64,000 nt of DNA, from NCBI GenBank assembly GCA_016704485.1, contig JADJAA010000002.1, forward strand, positions 239,591 through 303,590, written 5' to 3'. The stretch's first letter is position 1. Each line of letters starts with the position of its first letter. The position numbers were made by a program, and so were the translations under genes. The DNA comes from Flavobacteriales bacterium. GTDB taxonomy: Bacteria > Bacteroidota > Bacteroidia > Flavobacteriales_F > PHOS-HE28. Below the pieces are notes generated by a model. That model ran no database searches. It was not told where the DNA came from and saw only the letters and a program-made list of their open reading frames with translations. Below, one piece after another: positions 1 to 64,000 of this stretch.

Positions 1-2165
1 TAGGAAGTACCCGCATTGTTCGTGATAGTGTCCGCGCCGATGAGGAGGCCATCGGGCCCCGTGCCGTGCACGAGCCGCACCGCGTAGCTGAAGGGTCCTT
101 CGATGCCGTAGAGCGATAGGATGAAACGCTCCAATCGTCCGCTGAAGGCTGGGGTGAAGGACTGCCACATAACGGTGCCTGGGGAAGCTGTGCCTTGTTC
201 GCCGGAGCTATAGCTGCCAAAGCCGGTGTTCTGGTCGGTGAAGGTGATAGTGTCCAACACTTCGTCGAAATAGTACCTGGCCATGTGCGCACCAAGGCCA
301 AGGGCCAATGGGTTAAGCAGGCTATCACGAATACCATCCACCGTGATGTATCCGCCGAACGGTTCGCCGGTCAGGATGAAGGGTTCAGCATTTATACAGA
401 GCGGCGCGTTGATGGCGGGAATACTGAGTACGGGTGCGGCGACCGTGATGATGGATAGTGTGGTGTCCGTGCAACCGAACGCGGTGTTGATGTAAGTGAG
501 TTCATGGGGGCCTTCACCGAGGGAGGCGGGTAAGAAACCATTCGTATTTACCCCTTCGATCCAGATCTCGGCATCCGGTGAGAAGTCATTGTCGCCGAAG
601 AGCCACACGGTATCAACCTCGCTCACGCAATAGGCATCGGCGAGGTTGAGCATGTAATGCGGCGGCACTTCGTAAAGGGAGTAGTAGCGGATAGCACTCT
701 GGCACGGTGGTAGGGCATTGACCCATGTGCGGAAGGCGGCATCGTGGTATGCATCCACGCTACTCGTGCCACGGGTGTAGTCGTAATAGGCCCAGTTGGT
801 ACCGAAGCTCAGCACTTGCCGGAAGGCATGTTCAGCGGTGAGTTCCACCGTGTACATGGTATCCGCGTTCCATGGAACCAGACTGCTGACGGGGAAGGTG
901 ATCCAACTTGTATCCATGATCGCGGGCGACGCGATCATGCTTTCGTGAAGGAGCACCGCACCGGCACCAACGCCGTGATATACACGCAGCGTGAAGTTGT
1001 TCGGCAAGCTATCGTGCAGCATGAATTCCACTTGCGTCAAACGACCGGTCTCGCCCGCGCGCACCGTTTGGCGAATGCTGTCCAAGAGCGCGTAACTGTA
1101 GGTATAGTTGCCGTAGTAGTCATACAGGGTGTACGACTGGTCGATGTGTTCCGAGCTATCCAACGGGAGGTCATTGGGTGAATACGTCACGGAATATTCG
1201 CCCGGAGTGTTCGGCGCATTCATCAACGTGGTGCCGCTCACCAAGGGTCCATCAAAAGTGCCGGGGCCAGGCGCAGCGGAGAGTTGGATGGAAGGATGGT
1301 TATGGCATTGGCGTGTGTCGAACGCATCGATGGCGATCGACACGGGATCTGAATGGAGATCGGTCTTCACGAAGTCCAGCACGTACTGCATCACCTGCGT
1401 TTGGCCGGTTGTAAAGAGGTTGTTGTCGCAGGGCGAATAGCACATGATGTTCGTTGTCTGCGGCATGTAGGGATCACCGTTCGCGTCGGTGCTGGTGCCG
1501 ATGTACGTGCAGTTGGCATAGTCGATCATCCCGGCCAATCCAAGGTTGGGATCTGCAGGCGTGTCGCAGATCTGGTCACCGCCGATGGTGCAGTTGGAAC
1601 CGTCCACCAGCTCGGCTTCGAACAATGCGTCGTGTGTATGCGGAAGGCCGAGCAAGTGACCGACCTCATGGGCCAGCACACGCGGGTTATCCGCGCCTTG
1701 CAGGAAGACCAAGTTGCCGAAGTTGAAGCCCGCCAAACCGTTGGGCAATAGTGCCACGTAAACCAACGTGACATAGCCCGGTTCGTAATACGGGTTCAGG
1801 ATCTCCGGGTCGAAGTTCCACAGCGCATAGAGGTTGTCGTTATCCACTACCTGCACCGGCCCACACAGCTCGAATTGGATGTCCGTGTTGTTCTGTGCGT
1901 AAAGCGCGTTCGTGCCATCGAGGTCGCGCTGCACCGCGCTGGTCGTTACAGCATCACCACCGGGCCCGCTCAGTGAGGCAATGATCACCTTCACCTTCAG
2001 GTAGCGCGTTCCACTGCGGCCGGGGTGATAGTTACGCGCTGCTTGAATGATTTCCGGGGAAACGGACGAGGTGCTGTTGCACCAGATACCGCTGGTCTGG
2101 GAGTGGAGCAAAAGCGGAAAGAGACTTTGAAGAACACCGACCAGGGCGAAGATGAGAAAGCGCAT
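1..2165 (-). CDS. Secreted metzincin zinc metalloprotease (M43 pappalysin/cytophagalysin-like); 3' end runs off window start
   Basis: Continuous reverse-strand frame from ATG at 2163-2165 (MRFLIFALVGVLQSLFPLLLHS signal peptide) down to position 1. Contains HEVGHLLGLPHTHD = HExxHxxGxxH metzincin zinc site. Absent from the ORF track because no stop lies inside the window. Plus-strand ORFs 195-1751 are antisense artefacts. Confidence 0.75.
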   Translation of the reverse strand, partial: MRFLIFALVGVLQSLFPLLLHSQTSGIWCNSTSSVSPEIIQAARNYHPGRSGTRYLKVKVIIASLSGPGGDAVTTSAVQRDLDGTNALYAQNNTDIQFELCGPVQVVDNDNLYALWNFDPEILNPYYEPGYVTLVYVALLPNGLAGFNFGNLVFLQGADNPRVLAHEVGHLLGLPHTHDALFEAELVDGSNCTIGGDQICDTPADPNLGLAGMIDYANCTYIGTSTDANGDPYMPQTTNIMCYSPCDNNLFTTGQTQVMQYVLDFVKTDLHSDPVSIAIDAFDTRQCHNHPSIQLSAAPGPGTFDGPLVSGTTLMNAPNTPGEYSVTYSPNDLPLDSSEHIDQSYTLYDYYGNYTYSYALLDSIRQTVRAGETGRLTQVEFMLHDSLPNNFTLRVYHGVGAGAVLLHESMIASPAIMDTSWITFPVSSLVPWNADTMYTVELTAEHAFRQVLSFGTNWAYYDYTRGTSSVDAYHDAAFRTWVNALPPCQSAIRYYSLYEVPPHYMLNLADAYCVSEVDTVWLFGDNDFSPDAEIWIEGVNTNGFLPASLGEGPHELTYINTAFGCTDTTLSIITVAAPVLSIPAINAPLCINAEPFILTGEPFGGYITVDGIRDSLLNPLALGLGAHMARYYFDEVLDTITFTDQNTGFGSYSSGEQGTASPGTVMWQSFTPAFSGRLERFILSLYGIEGPFSYAVRLVHGTGPDGLLIGADTITNNAGTS

Positions 2166-2560
2166 GTGTTCTATCACTGTCGATGGTGCTGGAGTGACGC
2201 GAAGATGCGGAAAGGAGTTGTCCGTTCGTGCTGCTGTGAGGAAAAGAATTTCAGGGCCACTTTACAACTCAACAAAGTCTACTACGCTTTGGTGGGGACC
2301 GTGCGGTCAAGACCAAGAACGCAAGGTCCTGAAGCGGTACCCTTGCGGAGAGTTAGTACACATGCGTGACGACAGTAATAAGGAAGTATACGAACAGTGA
2401 GCTGCAAAGGTTATCGATCACCTGGGCCAAGCAGCCGGAAAATGTACCTCGCAAGCTCCAGCGGGATGCGTGCGATCCATGGCCCAACTAGTAGCCCATT
2501 GCCTACAAGTAAGTGGTATTTAACAATGCGAGAAACATTTTGTTAAAGGATCACGCCATT

Positions 2561-2982
2561 TTCTTCTTTGTCTTTTTCATTTTCTCCTTTGTACTTGCGG
2601 CAAGTTCCTTTGTCTTTTTCATTTTCTCCTTTGTACTTGCGGCAAGTTCCTTTGTCTTTTTCATTTTCTCCTTTGCACTTGCGGCAAGTTCCTTTGTCTT
2701 TTTCATTTTCTCCTTTGTACTTGCGGCAAGTTCCTTTGTCTTTTTCATTTTCTCCTTTGTACTTGCGGCAAGTTCCTTTGTCTTTTTCATTTTCTCCTTT
2801 GTACTTGCGGCAAGTTCCTTTGTCTTTTTCATTTTCTCCTTTGCACTTGCGGCAAGTTCCTTTGTCTTTTTCATTTTCTCCTTTGTACTTGCGGCAAGTT
2901 CCTTTGTCTTTTTCATTTTCTCCTTTGCACTTGCGGCAAGTTCCTTTGTCTTTTTCATTTTCTCCTTTGTCTTTTTCATTTT
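2561..2982. repeat. 42-bp tandem repeat, ~10 copies (internal 21-bp periodicity of TCCTTTGT)
   Basis: The unit ttctcctttgtacttgcggcaagttcctttgtctttttcatt repeats head-to-tail. The only variation is T/C at gtacttgcgg versus gcacttgcgg. The 42 bp = 14 codons, so every frame gives a 14-aa periodic ORF (e.g. MKKTKELAASTKEK on the minus strand). Confidence 0.95.
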
Positions 2983-3375
2983 GGCAAAGCACTTTTTGGT
3001 TTTGCCCTCGCAATTGGCGGTGCTCTGCCCTCAAACCGGCGTTCTTCGCTGCCAAATAGCGTCGGCACGCGCCGTTTCGACCGGATTACTTCGTTTGCAG
3101 TGGGATCTTCATTTAACAGCCCCTCCGCGCCGTAAAGGAGGCTCCCGATTTCGAATACTTCAAGTCGGGACGGTCGGAGCTCACGATGGATCTTTCGGCG
3201 GAGTGGTCGGCTGGATGGCCGGAGGTCGGAATGACGATCGTGCCAGCCCCAACAGGACTGTGTTCCCTCTTGATCTATACGAAGAATGGGCTCCGTTTGG
3301 TGCATTTTGCGAAGGTGTAATGGGGAATAGGGTGGTGTAAGTGACTATGGGTCAGGCTGCTAAATGTGGCCCTAT

Positions 3376-3704
3376 GTTGACCTCATGTTCATGAACGTTG
3401 CCTCCCATGTTCATGAAGGTTGCCCTCACTGTTCATGAAGGTTGCCCTCACTGTTCATGAAGGTTGCCTTCACTGTTCATGAAGGTTGCCCTCACTGTTC
3501 ATGAAGGTTGCCCTCACTGTTCATGAAGGTTGCCCTCACTGTTCATGAACGTTGCCCTCACTGTTCATGAAGGTTGCCTCCCATGTTCATGAACGTTGCC
3601 CCTCATGTTCATGAAGGTTGCCTCCCATGTTCATGAACATTGCCCCTCATGTTCATGAAGGTTGCCTCCCATGTTCATGAACATTGCCCCTTAGGTTCAT
3701 GAAC
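3376..3704. repeat. 22-bp tandem repeat array A (~15 units, consensus GTTGCCCTCACTGTTCATGAAG)
   Basis: Direct head-to-tail 22-bp units. Variants ctccca/ccctca/ccttca and gaag/gaac alternate in places as a 44-bp higher-order repeat. 22 is not a multiple of 3, so the array is non-coding. Confidence 0.95.
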
Positions 3705-3968
3705 ATTGCCCACCATGTCATACGACATTGCCCACCATGTCGACTGTAGTTGCCCACCATGTCGACTGACGTTGCCCACCATGTCGACTGACGTTGCCCA
3801 CCATGTCGACTGACATTGCCCACCATGTCGACTGACATTGCCCACCATGTCGACTGACATTGCCCACCATGTCGACAGACATTGCCCACCATGTCGACTG
3901 ACGTTGCCCACCATGTCGACTGACATTGCCCACCATGTCGACTGACATTGCCCACCATGTCGACTGAC
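3705..3968. repeat. 22-bp tandem repeat array B (~12 units, consensus (A/G)TTGCCCACCATGTCGACTGAC)
   Basis: Contiguous with array A. Units share the (G/A)TTGCCC head, but the tail changes to ACCATGTCGACTGAC. Transitional units are visible at 3683-3748. Confidence 0.95.
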
Positions 3969-4209
3969 ATTGCCCACCACTACGACTGTAGTTGCCCACC
4001 ACTACGACTGTAGTTGCCCACCACTACGAGCGTAGTTGCCCACCACTACGACTGTAGTTGCCCACCACTACGACCGTAGTTGCCCACCACTACGACTGTA
4101 GTTGCCCACCACTACGACTGTAGGTGCCCATCACTACGACTGTAGTTGCCCGACACTACGCTTGTAGTTGCCCACCTCGACGACTGTAGTTGTCCAGCAC
4201 TACGCCTGA
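3969..4209. repeat. 22-bp tandem repeat array C (~11 units, consensus GTTGCCCACCACTACGACTGTA, decaying toward 4209)
   Basis: Contiguous with array B. The last units become progressively degenerate: ggtgcccatcac, gttgcccgacac, gttgtccagcac. Confidence 0.9.
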
Positions 4210-4499
4210 CCTTGCGCACGAGCGGGCCGTAAATGCCCGATATGTCCATAAACCCCTCGTATTGACGGCGGCCTCCGGTGGGTAAGGTTTCTTGGCCTCT
4301 TGGTTGGCTTGGGTTTGGGCTTTTGGTCCCTAGTCCAGTGGCTTCTGGCGTTGGCTGGTATGGTTGCCATGCCACAGGCAGGCCATAGGTTGAGGTGGTT
4401 GGTGGGTAGGTTGGTATTGAAGGGGCTAGCATAAGCTTCTCTCCTCAAGCACAGGAGTACCTGCCGGCCCGTATGTACTGCTCTGTGCCGAGCACTGCC

Positions 4500-6124
4500 G
4501 ACCTTGATCACATTATGGGGAAGGGAATCCCGTGCGAGTTGGGTACACGGCCCGGGCCACATGGGTGATACTTCCAGAGTATTGGCTTGGCCCGGGTGGG
4601 TAGACAACGCAGGGTCCCGAAGCGGAGACTTATTCTATGTTAAAAACAAGCATAACGTAAAGTTTTTTTCAGGCATTAGGACTCCAGCCATGAACCAAGG
4701 ATGAGGCCCACCCTTGATCCATGTTGTTGGCCGTTGCCATCATGCCTATCCCTGTTAGGTTGCTCTTCAGCAGAGCCTGCTTCCGTTTGGACACGACATA
4801 CGAAGTACGGCAATCCGATCAATTCTGCACTAATTGCCGCTGCTCATAGGGCCGGTTGTTGCGGATCACGGCGCAAACACAATGGATGATCTTATTACGG
4901 ACCGCATTGACAACCAATATCGGCTTCTTGCCTTCAGATACTTTGCGTTGGAAGTAGACCTTTAATTCTCCTTCGCGTTGCACGTTGGCAAGTGCAGCCA
5001 TGTGGAGCATGGTCTTAAGGATCTTGTTGGCTTGATGTGATACTTGCGTTCGTCCGCGAATACTGCTACCAGAACTACGCTCAAATGGAGCTACACCAGC
5101 ATGACATGCCAGTTCGCGTGGGTTCGTAAATCGATGGAAGCCATCGGTGAGCGCGATCAAATAGCTCGCTAATTGTGGGCCTACGCCGGGGATCGTGAGC
5201 AACAGGTTGTATTGTTCACTGGTTATATCATCGGCTTTGATCTGTGCCATGATCAGTTGCTCTACGCGTATCACGGCACGATCAGAAGCAACGATCAAAC
5301 GCTTGTCAAGTTGGTCGAACGCCTTTTTAATGTCCTTGTCCATGTAGCGGTTCAGGTCCGAGAGATGCTTCTTGTACATGGCTCTGACGCGAACCAAGTG
5401 TTGCCTACGTGTGAGCAGGTGCTTGAGTTTATCGAGCTTGAGGTTCTGTGCTGTGAACAAACGTGTTTTCTCTCGAAATGTGCGTGCGTATTGCGCGATC
5501 CGCAAAGCGTCCACTTTGTCGTTCTTCACACGCTTGATGCCCATGCTCTTTTGTATATCGAGCGGGTGCGCCAACCAAGCATGCCAGTGCTGCTCCACGA
5601 TCAGATTAAGCAACATCAACGTATAGTGCCCGGTAGGTTCCAAACACACTAGGCATTCCCCGGTGTCAACTCCGTATCGTTTCTTCCAGCTGTTCATTAG
5701 CGTCATTACGGCTGTACGACCATTGCTTACTTGCAAGCTCTCCAAGTGAACACCGTGTTCATCGAGCAATGCGAAATCCAAGGTTGCACTGCTCACATCG
5801 ATACCGATCCAATGCTTCATTTTCGTTTACTTTGAGGTTCAACAAATGATCGCTGTTGAGGCTGAGCGACAGGTCCGATGCTCCATGACTCTAATAGGCC
5901 CTTACGCCTAGCATTCTATCCGAGCCTTAGACCTGAGAAAGCCAGAGGTACCCATAAGTCTCTTAGGGGCTTTAACCCTAGCTGCGGAGTTGGTTCACCC
6001 CTGGCTTGGCTCAGTTCTCTTCAGTGATCTATCGACATCTAAGAAAATAGTTCCTTAGTGACGATGCAATACTAGAGCCTGCATAGGGTTAGTGGTCAAG
6101 TGGGCGTGAAGGCTCCGCGGCATC
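4500..6124 (-). mobile_element. IS110-family insertion sequence, approximate extent including non-coding flanks
   Basis: The transposase is flanked by about 300 bp of structured, GC-rich non-coding DNA on each side. The family has no terminal inverted repeats, so exact ends cannot be set by eye. Confidence 0.35.
4819..5820 (-). CDS. IS110-family transposase (DEDD N-terminal domain + IS116/IS110/IS902 C-terminal domain)
   Basis: 333-aa ORF with ATG start. N-terminus WIGIDVSSATLDFAL and C-terminal LLTIPGVGPQLASYLIALTDGFHRFTNPRELACHAGVAPFERSSGSS are both hallmark IS110-family transposase motifs. Confidence 0.85.
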   Translation of the reverse strand: MKHWIGIDVSSATLDFALLDEHGVHLESLQVSNGRTAVMTLMNSWKKRYGVDTGECLVCLEPTGHYTLMLLNLIVEQHWHAWLAHPLDIQKSMGIKRVKNDKVDALRIAQYARTFREKTRLFTAQNLKLDKLKHLLTRRQHLVRVRAMYKKHLSDLNRYMDKDIKKAFDQLDKRLIVASDRAVIRVEQLIMAQIKADDITSEQYNLLLTIPGVGPQLASYLIALTDGFHRFTNPRELACHAGVAPFERSSGSSIRGRTQVSHQANKILKTMLHMAALANVQREGELKVYFQRKVSEGKKPILVVNAVRNKIIHCVCAVIRNNRPYEQRQLVQN

Positions 6125-7399
6125 TTAATACGTTTGACCATCCGCCTTCAGAACCACAATACTTTCCCTTAGTGCTGGAACTTCCGTCGAATGTGCTTCA
6201 TGATTCCAATGTTGGCCTGAGCTACGTAAACGGCGAATGACCTGTACTTCCTGCGTAAGCCAACCTACCTTTTCAGCGATGTCCGCGAGGATAAAATCCA
6301 CGGGGATTACCACTCCGGCATATGCGGAGGTGCCAACGGCAATTTTTAGGACCGCATCTGGTTTTGCTCTGTTCCGAAGGTTCTTCAATAGTCCGGCCAT
6401 GTCTTCAAAGTAGGCTTGAATCATATTGGGGATGTTCGGATTCCAAAGTTGCTCCTTGCGCACAACTAACTCTTTGTATGCTTTTGCATAGTTGATACCG
6501 AAGTCGTCATTAAATGGCTTCGCCCAGGCTGCTTGCACATGCGACCGGACCGTTTGGAGCCGAATATTCATCAAGTCTGCGTTAGTGCGAACAAAACCGC
6601 CCAAGAAAAGCTCCGGCCTATAGACATCTGTGTAGTCGAAGGAGTTCAAGTAAGGCGGTGATGTGACACAGAGGTCGAACTTTCGTATATCCCTGTGTGT
6701 ACTGAGCCGCCGCGCATCCATGCGCTCAACACTGGACTTGGAACCAGATATTGGGGCTGCTACTACGTCCTCCTTCATCATAGCAATGTATGCCTCGTAT
6801 GCGCTGAGAAAAGAGGACGCATTGAATGACCGATAGTTGTCCATGCGCTTGTACCGGAGGCATTTGCCATCAGGATACGCATTACAATTATCCATGGCTG
6901 CCTTCATAAGCGCCAAACGGCTTAACGATCGCTCAGGACGTGCGAAACGTTTGGTGGAATCCCAGCCTCCCATGAAGGATCGAAGTACGGACCTGTTGAA
7001 TAGCCATTTACTCTTGCCTCCAGCTTGTGAGAAGGTGGAATAGGACTCAAGCGAAGTCTTCAGAGGCTGTCGAATGCCCTTGACCGTCCACTCAAACGCG
7101 TTTGAAAGGATACGGGGCGTTGATTGTTCAAGTTTGGCCTGACCAACAAAAGCGAGGAACGGATTTACTTCAAAGGCAAGGCACTCAACTCCACTTAAAG
7201 CATATTGCAGAGGACTAGTGCCGGAACCGCTGAAAGGCTCTATGGCGAAAATCCCATTCCGTGGTGTGTGATCGACCTCTGAAAGTGCGTCCGTAATTAG
7301 AGAAGCACTGAAGCCCTCCTTAATTGGGTACCATCGATGACGAGGCAACACCATGTTATCTACGGCATTGGTAATTGAGCGAACTGCATGTTTTGGCAT
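6125..7399 (-). CDS. DNA amino-methyltransferase (N6-adenine or N4-cytosine; SPPY motif IV), fourth gene of coupled operon
   Basis: 424 aa. Motif I IFAIEPFSGSGTSPL, acidic beta-2 end CLAFEVNP, motif IV LCVTSPPYLNSFDY. The ATG at 7397-7399 lies 2 bp after the upstream gene's stop at 7402-7404. Confidence 0.7.
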   Translation of the reverse strand: MPKHAVRSITNAVDNMVLPRHRWYPIKEGFSASLITDALSEVDHTPRNGIFAIEPFSGSGTSPLQYALSGVECLAFEVNPFLAFVGQAKLEQSTPRILSNAFEWTVKGIRQPLKTSLESYSTFSQAGGKSKWLFNRSVLRSFMGGWDSTKRFARPERSLSRLALMKAAMDNCNAYPDGKCLRYKRMDNYRSFNASSFLSAYEAYIAMMKEDVVAAPISGSKSSVERMDARRLSTHRDIRKFDLCVTSPPYLNSFDYTDVYRPELFLGGFVRTNADLMNIRLQTVRSHVQAAWAKPFNDDFGINYAKAYKELVVRKEQLWNPNIPNMIQAYFEDMAGLLKNLRNRAKPDAVLKIAVGTSAYAGVVIPVDFILADIAEKVGWLTQEVQVIRRLRSSGQHWNHEAHSTEVPALRESIVVLKADGQTY

Positions 7400-7401
7400 A
7401 C

Positions 7402-8466
7402 TTAGGCTTCTAAGAAAAGGCGGATTGGTTTTTCAAAGTCACTTCTTGTGGAATGGTAATCTGGGTTATAGGTGATTTCGCGTGTCGCAAAATGACATTG
7501 CTGTTTAGCTGTTAGTGATTTGGTGCTCGCCTTTACTCCATGGCGGCGACAGTCAAAAACAACGAGATAACCCAACGTGTCCGAAGCAGGACTATTTCGC
7601 TTGTGATTGTCAAGGTAATTCGCAAGTTGCTCTGCACCTTTATTTGCACGTGATTCGCCATAGTTGGCAGTGAATCTTGCACCATCACCACTACGGGATT
7701 TACCAATCCACTTAATTTCAATAAGTGCCTCTCTCGTAGACATCTGGGCTGTTAACTTGATGTCAATCGGATGGCTTTCATCGATATTTTGTTCGGGGCG
7801 AACCCAATAGTCATCAAAGCGCATACAACAGCGCAGGTAATGGCTAAGAGAGGTACGTAGCCGGTGTTCTGGTCCTGGCCCGAACCAGAAGCGTCTATCT
7901 GGATCTTGCCAAGCTTCCCGCAAAGTTGGGCATGTAGAGTGGCGAGCTAGGCTATGCCCGTAATCCAGCAGGGCTTCGCGCAGGTCATCAAAATGATGAA
8001 GCAGGAACTGACTTGGTGCCCCAGGTAGGAATTTGTCAACAGTCAGGCATTGTTCGCCAATCCGAAACTCCTCGACCTCTTGAACTAAACTGTAAACAAT
8101 AGCGTCGGTCTGGTTTTGAAGGGGTGAGTTTACATTCCCTTTCCAAAGAAATGCAGTTCCGTCTGGTCTTATCTCAATTGCTGCCAAATCGAGTACGCCG
8201 TTGATGGTTTTACCATTGAGAATTCGTTCGGCTTGGACAAGGCGCTTCTCATCAAGTTCCGAATGAATTCCTATTGGGGCAAAGACAGTGAGTTGCGTTT
8301 TTCGATTAACACGGCAGAACTGGCCTTGAATGCGAAGAAAGTTCAAGAGCTGTTTAAGCCGTGTGACACCCTCTTCACCAAACACCTCTTGAGCCTTTAT
8401 TAATGGCTGATTCGCCAATGCGCGATGCATGACGTCTGTATCAATTTTCCTAGTTGCTATGCTCAT
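7402..8466 (-). CDS. Hypothetical protein with PD-(D/E)xK-like nuclease motif (candidate restriction/effector nuclease), third gene of operon
   Basis: 354 aa. HPIDIKLTAQMSTREALIEIKWIGK gives D then E-x-K with 15-residue spacing, characteristic of the restriction-endonuclease fold. Its start overlaps the upstream gene's end by 17 bp. Confidence 0.5.
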   Translation of the reverse strand: MSIATRKIDTDVMHRALANQPLIKAQEVFGEEGVTRLKQLLNFLRIQGQFCRVNRKTQLTVFAPIGIHSELDEKRLVQAERILNGKTINGVLDLAAIEIRPDGTAFLWKGNVNSPLQNQTDAIVYSLVQEVEEFRIGEQCLTVDKFLPGAPSQFLLHHFDDLREALLDYGHSLARHSTCPTLREAWQDPDRRFWFGPGPEHRLRTSLSHYLRCCMRFDDYWVRPEQNIDESHPIDIKLTAQMSTREALIEIKWIGKSRSGDGARFTANYGESRANKGAEQLANYLDNHKRNSPASDTLGYLVVFDCRRHGVKASTKSLTAKQQCHFATREITYNPDYHSTRSDFEKPIRLFLEA

Positions 8467-9049
8467 GTGTTCGGCCTATGGTAAGCAAGTATTCAAGCCA
8501 AGCGGAGAGTGGGAGGGAAAGGTCACTACCTTGATAGGGTAGCAGTTCCCTGATTTCCCCAAATGTATCATGGAGTCTATCTACGATTGGATCACTGAAC
8601 AACCAAGCTGTTTGGGCGTGTCGCTTAATAAATGCAAGTGCGGGCTCGTAAGCAAAAGCTTCACGGATGACACTCGGTGTGAACAAGAGCAAGCAATCCG
8701 CTGCTCCGTTGAGGTAGGCTAACCTTTCTTGATTGATAGTGTGTTCCTTCCAAATACCTAGGTTGGTTTGTCCATCAGAAGTAATCTGTAGTAATTCTCC
8801 ATGATCCGTGATGTCACCTATACGTATACAGTAATCCAGTGCATCATCAAGGTTTTTCGAGAACGGCAAGCCTGATGGAGTGGAGCTAAATTCATATTCC
8901 CAATCTGAAACTGGTTTGCCTCCGTACAATGACAGCAGGCAGCTTGCGTAGGCAAGTAGGTGTAACTCTGATCTTGAGAAGCCCCTAACCGTTTGTGTCA
9001 GTCGTGAACCCAGTAGGAGCGAGTCAAAGTATGCTTGCGGACTGGTCAT
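8450..9049 (-). CDS. Hypothetical 199-aa protein (candidate 'middle component'), second gene of operon
   Basis: The ATG at 9047-9049 overlaps the ATPase stop at 9046-9048 (ATGA). No recognisable catalytic motifs. Predicted soluble. Confidence 0.6.
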   Translation of the reverse strand: MTSPQAYFDSLLLGSRLTQTVRGFSRSELHLLAYASCLLSLYGGKPVSDWEYEFSSTPSGLPFSKNLDDALDYCIRIGDITDHGELLQITSDGQTNLGIWKEHTINQERLAYLNGAADCLLLFTPSVIREAFAYEPALAFIKRHAQTAWLFSDPIVDRLHDTFGEIRELLPYQGSDLSLPLSAWLEYLLTIGRTHEHSN

Positions 9050-10989
9050 ATATTTCTGGAGTGTGCGAGTGCATCCAGCGCATTCAAGCGATTCTCAAAT
9101 TCTGCTTCATGCTTCTCTTGCACTTCAGACAGTTCGCGCCACTTATACAGGCGATGGAGTCCAAACCCGAGACTCGATTGCTTCGCAATCTCGGTGAGAA
9201 GTTCAGAAGTGTTGATGTTGGCTGTCATGAAGACAGGGTGTCCGTCATTGGCGAATTCAGCCACCATTTGTCCGGCTTGTGACTCATAAGCTAGATCAAG
9301 ACTGCCTTCTGGTGTATCTATGTAAAGGGGAGCTTTGATGGTATCTGATGAAACGTAGTTAGCTAGCGCCATTCTTAGTGCAATGTCGATGAAGAAGCGC
9401 TGACTTTCGGAGAGGTCATGCTCCGCATGTCGCTGTGTCTTCTTCACTGTTAGCGCCAGAGTAACACTCTTATCGCGCGTTTCGAGTTGGATATCTAAGT
9501 CGACACCCAGAAAGAGATTGGCTAAAGTGTTAAACTTAGGAACAAAGTCTTCCTGAATATTCAGGTATTCTTGCTCTAGCTTTTTTTGTATTTGCTTGTA
9601 AGCTTTAGAAGCTTCGGCACTTTTACTCTTCTGCTTCAAACGCTCCTTATCGATTTCGGCAATAGTTTTCTCATATGCTGCAATGACTTGATCATGATTA
9701 GCGTCCACCGGTCTGCCTCGGTTAACAACATCTCGATTTTGCTCTTCAAAGGCGTCAAGCTCTGTTTGCACAGTTTCAAGTGAACGTACGCGTATGTCAT
9801 TTTCGACATCAAGCTGAGTGATAAGGAGCACACTGGAATCGACACGCTTTTTCTGTTCGGCCAGTTCCTTATCAAGCTCTTTAAGGCGCTGGTGCACAGC
9901 TGCCGGAATGGTAGCCCGGTCAGTTGCAGCTTTGCACAGTGGACAAGTATGCTCCGCAATAGCCTTTTTTACAGGCTCTACAACTGCGATGCCCTCAGTA
10001 CCGCAAATAGCACATTTGTGCTCAATTAGTGCGAGCTGGATTGCGGGTGCGTTCTCTACTGAGTGCTTTGCCGTCACGCGTTCGCTGAACTCGCGTTGGT
10101 AGTCGTTTCGAATGACGGAAGCTCGTGCAGCGCCTTCAGCAAGCGCGAGTTTGGCATCGCGCAATTTGGTTTGAATTATATCGACCTCATTTGATCGTTC
10201 TTTCACTCGGTCAAGGAGTGTCTCAAATTCTTCATATGTGCTTGCCTCATCGTCTACAAGTTCATTCCCGCTGAGTACCTGTCTGAGGCTGTCAAGCCGA
10301 TCTTTTTGCTGTGTCATGTTCCAGCGCAGATTTCGAACCCTTGAATCCGCCTTTTCCATTTCACGTCTCAGTCTTTCCGCATCTGCCCGCTGTTCATTAT
10401 CAATTCCTACAAACAGAAGCAAGCAGGTTTCTAGAACTTTCGGATCCCAAAACAATAAATGACGTCGTTCATCAAAAGTGAGCACGAATGATTGGATGAA
10501 GACAAACTCCTTGAACGTTGAGAGTCCGATGTGCTGAGTTAATACGGCCTGATAATTTGCCTCCCGGTCTTCGGGTGTCATCTCATCAAAGTGCCTGGCA
10601 TCGTTTGTAATGACAAGTGACCGCAGCGCATCAGGTTCATCGAATCCTCGAATTAGCGTAATTGTTCGATCTCCGATTGTGAGTTCAAGTTCGATTTCTG
10701 CAATGTCACGGTCCTCAGGCTGTACACGCCCTTGAAAGTAGTCCTTGGAGAATCTTGAAATATCTCGGTAGTAATCATCAACGGATACGAACTTTTGTCC
10801 TGGGCGTGGAACAACTCCTGTTAGGCCGTAATTGATGATTTGGAAAAATGTAGATTTCCCAAGACCATTGGCCCCTGCAAGGCATGTCGTTCCAGGTTGG
10901 ATTGAAAATTCAATGTGGTCCTGAAGATTGTACAGCGAGAAGTGTGACAGTCGGATCCGGCGCACAATAGGGAAGTTAAGATGCCTCAT
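9046..10989 (-). CDS. Rad50/SMC-like ABC ATPase with coiled-coil insert and CxxC..CxxC zinc-hook-like site, first gene of operon
   Basis: 647 aa. N-terminal Walker A CLAGANGLGKSTF. A ~270-aa helical, charged central region contains KCAICGTEG and HTCPLCK. C-terminal signature-like LSESQRFFIDIALRMAL, Walker B/D-loop PLYIDTPEGSLD, and H-loop candidate NDGHPVF. Confidence 0.8.
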   Translation of the reverse strand: MRHLNFPIVRRIRLSHFSLYNLQDHIEFSIQPGTTCLAGANGLGKSTFFQIINYGLTGVVPRPGQKFVSVDDYYRDISRFSKDYFQGRVQPEDRDIAEIELELTIGDRTITLIRGFDEPDALRSLVITNDARHFDEMTPEDREANYQAVLTQHIGLSTFKEFVFIQSFVLTFDERRHLLFWDPKVLETCLLLFVGIDNEQRADAERLRREMEKADSRVRNLRWNMTQQKDRLDSLRQVLSGNELVDDEASTYEEFETLLDRVKERSNEVDIIQTKLRDAKLALAEGAARASVIRNDYQREFSERVTAKHSVENAPAIQLALIEHKCAICGTEGIAVVEPVKKAIAEHTCPLCKAATDRATIPAAVHQRLKELDKELAEQKKRVDSSVLLITQLDVENDIRVRSLETVQTELDAFEEQNRDVVNRGRPVDANHDQVIAAYEKTIAEIDKERLKQKSKSAEASKAYKQIQKKLEQEYLNIQEDFVPKFNTLANLFLGVDLDIQLETRDKSVTLALTVKKTQRHAEHDLSESQRFFIDIALRMALANYVSSDTIKAPLYIDTPEGSLDLAYESQAGQMVAEFANDGHPVFMTANINTSELLTEIAKQSSLGFGLHRLYKWRELSEVQEKHEAEFENRLNALDALAHSRNI

Positions 10990-11196
10990 GCTTGGTGATT
11001 AGATTGATATTAACCTACTCAATCCTTAGTGTCGATTTGGAATTTGAATAACGCGCGTTCCTTAGCGTTAGGGATTGAGGCGGAAAGCCAGTAGGCGAGG
11101 AGGAACGACGAGTGTAGTTTTGCAGTGGAAAGAGTGCCTCAGAATGAATTTGAGCATGTACCCGCCCAAAGAAACAACAATCCTCACGTTCGCCAT

Positions 11197-11288
11197 CATT
11201 TCTGATCCAACTTCCTAACCATCGTCAAAATAGTAGCAATGGCAATCGTCTCCCCAGTTTCATCCACAACATCAACAAGGAACTTCAC
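11197..11288 (-). pseudogene. Diverged duplicate of the paaZ 3' end (30 codons + stop)
   Basis: Minus-strand translation VKFLVDVVDETGETIAIATILTMVRKLDQK* matches the true C-terminus of the adjacent gene, ...VKFLVDVVDETGETVAIATILTMVRKLDQE*. Many synonymous nucleotide differences. It is in a different frame from the intact gene. Confidence 0.6.
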
Positions 11289-11323
11289 CCCGGGTCGAGG
11301 CCCGGGGCAGGCTCTTAAATGAA

Positions 11324-13390
11324 TCATTCTTGGTCGAGCTTTCTTACCATGGTCAGGATGGTTGCTATTGCGACAGTTTCTCCTGTTTCGTCTACGACGT
11401 CGACCAAGAATTTGACGATTCCTGATGCCACATCCGCACCCTTCGGAGAATCTTCCGTTAGCACTTTCTTCTCCTGATCCACTTTCTCCTTTACGGTGAA
11501 CTTAACCTGGATCGTGGAGCCCGGATAAACAGGTTTTGTAAAGCGCGCTTCTTCGATGCCGTAGTTGAGTAGTACAGGTCCTTTAGGTGGGTCTACGAAG
11601 AGACCCGCTGCTCGCGATAGGATAAAGTAACCGTGTGCCACGCGACCGGTGAAGACAGTTCCGTCGAGGGCGTTCTCGTCCATGTGGGCGTAGAACTTGT
11701 CGCCGCTGAGGTCTGCGAAGTTGTTGATGTCATCCAACGTTACCAAGTGCTTGTCGGTGATCACAGTGTCGCCGATGTTCAGCTCTTCGAAATGCATGCG
11801 GAAGGTGTGCTTCGGCGTGATGTTCTGTTTCGCACCTTGCTGGTACTGTTGTGTCAACGCAGTGATCGTTGTCGGTGATCCTTGGATGGCGGTGCGTTGC
11901 AGGTAGTGCAATACACCACGCTTGCCGCCCATCTCTTCACCACCACCTGCACGTCCGGGGCCGCCGTGTACCAATGTTGCGAGCGGTGATCCGTGTCCGG
12001 TGTTCTCCTTGGCCATGTCGCGGTTGATCACCAGCATACGTCCGTGGTGACTTGCTGCACCCCACACGAATTGCTGTGCTGCTTTATCGTCGTACGTCGC
12101 AATACTCGCGCAGAGACTGCCTTTGCCGAGTTTGGTAAGTGCTACCGCTTCTTCGATATCGGTGTAGGGCATCAATGTGCTTACCGGTCCAAAGGCTTCG
12201 ATGTTGTGGCACTGTTGGTTCTTCCATGGATCTTTGTTCAGTAGTAGGATCGGACTCATGAATGCACCTTTCTCGGAATCGGCACCGGTCACGTCCACGC
12301 TGTTGGGGTCGCCGTACACCAGCTCGCTGCCTTTCATTAATTCGGCGAGGTTATCGCGCACTTCGTTGCGTTGTGTTTGTCCGGCAAGAGCTCCCATGCG
12401 CACACCTTCTGCGCGCGGATCACCGATCACTGTTCCGCCCAAGCGTTTGCCCAATGCGATCTGCACATCCTCTACCAAGTTCTCTGGAACCATAATGCGT
12501 CGCGCACCGGTGCAGCGTTGGCCGCACTTCAACGTCATTTCCTTTCCCACTTCTTTAATGAAGAGCGAGAACTCTTCGGTATCCGGTGTGGCATCAGGGC
12601 CAAGCACAATGCTGTTCAAGCTATCGGCCTCCATGTTGAAGGGCACACTTTCGGCAATGATCTGCTTGTGCGCTTTCAGCATGCGTCCGGTGGTTGCACT
12701 TCCGGTGAAGGTCACCACATCTTGGCTCTCCACATGATCCAAAAGATCACCGGCGCTGCCTACGATCAATTGGATGGCGCCTTCAGGTAAGATGCCTGAG
12801 GCGACTATCGCCTTCACCATCGCTTCCGTCAAATAACTGGTAACGGTAGCGGGTTTCACCACCGCTGGCATTCCAGCCATCCAGTTCACGGCGCATTTTT
12901 CCAGCATCCCCCAGATCGGGAAATTGAACGCATTGATGTGTACTGCAACACCTTCCTTCGGCACCATGATGTGGTGGCCCATGAAGCTGCCGCCTTTGCT
13001 CGTGAGTACAGGAGGTCCATCCACATAGAACGGCATATTGCCGAGCTGTTTGCGCAAGCTCGCATTGGCAAAAACGTTTCCGATCCCGCCTTCAATATCC
13101 ACCCAACTATCAGCCTTGGTCGCACCGGTGCGGTAACTGATCTGGTAGAACTCCTCCTTGCGATCCATCAAATACATGGCGAGTGCTTTCAGCATTCTGC
13201 CGCGTTCCGGGAAGGTCATTTTGCGCAGCGTTGGTCCACCGGTTTCGCGTGCGTAGTTCAGCATCGCGCCAAAATCCAGACCACCGCTACTGGTTGTTGC
13301 GATGAGTTCGCCGGTGCTGGCGTCCGTGAGTTCGGTTTGTTTTCCGGATCCTTTCACCCAGGTTCCAGCGATATAATTTTCGAGTTGCAT
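11324..13390 (-). CDS. paaZ: PaaZ-like bifunctional aldehyde dehydrogenase / MaoC-type enoyl-CoA hydratase
   Basis: 688 aa. N-terminal ALDH features (FTGSATTG, catalytic CGQRCTGARR) and a C-terminal hot-dog MaoC-like domain. Length matches PaaZ. Confidence 0.75.
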   Translation of the reverse strand: MQLENYIAGTWVKGSGKQTELTDASTGELIATTSSGGLDFGAMLNYARETGGPTLRKMTFPERGRMLKALAMYLMDRKEEFYQISYRTGATKADSWVDIEGGIGNVFANASLRKQLGNMPFYVDGPPVLTSKGGSFMGHHIMVPKEGVAVHINAFNFPIWGMLEKCAVNWMAGMPAVVKPATVTSYLTEAMVKAIVASGILPEGAIQLIVGSAGDLLDHVESQDVVTFTGSATTGRMLKAHKQIIAESVPFNMEADSLNSIVLGPDATPDTEEFSLFIKEVGKEMTLKCGQRCTGARRIMVPENLVEDVQIALGKRLGGTVIGDPRAEGVRMGALAGQTQRNEVRDNLAELMKGSELVYGDPNSVDVTGADSEKGAFMSPILLLNKDPWKNQQCHNIEAFGPVSTLMPYTDIEEAVALTKLGKGSLCASIATYDDKAAQQFVWGAASHHGRMLVINRDMAKENTGHGSPLATLVHGGPGRAGGGEEMGGKRGVLHYLQRTAIQGSPTTITALTQQYQQGAKQNITPKHTFRMHFEELNIGDTVITDKHLVTLDDINNFADLSGDKFYAHMDENALDGTVFTGRVAHGYFILSRAAGLFVDPPKGPVLLNYGIEEARFTKPVYPGSTIQVKFTVKEKVDQEKKVLTEDSPKGADVASGIVKFLVDVVDETGETVAIATILTMVRKLDQE

Positions 13391-13507
13391 AGGGGCGAAG
13401 TTCGAGAATTATGTGCTCAAGGTTGGCTTAACTTTATAATTGAGCCTTGTGAATTGTGTCTTGTTTCTTCCGCGTAGCGGCATCCCAATAGCAGGCTGCG
13501 TAAAAGT

Positions 13508-14734
13508 TCACCGCACGAACACCTTCCCCTTCATAACCGTTCCCTCGATGTCGATGAGGGTCCAGAACATTAGTCCGGCAGGGCTGGCGACATACTCAGT
13601 TGAACTGTTGATCCGATCCTTGGAATGCATTCTTCCTTGCAGATCGAACAGGGTGAGCGTGCCTCCTCCTTGTACACCATGCACCTCAACCACTCCAGGC
13701 GCACCAGCTATCACAGTGTACTGCGATCCCGGATCTTGATCATCCACATTGACCGCGAAATTGAACGTGAAGTTTGCGGTATCGGTATTGCCACAGGGGT
13801 CATTGTAGATATGCGTGGCGAAGTACGTATCCGATGTCGGGAACGTGAACGTGGCCGTTGCAGTAGTGAACGATTCGCCATTGGTACAGGTCCAGAGGTG
13901 CGTGCCTTGCCCGTAGTGGATCAGGGTGATGAAGTCGGGTCCATTGATGAAGCCATCGAGTAGGGCATTGGTTCCATTCGGTTCGTCGAGATTCCAAGTG
14001 CCAATATCATCTAGAACCGTGGCGCTGGCTATACTGCGAAGGATCGCCGCCGTCTCCGGTAGAAGTGTTGAATTGAATGTTGCGTCAACACAACTTACTT
14101 GGAAAAAGGTGCAATAGAACACGCATGCCGCGAGGTAGGTGCCTTCCACGGAAGGATGGGATCCATCAGCATCGTACAGGTTGATGAGCGGGTACGTATC
14201 GCGCACTTGTTTCCACGCTGCCCCGACGGGTGCGGTGTGTGCATCGTTCCAAGTGGCGAGTGACACATAGTTGTTCCTCAATGCCTGTTGCATACCGTTG
14301 TAAGTACACATGAAAGGGAAGGCGGCACAATTGTCGGGATCGCCGTTCTGCCTGCCCCAGGTCATGTAAAAGACGGGATAGGTGCATTCGTAATTCTCTT
14401 CGATCGTCGCCATCAGCTGGATCGCGGCGATCTCCGTAGTGGTGACATCCGCAGGCAATGCACCCAATTGACTTTGTTCCTGCATCACCACGAAATCCCA
14501 CGAGTTCGACTCTATCGCTGTGATCGTAGGCGCATACGTGGAATGTTGGAACAACGTGTACCCGCCTGGTGCCGAACTCGCAACGGTAATGTCCTCCCCT
14601 AGGGAGAGGGCAAGTTGCTGCGTCATACTCGGCAGGTCGTTCACATACGTGTAGCTATTGCCGATGAAGAGAACCGAGGTCTGCCCATGGACGTGCAATA
14701 CGGAAAGGATCAGGAGGATAAAAAGACCGCGCAT
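13508..14734 (-). CDS. Secreted SGNH/GDSL-like hydrolase (tentative) with T9SS C-terminal sorting domain
   Basis: Start moved to the internal ATG giving signal peptide MRGLFILLILSVLHVHGQ. VLFIGNSYTY is a near-N-terminal nucleophile motif. C-terminus TLTLFDLQGRMHS...GLMFWTLIDIEGTVMKGKVFVR is a Por-type CTD. Confidence 0.5.
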   Translation of the reverse strand: MRGLFILLILSVLHVHGQTSVLFIGNSYTYVNDLPSMTQQLALSLGEDITVASSAPGGYTLFQHSTYAPTITAIESNSWDFVVMQEQSQLGALPADVTTTEIAAIQLMATIEENYECTYPVFYMTWGRQNGDPDNCAAFPFMCTYNGMQQALRNNYVSLATWNDAHTAPVGAAWKQVRDTYPLINLYDADGSHPSVEGTYLAACVFYCTFFQVSCVDATFNSTLLPETAAILRSIASATVLDDIGTWNLDEPNGTNALLDGFINGPDFITLIHYGQGTHLWTCTNGESFTTATATFTFPTSDTYFATHIYNDPCGNTDTANFTFNFAVNVDDQDPGSQYTVIAGAPGVVEVHGVQGGGTLTLFDLQGRMHSKDRINSSTEYVASPAGLMFWTLIDIEGTVMKGKVFVR

Positions 14735-15034
14735 TGTGTAAAAATAGCGCATCGTACCAACATGTTGACCCAACCATAGGATCATGCATCGCGTAGTGCG
14801 CGAGTGATTACAGCTTGAGAAACTCGCTGCGCAGCGCAAATAATGGATAACCGCGTTGAAGAAGCGCGAGATCATAATGTGAAGGCTCTTTCTTTTTTCA
14901 ATTAGTTCGTTGGATGCGTTCATGTGAATGCGAGCTTACATTGCAAGTTGCAAGAACCAACAGTTCCGATCACTGCTTATTGTCAGGATTTATGTAACGG
15001 CGACACCGCAAGGTTCGAAAGGCGATTCACAGTA

Positions 15035-15727
15035 ATGCTGAGTATCATCATCCCCACATACAGTGAAGAAGGCTACATCGGAAGAACGTTGATCGCGCTT
15101 CGCAGTTGCGCGGGCATTGAACAGTGCGAAGTGTTGGTAGTGGATGGAGGTAGCACCGATGGCACGGTGCGAGAAGTAGAAGGATTGGGTATTCCTGTAG
15201 TGCATTCACTCAAGGGGCGCGCTGTGCAGATGAATGCCGGAGCTGCCAACGCATTGGGTGATACGTTCTACTTTCTACATGCCGAAAGCGTTCCACCGCC
15301 GGACTTTGTTGCTGAGATCTCTGTCGCACTTGCGGAAGGTGCGGCGGCCGGATGTTTCCGCTTGGGCTTCGACCATGACCATTGGTTCTTACGTTTCAAC
15401 TGTTGGTTCACGCGCTTTGATGTGAATGCATTCCGCTATGGAGATCAAAGCCTTTTTGTTACTAAGGAAGCTTTTGATCGGATCGGAGGTTTTAAGGAAG
15501 AACTGATCGTTTTTGAGGACAACGACATTGTTTGTCGCTTAAAACAAAAGGGTCGTTTTCGAGTGCTAAGTGGGATTGTGCGTACCAGTGCGCGCAAGTA
15601 TGTTCTGAATGGCGTTCACCGAATGCAGTGGATATTTTATTACATGTTCTTGCTCTACAAAATGGGTTGTTCGCAGGATAGGCTCGTTCGCAGCTATCGG
15701 CGTTTGATCAAGCAGGATAAAATTTGA
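15035..15727 (+). CDS. Family 2 glycosyltransferase
   Basis: Start moved to the ATG at 15035 (MLSIIIPTYSEEGYIGRTL, with the GT2 'IIIPTYN'-like motif). DGGSTDGT follows. The track ORF from 14924 begins with a non-ATG codon. Confidence 0.75.
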   Translation: MLSIIIPTYSEEGYIGRTLIALRSCAGIEQCEVLVVDGGSTDGTVREVEGLGIPVVHSLKGRAVQMNAGAANALGDTFYFLHAESVPPPDFVAEISVALAEGAAAGCFRLGFDHDHWFLRFNCWFTRFDVNAFRYGDQSLFVTKEAFDRIGGFKEELIVFEDNDIVCRLKQKGRFRVLSGIVRTSARKYVLNGVHRMQWIFYYMFLLYKMGCSQDRLVRSYRRLIKQDKI

Positions 15728-15980
15728 ACGGGTTGTGAATACATCCATGAGCGAGAATTGTACAGTTGATTGCTGATCTAGATCCTGTGATATGGCCTCC
15801 TTTCTTCTTTTTAGTTGAGGTGTTTTCGAAAAGCTATTAAGATGGATAGCATTGAATGGAAGACGCTGACTACTTGCATCCGAACAGAACTAACTTCGAA
15901 TGACCACACGTGGTGTGATCCTACCGGTTATGTAATGCACGTGACAAAGTTCATGATCGATCATCATCTTTGAGGGCAAA

Positions 15981-16952
15981 TTGGCCTTGATCGTGTCAGT
16001 ACCAGTATTTCCCACCACATTAGTGCGTTTGCGTCTTACCCAACTCCGCCGGGCTTATCCCGGATGGTGGGTCGTGCTCTTGGCGATTGCAATTATCGCG
16101 ATACCGATCGTCGTGGAAAAGTTGGTAGTGAGCGATTCCAACATGCGCTATTATTTGAGTGGTGCATTTCTATTGGCCGTGGTTGGCTGGCACCAGCGTC
16201 GACCTGACCTCCGATTCGTTCGCAAGCATATCGCACAACCGAATGGATCGTTGATGCTCGAGTATCTGTTGTTGGCGTTGCCGGTCATGATCGGTTTTGG
16301 GATGGCAAACGCTTGGGTTGAAGTTGGTGCTGTATTGTTCGGCATGATCGCACTTGTCTTCATGCCGGTCATGGATCCTGTAGGAACCCATATGCGTTGG
16401 TTGCGTTCCCGCATTCCTGCTTTGTTGTTCGAAATGAAGGCGGGGCTGCAGCGCACATATCCGTTCGCATTTGTGATCTGGGTTTTGGCACTAGCGTTCT
16501 GTTGGTTACCGGCATTGCCCTTGTTCCTAACATGGGTCCTTACAATGATCATGGCCTCGCAGTTCGAAGAGTGCGAATCGCGCGCAATGCTCTTGGTCAC
16601 TGCATCGGATGCGCGGAGTATCTTGAATAAGAAGATCGCGGGTTCATTGAAGATCATGTTGCTGATCATGGCTCCGGTATTGATCGCAGCAACGATCGCG
16701 CGTCCGGAGTGGTGGTGGATCCATGGCCTGTTCGGACTTGGTCAATTGAGTGTGATCGCGTTGGCGGTGATCCTCAAGTACAAAGAATACATTCCCAATG
16801 AGCGGCTCACCGCGAATGGCGCGACCATTGCCATTGGTGCAGTGTTCGCATTGTTGCCGGGTCTTTTTTTGTTGCCGCTTTTAATGGCGCTTACCGATCG
16901 ACGTAAAGCGCTCGAGAACCTCGATCTATATTTTCATGCTACAGATCACTGA
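15981..16952 (+). CDS. Polytopic membrane protein (putative permease partner of downstream ABC ATPase)
   Basis: 323 aa, multiple hydrophobic helices. Its 3' end overlaps the next gene by 17 bp. Confidence 0.55.
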   Translation: MALIVSVPVFPTTLVRLRLTQLRRAYPGWWVVLLAIAIIAIPIVVEKLVVSDSNMRYYLSGAFLLAVVGWHQRRPDLRFVRKHIAQPNGSLMLEYLLLALPVMIGFGMANAWVEVGAVLFGMIALVFMPVMDPVGTHMRWLRSRIPALLFEMKAGLQRTYPFAFVIWVLALAFCWLPALPLFLTWVLTMIMASQFEECESRAMLLVTASDARSILNKKIAGSLKIMLLIMAPVLIAATIARPEWWWIHGLFGLGQLSVIALAVILKYKEYIPNERLTANGATIAIGAVFALLPGLFLLPLLMALTDRRKALENLDLYFHATDH

Positions 16953-17622
16953 CCTCACACGCTCGTACGGCGAGAAGGAAGTTCTTTCCATTCCGTCATT
17001 CGGTTTCGTGACCGGAGAAGTCCATGGAATTGTAGGTTTGAACGGATCCGGAAAGACAACGTTCTTGAACGCGTTATATGGTTTTGGAAGATCGAAGAAC
17101 GCGCGAGTGATATATGAGAACATGCCGATGGATCATACCAACACCGCATTCTTGGAAGCGGAGAATTATTTCTATCCGGGTATTACTGGTCATGAGTACT
17201 TGGCGTTGTTCCAAGGAAAAGATACCACTACGACGATCGATGGCGTTAACGAACTGTTGGAAGTTCCATTGGACGAATTGATCTCAACCTACAGCACAGG
17301 AATGCGGAAGAAACTTGCATTGCTAGGGATCTTGAAGTTGGATCGTCCCGTCTTACTGTTGGACGAACCAATGAATGGTTTGGATCTGGCAGCGGTGCGT
17401 GTGTTGGAAGCCATCGTTCGCAAGTTGGTGGAGCACGAGAGAACAGTGTTCATCACTTCGCATGTTCTTGGACCATTGATCGCGATATGTAAGCAGATCC
17501 ATTTGCTACAGGACGGAATGTTCTTACGCACCTTTGAGCAGAGAGAAATGGATCAATTGGAAGCAGCCTTGTTCGCCGATCTGGATAAGCGGACCGAAGA
17601 GACAATAGGACGGGTAATGTGA
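16936..17622 (+). CDS. ABC transporter ATP-binding protein
   Basis: Walker A GLNGSGKTT, signature-like YSTGMRKKL, Walker B LLLDEP. Confidence 0.85.
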   Translation: MLQITDLTRSYGEKEVLSIPSFGFVTGEVHGIVGLNGSGKTTFLNALYGFGRSKNARVIYENMPMDHTNTAFLEAENYFYPGITGHEYLALFQGKDTTTTIDGVNELLEVPLDELISTYSTGMRKKLALLGILKLDRPVLLLDEPMNGLDLAAVRVLEAIVRKLVEHERTVFITSHVLGPLIAICKQIHLLQDGMFLRTFEQREMDQLEAALFADLDKRTEETIGRVM

Positions 17623-17715
17623 TCGCGGATCACGCTTCGCTACAGTACTAAAAAAGTCGGTCATCGCTTGTCGTACACGGGGTGTAAACACAAGGTCCGC
17701 TTAAGAGCTCATATT

Positions 17716-18246
17716 TTAGTTGGTCCTACCCATGGATGTGCCATGCACTCTATGAAATGCATAGATCAATTCATCTTCGATCTTCCCATGCTTGATGAAG
17801 GTTCCCGTAAGGCGCGCTTCAAGAATAAATCCGGCTTTTTCCAACACACGTTGTGAAGCGGTGTTGCTTCCGAAGGGGCGGGCATAGATCCGATCGATAT
17901 GAGGAAACTCCAAAAATGCCCGAGCAGTGGCTTGTTGAATGGCCAACGTCATGATGCCTTTGCCACGGAACGGTGCACCGATCCAATAACCAAGTTCCGC
18001 ATTGCGGCGGTATACATCGTCGTCCGGATGGATGCCCACAGCGCCCACAGCAATTCCGTTCACGGAGATCGCCAAGAACAGTTGCGGATCATGTGCCATG
18101 AAGCGCTCAAGGAACCGATGGCCATCGCTCGGTGTGAAGGGGTAAGGGAATGCATCCATCATGTTGTCGGCAACGGTGCGATCGTTCGCGTACTGGACAA
18201 GCGAAACAAGGTCACCAGCTTGCCAAGGGCGGAGGATGAATTCCAT
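17716..18246 (-). CDS. GNAT family N-acetyltransferase (RimJ/RimL-like)
   Basis: Start moved to the ATG at 18244-18246 (MEFILRPW...). Typical GNAT core with RVLEKAGF. Confidence 0.75.
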   Translation of the reverse strand: MEFILRPWQAGDLVSLVQYANDRTVADNMMDAFPYPFTPSDGHRFLERFMAHDPQLFLAISVNGIAVGAVGIHPDDDVYRRNAELGYWIGAPFRGKGIMTLAIQQATARAFLEFPHIDRIYARPFGSNTASQRVLEKAGFILEARLTGTFIKHGKIEDELIYAFHRVHGTSMGRTN

Positions 18247-18253
18247 AGGTGCG

Positions 18254-19108
18254 CTAGATCGGTGGCAATTTTGTTCCGCACTTGCGGCAGAACTTGGCAT
18301 CTTTGAGGTGGTCCGTGGCATGGCAATACGTGCATTTCCTAGGGATCTCACTGCCCATCCGCATCATCTCGGCGCTCATGATGGCCGTAGGAACAGCAAT
18401 GGTGCCGTAACCGAGGATCATAACAACTGAGGCGAGCGCTTGGCCTAGAGCAGTTTGCGGTGCAATATCTCCAAAGCCTACAGTGGTAAGTGTTACTATG
18501 GCCCAATAGATACTTCGGGGAATGCTGGTGAAACCTGCATCCGGTGTTTCCACCATGTAGATCAACGTTCCGAAAATGACGGCGATGGTGAGAACGGCGA
18601 GCACGAAGACGGTGATCTTGCGGCGGCTTGCTTGGAAGGCCTTCACCATCACATTGGCCTCTGAGACGAAGCGAGCCAATTTGAGCACCCGGAAGATACG
18701 AAGCAGGCGCAGAGCGCGGATCACCATCAGCGTATGTGCCCCGCCGATCAAAAGGCCGATGTACGTTGGGAGGATGGAAAGCAGGTCGACTATGCCGAAG
18801 AAACTCTTGGCATAGTTCATGGGACGTTTAATGCTCCACAGCCGGAGACCATATTCGACGGTGAACAAGGTAGTGAAACCAAGCTCCGCCATGTAAAGCC
18901 AATGTCCATATTTTAACTTGATCTCAACAACACTCTCCAACATCACCAGCAGAACGCTGATCACAATGGCTATCAAAAGGATCACATCGAACAGTTTACC
19001 GGCCGGGGTGTCCGTTCCGAATATGATCTGGAAAACACGTCGGCGTAAAGGGCTGTGCGGAGGATGATGGTTATCCATGGAACAAAAGAAGCAAAGTTGA
19101 TCGAGCAA
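18254..19108 (-). CDS. Potassium channel (ion transport protein) with C-terminal zinc-ribbon
   Basis: Selectivity filter TTVGFGD. Voltage-sensor-like S4 with spaced arginines (RALRLLRIFRVLKLAR). C-terminal CTYCHATDH..CRKCG. Confidence 0.8.
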   Translation of the reverse strand: MLDQLCFFCSMDNHHPPHSPLRRRVFQIIFGTDTPAGKLFDVILLIAIVISVLLVMLESVVEIKLKYGHWLYMAELGFTTLFTVEYGLRLWSIKRPMNYAKSFFGIVDLLSILPTYIGLLIGGAHTLMVIRALRLLRIFRVLKLARFVSEANVMVKAFQASRRKITVFVLAVLTIAVIFGTLIYMVETPDAGFTSIPRSIYWAIVTLTTVGFGDIAPQTALGQALASVVMILGYGTIAVPTAIMSAEMMRMGSEIPRKCTYCHATDHLKDAKFCRKCGTKLPPI

Positions 19109-19152
19109 GATAACCGTTAGTACCGGTCATTCTGAACAATTGTGCTATGTCC

Positions 19153-20892
19153 TCAAATGATCAACCTCACTCCGCCAAGATCCGCAACACGGTAAGTGAA
19201 TCGATCACTGGGTGAACTGATGAACATGAAGTTCTTGGGGATATCCCAATCCGCACTGAGCGAGTCCACTAATTCCGGCCCGAATACGCCATGCATTGAA
19301 ATGAATTCGATCTTAATGTCGGGGTATGCACGATCCAGTACGTCCAGGTCGCTGAGGAATGTTTCGGAGACCGTATCCCCTTCTTTCAGTACCGTGACGA
19401 CCTTCAGTTTCTTGGTGATCTCGTTCTCCTCGACATACATCATTACGTGGTTCAATGTTGCCACGTCATCCCCCTTGGTGAAGTACACGAACTCCTGATC
19501 TGTAAGCTGGCGGATGGTCCTGGAAAGCCGAAGCCTGCTGAGCGTGGCAACATGATGCATCGTATCGAGGAAGCTGGATACCACCACCATCAGGTATTCC
19601 AGGATCACATTGCGCTTAAGGAAAAAGAACGTGAGCAGGAATGTGGGAATGAAATATTGGAGGAAAACGACCAGATGTTCCGGGTGTAAGCGCACATTTC
19701 CATAGAGCGCAGAGACAACAGCCAACATAGCAATGAATACCACGAAAGCTTTAGCGGTCTCTGGTCTAGGCAATCTCGCACGCTTGATCTTCAGTAGGAA
19801 ATTTCCGTATGCGAAGAAGGCCATTACGATCAGGAATGATATCGTGTAAACGCCTGCCAACGCACCAATTTCACCATTGGTGATCAATAGCACGCTAACG
19901 CAGAGTAAAAAGAACAAGATCAGGATCCTCGGCGAGCTGCCACGTTTGGTTTCCTTCAGAAGTATTTGCGGAAGCACACGGTCCAGTGTCATGCGTTTCA
20001 TGAGACCACTAACTCCAACGAAGCTGGTAAGTACAGCACCGCAAAGAACAAGGACCGCATCAACGGAGATCAATGTGCTTAGCCATTGGCCGCCGATCTC
20101 GTTACCCATGAATGATAATAGCGCTTCCTTATTTTCTCCAACAGTGGCCAAGGGCAGAACGAATATGGCGAGTAGGGCCATGAGCGGATTGATCACGGTA
20201 ACTGCGATCCACATATTGCGTAACGTTTTACGGAATACCCCCGGCGCTTGCTCCTCCACGAAGTTGGCGGAGCTTTCGAACCCACTGACACCTAACATGG
20301 CGGTGCTGAAACCGAAGAACAGAGCGGCTGCCATGCCACCCATGGGAATGGGGGCATCAAAGTTCATCATGCCTATCGATATTCCGTTGTTCGCTACGAA
20401 TACGCCACCAAGGACCAATAGAAGGCCCATGGATGATAGATGAACAATGAAGATGATGACCGCCACAATGGATGACTCACCAATACCGGCAATGGTAAGC
20501 AGGAGAAAGAACGCAAGTACGATCAATGTGGCGATGATAATGGGCAAAGAATGGATCATGCTATGCAAGTAGTGCATGGCTTCGGAGGCACTGATAACGG
20601 CGGTTGCCATATAGCTCAGTATGGTTAGGCATGCTGCCATAGTGGCACTGGTCTTGTTAGTGGTATTTAGCAGCACATTATAGGCGCCGCCGTTGAGCGG
20701 TAAGGCACCAACCACTTCACCGTATATTTTTCGGAATAGAAAGAGCACACCGGCAACGAGTGCCAAGGCTACGAATGCCCAAGGTCCAGCATATCCGATC
20801 GTAAGTGCGCTCACATATAGGCAGCTACTGGTAATGTCGTTACCACAGATCGCTGTGGCAGGAAGTTGTCCAAGTTTCGTCGGACTATGCAT
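19153..20892 (-). CDS. APC-superfamily amino-acid permease with ~150-aa C-terminal soluble domain
   Basis: 579 aa, ATG start, about 12 TM segments, typical APC N-terminus. Confidence 0.8.
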   Translation of the reverse strand: MHSPTKLGQLPATAICGNDITSSCLYVSALTIGYAGPWAFVALALVAGVLFLFRKIYGEVVGALPLNGGAYNVLLNTTNKTSATMAACLTILSYMATAVISASEAMHYLHSMIHSLPIIIATLIVLAFFLLLTIAGIGESSIVAVIIFIVHLSSMGLLLVLGGVFVANNGISIGMMNFDAPIPMGGMAAALFFGFSTAMLGVSGFESSANFVEEQAPGVFRKTLRNMWIAVTVINPLMALLAIFVLPLATVGENKEALLSFMGNEIGGQWLSTLISVDAVLVLCGAVLTSFVGVSGLMKRMTLDRVLPQILLKETKRGSSPRILILFFLLCVSVLLITNGEIGALAGVYTISFLIVMAFFAYGNFLLKIKRARLPRPETAKAFVVFIAMLAVVSALYGNVRLHPEHLVVFLQYFIPTFLLTFFFLKRNVILEYLMVVVSSFLDTMHHVATLSRLRLSRTIRQLTDQEFVYFTKGDDVATLNHVMMYVEENEITKKLKVVTVLKEGDTVSETFLSDLDVLDRAYPDIKIEFISMHGVFGPELVDSLSADWDIPKNFMFISSPSDRFTYRVADLGGVRLII

Positions 20893-21442
20893 TCGGTGAT
20901 GGAGTTAAGTAGCGCAGGTGGTGTTGCGGAATTAGGATCACAGTACCATTGGCTCCTGATCTTCCCTGAATGGCAAAATGGACATCACTCGTTCCTTCCG
21001 GGAATAGAGTAACCATGCACCGGTCAAGATCAATAGGGCACCGAAAGAAGGGCTCAAGGCCACGGAATAGTTAGCTGGTTTCAATTGCAACATCACGCTA
21101 TATAATGAAGCCCGGTCAATGAACTGAAAAAATATGGAATTTCAGACGAACAAAGTGGTGTAACGGAGATGATCGGAACGTTACTCCGATGCAGCGTGCA
21201 AATATGCAACCGAAATGAACATCTTGAGTACCATTAAAATGAAGAAGACCAATGCAAAGCGGCTGGGAACTTGGTATCACATTGATCTATGTTGTTACGG
21301 GATCCTTAGTTCTAGTACAGGACTCTACCATAGGGTGGGTAGCGAAAAAATAGTACTTTGATCGGATGTAAAGCCGGTACTATCGAATTCAGTAGTGGTT
21401 GTTGCTAAGAACCGCTGATCTTCGCTGCCCGGAGAACGAGTC

Positions 21443-22792
21443 ATGAACTGGATCAACCGCATATTAGCATACCTCCGTTTAGGAGCCGACGCTGAGGAGC
21501 CGAGCAAGGCAATGAAGTCCATTGAGAACAACGCGAAGTTCAATGGTACCAATATGTTGATCCTGGTGTTCGCGATCATCATTGCATCCGTAGGATTGAA
21601 CGTGAATTCTGCTGCGGTGGTAATTGGTGCGATGCTCATTTCACCGCTAATGGGGCCGATCGTTGCGGTGGGTGCCGGGCTTGGTGTAATGGACCTATTG
21701 CTGGTAAGAAGATCATTGAAGAATCTAGGGTTCGCGGTCGGGGCAAGTTTGATCACCTCCACGCTTTACTTCATGGTGAGTCCATTGAGCGAAGCACATT
21801 CAGAGATACTTGCGCGTACCACACCCACGATCTGGGACGTACTTATTGCATTGGCCGGTGGGTTCGCCGGGATCGTTGCAACAGCAAGTAAGGAAAAGAA
21901 CCGTGGTAACGTTGTGCCGGGTGTGGCCATTGCTACTGCGCTAATGCCACCGCTCTGCACGGCAGGATTCGGTCTCGCACATTTGAACATGCCCTATTTT
22001 TTCGGTGCATTGTATCTGTTCACCATCAACTCGGTATTCATTAGCATTTCCGCATTGCTTACGGTACGTTGGTTAGGTTATCCATCCGTGGCCCAGAAGG
22101 ATGAAAAGATATCGTCAAGGATCCGACGATACACGACATTGATCGTAATAGCGACCGTAGTGCCAAGTATCTACTTGGCCTACCGGTTGGTCGGGCAGAA
22201 CGTCTATAAGACCAAAGCAGAGAAATTCATTGCTGCGGAATGCAGTATTCCTGAGAATTATTTGATGCACCAGACCGTCGATGCACCGAATAGGAATATT
22301 TCGCTGACCTATTTGGGCAATGGGATCTCAGAGGATCAGGAGGCACAGCTACGACGGCGTATGGAACCCTATGGGATCGAAGGTACCGGGTTGGAGATCC
22401 GTACGGGGCTGAGTTTGCAGGAATTGGGCGAGGAAGACAGGAAAGAGAATGAAGGAATGCGTACGCAATTGGATGAGCAACGCGCTATGTTGGCGCGTTA
22501 CAATGCGTTGAATGATAGTTTGGGCCACATGACCCAATTGCATCGATCATTGATGGATGAAGCACGAGCCATGAATACGAACATTGCCTGGATCGCTATC
22601 GCGGACATGCCCGTGAAGCACAAAGCTGATAGCACGGAAACGTTCAATAAGGTTGTTTCCATCCATTTCAAAGAACCGCCGGACTCCTTGCAGATCGCAG
22701 TAGCCGACCGATGGTTGGAAGCACGCTTGCAAGGCGTTAAACATTTTACATCCATTTCCTCTGACCCGCCGAAGGCAGGAAAGAAGAAGTGA
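21443..22792 (+). CDS. DUF389 family membrane protein
   Basis: N-terminal hydrophobic repeats, including ISPLMGPIVAVGAGLG and TALMPPLCTAGFGLAH, are characteristic of the DUF389/TIGR00341 family. C-terminal coiled-coil region. Confidence 0.7.
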   Translation: MNWINRILAYLRLGADAEEPSKAMKSIENNAKFNGTNMLILVFAIIIASVGLNVNSAAVVIGAMLISPLMGPIVAVGAGLGVMDLLLVRRSLKNLGFAVGASLITSTLYFMVSPLSEAHSEILARTTPTIWDVLIALAGGFAGIVATASKEKNRGNVVPGVAIATALMPPLCTAGFGLAHLNMPYFFGALYLFTINSVFISISALLTVRWLGYPSVAQKDEKISSRIRRYTTLIVIATVVPSIYLAYRLVGQNVYKTKAEKFIAAECSIPENYLMHQTVDAPNRNISLTYLGNGISEDQEAQLRRRMEPYGIEGTGLEIRTGLSLQELGEEDRKENEGMRTQLDEQRAMLARYNALNDSLGHMTQLHRSLMDEARAMNTNIAWIAIADMPVKHKADSTETFNKVVSIHFKEPPDSLQIAVADRWLEARLQGVKHFTSISSDPPKAGKKK

Positions 22793-22843
22793 ATATGAGA
22801 CCAAAGACCCCGAGCATGTATCGGGTAAAATGTAGTTGAAGGA

Positions 22844-24406
22844 ATGAGCAAGAAAATAGTTAAAGCTTCCAAGGCGCCAAAGGCAAGAAGGAAACAAGAG
22901 AAGGTGGAGATAATGCCACTGGACCTTGGTGCGTTCGAGGACTTTGCCGAAGCCATGCGGGCTTCTTACCCAGCTTGGAGTGGAGGGTACTGGAAGAAGG
23001 AGTCCATACAGCGCCTGATCTCGTTATTCCCTGCAGGGCAGTTCGGTGTATTCGTGAATGGAAAGATCGCTGGTACCGCACTTACGTTGATCATCGATAT
23101 AGACAAGATGGGGCTTGACCATAACTATGTTAAGGTCACGGGCAACTACACCTTCAATACGCACGATCCCAAGGGCAATGTGTTGTATGGTATCGAGGTT
23201 TTCGTTCACCCTGAATACCGTGGCATGCGGTTGGGACGGCGGTTATATGAGGCGCGAAAGGAACTGTGTGAGCAGCTGAACCTTCGCTCGGTCATGTTCG
23301 GCGGTCGCATCCCGAATTTCCATAAGTATTCCGATAAAATGAGTCCGAAGGAATACATACAGAAGGTGAAGGAGAAAGAGATACACGACCCTGTTCTTTC
23401 ATTCCAATTGGCCAATGATTTCCACGTTGTGAAATTGATGAAAGGCTATATGCCGGACGACAAGAATTCGATGGAATACGCTACATTGATGGAGTGGGAT
23501 AACATCTACCAGAACGAGGAGGAGTTGGGGCGTAGTTGGTCGCGTAATGTTCGTTTGGGACTTATCCAATGGCAAATGCGACCCTACCGTGACCTCGAGG
23601 CATTGTACAGCCAATTGGATTTTTTCATGGATGTAGTGAGCGGTTATGGAAGTGATTTTGCTGTACTGCCGGAATTATTCAATGCCCCGTTAATGGCCGC
23701 GTATGAAGGAGTGAATGAAGCCGAGGCCATCCGATTATTATCCGAACATACCTTACACATCCGTGAATACCTCTTGGGTGCTGCGGTGAAGTACAATGTA
23801 AATGTCATCTGTGGAAGCATGCCGTTATTGGAGGACGGTAAGCTTTTCAATGTAGGCTATCTGTGCCGTCGTGATGGTACTTATGAACGCTATGACAAGA
23901 TCCATATCACACCGAACGAGAAACAAGCTTGGGGCATACAAGGTGGAGAAACAGTGCGGGTATTCGACACGGATTGTGGTAGGGTCGGCATATTGATATG
24001 CTACGATTGCGAGTTCCCCGAATTGGTGCGTTTACTTGCCCTGCAAGGCATGCAGATCCTGTTCGTGCCATTCTTGACCGATACGCAGAACGCATACTCC
24101 CGTGTGCGGCATTGTTCACAAGCGCGTGCTATTGAGAACGAATGCTTCGTGGCCATTGCTGGTAGTGTGGGCAATTTGCCAAGGGTAAGCAACATGGATA
24201 TCCAGTACGCTCAGAGTGCTGTGTTCACGCCGTGTGATTTTGCTTTCCCGAGCACGGGGATAAAAAGTGAAGCAACGGCAAATACGGAAATGGTGCTCGT
24301 GGTGGATGTTGATCTGAGCTTGCTCAAGGATCTTCATCACCGAGGAAGTGTGCGGAATTTGAAGGATCGCAGGGAAGATGTCTACACGTTGAAGCTCAAC
24401 AAATAG
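22844..24406 (+). CDS. Bifunctional GNAT acetyltransferase / carbon-nitrogen hydrolase (nitrilase superfamily)
   Basis: N-terminal GNAT (GIEVFVHPEYRGMRLGRRLY). C-terminal CN-hydrolase with catalytic Cys in GILICYDCEFPE. Confidence 0.8.
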   Translation: MSKKIVKASKAPKARRKQEKVEIMPLDLGAFEDFAEAMRASYPAWSGGYWKKESIQRLISLFPAGQFGVFVNGKIAGTALTLIIDIDKMGLDHNYVKVTGNYTFNTHDPKGNVLYGIEVFVHPEYRGMRLGRRLYEARKELCEQLNLRSVMFGGRIPNFHKYSDKMSPKEYIQKVKEKEIHDPVLSFQLANDFHVVKLMKGYMPDDKNSMEYATLMEWDNIYQNEEELGRSWSRNVRLGLIQWQMRPYRDLEALYSQLDFFMDVVSGYGSDFAVLPELFNAPLMAAYEGVNEAEAIRLLSEHTLHIREYLLGAAVKYNVNVICGSMPLLEDGKLFNVGYLCRRDGTYERYDKIHITPNEKQAWGIQGGETVRVFDTDCGRVGILICYDCEFPELVRLLALQGMQILFVPFLTDTQNAYSRVRHCSQARAIENECFVAIAGSVGNLPRVSNMDIQYAQSAVFTPCDFAFPSTGIKSEATANTEMVLVVDVDLSLLKDLHHRGSVRNLKDRREDVYTLKLNK

Positions 24407-24421
24407 ATCCACCGGCACAGT

Positions 24422-26995
24422 TCATTTCTGGCTCAATACCACTTGGATGATCACATTGCGCTCACTCAAGGAATGCAACTTGCGCGATAGTTCTTCGCCA
24501 AGGCCTTTGGTCACGATCTTGTCCTGTGGTACACCGGCCTCAACCAATTGACGGGCTACTTCATCTGCTCGGAACTGGGATAAACGCAAATTGTAACTGG
24601 CATCACCGGCTTGGTCCGAATGTCCGGTAACCAGCACATGACCGTAAGTGGAGCCACTGATGGTTTTGCCCACCATCGTAATACGCTCTCGTTTCTCGGT
24701 GTTGATCGTGTAGGAATTGCTGCTGAAATAAACAGTATCCGATAAGGCAGTTCCCGCTCCCGCCGAGGTGTCGGTTGCTCCGTTGTTTACGTTGCTACCG
24801 GAAGTATTATCAAGTGTTGCTCCTTTGGTCCTGATGCGATCCTTTGCGACCCGAAGTGAATCGCGCAGTCCATCAACATTGCTATCCAGGTCGAGGATCC
24901 TCAGTCGAAGCACTTCTACAATACTATCATTCCCTTGTTCTTTCTGGAAGTCGATATATCGCTCCAACGTGTTGATCCGTTCAACCAGTACACCGTTCAA
25001 TGCTTGTGTGTGTTGGCGGTAACGCGTGTCATTCAGCAAGCCGCTATCAGGAACAGAGGTTTTGACCGGCACGGTGATGTCAACTGGTTTTCCGTTGGCC
25101 AAACTATCGGCTAAATGCTGTAAACGTGCATTACGCTCTTCAAGTGCACTGAGACTATCCTTCAATGCTTGGTTCTGTGCATCATCACGCACGATGACCG
25201 GAACTGTTACAACACGCTCTGTTGTTCGGGTGCCCGTGTTCGTTGACTGTGCAGGTTCATTACGAACAACGGTCGGCGGTGGAGCAGTTGTACTCTGTGA
25301 ATTGTTCTTTGGTGTGACGCTCCCTTCCGGCTGAGCAGGTTCTTGCTCAACTGACTTCGGCACTACTGGCTCGGGAACTGATCGGGTAGAATCCGCTTTT
25401 ATCACTGCCGGTTGAGGTATTGGCACAATGACCTTTGGTTCCGGAACAGCCAATGTATCGGATAAGGGTGCGACCATCTGGTCAGCCTTTGAGCTCTTCA
25501 AACTATCGGTCGGTGCTACGGCCGGCACTAAACTGTCCTGTTCAAGTATAACACCGGAACCATCGTTAATACCATTTATTCTTACAGGCGGCTTCACGAT
25601 CGAACTGTCTTTTGGAAGAGCGATGATGGTGTCCGATCTGAGTGCTTTCGGTGCTATGCTATCCAACTCCAACCGTTGTTCCGGTAACGATCTGATGCTA
25701 TCATTCATAGAACGAATACTATCCGACAACATGATCTTCGCGTCGGGAATTACAGCCAGAGAATCATCCGTTTTCACCCACGTGTCGAGCATCTTATTCA
25801 CTGTTGTCGTATCAAGCCCAACCACTGTATCGTTCGGGAGAATAGGGTTAACGCGTGAAAGCGTATCAACCTTTGTCGAGTCAGCAATAATGGAATTCGT
25901 CAAGAGCGTATCGGCACTGGTTGGTGTGATCGACTTCTGTATCAACGTGGTTACGACCAACGTATCCACAACGAATTTTCCGACTGTGATCTGCTCCACC
26001 ACAATGTTGATGACCTTAGGTGCTTCAACCGCGGCTGGCGGTGGAGGTGGTGGAGGAATAACGGCAACGGTATCAACTCGTACCGGTGTGGTCATGCCAT
26101 GATCGATATAGATCGGTGTCACTCTGTAATCATGTGAGCGCCTACCAAAGTTCCAGGACAAAGAAAGCCCTGCATAATGGTAATGATCATTATCATTCAC
26201 GTTGCCCCGTGGATCCTTGTTACCGGTGGGGTTGCTTGCATAACGGTCCACGGAATTGGTGAGGTCGATCGGGTAAGCGTCATGGATATCATCCAAGTAA
26301 TCCGTAAATGTCCAGTTGAAGCCATAGAACACTTCCGCGGAAAGACGATCGGATATCCGCCATTTCACGCCAAGTTTCGCAGGTACATAGATGTAGTACG
26401 GTTCGCTCGGTTTACCGTTCTCGGTTCGTCTGTAGGTCAACTCAGTGTCATACACGCCATCCTGATCGATCACTACCGCCGAAGAAGCAAAAGCAGAATT
26501 CTCACCGAGATCACGTATCGTGCCATCGCTCCAATAATTATAACGAGAACCGCTAGCGGAGTAAAGATCACCGTACACATTATACAATCCAGCACCTACG
26601 CCGAGTGAGAAGAAAGGTGCGAAGCGTGCATCGTACCGCAACAGTTTTCCGTTGTCCATTCTGAACTGGAGGCCAAGTTCGAATGTGTGTGCTTCGGTCA
26701 AGAAGTTCAATGCACGTTGCCGGTTCCCGTGATCGATATCGTTCGCGGAGAATCGTAGGAAACTGTATTGGCCATACAAAGCCGTACCGTAGCTCAACGA
26801 TCGTTGATAGTTGACACCGATCATTGAAGATTTCTCGATGTCCACATCGCTGTACGACTGTTGGATGTCACCTATGTAGCGATCCACGCCGCCCATGATC
26901 CCGATCCGTGAACGGAACAGGTCTTGCTGCGCCATCCCGGAGAAGGAGAACAGCAGGGCGTTGATCAGCAGTATTCTATCTAAGTTGATCCTCAT
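24422..26995 (-). CDS. Large OmpA-family outer-membrane protein (beta-barrel N-domain, poly-Pro/low-complexity linker, coiled coil, OmpA C-domain)
   Basis: Start at the ATG at 26993-26995 (MRINLDRILLINALLFSFSGMAQ). PPPPPPP run. C-terminal OmpA motif NLRLSQFRADEVARQLV. Confidence 0.8.
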   Translation of the reverse strand: MRINLDRILLINALLFSFSGMAQQDLFRSRIGIMGGVDRYIGDIQQSYSDVDIEKSSMIGVNYQRSLSYGTALYGQYSFLRFSANDIDHGNRQRALNFLTEAHTFELGLQFRMDNGKLLRYDARFAPFFSLGVGAGLYNVYGDLYSASGSRYNYWSDGTIRDLGENSAFASSAVVIDQDGVYDTELTYRRTENGKPSEPYYIYVPAKLGVKWRISDRLSAEVFYGFNWTFTDYLDDIHDAYPIDLTNSVDRYASNPTGNKDPRGNVNDNDHYHYAGLSLSWNFGRRSHDYRVTPIYIDHGMTTPVRVDTVAVIPPPPPPPAAVEAPKVINIVVEQITVGKFVVDTLVVTTLIQKSITPTSADTLLTNSIIADSTKVDTLSRVNPILPNDTVVGLDTTTVNKMLDTWVKTDDSLAVIPDAKIMLSDSIRSMNDSIRSLPEQRLELDSIAPKALRSDTIIALPKDSSIVKPPVRINGINDGSGVILEQDSLVPAVAPTDSLKSSKADQMVAPLSDTLAVPEPKVIVPIPQPAVIKADSTRSVPEPVVPKSVEQEPAQPEGSVTPKNNSQSTTAPPPTVVRNEPAQSTNTGTRTTERVVTVPVIVRDDAQNQALKDSLSALEERNARLQHLADSLANGKPVDITVPVKTSVPDSGLLNDTRYRQHTQALNGVLVERINTLERYIDFQKEQGNDSIVEVLRLRILDLDSNVDGLRDSLRVAKDRIRTKGATLDNTSGSNVNNGATDTSAGAGTALSDTVYFSSNSYTINTEKRERITMVGKTISGSTYGHVLVTGHSDQAGDASYNLRLSQFRADEVARQLVEAGVPQDKIVTKGLGEELSRKLHSLSERNVIIQVVLSQK

Positions 26996-28167
26996 TTTCC
27001 TAGACCCAACCAAAGATTTATCTCCAAACTGGCGCCGATGAACGGACTACCGTAGATCGTGCTTTTCGTGGAACCATCGGACAGCGTGCTATCATGTTGC
27101 AACAATGCACCACCAGCATTCAGCCGTATCATGCGGAATATACGGTAGCCATAGGCCAAATAGAGTGGTCGCCCTACCAAAGGTCCGGTCACTGGTTCCC
27201 CGTATTCGTTCTCTGTATTCTGCAGGAATATTCCGGCGGAAATTGAGCTGTTACTAAGGACCTTGCAGGTCATGGACCTACGACCCAACGGAATGCTGAG
27301 ACCTAAGAACGGTGCTTGACCGATGGAAAGATCGCTTGACCCGCCGCTATTGTAGATAGCTCCATAACCAGCGTTAAGCGCAATGATATTCTTCACTTTT
27401 GCTGTGGGTACATCAGCCATGACGACCCGATCACGTAAGATCATCAACTCACGCGCTGCGTATGAACGTAATTCAGAATCGACCAAGGTCTTCAGTCCAT
27501 CTATTCTTTCCCGGGCGAATTCGATCTTACGATCACCTTTATCTTCTTCTTCGGATCCTTTGATGGAGAATTTGGACATGCTCAGACGTGTTGCATCCAT
27601 CTTGTCCAACTTATCCTCTATGATCTGGGAGAAACCGGCGAAAGGAAGTTGGAGCCGCGTCCGGTAGTTGCTCATTCCGTTCGTCACGAGCAGGTTCATC
27701 TCTTCCATCATTTGTCGCGTTGGTTTCAAGACCTTCGTCTTGTCACGTTTTATCTCGATGTTCTCATCCAAATAGGCACCGATCGCACTTGAAAGAGCAT
27801 CTGCTACAGCGGTAGCGGCATCTTCAGGTACTGGCTCGTAGAATCCAAGCACCACGGTATAGTCGCTGTTCCCGTTCAAAAGTTCATCGACGTTAATAAG
27901 GAAACGGTGATCACTGCTCCATTCCGACCGTTCCCAGCGACCTGTGTATAGCAAGCGCTTCATATCTACCCGATCGAAAAGCTGCAATTCAACTAATTGC
28001 AGACGATCGGCAACAGGCCCTGTCACCATCCATTTGGTCTCGGCGGGTAGGGGAAGACCTTCATTGAGCGCATTGCGCTCCGGGTCGAAAACAACAGACG
28101 CATGTTGCGCAGAAACAATTCCGCTAAGTCCAATAGCAGCAATAGATAGAAGTAATTTTAAGTCCAT
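26992..28167 (-). CDS. Hypothetical secreted/outer-membrane protein, translationally coupled to downstream OmpA-family gene
   Basis: Signal peptide MDLKLLLSIAAIGLSGIVSAQ. Its stop TGA overlaps the next gene's ATG as ATGA at 26992-26995. Confidence 0.6.
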   Translation of the reverse strand: MDLKLLLSIAAIGLSGIVSAQHASVVFDPERNALNEGLPLPAETKWMVTGPVADRLQLVELQLFDRVDMKRLLYTGRWERSEWSSDHRFLINVDELLNGNSDYTVVLGFYEPVPEDAATAVADALSSAIGAYLDENIEIKRDKTKVLKPTRQMMEEMNLLVTNGMSNYRTRLQLPFAGFSQIIEDKLDKMDATRLSMSKFSIKGSEEEDKGDRKIEFARERIDGLKTLVDSELRSYAARELMILRDRVVMADVPTAKVKNIIALNAGYGAIYNSGGSSDLSIGQAPFLGLSIPLGRRSMTCKVLSNSSISAGIFLQNTENEYGEPVTGPLVGRPLYLAYGYRIFRMIRLNAGGALLQHDSTLSDGSTKSTIYGSPFIGASLEINLWLGLGK

Positions 28168-28515
28168 ATGGTTCAAGGAATTTCACAAGTGTGTCCATTC
28201 CGCTCATGGTATCGGTAAGGCAGTTAGGCCAATGCACGAGATTACCTCGTCATGCAACGGTGCCTAACTACTACCGCTTTGTCCTAAGCGTGTTAGTAAT
28301 GTACGCATTATATAGCAAATTAAAAAATTGATCCGGAACAGGGAACCGAACTCACTTCGGTCCGGCAACGATCGATCCGACCAGTAGATCAGGCTTTGAT
28401 CGCTCTCTGCAAGTCATCTTCAGGAAGCGGGTCATGAAATTCGATCCTTGAATTTGAAAGGCGAGCTGGTGTTCTCTTACGCGGTGGAAATGATGTGTGT
28501 ACCCCAATATGTACT

Positions 28516-28562
28516 AGCTGAAAAAGCACAAGGCCCGATGCGATGAACATCGGGCCTTGTGC
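28516..28562 (-). terminator. Rho-independent terminator of prolyl oligopeptidase gene
   Basis: Perfect 15-bp stem gcacaaggcccgatg / catcgggccttgtgc with a 7-nt loop, 18 nt after the stop. Followed on the transcribed strand by CTTTTTC. Confidence 0.75.
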
Positions 28563-28581
28563 CTATGATCTTTGTCGGATG

Positions 28582-30762
28582 CTAATGTGTTCCAGTAGCT
28601 GAGAATTTCGGAGTTACTCCAATATTCTGGAAAAAGAACGCCCATTTATCGGCCTGTTCAGAAATGACCATGCTCGTTGGCTTACCGGCACCATGTCCTG
28701 CGTTGGTCTCAACGCGGATCAACACAGGAGCATTGCCTTCTTGTGCTGGCTGTAGTGTGCTGATGAATTTGAAGCTGTGCGCCGGTACCACACGGTCATC
28801 ATGATCTGCTGTCATCACCATCGTGGCAGGATAAGATGCAGGTTCAATATTATGCAGTGGGGAATACGCACGCAAATAGTCGAACTCCTCCTTACTGTTA
28901 TCTGCATTGCCATACTCCGGCGTCCATCCGAAGCCTGCAGTGAATTTCTGGAACCGTAGCATATCCATTACTCCAACTGCCGGGAATGCAACGCTGAATA
29001 ACTCGGGGCGCTGAGTGATCACAGCTCCAACGAGCAGGCCACCGTTGCTACCCCCTTCGATTGCCAATTTTTTGCTGCTCGTCCAATTGTTCTTGATCAA
29101 GTATTCCGCGGCGGCAATGAAGTCATCGAATACGTTCTGCTTTTTCTCTTTCATGCCTGCCTTATGCCAATCTTCACCATACTCGCCACCACCGCGCAAA
29201 TTGGCCAAAGCGAATACGCCTCCTTGTTCCAATAGGATCATGCGGCTTGTACTGAAACTTGGGCTCAAGCTAATGTTGAATCCACCATAGGCGTAAAGCA
29301 AAGCAGGGTTCTTTCCGTTCTTTTCCAGCCCTTTCTTATGGACGATGAACATTGGCACTTTAGTACCATCCAAACTCGTGTAGAATACTTGTTCGGTCAC
29401 GAATTGGTCCGGATCGAATTTAAGTTCAGGCCGGAAATACACTTCACTTTTACCTGTTGCATAATCATATTTGTAGGTCGTGCCAGGGTCGGTGAATGAA
29501 GTATAACTGTAGAACGAATAGGTGTCACCGCGCTTCCCACCGAAGCCTCCCGCAGTGCCTAGGCCGGGTAGCTCAATGACCGTCTCATTGGTGCCGTCCA
29601 TATCGTAGCGCATCACGCGTGTGGTCACATCCTTCAGGTAATGGGCGAACAGTTTACCGCCACCAATGCTCACACTTTCAAGCAGCATGTCCTTGGCTGG
29701 GATGATGTTCTTCCATGCCTCTTTTTCAGGATGTGAAGGATCCACACTGACGAGCCTGTAATTCGGTGCGTCCACATCCGTCATTACAAGAAGGTGCTTA
29801 CTCTTCGGATCAAAGTCGATGATGCTCGTCTTATGATCGAATCCCGTTTGCAAGGGTGTCCAAGGCGCGCCCGGCTTCGGTATGCCGCCACTGCGCAGGT
29901 CGAAGTAATACTGTTCAAATCCATCCGTTCCCGTGGAGATATATAATGTCGCGAACTCTTCGCCTTCAGTAACGCTCACTCCCATATATAGGAGTGGTTC
30001 TTCCTTGTCCTCATAGACCAGAACATCATTCTCTTGAGGCTGGCCCATGGTATGGTAGTAGACCTTTTGCCATTCATTCGATGCGCTTAGTTCGGTCCCT
30101 TTCGTAGGCTCTGGATAGCGGCTGTAGAAGAACCCGTTCTTGAACCACGCCACCCCACTGAATTTGGCCCATTTCAATACATCAGGCAGTTCTTTCATGG
30201 TCTTCAGGTCCCAAAGGATAATGTCCTGCCAATCACTTCCTGCCTTTTGCACACTAACCGCCATATACTTATCATCATTGCTGGCTCCCATCAGACCAAT
30301 ACTCGTGGTACCCTTTGTATCAATTTCATTCGGGTCGATGAAGACCTGATCCTCGCCATCGATCCCCTTCCTTACATAGATCACGCTTTGGTTCTGTAGA
30401 CCACTGTTGCGGTACTGAAAAAATAGGTCGCCCACCTTCGTCGGTGCACTCACTTTTGGAAAGTTGAACAGTTCTTCATAACGCTGCGCAATGGAATCGC
30501 GATAGGGGATCTTATCGAGATACGCATTGGTAACGGCATTCTGTGCCTTTACCCATTCCGCGGTCTCCTTGGATGTGTCGTTCTCCAACCAGCGATAGGG
30601 GTCGGCTACGAATGTTCCGTGCAAGGTGTCACCTGCCGCTGCATCAGCACGTGTAGTGGGGTAATCGAGATCTTTTTTCACGGGTACGGATGTGTCGCTC
30701 TGTTCACATGAGACAAAGCAAAGTGTGGATAGAGGAACTACTAGGAATGAAAGGTTGCGCAT
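28582..30762 (-). CDS. Prolyl oligopeptidase (S9A family)
   Basis: 726 aa. N-terminal beta-propeller region. C-terminal catalytic domain with nucleophile motif GGSNGGLLVG. Confidence 0.9.
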   Translation of the reverse strand: MRNLSFLVVPLSTLCFVSCEQSDTSVPVKKDLDYPTTRADAAAGDTLHGTFVADPYRWLENDTSKETAEWVKAQNAVTNAYLDKIPYRDSIAQRYEELFNFPKVSAPTKVGDLFFQYRNSGLQNQSVIYVRKGIDGEDQVFIDPNEIDTKGTTSIGLMGASNDDKYMAVSVQKAGSDWQDIILWDLKTMKELPDVLKWAKFSGVAWFKNGFFYSRYPEPTKGTELSASNEWQKVYYHTMGQPQENDVLVYEDKEEPLLYMGVSVTEGEEFATLYISTGTDGFEQYYFDLRSGGIPKPGAPWTPLQTGFDHKTSIIDFDPKSKHLLVMTDVDAPNYRLVSVDPSHPEKEAWKNIIPAKDMLLESVSIGGGKLFAHYLKDVTTRVMRYDMDGTNETVIELPGLGTAGGFGGKRGDTYSFYSYTSFTDPGTTYKYDYATGKSEVYFRPELKFDPDQFVTEQVFYTSLDGTKVPMFIVHKKGLEKNGKNPALLYAYGGFNISLSPSFSTSRMILLEQGGVFALANLRGGGEYGEDWHKAGMKEKKQNVFDDFIAAAEYLIKNNWTSSKKLAIEGGSNGGLLVGAVITQRPELFSVAFPAVGVMDMLRFQKFTAGFGWTPEYGNADNSKEEFDYLRAYSPLHNIEPASYPATMVMTADHDDRVVPAHSFKFISTLQPAQEGNAPVLIRVETNAGHGAGKPTSMVISEQADKWAFFFQNIGVTPKFSATGTH

Positions 30763-30845
30763 GTCAATTCAGGCCGGCCAATTAGCAGGTCGAGCGCAAA
30801 TGTAGAGCGTGTGGAGTTGGGTGCGGTTCCGGCTGTTCGGTACGA

Positions 30846-32162
30846 TCAAGCACGTTTCAACTTGACGATCGGCGTAGAGACTATTTCATACACTGTGCCT
30901 GGACCGCTAGCAAGTTCCACCGTAGCATCCAATTGCTCGGCCAACGTATGGATCAGTTCCATGCCCAAGGTTTCTGGACGGGACCAGCGGCTGCGATCAG
31001 GCAGACCTATGCCGTTGTCTCCGATGCGCAAGGAAATTCCTGTTAGCTGATCACCATAGATATGCACCATGATCACACCCTCCTTTCTATCCTTGAATGC
31101 ATATTTGAGCGAGTTCGAAATGATCTCGTTGATCATCAGCCCTAGTGGGATCAGCGTATCGACACTCAAAGTTGGGACTTCGATCTTAATGTCCAGATCA
31201 AGTTTCATATCGATCGTATAGGCGGCACAGATATCGCGGATCAATTGATCCAGGTAGCTGCTTACATCGATATTCGCTAAGTCCTTGCTTAAGTAAGTCT
31301 GTTCGTGTACCAGCGCCATAGCGCTAACGCGGTTCACGCATTCGTTGAACATTTCGTTCGTTCGTTCATCTTCTACCTGGTCCATTTGGAACCGGATCAG
31401 GCTCTTTACGATCTGCAGGTTGTTCTTCACGCGGTGATGGATCTCCTTTATCATTACCTCCTTCTCCTCTTTGCTCAACATGGTCTCGAGCAATTCCTTG
31501 TTCGTGCTTTCCAGATTTTGTTTTGCGGTGGCAAGTTGTTCCGAACGGGAACGGGCCTCTATCAATAATCGGTTGCTGATGCCCACCAACCAGGCGAAAA
31601 CAACTGCGAACAAACAAGCCGTTATCAAAAGAAATTGTGCTTCGTTCCAACGGGCGCTTAAAGTGCCTGTATGCCGACTGATACCCTGTTCATGGACACT
31701 ACGTGCAGTACGGTCCACCACTTTTTGTGCACGCTGTACCATGATCTGGAATACGGCTTCCGTCGCTCTTGCTTGGGTCACATCCATGCCTGGCTGCATG
31801 GCATCGCGATGAAGAGAGTCCGCCAAAGTGAGAACGGGGGTCAAAGAGCTGATCAATCGATCCATTCCGGGGGCATCCGAGTAAAGTTTTTGCGTCAGAA
31901 CTACGTTATCATTCAGAACTTTCAACTCATTGGCCCACTTGTACTGCCGCGACTCCACATCCACACGATGGACCAATCCTAATTGATGGATCGCGTCGTT
32001 CAGCTCGGTCAGCTCATCCAACAGCCGCACTTCATGTGCGATACGGGACTGAAGTTCGCGTGAACGGGACATCAATGAAATCCCATAAACGATGAATGCA
32101 ATGGATAACAAAGCAGCCACGAAGGGCCATTTGCGCCAGGAAAGGGATGAAGGTTTGAACAT
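30846..32162 (-). CDS. Sensor histidine kinase (HisKA_2/HWE-type)
   Basis: Start at the ATG at 32160-32162. Two TM segments around a periplasmic region. H-box IHHRVKNNLQIV. GHKL ATPase C-terminus. Confidence 0.75.
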   Translation of the reverse strand: MFKPSSLSWRKWPFVAALLSIAFIVYGISLMSRSRELQSRIAHEVRLLDELTELNDAIHQLGLVHRVDVESRQYKWANELKVLNDNVVLTQKLYSDAPGMDRLISSLTPVLTLADSLHRDAMQPGMDVTQARATEAVFQIMVQRAQKVVDRTARSVHEQGISRHTGTLSARWNEAQFLLITACLFAVVFAWLVGISNRLLIEARSRSEQLATAKQNLESTNKELLETMLSKEEKEVMIKEIHHRVKNNLQIVKSLIRFQMDQVEDERTNEMFNECVNRVSAMALVHEQTYLSKDLANIDVSSYLDQLIRDICAAYTIDMKLDLDIKIEVPTLSVDTLIPLGLMINEIISNSLKYAFKDRKEGVIMVHIYGDQLTGISLRIGDNGIGLPDRSRWSRPETLGMELIHTLAEQLDATVELASGPGTVYEIVSTPIVKLKRA

Positions 32163-32310
32163 GTTACCGACACCTTTCAACGGAAATAAGCGAAGGTTGG
32201 TTACGCAGCGATCACTCTGATCTCCACACCAGAAACGCGATGATGAGATGACTTGATGCCCTAGCGGGTTGTTCTAACGGTTCGCGACTTAGTAACGGAT
32301 CAACGGATGG

Positions 32311-32859
32311 CTATTCATTACCGACCCTGATCCGAGAGCAGAAATCCTGCATTACCTTGAGCACACGATCATTTGCGGACTCCTTGGCATTGCTGTATAG
32401 CTTCACTAAGTTGGAATGAGCCATCCGTATAGGAGGGTCGATGGGGGCCGTACTTATGGTAAGCAGGCCCAGATCGATCGCGGCGCGATTGGTGCCATGA
32501 TTTCCCTTATGGATGAATTCCGTAACAAGGACCGTGCATTCACCGGCATGCGTATTGATCAGGATCTTATATCCGATGACCCCCATACTTTCTTCTCTCA
32601 TACTAAGCTGATCGGACCTGAAGTTTACACGGGCTATGGCCTCGATGATGCCGGATTCACGATCGCTGCGGATCAATTGGGCACCCGGCTCTTTTCCGAA
32701 GGTCCATTTGTACGACTCCATCGCCTTGTCGAACAACTGAAGTGTATTCAGTGGAACGCTGACCGATCTGGTGACGGTCAATGCTACAGGAACATCCGTT
32801 GATATGGGCTGTGTGACACCAGTATAGGTGGACAATACGAATAGGAATATGGAAAGCAT
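32311..32859 (-). CDS. Hypothetical secreted protein (DUF4468-like)
   Basis: Start moved to the ATG giving signal peptide MLSIFLFVLSTYTGV. Function is not inferable. Confidence 0.45.
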   Translation of the reverse strand: MLSIFLFVLSTYTGVTQPISTDVPVALTVTRSVSVPLNTLQLFDKAMESYKWTFGKEPGAQLIRSDRESGIIEAIARVNFRSDQLSMREESMGVIGYKILINTHAGECTVLVTEFIHKGNHGTNRAAIDLGLLTISTAPIDPPIRMAHSNLVKLYSNAKESANDRVLKVMQDFCSRIRVGNE

Positions 32860-32936
32860 ACGGCTCACGTGGCGTAAGTTAAAGGGGATAAGCCCAAGTG
32901 GGAGGTTACCTTTGTAGTAAAATAACATAACATTAA

Positions 32937-33869
32937 ATGGAAAAGACCATTCAGGGCAGCCATTCTTTAAAGGTGGGTGTTTTCTATGACGGAAGCTATT
33001 ATACACATGTCAGCAACTACTATAACTATGTTCATCCTCATCATCGGCGTTTACATATCGGAGGGTTGCATGACTTTGTGAAACACATGGTGGCTGAGCG
33101 TGAAGGAACCAAACCGAATCTGTGCCATATTATTGATGCTCATTTTTTTCGAGGAAGGTTCAGTGCGCGCGATGCCAATGACAAACCCAACCAATTGTAC
33201 TACGATCGGGTCTTCGATGACGTTCTGATGTACAACAATGTGCAGAGTCATTATTTGCCGGTAAAGGACCAGCAAGGGCGTAAAAGGGAAAAGGGTGTTG
33301 ATGTGCTCATGGCCCTTGAGACGTACGAGCTGTGCATGTTGAAGCGCTATGATGTTGTCGTACTTGTAGCGTGCGATGGAGATCATGTTCCCTTGGTTCG
33401 CAAATTGCATGCCTTAGGTTGTAAGACCATGCTAATGGGCTGGGATTATGAATACACGGATCAGGAAACAGGAGAGCAACAGACCACGAAGACCAGCACA
33501 GACCTCTGGAATGAAGTGAGTTGGCCTTTGCCCATGCACGACCTGATCGAAGAAGGACTACAAAGCGATGATCCTGTAGTTCGGGAGATGTTCGTATTGC
33601 GAGAGACCATAGCGCGTGAGTTCGATGAGGAGTCTCAAGAACCCATGACCTTTGATCCTGAGGATCGCCGAACGAGTGATGTAATGAGCTTACATAGCGG
33701 ATATGGGTTCATCCGGTTCCCGGAGAATAATCTGTTCTTCATCCACGATGATCTGGTCAACGCTGAGTTCACGGATCTGCAGATAGGTGATCAAGTGGAA
33801 TTCTCCGTTGCCGTCAACAATCGCGGTCAGCGTGTGGCCAGAGAGGTCAAACGGATCGTGGAAGCGTGA
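32937..33869 (+). CDS. NYN-domain (LabA-like) protein with C-terminal cold-shock domain
   Basis: KVGVFYDGSYY, GVDVLMALETYEL and VVVLVACDGDHVPLVRKL form the NYN core. C-terminal GYGFIRFPENNLFFIHDD is a CSD RNP-like motif. Confidence 0.7.
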   Translation: MEKTIQGSHSLKVGVFYDGSYYTHVSNYYNYVHPHHRRLHIGGLHDFVKHMVAEREGTKPNLCHIIDAHFFRGRFSARDANDKPNQLYYDRVFDDVLMYNNVQSHYLPVKDQQGRKREKGVDVLMALETYELCMLKRYDVVVLVACDGDHVPLVRKLHALGCKTMLMGWDYEYTDQETGEQQTTKTSTDLWNEVSWPLPMHDLIEEGLQSDDPVVREMFVLRETIAREFDEESQEPMTFDPEDRRTSDVMSLHSGYGFIRFPENNLFFIHDDLVNAEFTDLQIGDQVEFSVAVNNRGQRVAREVKRIVEA

Positions 33870-33872
33870 GTA

Positions 33873-34247
33873 TTATCCAATATCCTTCTGTGCCAGCATT
33901 TCGAGCATCTCCTCCAACGAATCCGTATTGATAGGTTTTGTAAGGTAATCACACCCCTTCAACTTATGGATCGCTTCAATGATCTCCGGGCTGGTGCTCG
34001 CGGAAAGGAATAGGATAGGGATTGGATCTACGGCATGGATCTCCTGCGCTAGTTCCAAACCGGTCTTCGTCCCGCGTAAGTAAATGTCCATGAGGATGAT
34101 GTCCGGTCTATCCTTGGCCAAAAGATCCATAGCCTGTTCAAAACTCCGTGCGGTACCAAGAACATCAAAACCCAATCGCTGGAGTTGCATGCGATAGCCA
34201 AGGGAAATAATGGCCTCGTCCTCTACGATGATGATCTTCTTCTTCAT
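33873..34247 (-). CDS. Single-domain CheY-like response regulator
   Basis: Start at the ATG at 34245-34247 (MKKKIIIVEDE). Phospho-acceptor region ILMDIYL. TKPI near the C-terminus. Confidence 0.8.
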   Translation of the reverse strand: MKKKIIIVEDEAIISLGYRMQLQRLGFDVLGTARSFEQAMDLLAKDRPDIILMDIYLRGTKTGLELAQEIHAVDPIPILFLSASTSPEIIEAIHKLKGCDYLTKPINTDSLEEMLEMLAQKDIG

Positions 34248-34411
34248 GTATCCGGGAGGTGGAATTGCAGGATAACCGTGGTAAATATAGGTGACCATGG
34301 TGAAATGGCCTTGAATGGCCTCAGTTCTGCTCAATAAGCGGTATTCGGATCGGTTCATCGGAAAGTGGCTTACAATGAACCATTTGTTCGGTGCAGTGTA
34401 CGGGAGGTTGC

Positions 34412-35335
34412 ATGTTAGCTCAACTACGGTCTTTCGCTATGCTTTCACCTCTGCAATTCCTGCAGCGGGATGCACGCCATTTCCAGATCCTCTTTCTTGG
34501 CATCTTTTTGATCTACGGCACATTGGAGTTGCAGTGGGACACTGAATGGATCCGGTATTTCACCTTGATGGGAACCTGTCTTATCGTACAGACAGTATTT
34601 ATTGAATGGAAGGGTATGCCTTGGACGGCGTTGAAAAGTGCAGCAATTACCGGGCTTGGTCTCTGTTTGTTGTTCCATGCCACGAGCATTTCCACATTGG
34701 TTCTGGCAGCTTCAATTGCCATATCATCAAAGTTTCTTGTGCGTATTAAAGGCAAGCATGTTCTCAATCCTGCCAACATTGGGATCGTTGGTGCGCTTCT
34801 CCTTGCGGATGATGCTTGGGTCAGTCCTGGACAATGGGGCTCAGGTCCTGCGTTGGTTTTCCTGGTCGCTGCCGCAGGGTTGATGGTCCTACTTCGCGTA
34901 GGGCGCATTGACACTAGTGTCGCGTTCTTATTGACGTTCTCCTTGCTTGACCTGGGTAGAACAGTTCTTTACCTCGGTTGGGGCATGGATGTTTGGGCGC
35001 ATCGCCTGATGAATGGGTCATTATTGCTGTTCACATTCTTCATGATCACCGACCCCATGACCACTCCGAATGCGACGAAAGCGCGCATTGTCTGGAGCAT
35101 ATTGATCGCGGTCATCACGTTTGCAATCAGCACGTTTGCATACATACATACCGCTCCTGTATGGGCATTGGCCGTGTTATGTTCCATTACACCGATCCTT
35201 GACCTAGCCTTCAAAGGCGAGCGCTTCAGCTGGCTACCAGGAACGAACGATAACAGCAGCACTGGATCGACCGGAACCCATGGGAGGTCCGGCGTTCCGT
35301 CAATGACCTCCAGCATAATTCCGATCAAACCATAA
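34412..35335 (+). CDS. RnfD/NqrB-family membrane protein (orphan)
   Basis: HVLNPANIGIV and FFMITDPMTTP resemble conserved NPxNxG and FFIxTDPVT motifs of RnfD/NqrB subunits. Polytopic. The start is uncertain: the track uses GTG at 34391. Confidence 0.5.
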   Translation: MLAQLRSFAMLSPLQFLQRDARHFQILFLGIFLIYGTLELQWDTEWIRYFTLMGTCLIVQTVFIEWKGMPWTALKSAAITGLGLCLLFHATSISTLVLAASIAISSKFLVRIKGKHVLNPANIGIVGALLLADDAWVSPGQWGSGPALVFLVAAAGLMVLLRVGRIDTSVAFLLTFSLLDLGRTVLYLGWGMDVWAHRLMNGSLLLFTFFMITDPMTTPNATKARIVWSILIAVITFAISTFAYIHTAPVWALAVLCSITPILDLAFKGERFSWLPGTNDNSSTGSTGTHGRSGVPSMTSSIIPIKP

Positions 35336-35353
35336 CAGAACGACACCTACACA

Positions 35354-36832
35354 ATGAGAACGAACCGTTTGCTTGCCATTGCTGCCATTTGTGCGGCCGG
35401 CAGCGCCTCCGCTTTCTGCGGATTCTATGTGGCCAAGGCCGATGCCACGCTTTTCAACGATCGCAGCGAGGTCATCCTTGTCCGCGATGGTCAGCGCACG
35501 ATCATTACCATGAGCAACGATTTCAAAGGCAATGTGAAGGATTTCGCTATGGTGATCCCAGTGCCGACCATTCTACAACGAAACGATATCCGCATTGTGG
35601 AGCGCCGTGTTTTTGGTGCCTTGGATGCTTACAGTGCTCCACGGCTAGTGGAATATTGGGACGAAAATCCTTGCCAACGATGGGAGTATGCGGAGAACGA
35701 AATGTTGATGGATGTCATGCCGACCAAATCCACAGGAATGAGTAGGCTTTTCAAAGAAAAGGCGACCAAGGATTATGGAGTGACCATTGAAGCCCAATAC
35801 AGCGTTGGGGAGTATGACATTCTGATCCTTGGAGCGAAAGAAAGCAATGGCCTTGAACAATGGCTCTTGGATAATGGCTACAAGATCCCTACGACAGCCC
35901 ATGACGTACTGGATCCATACATCAAGAGCGGGTTGAAGTTCTTTGTGGTGAAGGTGGACCTTGAACGCATGCAGCAAAGCGGGTTCGAGTTTCTACGGCC
36001 GATCCAGGTCGCATTTGAAAGTGAGAAATTCATGTTGCCTATCCGATTGGGTATGGCCAATAGCAGTGGCGTGCAGGATATGATCGTTTATGCCTTTACG
36101 CGCACTGGTCGTGTAGAATGCGTGAACTACCGCACTGTGAAAGTTCCAAGCGATCGGAACATTCCCTTGTTCACCAAAGAGAAGTTCGGTCCATTCTACA
36201 AGGATCTTTTCGATCGCAACTGGAAGCAGGAAGGTAAGAATGCCATTGCCTTGGAGTATGCTTGGAACGTTACACCGAGCTGGGATGGAATGAAGTGCGA
36301 TCCGTGCGTTGGTCCACCTCCGATGCCCGCCGAATTTGCAGAGGCTGGCGTGGATTGGGCCTTACCACAAGGAGGTGGAGGCCAGGTTTTTTTCACGCGA
36401 TTACATGTGCGCTACGGTCGGGAGAAATTTCCACAGGATCTCTTTTTTCAAGTAACGCCGAACACCGAGAATTTTCAAGCACGTTACATACTTACGCATC
36501 CGGCTGAGGGAGATCTGAGCTGTTCCGCAGGTCAGGACTATCTGGAAACACTGTTCTACAAGCGCACCCGCGAAATGGATGAATTGTATGCGCTTACCGG
36601 GTGGGATCTGAGCAATGATCGTAAGTACATGGAAGAGGTAAAAGGAAAGATGAGTCCTGAACGACGCAACGGGTTGGAAATGCCTTACGCACCGGTTGAT
36701 GGACCAAATGATGACGGTGGGAACGATGGCGGAGGAAGTGGCATTCCGACTATGATCATGATATTAGGACTTGCAGCCTTGTTGATCGGTGTATTCATGC
36801 AACGATCCGCACGGGAGCCACAGATGAATTAG
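35354..36832 (+). CDS. DUF2330-like secreted protein with C-terminal TM anchor
   Basis: Signal peptide MRTNRLLAIAAICAAGSASA. C-terminal Gly-rich stretch then a hydrophobic helix (IPTMIMILGLAALLIGVF). Confidence 0.55.
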   Translation: MRTNRLLAIAAICAAGSASAFCGFYVAKADATLFNDRSEVILVRDGQRTIITMSNDFKGNVKDFAMVIPVPTILQRNDIRIVERRVFGALDAYSAPRLVEYWDENPCQRWEYAENEMLMDVMPTKSTGMSRLFKEKATKDYGVTIEAQYSVGEYDILILGAKESNGLEQWLLDNGYKIPTTAHDVLDPYIKSGLKFFVVKVDLERMQQSGFEFLRPIQVAFESEKFMLPIRLGMANSSGVQDMIVYAFTRTGRVECVNYRTVKVPSDRNIPLFTKEKFGPFYKDLFDRNWKQEGKNAIALEYAWNVTPSWDGMKCDPCVGPPPMPAEFAEAGVDWALPQGGGGQVFFTRLHVRYGREKFPQDLFFQVTPNTENFQARYILTHPAEGDLSCSAGQDYLETLFYKRTREMDELYALTGWDLSNDRKYMEEVKGKMSPERRNGLEMPYAPVDGPNDDGGNDGGGSGIPTMIMILGLAALLIGVFMQRSAREPQMN

Positions 36833-36898
36833 AGCGTAGGAGGGTACGATCAATGTGGCCGCACAGATCAAATTCTGATCCGTCCGGCCACATTTTTT

Positions 36899-38899
36899 TC
36901 ATCGAATATCACGGTCCATCCTTACGATGTTCTCCGGAGACCCCAGCATGTAGAGCAGGTCATCCGTCATGATACGTTCACTGCTCTTAACGTTCGAGAT
37001 ATAACGGCCGTTGCGTCGAATAGCGAGCACGGTAATACCATAGTTGTCTCGTAGAGCGGTTTCGGCGATCGTCTTGCCAACGATCTTGCTTCTGCCGAGC
37101 GTAACAGGTAAAGTAGCGATCTCCATCCCGGGGATCACCAATGTTTCTTCCTTGCGTTTCATCTTGTTCCCTTTCTTGCCGCGAAGCATTCCGTAATGGT
37201 CGGAACGCATCTCGGCGACCAGATCCTGTATTTGGGTTTCGGGGATCAAATATTTCCGCAGTACGTGGTGGAAGATCTCGATGCTGGTCTCGAATTCCTC
37301 GGGGATCACTTCATTCGCACCCGCGTCGTAGTTGGCTTGCAGTTCTGCAACGTGGCGTGTGCGAACGATGATATGTGCTTTTGCAGTAAGCGAGCGAACA
37401 CCGGCCACTATCTTGAGTGTTTCTGATGGGTCACTGATCGCTATAACGACCACACGTGCACGTTCCACGTGCGCTTGTTCCAAGAGATGCAGGTTCGAGG
37501 CATCACCGATCAACACAGGAACATCCAGTGCTTTTGCCTTATCGGCAAGATCCGGGTCTTCTTCCAGGACGGCGCAGGGAATACTGTTTTCCTGGGCTGC
37601 CTTAAGAACGTTCTGTCCGTTCAATCCGAAACCAATGATCACGACATGGTCTTTCAGGACCTTCTCCAATGACTTTTCCTGCTGCTGCTTTACACGCATT
37701 ATGCGGTCCAGTCGCTCACCAACGGAGCCCGGTAAAAAGCTGATGAAGATCTTCCGTACAATGCGATCCGAGTACTCCAGCACGATCGGAGTAACGCCCA
37801 TGCTCAAGATCGATACGCTCAGGAAGATCTGGTAATGTTCTTTGCTTAGTAGACCCATTTCCAATCCTGGAATGGCAAGTATGAAACCGAACTCACCCAA
37901 TTGGAATAGAGCCAGACCGGAATAGATCGCCGTGCGTAATGGATAACGGAGCACCCATACAGCGACTATTGTCATTAACGTCTTTAAGAGCAATACACCC
38001 ATGGTCAAGCCGATCACAAGCAGCGGAGATGCAAAGAATTGTTCAAGATCCACCAACATGCCGATGCTCACGAAAAAGAACGCCATGAACAATTGGTGGA
38101 AGGGTAGGACGATGCCCGTTGCGTGGTATGCATGATCGGTCTCGCTGATCACAAGGCCTGCGAAGAATGCTCCCAATGCGAGAGAAAGGCCAAGCGCCTG
38201 CGTCGCAAATGCGGCTGCGAAACAGATAACAACGATCGTGATGATGAACAGATCGTTCCCTTTGCCTTGGCTAGCTGCTTTCAATAAGCGTGGTACAACG
38301 AAACGCCCACTGAAGTATACGGCGACCAGAAGCACGATCATTTTACCAAGAAGCAGTAATAGATCCATACCTACGTTCGTGCTTTTTCCCGCAAGCATTG
38401 GGGTTACCAACATCATAGGCACCACAATGATGTCCTGAAAGATCAGGATGGCCGTGGCGACTCGCCCGTGTGCGGAATCCATCTTTCCTTGTTCCTGTAA
38501 CACACGCAATACGATAGCAGTACTGCTCAAGGTGATCAGGAATCCGATGAAGACCGCAGATTCCATTTTTATGCCGAACAACCCCAGGATCCCGGCAACC
38601 GCAGCTGTGGTAAGTCCGGCTTGCAACAGACCGCCAATAAAAACGGTACGCCCCAATGTGGCAAGCTTTTTAAGGCTGAACTCCATACCGATCACGAACA
38701 ACAGTAGCACAACGCCAACCTCGGCCATTGCCTCAACCTTGTCCACTTCACCAACCCACTCAAGGCCATGAGGACCGGCGATCATACCCGTAAGAATGAA
38801 TCCAAGTATTCCCGGTAGTTTGAAACGTCTGAACAGCAACAGGATCCCCGCCGCCAATGCGAGAATGATGATCAGGTCCTGAAAGAGTGGAAAGTGCAT
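36899..38899 (-). CDS. CPA2-family K+/H+ antiporter (Kef-type) with TrkA-N and TrkA-C domains
   Basis: 666 aa. N-terminal Na+/H+ exchanger membrane domain. Rossmann GxGxxG (HVVIIGFGLNGQ) and a C-terminal TrkA-C domain. Confidence 0.85.
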   Translation of the reverse strand: MHFPLFQDLIIILALAAGILLLFRRFKLPGILGFILTGMIAGPHGLEWVGEVDKVEAMAEVGVVLLLFVIGMEFSLKKLATLGRTVFIGGLLQAGLTTAAVAGILGLFGIKMESAVFIGFLITLSSTAIVLRVLQEQGKMDSAHGRVATAILIFQDIIVVPMMLVTPMLAGKSTNVGMDLLLLLGKMIVLLVAVYFSGRFVVPRLLKAASQGKGNDLFIITIVVICFAAAFATQALGLSLALGAFFAGLVISETDHAYHATGIVLPFHQLFMAFFFVSIGMLVDLEQFFASPLLVIGLTMGVLLLKTLMTIVAVWVLRYPLRTAIYSGLALFQLGEFGFILAIPGLEMGLLSKEHYQIFLSVSILSMGVTPIVLEYSDRIVRKIFISFLPGSVGERLDRIMRVKQQQEKSLEKVLKDHVVIIGFGLNGQNVLKAAQENSIPCAVLEEDPDLADKAKALDVPVLIGDASNLHLLEQAHVERARVVVIAISDPSETLKIVAGVRSLTAKAHIIVRTRHVAELQANYDAGANEVIPEEFETSIEIFHHVLRKYLIPETQIQDLVAEMRSDHYGMLRGKKGNKMKRKEETLVIPGMEIATLPVTLGRSKIVGKTIAETALRDNYGITVLAIRRNGRYISNVKSSERIMTDDLLYMLGSPENIVRMDRDIR

Positions 38900-39209
38900 G
38901 GATCACATTTTTATGCCAACCAAGCTGCATCGATCAACCGCAGCCCGGCCAAAGAATGAATTCACTGGAATGCCACGGAGCGGGTCAAAAGAACGATGGT
39001 CCAGTGGACTGTTATACAAGGATAAGGACAAAGTACCTGAGGTGGCCAACGTGCGCAACACGCTAGGTCAACTGTTGGTCCACGCTTAGGTGTTGATCAT
39101 GAAACCAATGGGTGGCGAAATGCGTATGCATGGATCCGTAGGAGTCGGATCCATGATCCACCCATGAACACTGGGAATGTAGGAAGCCACGCACGAATTC
39201 ATCCACTAC

Positions 39210-39851
39210 ATGGCAGTACAGAACAAAGCGCGCATAACTGAACAGAACTGGGAAAGCCCGGAATTGGTCGTTGAATTTTGGACCTGGTTCAAACAGAATC
39301 AGCGATCCATTGAGCGTCTGGCAGAGGGTGATCGGGAGATGCTTCCTGTCTACGAGGAAATGACTCATCGCATGCATGGTTTCCATCCGAATATATTTCC
39401 TGAACTGAGTTTGGATGATGCAGGCGGTTACATTTTGATCGTCACTGCGGATGGTCGCAACGAAGGGCTGGAGCCAGTAATGCATTTCACAGAGCTTTAC
39501 CCGGTCATTGAAGGTTGGCAAGTGCAGCGTTTCCGTAAGCCGGTTAACGACCCATTGGCCGTATTCGAATACCACGATCTTATTGTAGCGTTGGCCGAAG
39601 TAAATGTGGCATATGCCTATGATCCTGAAAATGAGCTGATCCACGTCGGGCTGGTGATCGAAGGTGCTTCGCGAGAGGATGAGCGTTGGCTGGGAATGAT
39701 GTACATTTTAATGGATCACGCCATTGGCGAATACAACACTATGACCTACATGGGTTCCTTGGACCTGATGGCCATAGATGAGTTACCTGAGAATGTGACG
39801 CTGATCACCATGGATGAACTGCGTGAGGTTTTCGAGGAGGAATTCTATTGA
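39210..39851 (+). CDS. Hypothetical cytoplasmic protein
   Basis: 213-aa acidic ORF with ATG start. No recognisable motifs. Confidence 0.45.
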   Translation: MAVQNKARITEQNWESPELVVEFWTWFKQNQRSIERLAEGDREMLPVYEEMTHRMHGFHPNIFPELSLDDAGGYILIVTADGRNEGLEPVMHFTELYPVIEGWQVQRFRKPVNDPLAVFEYHDLIVALAEVNVAYAYDPENELIHVGLVIEGASREDERWLGMMYILMDHAIGEYNTMTYMGSLDLMAIDELPENVTLITMDELREVFEEEFY

Positions 39852-39966
39852 AATACGACTCATTTCGACACCATATTCAGCATGTTAGGAAGGCGACTGC
39901 TGACCCGTTGGTAAGCACTATCCGGATTGAACGCTACGATCCAATTGATCGAGCGATCCCCTCAGA

Positions 39967-40503
39967 TCACTTAGTTAACCGTTTTTCGATCCGGGTCAAC
40001 AATTCCATTTGTTGAGCTTGTACATCGAACAACGTTTTTATCTGTTCCTCCAATAAAAGATCAACCTTCTGGTGCAAACTGCGGATCTGGAGCTCGGCCT
40101 TCAAATTGATCAAATAATCGTTCTCAGCGCGCATCCTATCGCGTTCTTCTTTTCGGTTCTGGGACATCATGATCACCGGTGCCTGCATAGCTGCAACACA
40201 GGAAAGGATCAGATTCATCAAAATGAAAGGGTAGGGATCGAACCGATCGCTCAATACCACGGTAACGTTGAAAACGATCCAAACTGTAAGAATGCCGAGA
40301 AAGATCAGAATGAATGCCCAACTACCTCCGAACCGTGCGATCTTATCGGAAATACGCTGACCTCGTTTAAGTGTTTCGCTCGGCGGATGAAGCAGGTTAT
40401 TTACCACCAGTTCTTCTTCTCGGATGGAATTCTCCACGATCGTGTGTAATCGGTTCAACTGTTCCTGTTCAACAGCGAGCAATTGTTTCTTCCTCTGAGC
40501 CAT
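39967..40503 (-). CDS. DUF1003 family membrane protein
   Basis: Two TM helices and flanking coiled-coil regions match the typical DUF1003 layout. Its start overlaps the upstream stop by 1 bp. Confidence 0.55.
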   Translation of the reverse strand: MAQRKKQLLAVEQEQLNRLHTIVENSIREEELVVNNLLHPPSETLKRGQRISDKIARFGGSWAFILIFLGILTVWIVFNVTVVLSDRFDPYPFILMNLILSCVAAMQAPVIMMSQNRKEERDRMRAENDYLINLKAELQIRSLHQKVDLLLEEQIKTLFDVQAQQMELLTRIEKRLTK

Positions 40504-41099
40504 CAGGGTTTGCGGGTTTTGTTCCAGGTAGAATAACGCGCAGTGATCGTAGGTCCATCGTTCGGTATTTCTCGGAGTGGCTCACATTCCTTTAGCGTAG
40601 CGTGCAATTCAACGGGTAGCCTCTGATAAAGCCCAGTGCCTTGCGTTTTCCACGCGATCATTTCGTCGCTAACATCCTTAATGGCCTTGGCCGGATTACC
40701 GACAATGACCTTTCGTGGCTCCCAGACACTATCTGCCGGTAAAAAGGCGAGCGCGCCAACAATGCATTCATCGCCAAGTTCCACGTTGTCCATCAGAACA
40801 GCATTCATTCCAACCAGGCAATTTCTGCCGATGTGCGCTCCGTGGATTATCGCACCGTGGCCAATGTGTGCGGACTCTTCCAATACTACACGGACGCCAG
40901 GGAACATGTGTATCGTGCAATTCTCCTGAACGTTGCACCCATTACTTATCACGATCTCACCCCAGTCCCCGCGCAAAGCAGCGCCTGGGCCTATGTAGAC
41001 ATCTTTGCCAATGACCACATTGCCGGTAACCACCGCCTGTGGGTGAACGAATGCACTCGGATGCACCACGGGTTTGAAGCCATTGAATTCGTACAGCAT
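40503..41099 (-). CDS. Gamma-carbonic-anhydrase/PaaY-like left-handed beta-helix (hexapeptide) protein
   Basis: Start at the ATG at 41097-41099 (MLYEFNGFKP). Hexapeptide repeats. HxxH metal-site-like IGHGAIIHGAHIG. Confidence 0.75.
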   Translation of the reverse strand: MLYEFNGFKPVVHPSAFVHPQAVVTGNVVIGKDVYIGPGAALRGDWGEIVISNGCNVQENCTIHMFPGVRVVLEESAHIGHGAIIHGAHIGRNCLVGMNAVLMDNVELGDECIVGALAFLPADSVWEPRKVIVGNPAKAIKDVSDEMIAWKTQGTGLYQRLPVELHATLKECEPLREIPNDGPTITARYSTWNKTRKP

Positions 41100-41266
41100 T
41101 GTTTTGGAATGAAGGCGCAAGGTACAGTGGTGTAGAGAGCACCTTCAGCAGCCGATCAGGAAGATCGCGTTGGTCGATCCATGTTAAGCCGATATTAACT
41201 TTAGGGTACGGATCTGCTGGAACAGGACCGTTAGGGTACATTTGGGCGGTTATTAACAGCTTCCGG

Positions 41267-41914
41267 ATGTCCTTGGGATCCTTACTGAACGTCTTCAAAC
41301 CGCGCGATCGTATATTCTTTTATCACTTCGAGGCAAGTGCTGCGAACGTGCGGAAAATGAGCGAGGACCTTATCGCTATCATGAATACCGAACGGGGTTC
41401 ACAGCGCAATGCGATCTTGGAACGATTGGAGATCTCCGAGCGTGCGAATGACGATCTTACGCATACCATTTTCACGGACCTTGCACGCAATTTCATTACG
41501 CCTATCGATCGAGAGGATATCCACTCACTGGCTTCGAGTTTGGATGATATTGCTGATTACATACTTGCATCGGCAAAGAACCTTCGACTGTTCTCAATTG
41601 AAAAACCCGATGAGACATGTCGCGAATTAGCGCGTTTGGTGAACGAAGGTGCCAAGATCGTGCAGCTCATTGTGCAGACCTTGCGGCACATGAATAAGCC
41701 CAACGGCTATGGCGATCTCGTGATCCGGATCAATAGCATGGAGAACGAGGCCGACGAGGTTTACGATCAAGCGATCCAACACCTTTTCGAGAACGAGAAG
41801 GATCCGATCCAACTGATCAAGATGCGCGATCTCTATACTACCTTGGAGTTGGCAACCGACAAGTGCGAGGATGCCGGGAACGTGGTGGAGTCCATCATGC
41901 TGAAATATGCTTAA
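41267..41914 (+). CDS. DUF47 family protein (phosphate-transport associated, PhoU-like)
   Basis: Start moved to the ATG at 41267. Helical protein immediately upstream of a PiT transporter, the classic pairing. Confidence 0.75.
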   Translation: MSLGSLLNVFKPRDRIFFYHFEASAANVRKMSEDLIAIMNTERGSQRNAILERLEISERANDDLTHTIFTDLARNFITPIDREDIHSLASSLDDIADYILASAKNLRLFSIEKPDETCRELARLVNEGAKIVQLIVQTLRHMNKPNGYGDLVIRINSMENEADEVYDQAIQHLFENEKDPIQLIKMRDLYTTLELATDKCEDAGNVVESIMLKYA

Positions 41915-41959
41915 CACACGCCGTATGATCGATCTGCCGTTCCACCATATTCGGATGGC

Positions 41960-43096
41960 ATGACAACACTGCTTGTTGTAATTGTTGTGTTGGCCTTGGT
42001 GTTCGATTACATCAATGGATTCCATGATGCGGCGAACTCCATCGCTACGATCGTTAGCACCAAAGTGCTTACCCCTTTTCAAGCCGTGATGTGGGCGGCG
42101 GCATTTAATTTCATTGCCTTCTTCATCTTCAGTGAGCACCATGTTGCCAACACCGTCGCCAAAGTGGTGAATGAGGAGTACATCACGCTACGCGTAGTGC
42201 TTTCAGGGTTAGTGGCAGCCATTACCTGGAATCTGCTCACTTGGTGGTACGGTATCCCTAGCAGCAGCTCACATACACTTATCGGCGGTTTTGCCGGTGC
42301 TGCATTGGCAGGTGCAGGCTTCGATATCGGCAGCATCAATTTGGAAAAGATCGGTCTCATTGCGGTATTCATTTTCTTGGCGCCTTTGGTGGGTATGGTC
42401 ATTTCGATCTTCATCACGTTGGTTACGATCATTCAAAAACTCTGGTTGCGCTTGTTATTGATAGCGATCTCCACGGCTGTAACCGCCATCTTCGTTATTA
42501 AGAACAATGATCTAAAGATCGGACTTGTCGTTTTTTCATTGATCTTCATGATCGCGTATGCATGGGATATGACCCGCCAACCCAGCGCTCAACGCACCGC
42601 CAATTTGTACAAGCGCTTACAATTGCTCAGTTCTGCGGCATTCAGTATTGGCCACGGCGGGAATGATGCGCAAAAGGTCATGGGAATTATTATGGTGGCA
42701 TTGGTTGCCGGTGGTCAAAAAGAAAGCCTTAATGATATGCCGAACTGGGTGCCCCTTGCCTGTTACACCGCAATAGGTTTAGGTACGTTGAGCGGTGGTT
42801 GGAAGATCATTAAGACCATGGGAACGCGCATCACAAAGGTTACTCCATTGGAAGGTGTTTGTGCTGAAAGTGCTGGTGCCATGACGCTGTACATGACCGA
42901 GCAAATGGGCATACCTGTAAGCACAACGCATACCATAACAGGTGCGATCATCGGTGTAGGAGCCACCAAGCGGTTAAGTGCAGTGCGGTGGGGCGTAACG
43001 TTGCAATTGATGTGGGCGTGGATACTGACCATTCCCGTAAGCGCGGTGTTGGCATGCATCGCTTATTGGGTGTGTGGGTTCTTCGATATCGTGTGA
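41960..43096 (+). CDS. pitA: Inorganic phosphate transporter, PiT family
   Basis: Signature DYINGFHDAANSIAT at the N-terminus, repeated as IGHGGNDAQK in the second half. Confidence 0.9.
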   Translation: MTTLLVVIVVLALVFDYINGFHDAANSIATIVSTKVLTPFQAVMWAAAFNFIAFFIFSEHHVANTVAKVVNEEYITLRVVLSGLVAAITWNLLTWWYGIPSSSSHTLIGGFAGAALAGAGFDIGSINLEKIGLIAVFIFLAPLVGMVISIFITLVTIIQKLWLRLLLIAISTAVTAIFVIKNNDLKIGLVVFSLIFMIAYAWDMTRQPSAQRTANLYKRLQLLSSAAFSIGHGGNDAQKVMGIIMVALVAGGQKESLNDMPNWVPLACYTAIGLGTLSGGWKIIKTMGTRITKVTPLEGVCAESAGAMTLYMTEQMGIPVSTTHTITGAIIGVGATKRLSAVRWGVTLQLMWAWILTIPVSAVLACIAYWVCGFFDIV

Positions 43097-43218
43097 TCCC
43101 AGTATTTTTCAGTGATGAGCGTCGGACAGCTTGGTGCAGCACTGAATGGTCAAGGATCTACGATCATCGATCCGCAATGGACAATAGGAAGTAACTTTCC
43201 ACGCTGAACAAAGCGACG

Positions 43219-44406
43219 ATGTCCATCATCCTATCAGACGCTGGCCTGCATAGCCACTTATTACCACTCACCTTCACTCGTCCGGTTGGTCAACTGCGAC
43301 CTGGTATCCTTCGGTTATCGGAGGGTTGGTACGTGCGCACAGGATTAAGCGTAGGCTACAGAACGGAGGGCTATTTGTCCAAGGCTTTTCCACTGCCTCA
43401 ATATGCCTCGCCCAATTTCGAAGTGAACGGAGCGTTGTTCCCATCCGATGAATTGGTAGGTGCTGTCCTCGACCTGAAACCTGGTCAAGTTCTTGTGAAG
43501 GACGGAAAGCCGTTGGCCTATTGTTCGGAAAGCGAAGGTGGACCGCAACCCATGGATTGGGATTCGGTACCAGGCTACGCTGCACAGATCCAATTCACGG
43601 CTGAAGTGATCTCGTTCGATCGTCCATGGCATCTTTTCCAACATTGCGGAAAGGCAATTGAGCAGGACATTGCACTACTCACAGAAGGCCGCCGATCACA
43701 GCGACTAAGCGCATTGAATACGGTCGTGGGTGACCCCAATAGGATCTTTTTGGAAGAAGGTGCTGTCGTAGAAGCATGCATACTGAATACCAACGGTGGT
43801 CCTATCTACATCGGGAAAGATGCGGAGGTCATGGAAGGCTGTATCATTCGTGGTCCGTTCGCTTTGGGCGATCATTCGCAGCTGAAAATGGGTGCCAAGA
43901 TCTATGGGCCTACCGCGGTAGGTCCGGAGTGCAGGGTTGGGGGCGAAGTGAACAATTGTGTCATCTCAGGTTTCAGCAATAAGGGGCATGATGGTTTTCT
44001 GGGAAACAGTGTATTGGGAGAGTGGTGCAATTTGGGAGCCGATACCAATGGCAGCAATCTGAAGAATACCTATGGCGAGGTAAAAGCGTGGAGTTATTCA
44101 GAAAATGCACAGGTTGATACAGGCTTGCAATTCTGCGGTTTGATCATGGGCGACCATAGTAAAAGTGGGATCAATACCATGTTCAATACGGGCACGGTAG
44201 TTGGCGTTTGTGCCAATGTTTTTGGTAGCGGTTTCCCACCCAAGCATATTCGTAGTTTCGCATGGGGCGGTGCGGATGGTTTCGTGGACCATGACATTGA
44301 GCGGGCTTTGAATACGGCGAAGCGCGTCATGGAGCGGCGCAAGATCCCGTTCACGCAGTTGGATGAGGACGTCTTACGGCATATTTGCACCATCGCGAAG
44401 GGTTGA
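43219..44406 (+). CDS. Putative sugar-phosphate nucleotidyltransferase with left-handed beta-helix domain (GlmU-like family)
   Basis: 395 aa. The C-terminal half is rich in hexapeptide repeats (IGKDAEVMEGCIIRGP...). Confidence 0.6.
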   Translation: MSIILSDAGLHSHLLPLTFTRPVGQLRPGILRLSEGWYVRTGLSVGYRTEGYLSKAFPLPQYASPNFEVNGALFPSDELVGAVLDLKPGQVLVKDGKPLAYCSESEGGPQPMDWDSVPGYAAQIQFTAEVISFDRPWHLFQHCGKAIEQDIALLTEGRRSQRLSALNTVVGDPNRIFLEEGAVVEACILNTNGGPIYIGKDAEVMEGCIIRGPFALGDHSQLKMGAKIYGPTAVGPECRVGGEVNNCVISGFSNKGHDGFLGNSVLGEWCNLGADTNGSNLKNTYGEVKAWSYSENAQVDTGLQFCGLIMGDHSKSGINTMFNTGTVVGVCANVFGSGFPPKHIRSFAWGGADGFVDHDIERALNTAKRVMERRKIPFTQLDEDVLRHICTIAKG

Positions 44407-44632
44407 GCCGATCTTCTTTTGAATAATTTTCCGGAGCCGTTCTCAGCGGGCAGTGAACTGCCTTTCCAACAATGAACGTGTCGGTCTATTCCTGCTATCC
44501 TGAAGTTATGTCAGCCCATCCACCACGGCACGGTGCTTGACAATGGGCAACAGCCTGTGCACGTTATCAACCGATTACGTAATGGACATGGCTTGGTAAT
44601 ACATTTGCAACTGACAACCTGACGATCCGTCG

Positions 44633-47083
44633 ATGAGCGACATCATACATAACGATAACCCTTTATTCGGTAGCGACGCACTCGAGAACGAGACCGAGCT
44701 TATTCCGCTTATTACGGCTGAGGATGAGGAGTTGATGAATGCAGAGAAGACCCCTGCCGAACTTCCGATCCTTCCTTTGCGGAATACCGTGCTTTTTCCA
44801 GGAGTGGTGATCCCGATCACAGTAGGTCGCGATCGCAGTATACGACTGATCCAGGACGTGTACCGCGGTACTAAGACCCTTGGCGTAGTGAGCCAGAAGG
44901 ATGGCCAGATCGAAGAACCGAACGCTGAGGACCTGAACCGTGTAGGGACGATCGCAACGATCATTCGCATGTTGCGTATGCCCGATGGAAGTACAACTGC
45001 CATCATTCAAGGCAAAAAGCGTTTCGAGATCTTGAAGATGGCGAAGACCGACCCTTACTTCACGGCCAGCGTCAAGGAGTTTGCGGAGCTGCGTCCAGAG
45101 AAGACTGACAAGAACTTTGATGCGTTGATCAGTTCGCTCAAGGACATGGCGACCGAGATCATCAAGCAGAGTCCACACATTCCTACGGAAGCGCAATTCG
45201 CTCTCAAGAATATTGATAGCCCGAGTTTCCTGGTGAACTTCATCAGTAGCAATATGAACGCTACGGTTGAGGACAAACAGAAAATGCTCGAAGTGGCCGA
45301 TCTAAGGGAACGGGCCAACTTGTTACTTGCCCACCTCACCAAGGAGCTACAGATGCTCCAGATGAAGAATGAGATCCAGAGCAAGGTCCGCACTGAAGTA
45401 GATCGCCAGCAGCGGGAGTATTTCCTGCATCAACAGATAAAGACCATCCAGGACGAACTAGGTGGCAACCCGATCGAACAGGAGATCGAGGAAATGCGGG
45501 CAAAGGCGGATAAGAAGAAGTGGACCGAGAAAGTGAAGGAGGTCTTTGAGAAAGAGGTCACCAAGTTGCAACGTATGAATCCGGCAGGTGCTGAATTCAG
45601 TGTGCAATACAGCTACGTGCAGCTGCTACTGGAATTGCCTTGGGGCGAATACAGTAACGATAAGTTCGATCTTCGGAATGCGCAGAAGATCCTTGATCGC
45701 GATCATTTCGGGTTGGAGAAAGTGAAAGAACGCTTGATCGAACACCTTGCCGTACTGAAGCTGAAAGGTGATATGAAAGCGCCTATCATTTGCCTGTATG
45801 GTCCTCCAGGTGTCGGTAAGACCAGTTTGGGAAAAAGCATGGCCGAGGCGCTTGGACGCAAATATGTGCGGATGAGCTTGGGCGGGTTGCATGATGAAAG
45901 CGAGATCCGCGGCCATCGTAAAACGTATATCGGCGCAATGCCCGGCCGGTTGATCCAGAGCTTGAAAAAAGCAGGAACCAGCAACCCATTGTTCGTGTTG
46001 GACGAGATCGATAAAGTAGGGAAGGACTTCCACGGCGACCCTGCGAGCGCATTGCTCGAAGTATTGGACCCCGAGCAGAATAGCGCGTTCTATGACAATT
46101 ATGTGGAGATCGAATTCGACCTGAGTCGTGTGATGTTCGTTGCCACAGCAAATACGCTGAGCACGATCCATCCGGCCTTGCGTGATCGCATGGAGATCAT
46201 TGAAGTGAACGGCTACACGCAGGAAGAGAAATTGCAGATCGCCATTAAGCACTTGTTGCCGAAACAATTCTCGGAGAACGGGATCAAGCCTTCGCGTTTG
46301 AAACTTGGCGAGGGTCTATTGGAAGCGATCATTGATCAATATACCGATGAAAGTGGTGTGCGTACCCTTGAGAAGCGCATTGCCAAATTGGTGCGATACC
46401 GGGCCAAGCAGATCGCGTTGAAGGAAAAATACTCTATCACGATCGGTGTGGATGACATGGTGAAGATCTACGGTCCGAGCCATGCGCGGGATAAATACCA
46501 AGGCAACGATGTGGCCGGTGTTGTTACTGGTTTAGCGTGGACCCCGACGGGTGGTGATATCCTGTTCATAGAGACCAGCATTACCAAAGGAGAAGGCAAA
46601 CTTACCCTCACGGGTAACCTCGGTGATGTAATGAAGGAAAGCGCCATCATTGCATTGGAATACCTGAAATCACACAGTGCTATCATCGGTGTGGATAGTG
46701 AGGTCTTCAAGCGATGGAACGTTCATGTACACGTGCCCGAAGGTGCAACGCCGAAGGATGGGCCAAGTGCGGGTATCACCATGCTAACAAGTATCGCGAG
46801 TGCATTCACCCAACAAAAAGTGCGCAAGTTCGTTGCCATGACCGGTGAGATCACCTTGCGTGGTCGTGTGCTACCGGTTGGTGGTATCAAGGAAAAGATC
46901 CTTGCAGCAAAACGTGCGGGCATCAAAGAGATCATATTGAGCAGCGATAACAGGAAGGACATCGAGGACATCGATGCACGGTATACCAAGGGCATGCGAT
47001 TCACGTACGTTTCAGAAATGATAGAGGTCGTGAAACACGCATTGTTGAAGGAGAAAGTTGAGAACGCGCTGAAGGTGGCATAA
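44633..47083 (+). CDS. lon: ATP-dependent Lon protease
   Basis: 816 aa. N-terminal LON domain. AAA+ Walker [10 protein letters not shown]. Catalytic Ser region [11 protein letters not shown]. Confidence 0.95.
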
Positions 47084-47110
47084 AGACACTGCGGAATTGA
47101 AGAATAGAGA

Positions 47111-47140
47111 AGCTCCGGGCCTAGCTCGGAGTTTCTTATT
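47111..47140 (+). terminator. Candidate terminator after lon
   Basis: Short stem ctccg..cggag followed by tttcttatttt. Weak stem. Confidence 0.4.
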
Positions 47141-47165
47141 TTGATAAGGTCCGGCAGTACGTGCT

Positions 47166-47299
47166 CCGAGATGAACAGGGCTATCGCCTCTTAAACCTTT
47201 GTATTCATTGAAACTCAGATCCTGCGACTCTGCCGTACGGCAGAGTCGCAGAAATACGGTTGCGTGAATTTTAAGAGGCGATAGCCCTACCGAGATGAA
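47166..47299. mobile_element. MITE-like element: 10-bp direct repeats flanking 18-bp terminal inverted repeats and a central palindrome
   Basis: CCGAGATGAA at 47166-47175 and again at 47290-47299. Inverted-repeat arms gggctatcgcctcttaaa (47178-47195) and tttaagaggcgatagccc (47270-47287). Central perfect palindrome gcgactctgccgtacggcagagtcgc (~47224-47250). Confidence 0.55.
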
Positions 47300-47348
47300 T
47301 GATCCTAAACCCCGATTGTGTTACTTAGACGATCCAAGCAACAGTTCC

Positions 47349-49532
47349 ATGACCCGATACATTCTCGTACTTGCACTTATCACATCGCAATTCCTTGCAG
47401 CGCAGAACACCTTGCCCGCCACCACACGCGTGGGTTTGCAAGAATTGCAAGGCTTGGCTGAGAAGTATCCTAAAGCGCAAGAATTGACCAACGAAACGCA
47501 AGGCTATTATCCGACCGCAATGATCCATGGACGCTGCATGGTCGGCTTTTTAGGAAAGGTGAATGGTTCGTTCGATGCAAGCGCGGTTGAGCACGGGGTC
47601 GTAATGCAAGGAACCCAAAAAGGATCCGTTATTTCCTTCCGCATCGATGCGTATCACTTGGATGCCATCCACCAGATCAATGGTCTAGTTTATAGCGAAC
47701 TTGCGGGCAAGACGGCTCCAACACTGGACAAAGTGATCAAGGCAATTCATGCGGATAGTGTGCAAATGGGCATCAACCTTCCCTCGACCTATACGGGAAG
47801 AGATGTGTTGATAGGCATTACGGATTGGGGTTTCGATTACACCCATCCAATGTTCTATGACACGGCGTTGACCACGAGTCGCGTTCGAGCTGCGTGGGAT
47901 CATTACCGCCAAGCCGGCCCAGCGCCAGCGGCATTTTCGTATGGCACCGAGCTTACAACGCCCGCCGAATTACTCGCTGCTGAAGCCGATACGGTGAATA
48001 TCTACGGCTATGCGACACATGGTTCACATGTAGCTGGGATCGCTGGTGGAGGTGGAGCCGGAACCTACTTCAGAGGAGTTGCATTCGATGCACAATACCT
48101 TTTCTGTACGTTCCTGGTTGATGCCGCTGCCGTCATTGATGCTTTTGAATGGATGAAGACCATCGCAGAACAGGATGACAAGCGCTTGGTGATCAACATG
48201 AGCTGGGGTCTGCATTGGATGGGAACATTGGATGGTAATTCATTGATCAGTCAAGCCATCGATCAGTTCTCACAGGAAGGAGTGGTCTTTGTGAATTCAG
48301 CGGGAAATAATGGCGATGTCAATTTCCACATAAAGAAGAATTTTGCTGCGGATACGATGCGTACACGGATCCAGTTCTACCCGTATAGCGCACATCCGAA
48401 AATGTGGGGCCAGAGCATCAGCATGTGGGGTGAAGCAGGTGCTTCGTTCTCTACTGGATTCACAATTACATCGAATGGTGGAGCAACACTCCAAGAAAGT
48501 CCGTGGTATGGCTCATCCACGCAAGTAGACTATGTTGATTCATTCCTAGTGGAAGGTGTGGATACGGTATTCTACAACCTGACGACCGAAGCAGCGCATC
48601 CTTTGAACGGAAGACCCCATTTCAGACTGCGTGTAAAGAATACGAGTGCTGCGTTGAAGATCACGCTGAAAGCTGCTGCTACAAGCGGGACGGTACATTT
48701 TTGGAACGTTACCGAACTCACGAATGATGTGGGTAATTGGGGTCAGGACTTTCAAGCTCCATTGGCCGGCTATTCCATCGGTGACAAAGCATATGGTATC
48801 AGTGAACCCGCGTGTACGGAAAGTGTAGTTTCCGTGGCAGCATACAGCTCCGAATACCAGTTAGGCAACGGTAATTGGGTTGGTGGTACCATTGCCAATT
48901 TCTCATCCTTCGGTCCTACGATGGATGAACGCAGTAAACCGGATGTAACCGCACCTGGAGTTACTGTAGCATCGTCGATCAGCTCGTTCACGGACAATGC
49001 CTTCACATCGATCCTGAACATTGATTTCCAAGGCCGCACTTATCCATTTGCCAGATTCTCCGGAACAAGCATGTCTGCTCCAGCAACCACAGGTGTTGTT
49101 GCTTTGATGCTGGAAGTGGATCCAACCTTAACACCTGCCGATATCCGTGACATTCTGCGACAAACAGCGCGCGTGGATCAGAACACCGGAACGATACCTA
49201 CTGGCGGAAGCACGCGCTGGGGTTACGGAAAAGTGAATGCGTACCAATCGGTGATCGACGTTCTTGGGGTCGTTGGGGTCAATGAAAATACAGTAGATCG
49301 AATTAACGTATGGCCGAACCCGACATCTTCCGAACTGAACATTCTACTAAATCAGCGGAGTGGAAATGTCAGGTTGATCGTTGTCGATATCACGGGCAGG
49401 GTGGTACACAAAGAGTCTTACAATTCTACCGAAGTGATCTCGTTAAGCACTGCGGAATGGAGTACTGGAGTTTACGTGATCCAGATCGAACAGGATCAGC
49501 AGGTTTCTGTTGCAAGGGTCGTGAAACAGTGA
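47349..49532 (+). CDS. S8 subtilisin-like serine peptidase with T9SS C-terminal sorting domain
   Basis: Start at the ATG at 47349 (MTRYILVLALITSQFLAAQ). Asp (GITDWGFD), His (HGSHVAGIAGG) and Ser (GTSMSAPATTG) triad motifs. Por-type CTD at the end. Confidence 0.85.
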   Translation: MTRYILVLALITSQFLAAQNTLPATTRVGLQELQGLAEKYPKAQELTNETQGYYPTAMIHGRCMVGFLGKVNGSFDASAVEHGVVMQGTQKGSVISFRIDAYHLDAIHQINGLVYSELAGKTAPTLDKVIKAIHADSVQMGINLPSTYTGRDVLIGITDWGFDYTHPMFYDTALTTSRVRAAWDHYRQAGPAPAAFSYGTELTTPAELLAAEADTVNIYGYATHGSHVAGIAGGGGAGTYFRGVAFDAQYLFCTFLVDAAAVIDAFEWMKTIAEQDDKRLVINMSWGLHWMGTLDGNSLISQAIDQFSQEGVVFVNSAGNNGDVNFHIKKNFAADTMRTRIQFYPYSAHPKMWGQSISMWGEAGASFSTGFTITSNGGATLQESPWYGSSTQVDYVDSFLVEGVDTVFYNLTTEAAHPLNGRPHFRLRVKNTSAALKITLKAAATSGTVHFWNVTELTNDVGNWGQDFQAPLAGYSIGDKAYGISEPACTESVVSVAAYSSEYQLGNGNWVGGTIANFSSFGPTMDERSKPDVTAPGVTVASSISSFTDNAFTSILNIDFQGRTYPFARFSGTSMSAPATTGVVALMLEVDPTLTPADIRDILRQTARVDQNTGTIPTGGSTRWGYGKVNAYQSVIDVLGVVGVNENTVDRINVWPNPTSSELNILLNQRSGNVRLIVVDITGRVVHKESYNSTEVISLSTAEWSTGVYVIQIEQDQQVSVARVVKQ

Positions 49533-49571
49533 TCATCGGATTTTGGAACATCTGATCAACTGATCCGCACT

Positions 49572-50771
49572 ATGGATCCACGCACCCTTTCCATACAGGA
49601 CTACACGTACGACCTACCGGAAGCGCGTATTGCCCAGCAACCGTTGGCGGAAAGGGATGCCAGCAAATTGTTGCTCTTCGACAAGGGAGTGATCCGTGAT
49701 CATAGCTTTCGTTCGTTACCGGATCTGATCCCATCCAATGCGTTGCTGGTATTGAACAATACCAAGGTGGTCAATGCTCGCCTCATATTCCATCGTGCTT
49801 CCGGCGCGCGGATCGAAGTGCTTTGCCTTTCACCGGTGGAAGGAAAACCTGTGGAATTAGCATTTGTGGAATCCGGGTCAAGTGAATGGGAATGCTTCAT
49901 CGGCAATGCGAAGCGCTGGAAAGCAGGGGAGGAGTTGATCGCAACGGCGAATGGGTTAGAGATCCGGGCCATGCGTAAAGGTCAAGAAAGCATTCGGCTA
50001 GCATGGACCCCCGTGGAACTGAGTTTTGTGGAAGTTCTTGATCGCATCGGCCACGTGCCGCTACCCCCCTACATGAAACGGCCGGATGAAGCTGCTGATA
50101 AAACGCGGTACAATACGGTCTTTGCGCAATACGATGGCTCGGTCGCCGCACCAACTGCGAGCCTTCACTTTACCAAGGAGATATTGGATCGCATAGTACA
50201 GCGTGGCATACGTTCCACGGACCTCACGCTACACGTGGGAGCAGGAACATTCTTACCGGTAAAGAGCGCAACAATGGACCAGCATGCCATGCACTCGGAG
50301 CAAGTGCGCATACCGCTAAAAATGCTACTGCAGTTGAGCGAACAGCTAGGCAAAGGACCGGTCATTCCAGTAGGAACCACGGCGCTACGCACATTGGAAA
50401 GCATCTATTGGCATGGAGTAAAGCTGCTACGACGAATCGGTTCAAACGTGATCGATATCGATCAATGGGATTCCTATTCCTACGATGAGAATGATCTGCC
50501 AACTCCAAAAGACGCACTGAATGCAGTGATCATGAGTCTAATGGAGAAGAAAGAATACCAACTTTCAGGTGAGACCAAGCTCCTGATCGCCCCGGGGTAT
50601 ACGTTCCGCTTTGCAACAGGCCTTGTTACGAATTTTCATCAACCGCAAAGCACATTGCTTTTACTGGTAGCGGCATTTCTAGGTAAGGATTGGCGATCGG
50701 TCTACGACCATGCATTGGCATCGGATTATCGCTTTCTGAGCTACGGTGACGGTTCGCTTTTATTGCCTTGA
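49572..50771 (+). CDS. queA: S-adenosylmethionine:tRNA ribosyltransferase-isomerase
   Basis: 399 aa. YDLPEARIAQQP N-terminus. Typical QueA length and conserved blocks. Confidence 0.9.
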   Translation: MDPRTLSIQDYTYDLPEARIAQQPLAERDASKLLLFDKGVIRDHSFRSLPDLIPSNALLVLNNTKVVNARLIFHRASGARIEVLCLSPVEGKPVELAFVESGSSEWECFIGNAKRWKAGEELIATANGLEIRAMRKGQESIRLAWTPVELSFVEVLDRIGHVPLPPYMKRPDEAADKTRYNTVFAQYDGSVAAPTASLHFTKEILDRIVQRGIRSTDLTLHVGAGTFLPVKSATMDQHAMHSEQVRIPLKMLLQLSEQLGKGPVIPVGTTALRTLESIYWHGVKLLRRIGSNVIDIDQWDSYSYDENDLPTPKDALNAVIMSLMEKKEYQLSGETKLLIAPGYTFRFATGLVTNFHQPQSTLLLLVAAFLGKDWRSVYDHALASDYRFLSYGDGSLLLP

Positions 50772-50869
50772 GCATTTCTAATGGATCAATTCCTTTGTCT
50801 TACAAGAGTCACACCTACTTTTTACCGGGCGACAACAATACCAGCCCATTATCTTCGTTCCCTTCGCGA

Positions 50870-51916
50870 ATGCGCCAAACAATTACCCTACTAGCCTTGA
50901 TCCTTGCCAGCACATTAACTTCTGCGCAGCAGGTCGGCGGCAATAAGGTCTTTCGAATATTGGATATTCCAAGCTCTGCACGAGCAGCAGCGCTGGGCGG
51001 TAATTACATCGCTGTTCAGGACAATGACCTCAATCTCGGACTCTTCAATCCAGCGCTATTGAACAAGAATACCGGCCGACAGATAGCCCTCAGCTATTTG
51101 CCCTATTTTGAGGGAATAAATGTTGGCTACGCTGCCTATTCGCATCATTTCGATAGCTTGAACACGACATTCTCAGGATCCGTTCAGTATGTGAATTACG
51201 GCACGTTCCAGCGGACGGATGAGATCGGTAATGAACTCGGCGAGTTCAAGGCAGGTGAGTACGTGGTCCAGGTCGGTGCTGCCCATCCGATCGATAGTTT
51301 GTTCAGCATCGGTGCCAATCTGAAATTCATCAACAGTAATCTGGATATTTATAACAGCACGGCTTGGGCTGCGGATATCGGCGGAGTGTTCTACAAGAAG
51401 AAGCTCGGGTTAACGGTTGCCGCGGTATTGAAGAACATCGGTTACCAGACCTCCACCTACACTGCCGAACGCGAGAAGCTGCCGTTCCAAGTTCAACTGG
51501 GTATTACCTACAAATTCAAGCACGCTCCGTTCCGGTTGGGCCTGATGATGGAGCAGTTACAGCGCTGGGACCTGACGTATGTGGACCCGAACCGCAGTGT
51601 GCAGATCGACCCGACTACCGGAGATGTGATCGAAGAAAAAGTAACGACCTTGGATAAGACCTTGCTTCATTTGGTGCCAAGTGCCGAGGTTCTATTGAGC
51701 AAGAATTTCATGCTGCGCTTGGCCTACAACTACCGTCGTCGCCAAGAGCTGGTCATCGGTGATAAGCCAGGAGCTGTTGGGATCAGTTTTGGCTTGGGCC
51801 TGAAAGTGAGCAAGGTCCATATCAGTTATGGGTTCTCCCAATTGCACCTGGCCGGTATCTCGAATACATTCTCCATCGCCTTCCGGTTCGCGGATATTAA
51901 GAAAGCCGAGGGTTGA
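50870..51916 (+). CDS. PorQ-like type IX secretion outer-membrane beta-barrel protein
   Basis: Start moved to the ATG at 50870 (signal peptide MRQTITLLALILASTLTSAQ). ~345-aa beta-barrel-like protein. The PorQ assignment is by family resemblance only. Confidence 0.5.
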   Translation: MRQTITLLALILASTLTSAQQVGGNKVFRILDIPSSARAAALGGNYIAVQDNDLNLGLFNPALLNKNTGRQIALSYLPYFEGINVGYAAYSHHFDSLNTTFSGSVQYVNYGTFQRTDEIGNELGEFKAGEYVVQVGAAHPIDSLFSIGANLKFINSNLDIYNSTAWAADIGGVFYKKKLGLTVAAVLKNIGYQTSTYTAEREKLPFQVQLGITYKFKHAPFRLGLMMEQLQRWDLTYVDPNRSVQIDPTTGDVIEEKVTTLDKTLLHLVPSAEVLLSKNFMLRLAYNYRRRQELVIGDKPGAVGISFGLGLKVSKVHISYGFSQLHLAGISNTFSIAFRFADIKKAEG

Positions 51917-52043
51917 TCCTTCTTGAATGGGCAATTGCGATGTCCTGTTTCATTGCGATCTTCGGATAAAGCAGCTTTAACGGTCCCGCAAATCACTCTT
52001 TTCTTTCCAGCAGAGGGCAAGCCATTAACTTGGCGGCCGCATA

Positions 52044-52754
52044 ATGGGTCACGCCAAAAAGATCATCATAGCCATTGACGGTTTCAGCAGTTGTGGCAAG
52101 AGTACGTTGGCCAAGCAGCTCGCTCATCATTTGCATTACACGTATATCGACAGTGGTGCGATGTACAGGGCAATTGCACTGTACTGTATTGAGAATGGCC
52201 TCGTGAATGGTGATGAATTGAACGACGTTGCGTTATTGCGGGTACTTCCGCATATCCACATTGGTTTCAAACATGACGATGCAACTCAACGCAGCGAGAC
52301 GTGGTTGGATGGACGCAATGTTGAACACCGTATCCGTGAAATGGATGTGAGCAACACGGTAACGCTGGTGAGTCCTATTCCTGAGGTGCGCGCCAAGTTG
52401 GTCCAGTTGCAACAAGAGAGCGGCAAGAATGGGGGAGTTGTGATGGACGGCCGGGACATTGGTACCGTGGTATTTCCGAGGGCCGAGGTGAAATTCTTCA
52501 TGACCGCAAAGCCGGAAATACGTGCCGAACGACGCTATTTGGAATTGAAAGGTCGCGGAACCAAGGTCCGTATCGAAGAAGTTTTACGCAATATTGCTCG
52601 CCGTGACAAGGACGATACAACCCGTGCTGCGGACCCACTGATCCAAGCACCCGATGCGCATGTGATCGACAATAGTGAACTTACTTCCTCGGAACAGTTC
52701 GATATTGCGATGGGTGTGATCGTGAAAGCGATCGGTGTGGTTGCAGAAGCGTGA
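52044..52754 (+). CDS. cmk: Cytidylate kinase
   Basis: IIAIDGFSSCGKSTLAK P-loop and YRA motif (GAMYRAIAL). Confidence 0.9.
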   Translation: MGHAKKIIIAIDGFSSCGKSTLAKQLAHHLHYTYIDSGAMYRAIALYCIENGLVNGDELNDVALLRVLPHIHIGFKHDDATQRSETWLDGRNVEHRIREMDVSNTVTLVSPIPEVRAKLVQLQQESGKNGGVVMDGRDIGTVVFPRAEVKFFMTAKPEIRAERRYLELKGRGTKVRIEEVLRNIARRDKDDTTRAADPLIQAPDAHVIDNSELTSSEQFDIAMGVIVKAIGVVAEA

Positions 52755-52765
52755 TCCAGCGCTGT

Positions 52766-54406
52766 TCATCGCACGACCATGAACGGTCGCGTAACCCAAC
52801 CATCGTCCACAAGGAACCGCACGAAGTAGGATCCATCGTTCAACCCGCTTGTATCAAGAGAGCCTGTTTTTCCGCTAATGCGGTAAGAATTCAACACCTG
52901 GCCTTGTATGCTGAGGATCTCAACGCTACTGACAGAACCTTGATCCAACCTCCATTGTAGAACATCATTCGCAGGGTTGGGAAAGAGCGAAATTGATAGG
53001 TTCATACGATCGTTCTCTGAAACGGACACCGCACCGGGCAACGTGATCACCCATAAGGACCGCGGGGTGTTGATCCAATACTCGATCACGAAGATCTCGT
53101 TGCCTACTTGCTCCGCATCCACTGGTAAATAGAATCCTTTAACGATGCGCTGAGCTGAAACGGAATACTCCTGTTCAACGGCATCATAGAACAATTCCAA
53201 ATGAAGGAGATCACCACTTTCATCAACCGGAACTACGGGTATTCCCCACGGAGCGAACGGGCTGAAACCAGTCGTATCACCGCCGGGAGTGAAACTCGCA
53301 ACGAATGCGTCACCGGTATAATCGCCACCAAGTGCATTTTGGTTATCGAAGATCAACCCTAGTGGAGAACGGTGACACGTGAACGTACTTATCGGGATCC
53401 CCGAATCCGAAGCATCCACGATACTACCGGTCTCCGTCCGGATCTTATCCGCATCAGGACCGTGGTTAACGATCGGTTCCTCGAATATTAGATTCGGTGG
53501 AGCGGGGAAGAGTGGGTCGTAGTTGAATTCGGTTGCGGCAGAAGGGAATCCAGGGTTCAATAAAGGATCCTGTGTAGGGTCATAGCCAGCAGCTCGCGTT
53601 GGGTTCGGGTTGCCGCCGGCCCGCCACGGAAAGCCATAATGAAAACCGGGGCGCATCCAATTCATCTCTTCCGGATCATCGTGATCTCCGCTGTTCTCAA
53701 CACCAAATAAATGCCCAGCGGAATTAAAGGCCAGGTCATAAGTGTTCCGAACCCCTTGTGCATAGAGCATTCCAGAAGTTGAAAGGGTACCGATGTCATT
53801 GGGGATGACAATATCCACTCCATTGATCGGAAGAATGAGCACGATCGCAGAGACCGGTTCTTCCCGCATGTCCGGAAACACTCCTCCCATATCCTGTACC
53901 TCGCCGTGGTCCGTTCGCGAGCCACTGTTCACGAACAATGAGTTCCCATCCGGCGAAACAGCAAGGCCATTGAATCCGTGGTCCTTGCCTCCGCGCGCAT
54001 ATGGTTCAGTGCGGGCCAGTTCGTTCCATTGACGCAAGCCATCAGGAAGTAACGATCCACGCGCAACAACACCTTCCCAGTAATTTCCATTGGAGATATT
54101 TCCTGAGATGAACAACGCACTATCGTGGAACACCATTCCCTGTGCATTTGTAATACCATGGTCCGCATTCGTGAACAACAACGTGTCCATGGGCCCGGTT
54201 GGTCCGTGATCGATCAAGTAGATGTCACCATCAACGGTCAGGTAATGCAATCTGTCAGAAACAGCGTCATATACCATGCGCGAAACATTCGGCTGTATAT
54301 CCAAATAGTGTTCAACGGTTACGTCCGGTACAAGCGAAATGGGGGTGTTCTGCGCCAGAACAAGCGGGATATTGAATAGGATCAGTGCAAATAGAGTGAG
54401 GCGCAT
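52766..54406 (-). CDS. Secreted beta-propeller sugar dehydrogenase-like protein (tentative PQQ-dependent glucose/sorbosone dehydrogenase family) with T9SS CTD
   Basis: Signal peptide MRLTLFALILFNIPLVLAQ. Propeller-like repeats. C-terminal Por-type sorting domain (LSISLFPNPANDVL...GSYFVRF). Confidence 0.5.
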   Translation of the reverse strand: MRLTLFALILFNIPLVLAQNTPISLVPDVTVEHYLDIQPNVSRMVYDAVSDRLHYLTVDGDIYLIDHGPTGPMDTLLFTNADHGITNAQGMVFHDSALFISGNISNGNYWEGVVARGSLLPDGLRQWNELARTEPYARGGKDHGFNGLAVSPDGNSLFVNSGSRTDHGEVQDMGGVFPDMREEPVSAIVLILPINGVDIVIPNDIGTLSTSGMLYAQGVRNTYDLAFNSAGHLFGVENSGDHDDPEEMNWMRPGFHYGFPWRAGGNPNPTRAAGYDPTQDPLLNPGFPSAATEFNYDPLFPAPPNLIFEEPIVNHGPDADKIRTETGSIVDASDSGIPISTFTCHRSPLGLIFDNQNALGGDYTGDAFVASFTPGGDTTGFSPFAPWGIPVVPVDESGDLLHLELFYDAVEQEYSVSAQRIVKGFYLPVDAEQVGNEIFVIEYWINTPRSLWVITLPGAVSVSENDRMNLSISLFPNPANDVLQWRLDQGSVSSVEILSIQGQVLNSYRISGKTGSLDTSGLNDGSYFVRFLVDDGWVTRPFMVVR

Positions 54407-54605
54407 GAAGCAGAGCTTTTGTTTCTAGACGTAAGGTACAGCTATTACGCTGTTTGTTATAGATCTATCGGGATCTACTTCAGTGTGCGGATTATTCTTA
54501 TTAAGATGTAGCTTGACTTCACAGCGGGCAACTTGGTTTCATCCCGGCTGAATTAGACGGTTTACTACACATCCAAAAGGATTCTTCTTGCCCTGTGCCT
54601 CTCCA

Positions 54606-55076
54606 CTACCAACTTGGAACCTTGGCCCATTTCGACGTCACTGGGATCTTTTCTCCACGAGCCAATCGGCGCACATTTTGGCGCAATCCGAACCTCCAGA
54701 ATGGAAAGAGTTTATTTCCTGAGCATAATGACGTGTAAAGCATTGATCCCTCGGCCTCGCTGGAATACGCAAAGACAAGGTATCTGCCACCAAAAGGAAG
54801 TAATGACCCGCAAGACACGCCGCTGATCTTTGTTCGAATATGCACTTTCCTCTGAACATGACCTTTGTACTGGTGTCCTACGAACAACACGATCTCACGC
54901 ATTTGTGGAGACTGAGGGTCATCGGTCTTTACGATCCTTGAACCGATCGCTACGGCTTCGAAGACATTAACGGATCTTGCGAAATTCCCAGCGAGTCCGT
55001 TATCTATACATGAACAAGCAAAACTTCGACCAACTAAAATGATTAAAAAGAATATGGTCGCGATCCGGAGATTCAT
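54606..55076 (-). CDS. Small secreted protein with TIMP-like N-terminus (CSC immediately after signal peptide)
   Basis: MNLRIATIFFLIILVGRSFA|CSCIDNGL... The predicted mature N-terminus Cys-Ser-Cys is the hallmark of TIMP/NTR-type metalloprotease inhibitors. Confidence 0.4.
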   Translation of the reverse strand: MNLRIATIFFLIILVGRSFACSCIDNGLAGNFARSVNVFEAVAIGSRIVKTDDPQSPQMREIVLFVGHQYKGHVQRKVHIRTKISGVSCGSLLPFGGRYLVFAYSSEAEGSMLYTSLCSGNKLFPFWRFGLRQNVRRLARGEKIPVTSKWAKVPSW

Positions 55077-55085
55077 TTTCTTGAA

Positions 55086-56309
55086 TTACCCAACTAACTC
55101 ATCAACAACCAAAACCGGATCCTCAGCACCCTCAACAAACACCAACACCTTCAGCATAACCTGGTCCAACAAGGTATCCGGGCAGCTGGCACCGCTGGTA
55201 AGGATGACCGTTAATGGCCGTTTTGTGGGTAACCAATTTTTGGAGCGTTCAAGCTTATGCAACGGGTAGTTGAAATGCTCGATCTCGGTAGCACTTAACA
55301 ATTCCTTCTCGCCGTTGATGAAGAACGTCGGGAATTTCTGTTCGAGTAATTCCACCAAATGACTGGTATTGCTGCTGTTGTATCCGCCAACTACCAATGC
55401 TAGATCTGCATCGGCCTTCAGTAATTCGTTGGTGGCGTCCTGGTTATCGTTGGTTGCGTAGCAGAGGGTATCCCGCGTATCCGCGAAATGGGCTTTCAGT
55501 TCTGCCTCACCATATTTCGTGAGCATTACTTGTTTCAGATGGTCCGCAATGGCCTGGGTCTCTGTCGCCAGCATCGTGGTCTGGTTCACGACTCCGATAC
55601 GGTCCAATTGGGTAGCAGGGTCAAAATCGGGTGTGCAACGTTCCCCGAAGAGTTCATGGAATCGCTCCAATGGCACTTCACCGCTAATGATGCGGCCGAG
55701 TTCGATGGTCTCGGCCATGTCCTTCACAATAACAGCTGGCGCACCTTGGGCGGTATGACTGAAAGTAGCACGCGTTTCTTCATGTGCGGCTTTGCCATGG
55801 ATCACCACCGTATGGTCCTGAACACCAAGCTGCGCGCTGCGTTTCCACACCTTCTCCACGAACGGGCATGTGGTGTTGTGCATCAACGGGTCAATGCCAA
55901 TGGCTTTTAGTCGGTTCTCCGTTTCAATGGTTGTACCGAATGCCGGAATGATCACGATATCGTCCTTGGTGATCTCATTCCAATCCATTAGCATCTCGCC
56001 ATGCGTATCCTGGATAAAGCGCAGTCCGTGGCTTTCCAGATCGGCGTTCACTTCAGGATTGTGGATCATTTGGCTCAGCAGAAAGATCCGTTTTCCCGGA
56101 TTCTCTTCCAACGCCTTGTAGCTGATCTCGATCGCGTTCTCAACCCCATAACAGAACCCGAAATGCCGCGCGAATACAAAACGCACCGCTCCAAGGTCAA
56201 GCAGGGTAGGTGAAAGGTCCTTTTTCTTCGGGTCCTGGACTTTGCGGAAGGCTTTCAGTCGACCAATAAGATCACTGCGGTAATTTGTAGGGATATCGAA
56301 ACTGCGCAT
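55086..56309 (-). CDS. ispH: 4-hydroxy-3-methylbut-2-enyl diphosphate reductase (long form)
   Basis: 407 aa. Three conserved cysteine blocks (FGFCYGVENA, TTCPFVEKV, SGASCPD) typical of IspH/LytB. Confidence 0.9.
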   Translation of the reverse strand: MRSFDIPTNYRSDLIGRLKAFRKVQDPKKKDLSPTLLDLGAVRFVFARHFGFCYGVENAIEISYKALEENPGKRIFLLSQMIHNPEVNADLESHGLRFIQDTHGEMLMDWNEITKDDIVIIPAFGTTIETENRLKAIGIDPLMHNTTCPFVEKVWKRSAQLGVQDHTVVIHGKAAHEETRATFSHTAQGAPAVIVKDMAETIELGRIISGEVPLERFHELFGERCTPDFDPATQLDRIGVVNQTTMLATETQAIADHLKQVMLTKYGEAELKAHFADTRDTLCYATNDNQDATNELLKADADLALVVGGYNSSNTSHLVELLEQKFPTFFINGEKELLSATEIEHFNYPLHKLERSKNWLPTKRPLTVILTSGASCPDTLLDQVMLKVLVFVEGAEDPVLVVDELVG

Positions 56310-56634
56310 AGGCAGGCAAAGGTAATAGTAGGAACTCTGTTCTTTTCCTTCAGTTATGTGCCTGTTCGACCGGATAATCTCATCCAGGCTCTTAGGCCAT
56401 GGAGGCGCATTTGACCTTATCGGCGCTCATCAGTCCTTTCTGCGTTATCAGCGTTCTATTCTCTTCGACCACACAGGCGCTCAATTGTCTGATCGTCTGA
56501 ACTTCTGACCCTACGATCCTCTAAATCACTACCTTTGCGCCCCCTTTCGGGGAAGCTTATGCCGGGGTGGCATAGGTTAACCAACCAACCCTCTCGTATA
56601 CCACCCCCTAGGTACGGGATACAAGTAATAACGC

Positions 56635-58518
56635 ATGTCAGTAGTAGAGAATAACAAAGTAACCTTCGCCGAACCACCAGCGGATTTCGATTGGGCGGCA
56701 TTGGAAGAAGGAAAGACCCCTGAGGCTACCACAGCTCGTTTGGCTATGGAAAAGGCCTACGAGGACACCCTCAGCAGCATCCAGGAACACGAGGTGTTGA
56801 TGGGTACCGTGGTGGGTATGAATAAGAAGGAAGTAGTGATCAACATCGGCTATAAGTCCGAAGGTGTTGTTCCTATCAGTGAATTCCGGTACAAGGAGGA
56901 CCTCGCGATCGGCGATAAGGTCGAAGTGTACATTGAGAAGCAAGAAGATAAGGGTGGTCAAATGATCATCAGCCATAAGACCGCGCGCGTTCACAACGCA
57001 TGGGGCAAGGTCAATGGCGCCATGGAAAGCAGCGCGATCATTACCGGTTACGTTAAGTGCCGCACCAAAGGCGGTCTTATCGTTGATGTATTCGGCATCG
57101 AGGCCTTCTTACCAGGTAGCCAGATCGATGTGAAGCCGATCCGTGATTACGATCAGTACGTTGGCAAGAACATGGAATTCAAGGTCGTGAAGATCAACCA
57201 GGAATTCAAGAACGTTGTTGTTTCACATAAAGCACTGATCGAAGCCGAACTGGAAGCCCAGAAGAAGCAGATCATTGGTGGCTTGGAGAAAGGTCAGGTA
57301 TTGGAAGGTACCGTCAAGAACATCACCAGCTACGGAGTGTTCGTGGATCTGGGCGGTGTGGACGGACTCATCCACATCACGGATCTCAGCTATGGCCGCG
57401 TAAGCCATCCGGAAGAGGTGGTGAAGTTGGACGAAAAGATCAACGTTGTAATTCTGGATTTCGACGACGAGAAGCGTCGTATCGCACTTGGTCTGAAGCA
57501 GCTTAGCGCCCATCCATGGGATGCATTGAGCGCTGACATGAACGCAGGCGACAAAGTGAAGGGCAAAGTGATGGTGATCACCGACTACGGTGCATTCGTT
57601 GAGGTATCAGCAGGCGTAGAAGGCCTATTGCACGTTAGCGAAATGAGCTGGAGCCAGCATCTGCGCAGTCCGAAGGACTTCCTCAAGGAAGGACAGGAGA
57701 TCGATTGCGTGGTCTTGAACATCGACCGTGAAGAGCGGAAGATGAGCTTAGGAATGAAGCAGCTCGCTGCTGATCCATGGGCGGAGATCGAAGCGAAATA
57801 CCCGGTCAACAGCAAGCATCAGGCGAAAGTCCGCAACTTCACGCACTTCGGCATCTTCGCCGAATTGGAAGAAGGTGTTGATGGATTGATCCACATCAGC
57901 GATCTAAGCTGGACCAAGCGTATCAAGCACCCAAGCGAATTCTGCAATGTGGGTGATGATATCGAGGTCATGGTATTGGAGGTCGATAGAGAGAATCGTC
58001 GATTGAGCCTTGGCCATAAGCAAGTTGAGGAGAACCCATGGGAAGTGTTCGCAGGGGTATTCGTACCTGGAAGCACGCACGAGGGAGCCATCACTGGCCG
58101 CGCTGGTCAGAACTTCATCGTGAGCTTGTCCTATGGAGTTGAAGGCACTGTAACGGCCAAGAACCTGAAGAAGGCCGATGGTGGCAAAGCCGAAATGGAA
58201 GAGAAGCTACCGTTCGTGGTACTCGAATTCAATGCCGAAGCACGCCGGATCGTCCTAAGCCACACCCGCACCTTCGAAGAGGGTGAAGAGGTGATCGAAT
58301 CCGCTCCAGCAGCTGGTGGCAAGAAAGGCGTCCGCAAGGAAGGTTCCGGCGGTGGTGCGACAGCACTGAAGAGCGTGAACGAAAAGGTTGAAAAGAGCAC
58401 GTTAGGAGACCTCAGCGTATTGAGCGATCTGAAGAGCGCAATGGAATCCAAAGAGCGGACCGGTAAGGCTAAAAAAGCCAAGAAGTTCGTGGAAGACGAC
58501 GACGATGACGAAGCGTAA
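56635..58518 (+). CDS. rpsA: 30S ribosomal protein S1
   Basis: 627 aa with six S1 repeats and an acidic C-terminus (DDDDDEA). Confidence 0.95.
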   Translation: MSVVENNKVTFAEPPADFDWAALEEGKTPEATTARLAMEKAYEDTLSSIQEHEVLMGTVVGMNKKEVVINIGYKSEGVVPISEFRYKEDLAIGDKVEVYIEKQEDKGGQMIISHKTARVHNAWGKVNGAMESSAIITGYVKCRTKGGLIVDVFGIEAFLPGSQIDVKPIRDYDQYVGKNMEFKVVKINQEFKNVVVSHKALIEAELEAQKKQIIGGLEKGQVLEGTVKNITSYGVFVDLGGVDGLIHITDLSYGRVSHPEEVVKLDEKINVVILDFDDEKRRIALGLKQLSAHPWDALSADMNAGDKVKGKVMVITDYGAFVEVSAGVEGLLHVSEMSWSQHLRSPKDFLKEGQEIDCVVLNIDREERKMSLGMKQLAADPWAEIEAKYPVNSKHQAKVRNFTHFGIFAELEEGVDGLIHISDLSWTKRIKHPSEFCNVGDDIEVMVLEVDRENRRLSLGHKQVEENPWEVFAGVFVPGSTHEGAITGRAGQNFIVSLSYGVEGTVTAKNLKKADGGKAEMEEKLPFVVLEFNAEARRIVLSHTRTFEEGEEVIESAPAAGGKKGVRKEGSGGGATALKSVNEKVEKSTLGDLSVLSDLKSAMESKERTGKAKKAKKFVEDDDDDEA

Positions 58519-58540
58519 GCTACGTTCCAAGTGAATTGAA

Positions 58541-58577
58541 AAGCCCGGTGCCGCAAGGTTACCGGGCTTTTTCTTAT
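58541..58577 (+). terminator. Rho-independent terminator after rpsA
   Basis: aagcccggt..accgggctt stem followed by a ttttcttat U-tract. Confidence 0.8.
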
Positions 58578-58723
58578 ACAGCCACCTGCCTCAATACCAT
58601 CATAGCCCGCGTACGATCTCGTAGGAAGTAAGTAGCTAAAGGATGGATCTGTCTAATCCATTCTTAATTTTTCATTGTTCATTCTACATTCTACATTCCC
58701 TTAGGTCCGGTATCTTCGCCGCC

Positions 58724-59266
58724 ATGCAGCCGCTTTCACTCCTCACCTCTAAAGCCTTTGGGCTTACTGTAGGGCGGTTGTGCTACCAGTTGATCGAGGA
58801 CCATGGCGACATGAGCGGCGTAGCGCTGATCGGCTTACAACCGCGCGGCGTGTTCTTGGCTAGGCGGTTACGCAAGGAATTGCAACGCATCATAGGCAAG
58901 GAGAATTTGTATTATGGCGAACTGGACATCACCTTCCATCGGGACGATTTTCGTCACCGGTCCACACCCGCTGCACCCCGAACGACCGATCTGGAATTCA
59001 GCTTGGATGAACGGAAAGTGGTGATAGTTGATGATGTCTTATACACAGGGCGCACCATCCGTGCGGGACTCGATGCAATGCTCGCTTTTGGCAGGCCGGC
59101 CAGTGTTCAGTTATTGGTTCTGGTGGATAGGCGTTTCAGTCGCGAACTCCCGATACAGCCTGATTATGTGGGCAAATGGGTGGATAGCATTGATGGCCAA
59201 CGCGTAAATGTGGAGTGGCAGGAAAGTGACGGTAAGGATCAGGTATTATTGCTCAACGATCGATAA
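58724..59266 (+). CDS. pyrR: Bifunctional pyrimidine operon regulator / uracil phosphoribosyltransferase
   Basis: Start at the ATG at 58724. PRTase motif VVIVDDVLYTGRT. Confidence 0.85.
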   Translation: MQPLSLLTSKAFGLTVGRLCYQLIEDHGDMSGVALIGLQPRGVFLARRLRKELQRIIGKENLYYGELDITFHRDDFRHRSTPAAPRTTDLEFSLDERKVVIVDDVLYTGRTIRAGLDAMLAFGRPASVQLLVLVDRRFSRELPIQPDYVGKWVDSIDGQRVNVEWQESDGKDQVLLLNDR

Positions 59267-60252
59267 TGAAGAAGTCCAGCACCAAGATCGAGAATGCTGA
59301 AGCCAGCGACCAGCTTAGCACGCAGCACTTGTTGGGCATAAAGGATCTAAGCGCTGCTGACATTGAGTTGATCTTCCGCACTGCGGATGGTTTCAAGGAA
59401 GTACTGGGCAGGCCGATAAAGAAAGTTCCATCGTTACGCGATATCACCATTGCTAATCTCTTCTTCGAAAGCAGCACACGAACGCGTGTGAGCTTTGAGC
59501 TTGCTGAGAAACGGTTAAGTGCCGATGTGGTCAACTTCAGTAGCAGTGGTTCCAGCGTGAGCAAGGGTGAAACCTTGGTGGATACCGTGAACAACATCCT
59601 GGCCATGAAAGTGGATATGGTGGTGATGCGACACCCGGACCCCGGTGCAGCCATGTTCTTAAGCAGGCATATCAATGCGAGTATCGTGAATGCTGGAGAT
59701 GGCACGCATGAACATCCCACCCAAGCACTTCTGGATGCTTACAGCATTCGGGAGAAACTTGGGAAGGTCCGCGGTAAGAAAGTGTTGATCGTGGGAGATA
59801 TTCTTCATTCACGGGTAGCATTGAGCAATATCTTCTGTTTACAAAAACTGGGTGCCGAGGTCATGTTATGCGGACCGGCCACGCTTATTCCCAAGCATAT
59901 AACAAATCTTGGAGTAAAAGTTGAACATGATTTAGATAAAGCACTGATCTGGTGTGATGTAGCGAATATGCTTCGCATCCAAATGGAGCGGCAAAAAGGG
60001 GATGGGATCTCTAATTTCCCAAGTCTTCGTGAATATGCTATGCTTTATGGTTTGGACCTGGAACGATACAAGCGGCTCGGAAAGGAGATCGTGATCATGC
60101 ACCCGGGTCCGATAAATCGTGGAGTTGAAATAAGTAGCGAAGTAGCCGACCATGCCAATAGCATAATATTGGACCAGGTAAGCAATGGGGTAGCGGTGCG
60201 CATGGCCGTATTGTATCTGCTTGCAGCACGTATCCCACGTCTACCTGTTTGA
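59266..60252 (+). CDS. pyrB: Aspartate carbamoyltransferase catalytic subunit
   Basis: STRTR carbamoyl-phosphate motif and HPxQ (HEHPTQAL). Start overlaps the pyrR stop. Confidence 0.9.
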   Translation: MKKSSTKIENAEASDQLSTQHLLGIKDLSAADIELIFRTADGFKEVLGRPIKKVPSLRDITIANLFFESSTRTRVSFELAEKRLSADVVNFSSSGSSVSKGETLVDTVNNILAMKVDMVVMRHPDPGAAMFLSRHINASIVNAGDGTHEHPTQALLDAYSIREKLGKVRGKKVLIVGDILHSRVALSNIFCLQKLGAEVMLCGPATLIPKHITNLGVKVEHDLDKALIWCDVANMLRIQMERQKGDGISNFPSLREYAMLYGLDLERYKRLGKEIVIMHPGPINRGVEISSEVADHANSIILDQVSNGVAVRMAVLYLLAARIPRLPV

Positions 60253-60322
60253 AACTAGGTATTACGTAACCTATGTCGGGCGTATCGATCCAAGTATATC
60301 TTTGGCGGGAACGCGGATCACC

Positions 60323-60697
60323 ATGAATTTTACCATAGAAGACAAAGGACGTTACACACTTGTGACCAGCAATGTGGACAAACTTGATACTACCTGTGCT
60401 CCGGAACTGAAGAGCGAGCTCGTCTATCTGAACAAGACGGGAGTGAGGAACGTTATCATCGATCTGACCACTACGCGCTATTGCGATAGCTCGGGACTCA
60501 GTGCATTGTTGGTAGCAAATCGCTTGTGCAAAAGCGTTAATGGATTGCTCGTGGTATGTGGTTTGCAGGAACCCGTTCAGAAACTGGTACAGATCTCTCA
60601 GCTGGAGAGCGTGTTGTCGATAACACCAACACCGGCCGAAGCAGTTGATCTGTTGTACATGGAAGAGATCGAAAAGGACGTTAACAAAGACCAATAA
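60323..60697 (+). CDS. STAS-domain anti-sigma-factor antagonist
   Basis: Start at the ATG at 60323. DSSGLSALL phosphorylatable-Ser motif. Confidence 0.7.
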   Translation: MNFTIEDKGRYTLVTSNVDKLDTTCAPELKSELVYLNKTGVRNVIIDLTTTRYCDSSGLSALLVANRLCKSVNGLLVVCGLQEPVQKLVQISQLESVLSITPTPAEAVDLLYMEEIEKDVNKDQ

Positions 60698-60706
60698 TCC
60701 GTTTGA

Positions 60707-61468
60707 ATGAAAAAAGTAATACTCTCAGTGATCATCGCAGCTAGTGCTGGAAGCGCAATGGCTCAGGCATGTACTCCTGATCCGATCTATGCGGACAGCC
60801 TTTACGGGATCTGGCCGGATACGACCACGAATATGGCACCGGGTATGGTCGGTATAGCTTACGAGCAAGTGTTGAACATGATCATTCCATCGGATGCTGG
60901 TTTGATCGATCCTCAATATGTTGGTGTGGTTCTGGATTCCATTGCACTCGATGGTCTCTCCGGTATGCCGGATGGTCTTAGTTATGCGTGTAACAGCCAA
61001 ACTCCGGCACCGTGCTCCTATTTAACTGGCCAATTGGGTTGTGCAATTATTACAGGCGTGCCTACCACAGAGGGTACTTTCCCTTTGGCAATTGAGGTTA
61101 CGGCCTTTACAAACATCTTCGGACAAGTTATTCCAGTGCCGCAGACCTTTAGCGGGTATAGCATTGTGATCTCCCAGAACAATGTCGGTATTCTGGAAGG
61201 GGAGTTGATCGCTACAGGTTCAGCGCGTGCCGTGCCGAATCCATTCACCACGAACACCAACATCGAGTTCCAAATGGCCCGCTCAGGTCAAGTGAAGCTC
61301 AGCGTGTTCAACCTATTAGGTGAAAAACTATGGTCAAAGACCGTGGCTGGCAAGAACGGCTTGAACAAAGTACCATACGAAAGCACCGATCTTCAGGATG
61401 GGATCTACCTTTTCAAGGTTGAGTCCGGAAATGATGTATTCACAGGTCGTATGGTCGTTAGGCATTGA
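60707..61468 (+). CDS. Secreted protein with T9SS C-terminal sorting domain
   Basis: Signal peptide MKKVILSVIIAASAGSAMAQA. C-terminal VPNPFTTNTNIEF...GIYLFKVESGNDVFTGRMVV is a Por-type CTD. Confidence 0.7.
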   Translation: MKKVILSVIIAASAGSAMAQACTPDPIYADSLYGIWPDTTTNMAPGMVGIAYEQVLNMIIPSDAGLIDPQYVGVVLDSIALDGLSGMPDGLSYACNSQTPAPCSYLTGQLGCAIITGVPTTEGTFPLAIEVTAFTNIFGQVIPVPQTFSGYSIVISQNNVGILEGELIATGSARAVPNPFTTNTNIEFQMARSGQVKLSVFNLLGEKLWSKTVAGKNGLNKVPYESTDLQDGIYLFKVESGNDVFTGRMVVRH

Positions 61469-61528
61469 TCTGCACAGATGATAACGAATAAGACAGGCCT
61501 CGCACATGCGGGGCCTTCTTCATGAGCA

Positions 61529-62443
61529 ATGTCCACCCCACGATTCGATGTGACCACGTTAGGAACAGGAGCTGCCTTACCGGCAAGGGGGCGCTATCCC
61601 ACGGCGCAATTGCTGAACATCCATGAGGCATTGTACCTAGTGGATTGTGGTGAAGGCACGCAAGAAAGGCTGCGCTCGGCTGGCATCAATATGCAACGCA
61701 TTGGGCACATTTTCATCAGCCATTTGCACGGGGATCACTACCTCGGCCTAATGGGTCTCATCAGCTCCATGCATCTTATGGGGAGGCAAGCCGAATTGCA
61801 TGTATACGCCGCCATCGAACTGAAAGAGATCATCGAGCTGCAAATGCGTGTTTCGGGAACCTACTTGCGTTTTTCATTGGAGTTTCACCCGATCGTAGCT
61901 GAGAGTGGAACGGTGATCCTGGAAAATGTGCAAGTATCCGTTTCCACATTGGCGTTAAAACATCGCATACCATGTGTAGGCTTCGTGTTCCGCGAATCAC
62001 TACGGCCTAGAAGCCTGCGGAAGGAGCGCGTTGACGAGATCCCCCATTACATGCGCTCGAGCATAAAACAAGGCGCCGATCTGGAACTTCCGGATGGTTC
62101 GATGATACTGAATACCGAACTCACCGAAGACCCGCCACCACCGCGTAGTTATGCATATTGTTCAGATACGGCATACGAACCGGCGTTGATCCCCTTTCTG
62201 AGGGGCGTTGACCTCTTGTATCATGAAGCAACCTTCACTTCCCCATTCGCCGCTCGTGCCAAGGAAACGATGCATAGCACAGCTGCTCAAGCCGCTCAAG
62301 TGGCCAAGGAGGCCGGAGTAGGGCAATTGCTCCTTGGTCATTTCAGCTCGCGTTATAAAAGTGCAGGGCCACTGCTACAAGAAGCCATTCAGATCTTTCC
62401 AAACACCCTGCTTAGCTACGAGAGTGCGACCTTTCCGGTTTGA
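61529..62443 (+). CDS. rnz: Ribonuclease Z (metallo-beta-lactamase fold)
   Basis: HxHxDH motif ISHLHGDHYLGL. Confidence 0.85.
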   Translation: MSTPRFDVTTLGTGAALPARGRYPTAQLLNIHEALYLVDCGEGTQERLRSAGINMQRIGHIFISHLHGDHYLGLMGLISSMHLMGRQAELHVYAAIELKEIIELQMRVSGTYLRFSLEFHPIVAESGTVILENVQVSVSTLALKHRIPCVGFVFRESLRPRSLRKERVDEIPHYMRSSIKQGADLELPDGSMILNTELTEDPPPPRSYAYCSDTAYEPALIPFLRGVDLLYHEATFTSPFAARAKETMHSTAAQAAQVAKEAGVGQLLLGHFSSRYKSAGPLLQEAIQIFPNTLLSYESATFPV

Positions 62444-62486
62444 ACGATCGGATCCTGAAGAACTTTTGTTGGGTTGCGTTTACTTC

Positions 62487-62516
62487 ACACCTACATTTGC
62501 CATCATTAGATTGATT
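62487..62516 (+). promoter_or_regulatory. Bacteroidota sigma-A type promoter (-33 TTG / -7 TAnnTTTG) for the LuxR-type regulator
   Basis: gttgggTTGcgtttacttcacaccTAcaTTTGcc lies about 15 bp upstream of the 62528 start. Confidence 0.5.
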
Positions 62517-62527
62517 CTAAATAAGGG

Positions 62528-63208
62528 ATGTTGGTAAGAACGCTTCTAGCGGATCATAGTGAGTTATCGTTAATAGGGCTACAGAGCATATTTGCGGATG
62601 TGCCTCGGATCGAAGTGGTTGGTGTTGCAAGGGATCCAATTGAGCTACAGGCGCAGATCGTGCGTTTGAAACCGCATATCGTATTATTGGACCACACGGC
62701 TGAAGGATTCGGGCCACAAGCAATACGCGAAGGAAGAAAACGCTCACGTTCCACCCTATTCGTGTCGATCACCACCGATCCATCAGCATTTGCTTTGATG
62801 GGGGCTATACGCGCAGGAGTAACGAGTTACATTAAGAAGGATTGCGATATTGATGAGATCATCAATGCGGTATTGCAAACTGCGGATGGGGATAAGTTCT
62901 TTTGTGGAAAGATCCTGGAAACGTTGCGAAAGTCCAGCTTCGATATGGAACAATTCCTCACCGAACCCTTATCGTGCACCCCGGTTACGCTGAGTGACCG
63001 CGAATGTGAAGTAATATCATTGATCGCAGAAGGCCAGAGCTATACGCGTATTGCCGAGGCATTACATTTGAGTGCACATACGATCACAACGCACAGACGG
63101 AACATCATGCAGAAGTTGGGGGTGAATAACACCGCAGCTGTCGTTATGTATGCTGTGAAGAACGGCTTGGTAAGTCAGAATAAGTTCTTGTTCAATAAGT
63201 TGGGTTGA
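62528..63208 (+). CDS. LuxR/NarL-family response regulator (atypical receiver + HTH)
   Basis: C-terminal LuxR HTH LSDRECEVISLIAEGQSYTRIAEALHLSAHTITTHRRNIMQKLGV. Confidence 0.8.
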   Translation: MLVRTLLADHSELSLIGLQSIFADVPRIEVVGVARDPIELQAQIVRLKPHIVLLDHTAEGFGPQAIREGRKRSRSTLFVSITTDPSAFALMGAIRAGVTSYIKKDCDIDEIINAVLQTADGDKFFCGKILETLRKSSFDMEQFLTEPLSCTPVTLSDRECEVISLIAEGQSYTRIAEALHLSAHTITTHRRNIMQKLGVNNTAAVVMYAVKNGLVSQNKFLFNKLG

Positions 63209-63231
63209 ACCCACTACTTGAGTCTTCGGTC

Positions 63232-64000
63232 ATGGCTGGAATTACGGTGATCGGAGAAATAGGCGGCACGTCTTCCAGGTGGGCATTCATGGAACCGGAC
63301 AGGTCGGTCCGGGTATTTCCGAACAAAGGCGAAGTACTATCCGGCTTTAACCCGTTGAATGGTGATGCTGACCAATTCGTAGCAAGTGTTTCGGGATATT
63401 TCAAGACCAATTTTCCCGGTTACGTTGACCATGGTAATGTGCAGGTCTATGGCGCAGGATGCGGATCCCCGGAGCGCACACAGCGCATGTCGGAGGCATT
63501 GAGCAGGATCTGGCCTACTGCCGAAATAGCAGTGGATACGGATATACTGGGGGCTGCAAAGGGCTTATGCGGTAGCGATCCAGGTCTGGTCTTGATATTA
63601 GGAACTGGAATGAGTGCCGGGTATTGGGACGGGACCAACCTCTTTCGACCTATGCCATCACTAGGTTTCATAATAGGCGATGAAGGCAGCGGGGCGGATA
63701 TTGGCCGAACGATCCTACAAGATGCGTTCTACAAGCGGATGCCCTTCCATTTGATCGAAGCCTTGTTCGGTGAGGATGGGCCGGATCTTTCTTTGATCCT
63801 CGAGAGCATACATCGGTCAGCATTCCCTGCTCGCGCATTGGCTTCTTATACAGCGAAGCTTAGTGTTCATAGAGAGGAACGTTATGTTCGTGAACTGATC
63901 CTGTCGCGGTTCCACGCAATGGCTGAACTGCTTGTACTGTTCTTTTCGCCTGAGCAGCGAGCGAATGTTGCAGCTACGGGATCCGTTTCATTCGGCTTCA
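63232..64000 (+). CDS. BadF/BadG/BcsA/BcsB-type ATPase (N-acetylglucosamine-kinase-like), 3' end runs off window
   Basis: ATG at 63232. GEIGGTSSRWAF and LGTGMSAGY are ASKHA-fold phosphate motifs. No stop before position 64000. Confidence 0.6.
   Translation, partial: MAGITVIGEIGGTSSRWAFMEPDRSVRVFPNKGEVLSGFNPLNGDADQFVASVSGYFKTNFPGYVDHGNVQVYGAGCGSPERTQRMSEALSRIWPTAEIAVDTDILGAAKGLCGSDPGLVLILGTGMSAGYWDGTNLFRPMPSLGFIIGDEGSGADIGRTILQDAFYKRMPFHLIEALFGEDGPDLSLILESIHRSAFPARALASYTAKLSVHREERYVRELILSRFHAMAELLVLFFSPEQRANVAATGSVSFGF

What the first reader, a model, noticed from the sequence alone, without database searches (positions are those of the whole stretch)
9046..10989. ABC ATPase with zinc-hook-like CxxC..CxxC at the apex of a coiled-coil insert
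The 647-aa protein has its Walker A at residues ~38-46. Walker B and the D-loop are near residue ~570. About 270 residues of charged, heptad-like sequence separate them. Close to the middle of that insert lie KCAICG and CPLCK, about 20 residues apart. That is where Rad50 places its zinc hook. RloC and some ABC-3C/Lamassu ATPases show similar arrangements. Only ~60 aa follow the H-loop, so there is no fused effector such as the RloC anticodon nuclease. This implies that the effector function is supplied in trans by the downstream genes.
Basis: partly seen in the sequence, partly recalled or inferred. Interest (0 to 1): 0.6.

Follow-up and report, generated by a model that had tools for sequence, protein, structure and literature searches.

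The report
Zinc-capped SMC-like ATPase in restriction-modification cassette
The gene encodes a Rad50/Lamassu-type ATPase with a four-cysteine zinc module at the tip of its coiled-coil arm. It is the first gene of a widespread, mobile four-gene cassette (ATPase, small DNA-binding-type protein, nuclease, DNA methyltransferase) that looks like an undescribed restriction-modification-like defence system.

Summary
ORF 9046-10989 (minus strand, 647 aa) is an ABC/SMC-type ATPase. Its head is split by a ~300-residue antiparallel coiled coil with an elbow. The apex carries CxxC-x19-CxxC (C326/C329/C349/C352).

The four cysteines are present in 187 of 197 full-length family sequences. One monophyletic, mainly Bacteroidota clade has lost all four.

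The closest relatives by profile and by fold are Lamassu LmuB and Rad50. Zinc hooks in 0, 1 or 2 copies are already documented for LmuB, so the ATPase itself is a new member of a known kind.

The context is the new part. In 77 loci from many phyla, plus three viral contigs, the ATPase is followed in fixed order by two overlapping genes:
- a ~200-aa protein with weak winged-helix matches;
- a ~354-aa protein with a novel N-domain and an invariant C-terminal PD-(D/E)xK nuclease.

A DNA methyltransferase lies adjacent in all 76 loci not cut by a contig end. Neither partner matches LmuA, LmuC or any PADLOC, Pfam or PDB family.

My best reading (~0.55) is an ATP-dependent, methylation-gated restriction system built on a Lamassu-like sensor. 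The main rival (~0.25) is a Lamassu-type abortive system with an accessory methylase. I found no description of this cassette in the accessible literature.

The parts
9046..10989 (-). 647-aa Rad50/LmuB-like coiled-coil ABC ATPase, first gene of the cassette
   Evidence: ORF. Pfam AAA_23 and SMC_N match 43/43 family members. PADLOC LmuB E 3.5e-23. AF2 pLDDT 87. Foldseek top hits are LmuB, Rad50 and YydD.
10852..10875 (-). Walker A motif GANGLGKS (residues 39-46)
   Evidence: G39, G44 and K45 are invariant in 58/58 loci.
9508..10398 (-). Antiparallel coiled-coil arm (residues 198-494) with an elbow at 241-245 / 425-430
   Evidence: AF2 secondary structure. Heptad periodicity against shuffles.
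9931..10017 (-). Apical Cys4 module: KCAICG, a 12-residue helix, then CPLCK (residues 325-353)
   Evidence: AF2 shows two beta-knuckles (325/332 and 348/355) flanking helix 334-345. Weak Pfam DUF7560 match at 325-358.
9295..9414 (-). ABC signature LSESQ (526-530), Walker B LYID-T (554-559), E561, and D-loop SLD (563-565)
   Evidence: Invariant in 58/58 loci. The Walker B form hhhhD-T fits the short-LmuB consensus hhhhD[Q/S/T/E] (bioRxiv 10.1101/2025.04.02.646746).
8450..9049 (-). 199-aa 'middle' protein. It overlaps the ATPase stop codon by 4 nt. Likely a winged-helix adaptor.
   Evidence: Always the next gene. 335 clusters at 50% identity. Only weak wHTH matches: HemN_C, DUF4364, HTH_45, Mrr_N. 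No LmuC, MC, DndE or PbeD match.
7402..8466 (-). 354-aa effector: a novel alpha/beta N-domain (~10-142) plus a C-terminal PD-(D/E)xK nuclease
   Evidence: AF2 pLDDT 87.5. No significant PDB fold match; the weak hits are all PD-(D/E)xK nucleases.
7537..7881 (-). PD-(D/E)xK catalytic core (residues 196-310): E200, E225, P233-x-D235, E250-x-K252, Q280
   Evidence: E200, E225, P233, D235, E250 and K252 are invariant in 58/58 loci and Q280 in 57/58. The alpha-beta-beta-beta-alpha-beta topology appears in the model. Weak Pfam matches to PDDEXK_9, NucS_C and SfsA.
6125..7399 (-). 424-aa amino-DNA methyltransferase: motif I FSGSG at 56-60 and motif IV SPPY at 247-250, with ~190 aa between them
   Evidence: PADLOC MTase_II E 9e-42. 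SPPY is invariant in 58/58. An MTase is adjacent in all 76 loci not cut by a contig end.
4819..5820 (-). IS110-family transposase flanking the cassette. It is a neighbour, not a component.
   Evidence: Pfam DEDD_Tnp_IS110 and Transposase_20.

Best explanation
The ORF encodes a short Rad50/LmuB-type SMC-like ATPase. The two halves of its ABC head are joined by a ~300-residue antiparallel coiled coil with an elbow. The tip of the arm is capped by a Cys4 zinc module made of two CxxC knuckles.

It is the lead gene of a horizontally mobile, translationally coupled four-gene cassette:
- the ATPase;
- a ~200-aa adaptor with weak winged-helix matches;
- a protein with a docking-type N-domain and a C-terminal PD-(D/E)xK nuclease;
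- an SPPY-type amino-DNA methyltransferase.

Proposed mechanism: the methyltransferase marks host DNA. The ATPase dimer, together with the adaptor and the nuclease's N-domain bound along the coiled coil (as LmuC and the LmuA C-terminal domain are in Lamassu), loads on or scans DNA in an ATP-dependent way. It licenses the nuclease only on DNA that lacks the mark. This would be an ATP-dependent restriction-modification system in which an SMC-like sensor replaces the SF2 helicase or McrB-type motor.

Shown here: domain architectures, invariant catalytic residues, gene order and linkage, mobility, and co-variation patterns.

Inferred: zinc binding, complex formation, defence function, and methylation-gated cleavage. 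I also infer (~0.6) that the four cysteines form one intramolecular zinc site. Such a site would stabilise the apex and may still mediate arm-arm contact, rather than acting as a Rad50-type inter-chain half-site.

Linkage:
- ABC, p199 and p354 are in fixed order in 77 loci, with median intergenic gaps of -4 nt.
- A homologous MTase is adjacent in 75 loci: 53 downstream on the same strand, 5 downstream on the opposite strand, 12 upstream and divergent, and 5 upstream on the same strand.
- The one apparent exception, L043, has a non-homologous N6_N4 methylase directly after p354. The other locus without a match, L080, is cut by a contig end.
- This variable placement and replacement of the MTase around a fixed restriction core is the pattern seen in restriction-modification systems.

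Catalytic competence:
- The nuclease residues E200, E225, D235, E250 and K252, the ATPase motifs, and the MTase SPPY motif are all invariant in 58/58 loci.

Co-variation, controlling for ATPase-head divergence:
- The nuclease domain tracks the MTase (partial rho 0.35, p 0.001). The p354 N-domain does not (0.05-0.09, not significant).
- The p354 N-domain and p199 track the ATPase coiled coil (0.32 and 0.29, p 0.001).

Mobility:
- Homology with the 76%-identical Flavobacteriales locus L001 stops exactly at the cassette ends, 6134-10996.
- GC content dips over the cassette, and an IS110 transposase is adjacent.
- Three IMG/VR contigs carry the full cassette.
- The family is present in 164 GTDB species genomes, including an archaeon.

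Precedents:
[quoted passage not shown] Its mad3 model matches 42 of 43 family members, best E 4.7e-18 (bioRxiv 10.1101/2023.03.30.534895).
- CxC-type coiled-coil ABC ATPases are linked to methylases and nucleases (PMC10853773).
Against: - There is no experiment and no complex model.
- No recognisable sequence-specificity (TRD-like) module was found in the restriction proteins.
- The nuclease-MTase co-variation is modest, and partial Mantel tests are inflated by shared phylogeny.
- The closest relatives of the ATPase (Lamassu) act by abortive infection triggered by DNA ends, without any methylase.
- The Walker B D-T form, as in short LmuB, suggests slow hydrolysis. That fits a switch better than a translocating motor.
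- Loss of all four cysteines in one clade shows the zinc module is not essential to the system.
- The fold of p199 was not modelled.
Confidence: 0.55

Rival explanations
1. The cassette is a Lamassu-type abortive-infection system with permuted partners. The ATPase dimer senses DNA ends or replication intermediates of an invader and releases or activates the sequestered PD-(D/E)xK nuclease, which then degrades DNA indiscriminately. The methyltransferase is an accessory, for example one that dampens autoimmunity or came from a co-travelling restriction-modification remnant. It is not the self/non-self discriminator.
For: - LmuB is the best profile and fold match for the ATPase.
- The Walker B D-T form fits short LmuB.
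- A small 'middle' gene sits between the ATPase and the effector, as in ABC-3C systems (PMC10586767).
- The p354 N-domain and p199 co-vary with the coiled coil. This resembles the LmuA C-terminal domain and LmuC binding near the hook (bioRxiv 10.1101/2025.03.14.643221).
- Two of 31 p354 homologues weakly match one LmuA model over the nuclease domain.
Against: - A methylase is adjacent in all 76 loci not cut by a contig end, and in one locus it is replaced by a non-homologous methylase. That is hard to explain for an accessory gene.
- The accessible Lamassu surveys report no methylase.
- Gene order (ATPase first) and effector domain order (nuclease C-terminal) are the reverse of LmuA-LmuC-LmuB.
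- p199 and p354 do not match the LmuC or LmuA profiles, and p354 does not match the LmuA chains in the PDB.
Confidence: 0.25
2. The CxxC..CxxC pair is a true Rad50-type zinc hook. Zinc is ligated between two chains, either as two inter-chain zinc sites or as one site plus a spare motif. This would be the obligatory dimerisation device of the ATPase.
For: - The module sits exactly at the coiled-coil apex, as in Rad50.
- The LmuB zinc hook is required for defence in the Salmonella system.
- Short LmuBs with two CxxC copies are documented.
Against: - Each CxxC lies in its own beta-knuckle, and the two are separated by a near-constant spacer (19 residues in 180 of 187 cases). That is the canonical zinc-ribbon or rubredoxin geometry of a single-chain Cys4 site.
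- Weak matches go to small Cys4 families (DUF7560, HypA), not to Pfam Rad50_zn_hook.
- A whole clade functions without any of the cysteines.
- I could not read model coordinates to measure S-S distances.
Confidence: 0.35
3. The cassette is mainly a selfish addiction module, or a modification-dependent (type IV-like) system. In the latter case the nuclease complex would attack DNA carrying foreign modifications, and the methylase would serve another role.
For: - The cassette is mobile.
- IS110 transposases are adjacent here and in L043.
- The tight methylase-nuclease linkage is what post-segregational killing modules show.
Against: - An addiction role is not exclusive of defence.
- A type IV reading gives no reason for the obligatory co-inherited methylase, or for the nuclease domain co-varying with it.
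Confidence: 0.1
4. The ATPase is a housekeeping SbcC/Rad50-like DNA-repair or chromosome-maintenance protein, and the neighbouring genes are unrelated.
For: Rad50 and SMC heads are among the fold and sequence matches.
Against: - There is no Mre11/SbcD partner.
- The distribution is patchy across phyla, with a fixed four-gene context.
- The flanks differ between close relatives.
- The genes are translationally coupled to a nuclease and a methylase.
Confidence: 0.03

Closest known systems
Lamassu / ABC-3C / DdmABC (LmuB SMC-like ATPase with LmuC and LmuA)
   Same: - A short (~650 aa) coiled-coil ABC ATPase with a folding point and an apical CxxC hook in 0, 1 or 2 copies.
- Walker B of the form hhhhD[Q/S/T/E].
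- The best HMM and fold matches for the ATPase.
- A three-protein core with a small middle gene and a trans effector that can be a PD-(D/E)xK nuclease.
   Different: - Gene order is ATPase first, not last.
- The effector has its nuclease at the C-terminus and a novel N-domain, whereas LmuA has an N-terminal effector and a C-terminal docking domain.
- p199 and p354 do not match the LmuC or LmuA profiles, and p354 does not match the LmuA structures.
- A DNA methyltransferase is obligatory here and is not part of Lamassu.
- The likely logic is methylation-gated restriction rather than abortive infection.
Rad50/SbcC-Mre11/SbcD
   Same: An ABC head split by an antiparallel coiled coil, with cysteine-ligated zinc at the apex, partnered with a nuclease.
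   Different: - Rad50 has one CxxC per chain, forming an inter-chain Zn(Cys)4 site. Here there are two CxxC motifs per chain.
- The arms here are much shorter.
- The partner is a PD-(D/E)xK nuclease, not an Mre11 phosphoesterase.
- The cassette is mobile and patchily distributed.
- There is no Pfam Rad50_zn_hook match.
MADS (methylation-associated defence system, mad1-8)
   Same: A methyltransferase-based self/non-self system that needs an ABC-type ATPase. The mad3 profile matches the head of 42 of 43 family members.
   Different: - MADS has eight genes.
- The mad3 profile is short (374 positions) and matches only the two head halves, skipping the ~300-residue arm.
- p199 and p354 match no mad protein.
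CxC-type ABC ATPase-DndE systems (PbeABCD) and DndD
   Same: A coiled-coil ABC ATPase with an apical zinc hook, paired with a small DNA-binding partner, and in some neighbourhoods with nucleases and cytosine methylases.
   Different: - The hook there is a CxC motif.
- The partner there is DndE (two RHH domains), and the nuclease is an HKD-SF2 helicase fusion.
- The PbeC and DndD profiles match the present family more weakly than LmuB does.
- No DndE or PbeD match for p199.
ATP-dependent restriction-modification systems (Type I, Type III, McrBC-like)
   Same: An adjacent methyltransferase plus a PD-(D/E)xK nuclease, with an NTPase subunit required for restriction. Methylase placement and orientation vary around the restriction genes.
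   Different: The NTPase here is an SMC/Rad50-like ABC ATPase rather than an SF2 helicase or AAA+ GTPase. No HsdS- or Mod-type specificity subunit was identified.
RloC / PrrC
   Same: [quoted passage not shown]
   Different: In RloC the anticodon nuclease is fused to the C-terminus. Here only ~55 residues follow the ATPase core, and the nuclease is a separate DNA-type PD-(D/E)xK protein.

Membership tests
Lamassu (LmuACB / ABC-3C) | LmuB: a short SMC/Rad50-like coiled-coil ABC ATPase | tested here: met
   PADLOC LmuB PDLC03859 E 3.5e-23, covering 4-552 of 611 positions. It matches 41 of 43 family members, best E 2e-29. Foldseek hits 9uxh_F, 9hqu and 9hqx LmuB at E ~1e-13 to 1e-12. The scores are low (81 bits, 12-14% identity), so this is a relative, not a close member.
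Lamassu (LmuACB / ABC-3C) | Short-LmuB Walker B hhhhD[Q/S/T/E] and an optional apical CxxC hook (0-2 copies) | tested here: met
   LYID-T is invariant. There are two CxxC motifs at the apex. The criterion comes from bioRxiv 10.1101/2025.04.02.646746.
Lamassu (LmuACB / ABC-3C) | LmuA: an N-terminal effector domain plus a C-terminal docking domain | tested here: not met
   p354 has the nuclease at its C-terminus. The window protein has no PADLOC LmuA hit. Only 2 of 31 homologues hit one LmuA model weakly, over the nuclease domain only. No LmuA chain appears among the Foldseek PDB hits.
Lamassu (LmuACB / ABC-3C) | LmuC / middle component | tested here: inconclusive
   A small gene lies between the ATPase and the effector, so the position fits. 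However, 62 p199 homologues give no LmuC (PADLOC) or ABC-3C MC (Pfam) hit at E<=1, and there is no PDB sequence hit.
Lamassu (LmuACB / ABC-3C) | Operon order lmuA-(lmuC)-lmuB, with no modification enzyme | tested here: not met
   The order here is ATPase, p199, nuclease. A methyltransferase is adjacent in all 76 loci not cut by a contig end.
Rad50/SbcC | A single CxxC hook per chain forming an inter-chain zinc site (Pfam Rad50_zn_hook) | tested here: not met
   There are two CxxC motifs per chain with a 19-residue spacer. There is no Rad50_zn_hook hit. The inter- versus intra-chain geometry itself is not testable here.
Rad50/SbcC | An Mre11/SbcD phosphoesterase partner | tested here: not met
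   The neighbouring genes are p199, a PD-(D/E)xK protein and a methyltransferase.
Restriction-modification system (generic) | A co-inherited DNA methyltransferase and a nuclease with intact catalytic motifs | tested here: met
   SPPY and FxGxG are present in the MTase. The PD-(D/E)xK residues are invariant. Adjacency holds in 76/76 loci.
Restriction-modification system (generic) | The nuclease is blocked by the cognate methylation, and MTase loss is lethal | not testable with these tools
   This needs genetics and biochemistry. The only indirect support is the nuclease-domain/MTase co-variation.
MADS | The eight-gene mad1-8 operon | tested here: not met
   Only mad3 and mad8 ATPase-head similarity was found. 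p199 and p354 match no mad model.
CxC-ABC/DndE (PbeABCD) and Dnd | An obligate DndE (double RHH) partner and a CxC hook | tested here: not met
   There is no DndE or PbeD hit for p199. The hook is CxxC..CxxC. PbeC and DndD match more weakly than LmuB. The criterion comes from PMC10853773.
RloC | A C-terminal fused anticodon nuclease | tested here: not met
   The protein ends ~55 residues after the ATPase core.

The most novel reading that the evidence does not exclude
The cassette defines a new class of ATP-dependent restriction-modification system. In it, a Lamassu/Rad50-like zinc-capped SMC ATPase, rather than a helicase or McrB-type motor, senses DNA and gates a PD-(D/E)xK nuclease according to methylation status. 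That would mechanistically bridge SMC-based immunity and restriction-modification. The system is present in at least 160 species of bacteria and at least one archaeon.
Probability: 0.4. Interest if true: 0.75.

Novelty: new variant of a known kind. Interest (0 to 1): 0.55.

Why it matters
SMC-like defence systems (Lamassu, Wadjet) are thought to recognise invaders by DNA shape or ends, and restriction-modification systems by missing methyl marks. A widespread cassette that joins a Lamassu-type sensor to an obligatory methyltransferase would show the two principles combined in one machine. It would also give a compact four-gene model for asking how an SMC-like ATPase controls a nuclease. Cultured strains that could serve as sources include Hylemonella gracilis ATCC 19624, Paludibaculum fermentans, several Streptomyces and Flavobacterium solisilvae. 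The natural Cys-less clade is a ready-made test of what the zinc module contributes.

Tried and rejected
- **p199 model refused.** I used the second job on p354, so p199 has no model.
- **Key paper not held.** Krishnan et al. 2020 (NAR 48:10045, PMC7544218), the ABC-3C / ABC ATPase classification, is not in the library. I cannot exclude that this neighbourhood is mentioned there.
- **Empty sequence searches against the PDB.** The p354 profile and the MTase gave no match at all, and the p199 profile gave only non-significant matches (E >= 0.16).
- **Plasmids.** A tblastn of p354 against PLSDB found no match.
- **p354 N-domain as the specificity module.** I considered this and rejected it: the N-domain does not co-vary with the MTase.
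- **Pseudogene-decay asymmetry.** I looked for nuclease loss with the MTase retained. A few loci have stops or frameshifts in p354 or the ATPase. Several are MAGs where assembly errors cannot be excluded, so I do not use this as evidence.
- **MADS and PbeABCD/Dnd membership.** Both were considered because of ATPase-head matches, and rejected on partner proteins.
- **Literature.** Five literature searches turned up no paper describing this cassette.
Full report
**1. The observation**

- The ORF at 9046-10989 on the minus strand encodes 647 aa. Homologues align from residues 1-7, which supports this start rather than the 634-aa NCBI call (P0001).
- Walker A (GANGLGKS) is at 39-46. The ABC signature LSESQ is at 526-530. 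Walker B plus D-loop is LYIDTPEGSLD at 554-565.
- The six cysteines include C326/C329 (KCAICG) and C349/C352 (CPLCK).
- An AlphaFold2 model built on 117 sequences is confident (pLDDT 87, pTM 0.68).
  - The head is formed by residues 1-195 and 495-647.
  - The insert is an antiparallel pair of long helices, 198-239 plus 247-307 going up and 363-424 plus 432-494 coming down.
  - Matching breaks at 241-245 and 425-430 form an elbow.
  - The apex, 308-362, has each CxxC in a short beta-knuckle on either side of helix 334-345.
- The arm is 35% charged. It shows a 3.5-residue hydrophobic periodicity that beats shuffles in two of the four helices.

**2. Conservation of the cysteines**

- All four cysteines are invariant in 43 and in 117 aligned homologues at 36-76% identity.
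- Of the 197 pooled family sequences of at least 600 aa, 187 have CxxC-x(15-20)-CxxC. The spacer is exactly 19 residues in 180 of them, and the second motif is usually CP[LF]C.
- Ten loci have lost all four cysteines. They are mostly Bacteroidota, with two from Thermodesulfobacteriota or 'Deltaproteobacteria'. They have a shorter helical apex but keep the complete gene cassette.
- The eight of these in the tree data set form one monophyletic clade. The module is therefore strongly conserved but not indispensable. Documented hook losses in Lamassu show the same pattern.

**3. What the ATPase is**

- Pfam gives AAA_23 and SMC_N for all 43 members tested, and no Rad50_zn_hook.
- The best PADLOC model is LmuB PDLC03859 (E 3.5e-23 over the full length; 41 of 43 members, best E 2e-29). 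Next come mad3 of MADS, PbeC and DndD.
- Foldseek against the PDB returns the following at E 1e-14 to 1e-12 and 12-14% identity:
  - B. subtilis YydD;
  - type II Lamassu LmuB (9uxh);
  - Chaetomium Rad50;
  - Salmonella LmuB (9hqu, 9hqx).
- The Walker B aspartate is followed by Thr, not Glu. That matches the short-LmuB consensus hhhhD[Q/S/T/E] (bioRxiv 10.1101/2025.04.02.646746).
- That paper also states that short LmuBs carry zero, one or two CxxC copies. A second paper shows that the hook is needed for defence and that LmuC and the LmuA C-terminal domain sit next to it (10.1101/2025.03.14.643221).

**4. The surroundings change the picture**

Three more genes follow on the same strand, with overlapping or near-abutting boundaries:

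| Gene | Coordinates | Junction with the gene before |
|---|---|---|
| p199 | 8450-9049 | 4-nt overlap |
| p354 | 7402-8466 | 17-nt overlap |
| 424-aa methyltransferase | 6125-7399 | 2-nt gap |

An IS110 transposase comes next.

- A scan of one genome per GTDB species found relatives in 164 species. I analysed the best 80 loci.
- 77 loci have ATPase, p199 and p354 in the same order, with median gaps of -4 nt.
- 75 of them have a homologue of the methyltransferase adjacent: 53 downstream on the same strand, 5 downstream and convergent, 12 upstream and divergent, and 5 upstream on the same strand.
- Of the two remaining loci, L080 ends at a contig edge. L043 has a different N6_N4-family methylase immediately after p354.
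- Methylase linkage is therefore universal, while methylase position, and in one case its family, vary.
- The carriers span Bacteroidota, Acidobacteriota, Actinomycetota (many Streptomyces), Proteobacteria, Chloroflexota, Planctomycetota, Verrucomicrobiota and others, plus one archaeon. Three IMG/VR contigs also carry the full cassette.
- Homology between the window and the closest locus (L001, 76% identical ATPase) stops exactly at 6134-10996, and GC content dips over this stretch. The four genes move as a unit.

**5. The partner proteins**

p354:
- It has an invariant E200, E225, P233-x-D235, E250-x-K252 set in 58/58 loci (plus Q280 in 57/58), on an alpha-beta-beta-beta-alpha-beta core in a confident model (pLDDT 87.5). 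This is a textbook PD-(D/E)xK nuclease occupying the C-terminal half.
- Weak Pfam matches go to PDDEXK_9, NucS_C and SfsA.
- Its N-terminal alpha/beta domain (~10-142) has no significant PDB fold match. The only weak hits are to nuclease domains: the R2 RLE domain, NucS, DdmD, Hjc, XisH and Can1.

p199:
- It is a fast-evolving family of ~200-aa proteins, with 335 clusters at 50% identity.
- It has only weak winged-helix matches (HemN_C, DUF4364, HTH_45, Mrr_N).
- It matches no LmuC, ABC-3C MC, DndE or PbeD model.

Methyltransferase:
- It has FxGxG at 55-60 and an invariant SPPY at 247-250, with ~190 residues between them. It matches PADLOC Type II MTase models at 9e-42.
- From general knowledge of amino-methyltransferases, SPPY is more typical of N4-cytosine enzymes. 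I did not test this.

**6. How it most likely works**

Pairwise-divergence analysis over 58 cassettes gave these mean pairwise identities:

| Region | Mean identity |
|---|---|
| ATPase head | 47% |
| p354 nuclease domain | 45% |
| p199 | 32% |
| ATPase coiled coil | 26% |
| p354 N-domain | 25% |

After controlling for ATPase-head divergence:
- the p354 N-domain and p199 co-vary with the coiled coil (partial rho 0.32 and 0.29, p 0.001);
- the nuclease domain co-varies with the methyltransferase (0.35, p 0.001);
- the p354 N-domain does not co-vary with the methyltransferase (0.05-0.09).

With the caveat that such tests are inflated by shared ancestry, the pattern suggests two things:
- p199 and the p354 N-domain dock on the arm of the ATPase. 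That would be functionally equivalent to LmuC and the LmuA C-terminal domain, but with the effector's domain order reversed.
- The nuclease domain shares its DNA target with the methylase.

I therefore propose an ATP-dependent restriction-modification-like system. The methylase marks self DNA, and the SMC-like dimer with its adaptor gates the nuclease on unmarked DNA. MADS and the methylase-linked CxC-ABC systems are precedents for ABC ATPases in methylation-based defence. Everything beyond architecture, conservation and linkage is inference.

**7. The apex**

Two knuckles per chain with a near-constant 19-residue spacer containing a helix is the geometry of a single-chain Cys4 zinc ribbon. 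The only sequence hints point to small Cys4 families (DUF7560, HypA). I favour (~0.6) an intramolecular zinc site that caps the arm and may still mediate arm-arm contact. I could not read model coordinates or run a dimer model, so a Rad50-type inter-chain hook remains open.

**8. Rivals**

- The main alternative is a Lamassu-type abortive system with permuted partners and an accessory methylase (~0.25).
  - For it: the LmuB affinity and the slow-hydrolysis Walker B form.
  - Against it: the universal methylase linkage with one non-homologous replacement, the reversed gene and domain order, and the failure of p199 and p354 to match LmuC and LmuA.
- Housekeeping repair is effectively excluded by the mobile, patchy four-gene context.

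**9. Novelty**

- The ATPase with its zinc module is a new member of the LmuB/Rad50-like kind.
- The methyltransferase-linked four-gene cassette was not found in PADLOC-DB v2 (p199 and p354 give no hits). It was also absent from every paper I could search.
- The 2020 ABC-ATPase classification, whose abstract as I recall it mentions ABC ATPases acting together with restriction-modification systems, could not be read.
- I rate the finding as a new variant of a known kind, of moderate to good interest, and directly testable in cultured carriers.

Noticed in passing
window 11199-11288 (minus strand): A 30-codon pseudo-copy of the C-terminus of the upstream 688-aa gene (11324-13390) lies in the spacer between that gene and the cassette. 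It is 93% identical in amino acids and 77% in nucleotides, with differences mostly at third codon positions. It looks like the scar of an element that integrated at the gene's 3' end and carried a surrogate end.
   Followed up: partly
window 3376-4208: Long arrays of 22-bp tandem repeats, about 37 copies in two or three related sub-families. They give rise to spurious repetitive ORFs such as 3718-4002. They sit just beyond the IS110 element that flanks the cassette.
   Followed up: no
window 2566-2970: A 42-bp tandem repeat, 9.6 copies at 98% match, lies inside ORF 2513-3340. It would encode a 14-aa protein repeat if that ORF is real.
   Followed up: no
window 4819-5820 (minus strand): An IS110-family transposase (DEDD_Tnp_IS110 plus Transposase_20) lies about 300 bp downstream of the methyltransferase. 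An IS110 transposase also lies upstream of the cassette in L043.
   Followed up: partly
L058, L060-L062, L065-L067, L071, L076, L080 (ATPase apex region): Ten loci have replaced the whole Cys4 module with a cysteine-free helical segment while keeping all four genes. The eight of them included in the tree form one monophyletic clade. This is a natural experiment on the role of the zinc module.
   Followed up: yes
L043 3528-9141 and 13686-14399: In this Armatimonadetes genome the usual methylase is replaced by a shorter N6_N4_Mtase-family gene. The upstream flank carries a NACHT/STAND protein with an FGE-sulfatase domain, a tyrosine integrase and an IS110 transposase, which suggests a mobile or defence-island setting.
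   Followed up: partly
L033 12579-14383: About 1.6 kb separates p199 from the p354 homologue in this Vicinamibacterales locus, against overlapping genes everywhere else. This may be an insertion into the cassette.
   Followed up: no
window 6000-11000: GC content falls to 0.465-0.47 across the cassette, against about 0.49-0.53 in the flanks. This is consistent with horizontal acquisition.
   Followed up: partly
PDB 9a6c_A and 9a5m_A (fold-search hits): The best structural match of the ATPase is B. subtilis YydD, in the YydD-YydB integrative model. One weak hit of p354 is the YdjA-YdiS model, which represents subunits of the multi-protein BsuMI restriction enzyme. Neither link was explored.
   Followed up: no

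Follow-up and report, generated by a model that had tools for sequence, protein, structure and literature searches.

Replacement of a gene 3' end is a known signature of integrating elements, as seen for phage 21 and e14 in the icd gene of E. coli and for SGI1-type islands at trmE. Homology-facilitated illegitimate recombination is a process of naturally transformable bacteria. The location of SGI1 at trmE is given in a published report (PMC8409611), and for Bacteroidales rAID-1 (recombinase-associated acquired interbacterial defense) has been described, in which a XerD-family recombinase is followed by arrays with a repeated intergenic motif (10.1101/471110).

The form of gene-end replacement found at paaZ is unusual. 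We analyzed a stretch of 64,000 nt, referred to as the window (contig JADJAA010000002.1 of assembly GCA_016704485.1, positions 239,591-303,590, forward strand); all coordinates below are positions in the window. Loci and species used for comparison are labeled with L-numbers (L001 etc.), L081-L089 being loci that encode exactly the PaaZ of the window. The end of paaZ is replaced here, and the neighboring defense island is not the cause.

The duplicated paaZ end and the defense cassette

The gene paaZ is intact, is located on the minus strand at 11324..13390 and encodes a protein of 688 aa with an Aldedh and a MaoC hot-dog domain (Pfam: Aldedh, 8.9e-53; MaoC_dehydratas, 2.4e-23); homologs are named PaaZ in the source databases. 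Its last 30 codons, V659 to E688, and the stop codon form copy A (11324..11416, minus strand), which is contiguous with the gene. A second version of the same end, copy B, is located on the same strand at 11196..11288; it consists of 30 codons and a stop and begins exactly at V659 with GTG. Stop codon of paaZ and copy B are separated by a spacer of 35 nt (11289..11323, minus strand), here called type S2, which has homologs in L011/L092 and L095. Copy B translates into VKFLVDVVDETGETIAIATILTMVRKLDQK followed by a stop and was detected by tblastn within the window with an E-value of 7e-15; no third paaZ end exists in the 64 kb. Of its residues, 28/30 are those of the true PaaZ end, the two differences being the conservative changes V673I and E688K. 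Nucleotide identity between the copies is 64/96 (67%), and 26/30 codons differ, nearly all at third positions. The preliminary description had reported the duplicate, its stop codon, its place downstream of paaZ and its many synonymous differences correctly, but had counted one conservative change instead of two and a distance of about 40 bp where we measured 35 nt.

Contigs with this exact PaaZ were found 21 times in assemblies from NCBI, JGI and ENA, and the 221-nt stretch comprising copy A, spacer and copy B was identical in 9/9 loci retrieved (L081-L089). Since these contigs stem from independent assemblies, an assembly artefact can be dismissed; within the species of the window the arrangement is fixed.

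Codon usage did not decide which of the copies is native, as neither clearly matches the body of paaZ or the genomic background; the question was therefore settled by orthology to sister species. Species with 91-94% PaaZ identity (L001, L003, L096-L099, L100) possess a single gene end of the B type. Copy B is 87-89% identical at the nucleotide level to the sole functional ends of L001, L003, L007, and L096 (individual comparisons: L001, 88% by blastn; L003, 87%; L005, 84%; L096, 87%), and the gene body is about 82% identical to that of the sister species. Copy A reaches 67-70% with the same sister ends, and its third-position identity is 23% as compared to 57-59% for the gene body; it groups with the A-type ends of L004, L013, L011, and L008. 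Furthermore, about 140 nt of native downstream flank (11055..11195, minus strand), with homologs in other species, adjoin copy B. They contain a hairpin (TTTGGGCGGGTACATGCTCAAA, 11149-11170) and then a REP-like motif at 11063-11089 (GGCTTTCCGCCTCAATCCCTAACGC in the window, with the pattern GGCTTTCCG...ATCCCT(A/C)ACGC). In more than 20 species the flank motif was found behind the sole paaZ end or, in arrays, behind the last copy, and the start of the flank of copy B is almost identical to that of L100. Copy B with its flank is the ancestral paaZ end, as judged by its similarity to the single ends of the sister species and by the conserved native flank behind it. The inserted piece consists of copy A, a non-orthologous allele, plus the spacer; it comprises 128 bp (11289-11416) and is joined to the displaced end exactly at codon V659. 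The S2 spacer is absent from sister species with a single end. Two alleles of one gene end rather than a fresh duplication had been proposed before, and this is borne out by the orthology of copy B and the foreign codon pattern of copy A; the expected polarity turned out to be the reverse, since relatives identify copy B as ancestral and copy A with the spacer as inserted.

The spacer carries a G+C palindrome, CCCCGGGTCGAGGCCCGGGG, of the form CCCCGGG-N6-CCCGGGG (11288..11307), exactly as given in the preliminary description. It occurs once in the window, where 0.01 occurrences are expected by chance, and its last base is the first G of the GTG of copy B. RNA folding predicted a hairpin with a stem of 7-9 bp and a loop of 6 nt. 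A canonical intrinsic terminator was not recognized: the hairpin has no U-tract, being followed by GUGAAGUUCC, and is not listed in the terminator scan. Searching Rfam 15 gave no match at E ≤ 1 in 10500-11900. The palindrome, for which a role as terminator or recombination site had been suggested, belongs to the inserted module, and other species have related hairpins at this junction. The hairpins of the spacers are similar to those that come first in native paaZ flanks, the V659 junction lying at the 3' base of the hairpin.

A Lamassu-like defense cassette (neighborhood 4819..10989) begins only past the native flank and thus is a neighbor located outside the duplication. All of its genes are encoded on the minus strand: an LmuB-like SMC ATPase (9046-10989; PADLOC LmuB, 3.5e-23), two ORFs matching no PADLOC or Pfam model (8450-9049 and 7402-8466), a type II methyltransferase (6125-7399; PADLOC MTase_II, 9e-42) and an IS110-family transposase (4819-5820; Pfam DEDD_Tnp_IS110 and Transposase_20). 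A Lamassu system comprises, besides the SMC-like ATPase LmuB, the effector LmuA and LmuC. Within 10 kb to either side of the site, no integrase of the tyrosine or serine type was detected by Pfam; among the ORFs at 4200-16952 the search yielded in this respect only the IS110 DEDD transposase, 5.4 kb away. Homologs of the defense cassette adjoining paaZ were not found in other species, save for an IS110 relative in L035, and the M43 peptidase on the far side of the cassette likewise has no homolog near paaZ in other species.

The preliminary description had interpreted the cassette as an island inserted into the 3' end of paaZ that brought a replacement gene end, with the two copies as its footprint, here taken as attL-side. 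The duplicate indeed lies about 200 nt from the first defense gene, and defense genes are found downstream of paaZ in several species. However, the copies flank 35 nt, the native flank intervenes between copy B and the cassette, and neither an integrase nor a third copy is present; the matching repeat or att-like site proposed for the other end of the island was searched for and found nowhere else in the window. Moreover, L004, L011, L013, L024, L090, and L093 have an equivalent duplicate with the V659 junction and no cassette. Because cassette-less species bear the same tandem duplicate, the link to the cassette is refuted. The island model is already contradicted and in our view very improbable; what stands of it is the pattern of gene-end replacement, and what falls is the classical integrative island. 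The 128-bp insert is independent of the defense cassette.

Downstream of the native flank the locus is variable and contains defense genes in several species (type I R-M, McrBC, OLD-family ATPase, HD-CE). This variable, defense-rich region is a separate property of the locus.

Arrays of paaZ ends in related Flavobacteriales

Representatives of 80 species were searched with the last 129 codons of paaZ. Extra copies of the 3' end downstream of paaZ were found at 26/55 loci of Flavobacteriales and at 0/25 more distant loci. Affected loci contain one to seven extra copies, all on the paaZ strand and all reaching the stop codon, and within an array it is the last copy that adjoins the native flank. 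The left boundaries show a strong peak at V659 (q101; about 25/67), other classes being q26, q42, q47, q107, and q117; the V659 junction occurs with at least 10 different left partners. The small ORFs located between the copies are co-oriented with paaZ in 78 cases and opposite in 36 (greedy count), and 30/82 copies are followed by a same-strand ORF within -6 to +12 nt. Besides many unknowns, RelB/RelE, HicB-DUF433 with a PIN-like protein, LprI-family proteins and T9SS-sorted proteins are found among this cargo. Two inserts are large, one of 8.3 kb (AraC regulator, oxidoreductase, multicopper oxidase, TonB receptor) and one of 8.6 kb (HD-CE, TPR and M78 proteins). Displaced copies decay by frameshifts, stops and small hairpin insertions. 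Judging from these sequences, the layout is the one expected if each arrival adds a new end and pushes the older ones outward. A RelBE cassette is common to four species, and its homology begins at the stop codon of the preceding copy; hence, the traveling unit apparently is a gene end followed by its cargo.

We examined 100 ORFs of at least 180 aa located in or just after arrays of 25 species; no integrase family was present among the 25 most frequent of their 82 Pfam families. Viral contigs carrying the paaZ end were not found, nor was any relevant literature on paaZ as an integration site. Other duplicated gene ends in the same loci were sought among 1250 ORFs, yielding only paralogs and out-of-frame noise. 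In a metagenome scan the A-type signature was detected at five loci only.

One module recurs: 30 recoded codons ending in ...LDQ(E/A) TGA, a hairpin spacer of 35-44 nt, and a copy starting at V659. It occurs with a spacer of type S1 in L004 (three times), L013, L024, L090, and L093, and with the S2 spacer of the window in L011/L092. L090 repeats the full layout of the window, i.e. paaZ with an A-type end, spacer, B-type copy and native flank. The nearest relative, L095 (94% PaaZ identity), has the recoded end followed by an S2-like spacer, in whose hairpin the contig breaks off, so that any downstream copy would lie outside it. In L008, which has only one paaZ end, the 5' half of this end is A-like (87%) and the 3' half B-like (90%), as expected from recombination between an A-type and a B-type end with loss of the spacer. 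The window holds a cargo-less member of the paaZ-end cassette family.

The explanation we prefer, with a confidence slightly better than even, is that a 128-bp module was inserted at V659 as a cargo-less form of the paaZ-end replacement cassettes. This module would consist of the recoded last 30 codons, the stop codon and the 35-nt spacer with its G+C hairpin; it would now supply the working C-terminus, and the ancestral end, copy B, would have been pushed 128 bp downstream while still sitting on its native flank. The arrays of the family, present in about half of the related Flavobacteriales species, would accordingly be built as gene end, cargo, gene end, cargo and so forth, up to a truncated native end and the native flank. 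We infer that the left join arose when incoming related DNA recombined with paaZ by homology, and that the right join at V659, beside the 3' base of the hairpin, was made by illegitimate or microhomology joining or by some enzyme. The module could then spread by ordinary homologous recombination, with paaZ on one side and the conserved native end plus flank on the other serving as arms. It would persist because the nucleotide identity of copies A and B is too low for frequent recombination; pairs that do recombine would collapse to a chimeric end as in L008. Neither intermediates of insertion or excision nor presence/absence polymorphism within a species were found (21 contigs of the species of the window, and three other species).

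An old tandem duplication of end and flank in place would require no foreign DNA: both copies would have been inherited vertically and kept by selection while diverging synonymously. Three PaaZ clades contain tandem duplicates joined at the same position, and copy B is intact, its 12 differences from the L096 end being mostly synonymous third-position changes. Furthermore, the amino-acid variants of A-type ends are those of the respective host clade (F/I vs W/L), which fits gene conversion or a long residence better than a recent horizontal acquisition; a search for a donor of copy A gave a best match of 83% and no donor. However, the sister species at 91-94% identity have their single B-type end, and copy B is as close to these ends as is the gene body or closer, copy A alone being saturated. 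Duplication of end plus flank also predicts a second S2 spacer behind copy B, where the native flank is found instead, and the distribution of the S1 and S2 spacer families across clades departs from the PaaZ tree. We therefore consider duplication in place improbable.

For insertion of a replacement end the preference for V659 is a difficulty: the junction peak departs from random illegitimate joining and points to a site preference that this account leaves unexplained, so that a site-specific enzyme stays as a rival. In an integron-like version, a recombinase encoded elsewhere would act at a core at or near V659 (G|TNAARTT) and insert or excise small promoterless cassettes bearing gene ends, the window representing an empty cassette. 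Use of the same junction with at least 10 unrelated left partners agrees with such a process, as do the small, tightly packed cassettes with their predominant co-orientation and their toxin-antitoxin pairs, as in chromosomal integrons; rAID-1 provides a precedent in Bacteroidales with arrays of orphan immunity genes and repeated intergenic sequences (10.1101/471110). Against it, no tyrosine or serine recombinase is encoded beside paaZ in the window or was recorded among the most frequent array families mentioned above. In addition, left boundaries fall into several classes besides V659, no motif resembling attC is common to the left partners, no fold was obtained for copy B (z = +0.7), and the junction differs from the integron core GTTRRRY. 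An integron-like process is thus rather unlikely.

Several described systems were also compared directly with the locus and found not to fit. Prophages and integrative islands do not fit duplicated ends that bracket only 35 nt at a site lacking an integrase. A classical integron does not fit, as no intI with attI was found next to the array and no attC (RYYYAAC/GTTRRRY cores, single-strand folding) was recognized, copy B being unfolded. rAID-1 itself is dismissed since the recombinase is missing and the repeat is coding sequence. A diversity-generating retroelement, whose repeats would differ only at adenines of the template and whose protein would be diversified, is rejected: at 17/31 of the differing nucleotides neither copy has an adenine, 28/30 residues of the protein are unchanged, and no reverse transcriptase was found among the neighboring ORFs.

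Recoding, closing stem and the candidate frame ORF2

Copies A and B share 3/27 comparable codons, where 10.1 are expected from independent draws according to genomic codon usage (P = 0.002); only 1.4% of the pairs of functional ends from the 80 species are as dissimilar. The functional copy has thus been recoded further from the displaced copy than chance predicts, as selection against recombinational loss would give. The A-type group and the ordinary G-type group share 0.24 of their codons in the last 29 codons and 0.46 just upstream. Among 32 species, synonymous codon identity was 0.38-0.54 in the last 30 codons and 0.47-0.79 in most upstream segments, a drop that fits repeated replacement of the gene end. 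The dissimilarity of copies A and B may be explained by selection, or by mere survivorship, against recombination between neighboring repeats. Exceptional synonymous conservation of the native G-type end was considered and is not clearly supported, its codon identity of 0.72 lying within the range found further upstream.

Copy A contains a perfect 12-nt inverted repeat. Its 5' arm ATTCTTGGTCGA (11400..11411, minus strand; codons K660-D663) pairs with the 3' arm TCGACCAAGAAT (11326..11337, minus strand; codons L685-E688 and the T of the TGA stop), which overlays the stop codon of paaZ and the A and T of the ORF2 start codon. As single-stranded DNA, copy A folds with z = -3.67, 0/200 shuffled sequences being as stable, and a stem of 12 nt was reached by 0/2000 synonymous randomizations. 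Equivalent stems were found in L095 (10 nt, P = 0.003) and L011 (8 nt, P = 0.0025). In the alignment of window, L095, and L011, 94% of the stem cells pair as compared to 25-50% when the partner is slid, and 3/12 pairs are compensatory (TTC/GAA to TTT/AAA to TGG/GCA; TTG/CAA to CTG/CAG). No comparable inverted repeat was found by synonymous randomization in native ends including copy B, and copy B shows no single-strand fold (z = +0.7 and +0.9). Modules of type S1 use another register, in which the start of the copy pairs with ATGACGTCGAC, comprising stop and spacer; of the modules tested, two from L004 show this stem significantly and L090 marginally (P = 0.08), and the other four lack it. A significant closing stem is thus a property of the S2-type modules and of two L004 modules and is missing from several of type S1. 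A covarying stem within coding sequence that covers a stop codon and an overlapping start is part of the recoded copy.

The candidate frame ORF2 (11196..11327, minus strand; 43 aa), taken from the ORF list, consists of the linker MIHLRACPGPRPG and copy B. Its ATG overlaps the stop codon of paaZ (ATGA), and the frame runs through the spacer into copy B. Gene callers predicted ORF2 on L081, L085, L086, L088, and L089. The in-frame ATGA arrangement also exists in L004, L013, L024, L090, and L093, both spacer families being counted, which together with the window amounts to eight modules (three of them in L004). Truncated copies in other arrays start with ATG, GTG or TTG, CTG being absent, and frequently overlap the stop codon of the ORF before them.

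According to the explanation preferred above, the codons of copy A would form the 12-bp stem that closes the recoded segment over the stop of paaZ and the start of ORF2, and this stem would hide the start until a ribosome finishing paaZ opens it. Stem and hairpin probably shape the 3' end of paaZ expression and limit translation of ORF2 to ribosomes terminating on paaZ. Translation initiation in Bacteroidota is not known to rely on Shine-Dalgarno sequences; with starts often placed on preceding stops, a relay of termination and re-initiation along the array therefore appears plausible.

ORF2 may even be a real small gene, composed of a linker and the C-terminal beta-hairpin of PaaZ, translated by termination coupling and responsible for retention of the duplication through its product; this reading is compatible with the preferred explanation. 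The in-frame overlap shared by both spacer families in eight modules would suit such a gene, as would the start buried by the stem, the array copies beginning with ATG, GTG or TTG and often on a preceding stop, and a leucine in the S2 linker that persists in the window, L095, and L011 with a different codon in each (TTA, CTA, CTG). On the other hand, the S1 cases are related by descent and few are independent, their linker is poorly conserved, the frame equivalent to ORF2 is broken in L011 and the corresponding copy in L013 as well, and many displaced copies elsewhere are decaying. Hence, we regard a functional ORF2 as possible but unlikely.

A broader reading of the arrays would be a cassette-capture system that has not been described before. 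The end of paaZ would serve as acceptor, the repeat would be coding, no integrase would be linked, and cargo would be expressed by a relay of coupled frames; copy A, with its covarying stem and hairpin, would act as a functional adapter or insulator and the old end, translated as ORF2, as a landing pad for cassettes. This proposal is tentative, and we doubt rather than expect that it holds. In such a system copy A would keep paaZ intact and hard to recombine.

Comparison with known systems

As a site, a housekeeping catabolic gene is reused across many uncultured Flavobacteriales from wastewater and freshwater, and the cassettes lack a recombinase and have a coding repeat whose protein sequence is preserved. 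Should the cassette system prove real, it would offer a tractable route to the birth and expression of promoterless cassettes in Bacteroidota. For annotation, the locus is a warning against taking duplicates of this kind for the border of the closest island.

In appearance the spacer hairpin is close to other G+C hairpins in these genomes and to those that come first in native paaZ flanks, and in this respect to REP-like palindromes and terminators. Unlike these, it is joined directly to a coding fragment, travels with the recoded end, lacks a U-tract and is present only once in the 64-kb window.

With the elements at icd and trmE the locus shares that the insert brings its own last codons and leaves the gene intact, paaZ reading through copy A to the stop so that the full-length frame of 688 aa is restored by the inserted end; the old end likewise remains as a displaced partial copy with synonymous divergence. 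Different from these elements, the two ends are 35 nt apart with no element in between and without an integrase, and the paaZ site stacks up to seven copies with 0.3-1.3 kb of cargo and displaced copies of varied length.

Integrons and rAID-1 are similar to the arrays of the relatives in that small, mostly co-oriented and tightly packed cassettes are arranged around a repeated sequence, with toxin-antitoxin and LprI/immunity-like genes among the cargo. In contrast to these systems, the repeat is neither an attC hairpin nor an intergenic motif but a coding gene end conserved in its amino acids, an adjacent recombinase of the IntI or XerD type is missing, and the first position is occupied by a housekeeping catabolic gene.

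Homology-facilitated illegitimate recombination resembles the locus in its outcome, as anchoring in paaZ combined with one illegitimate junction gives a foreign end, cargo and a truncated resident fragment without any recombinase; there, however, junctions are scattered, whereas at paaZ they are concentrated on a single codon, in many cases right beside a hairpin's 3' base. In summary, the comparison shows at paaZ a hotspot of cassettes without a linked integrase, the repeat being a coding gene end and the replacement end being recoded and structured.

Defence-type genes beside paaZ

The Lamassu-like cassette located next to paaZ (window 4819-10989) encodes an LmuB-like SMC ATPase, a type II methyltransferase, and an IS110-family transposase, together with two ORFs that matched no family. 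It was found in all contigs of the window species and was not found adjoining paaZ at the loci examined from other species. The region beyond the native paaZ flank is variable, with defence-type gene sets differing between species: TPR, HSP70-like, DUF6804, and MazG-like genes; a type I R-M system with Bro-N; and an OLD-family AAA_15/TOPRIM gene with an N6_N4 methyltransferase (related loci L096/L099, 2288-7957; L105-L107; L110/L111).

REP-like motif, IS110 elements, and tandem repeats

The REP-like motif GGCTTTCCG..ATCCCTCACGC at window 11063-11089 is a dispersed repeat occurring on both strands. At six related loci (L009, L011, L012, L028, L035, and L053) it is also found on the opposite strand, 5' of paaZ, and in several species paaZ is flanked by an inverted pair of the motif. 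In L035, which comes from another species, the end of paaZ is followed at a distance of about 340 nt by an IS110-family transposase gene (L035:11235-12209), the product of which shares 54% identity with the IS110 transposase of the window. The IS110 family represented in the window and in L035 may target the REP-like sequence flanking paaZ.

Two long tandem-repeat arrays (window 2480-3060 and 3320-4260) are situated between the M43 peptidase gene and the IS110 element; one has a period of 42 nt (about 10-12 copies, identity up to 99%) and the other a period of 22 nt (about 40 copies). Short overlapping tandem repeats occur in a run downstream of the L013 array of paaZ and extra 3'-end copies.

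Hairpin insertions in displaced paaZ copies

Displaced paaZ copies are interrupted by G+C hairpin elements resembling S2, the hairpin spacer of the window, at L031:9835-9860, L038 ~5672-5719, and L055 ~13164-13211. These insertions are found immediately 5' of a GTGAAGTT-like motif, at query position q70 or at the main junction codon q101, and two of the copies lack codons 68-100. GTGAAGTTC is present twice in paaZ with a spacing of 90 nt. At the paaZ end itself, a long poly-G run (L055:10870-11000) and a homopolymer frameshift lengthening the ORF (L044:10850-10935) are likely assembly or polishing errors.

The gene directly following paaZ

Several species of the W-clade carry a gene of about 200 aa directly 3' of paaZ (L012, L027, and L101-L104), followed in L012 and L027 by a short paaZ-end fragment. 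Its product may be a member of the four-helix-bundle family of 23S rRNA intervening-sequence proteins, to which three array-region ORFs of related species were matched in the Pfam summary.
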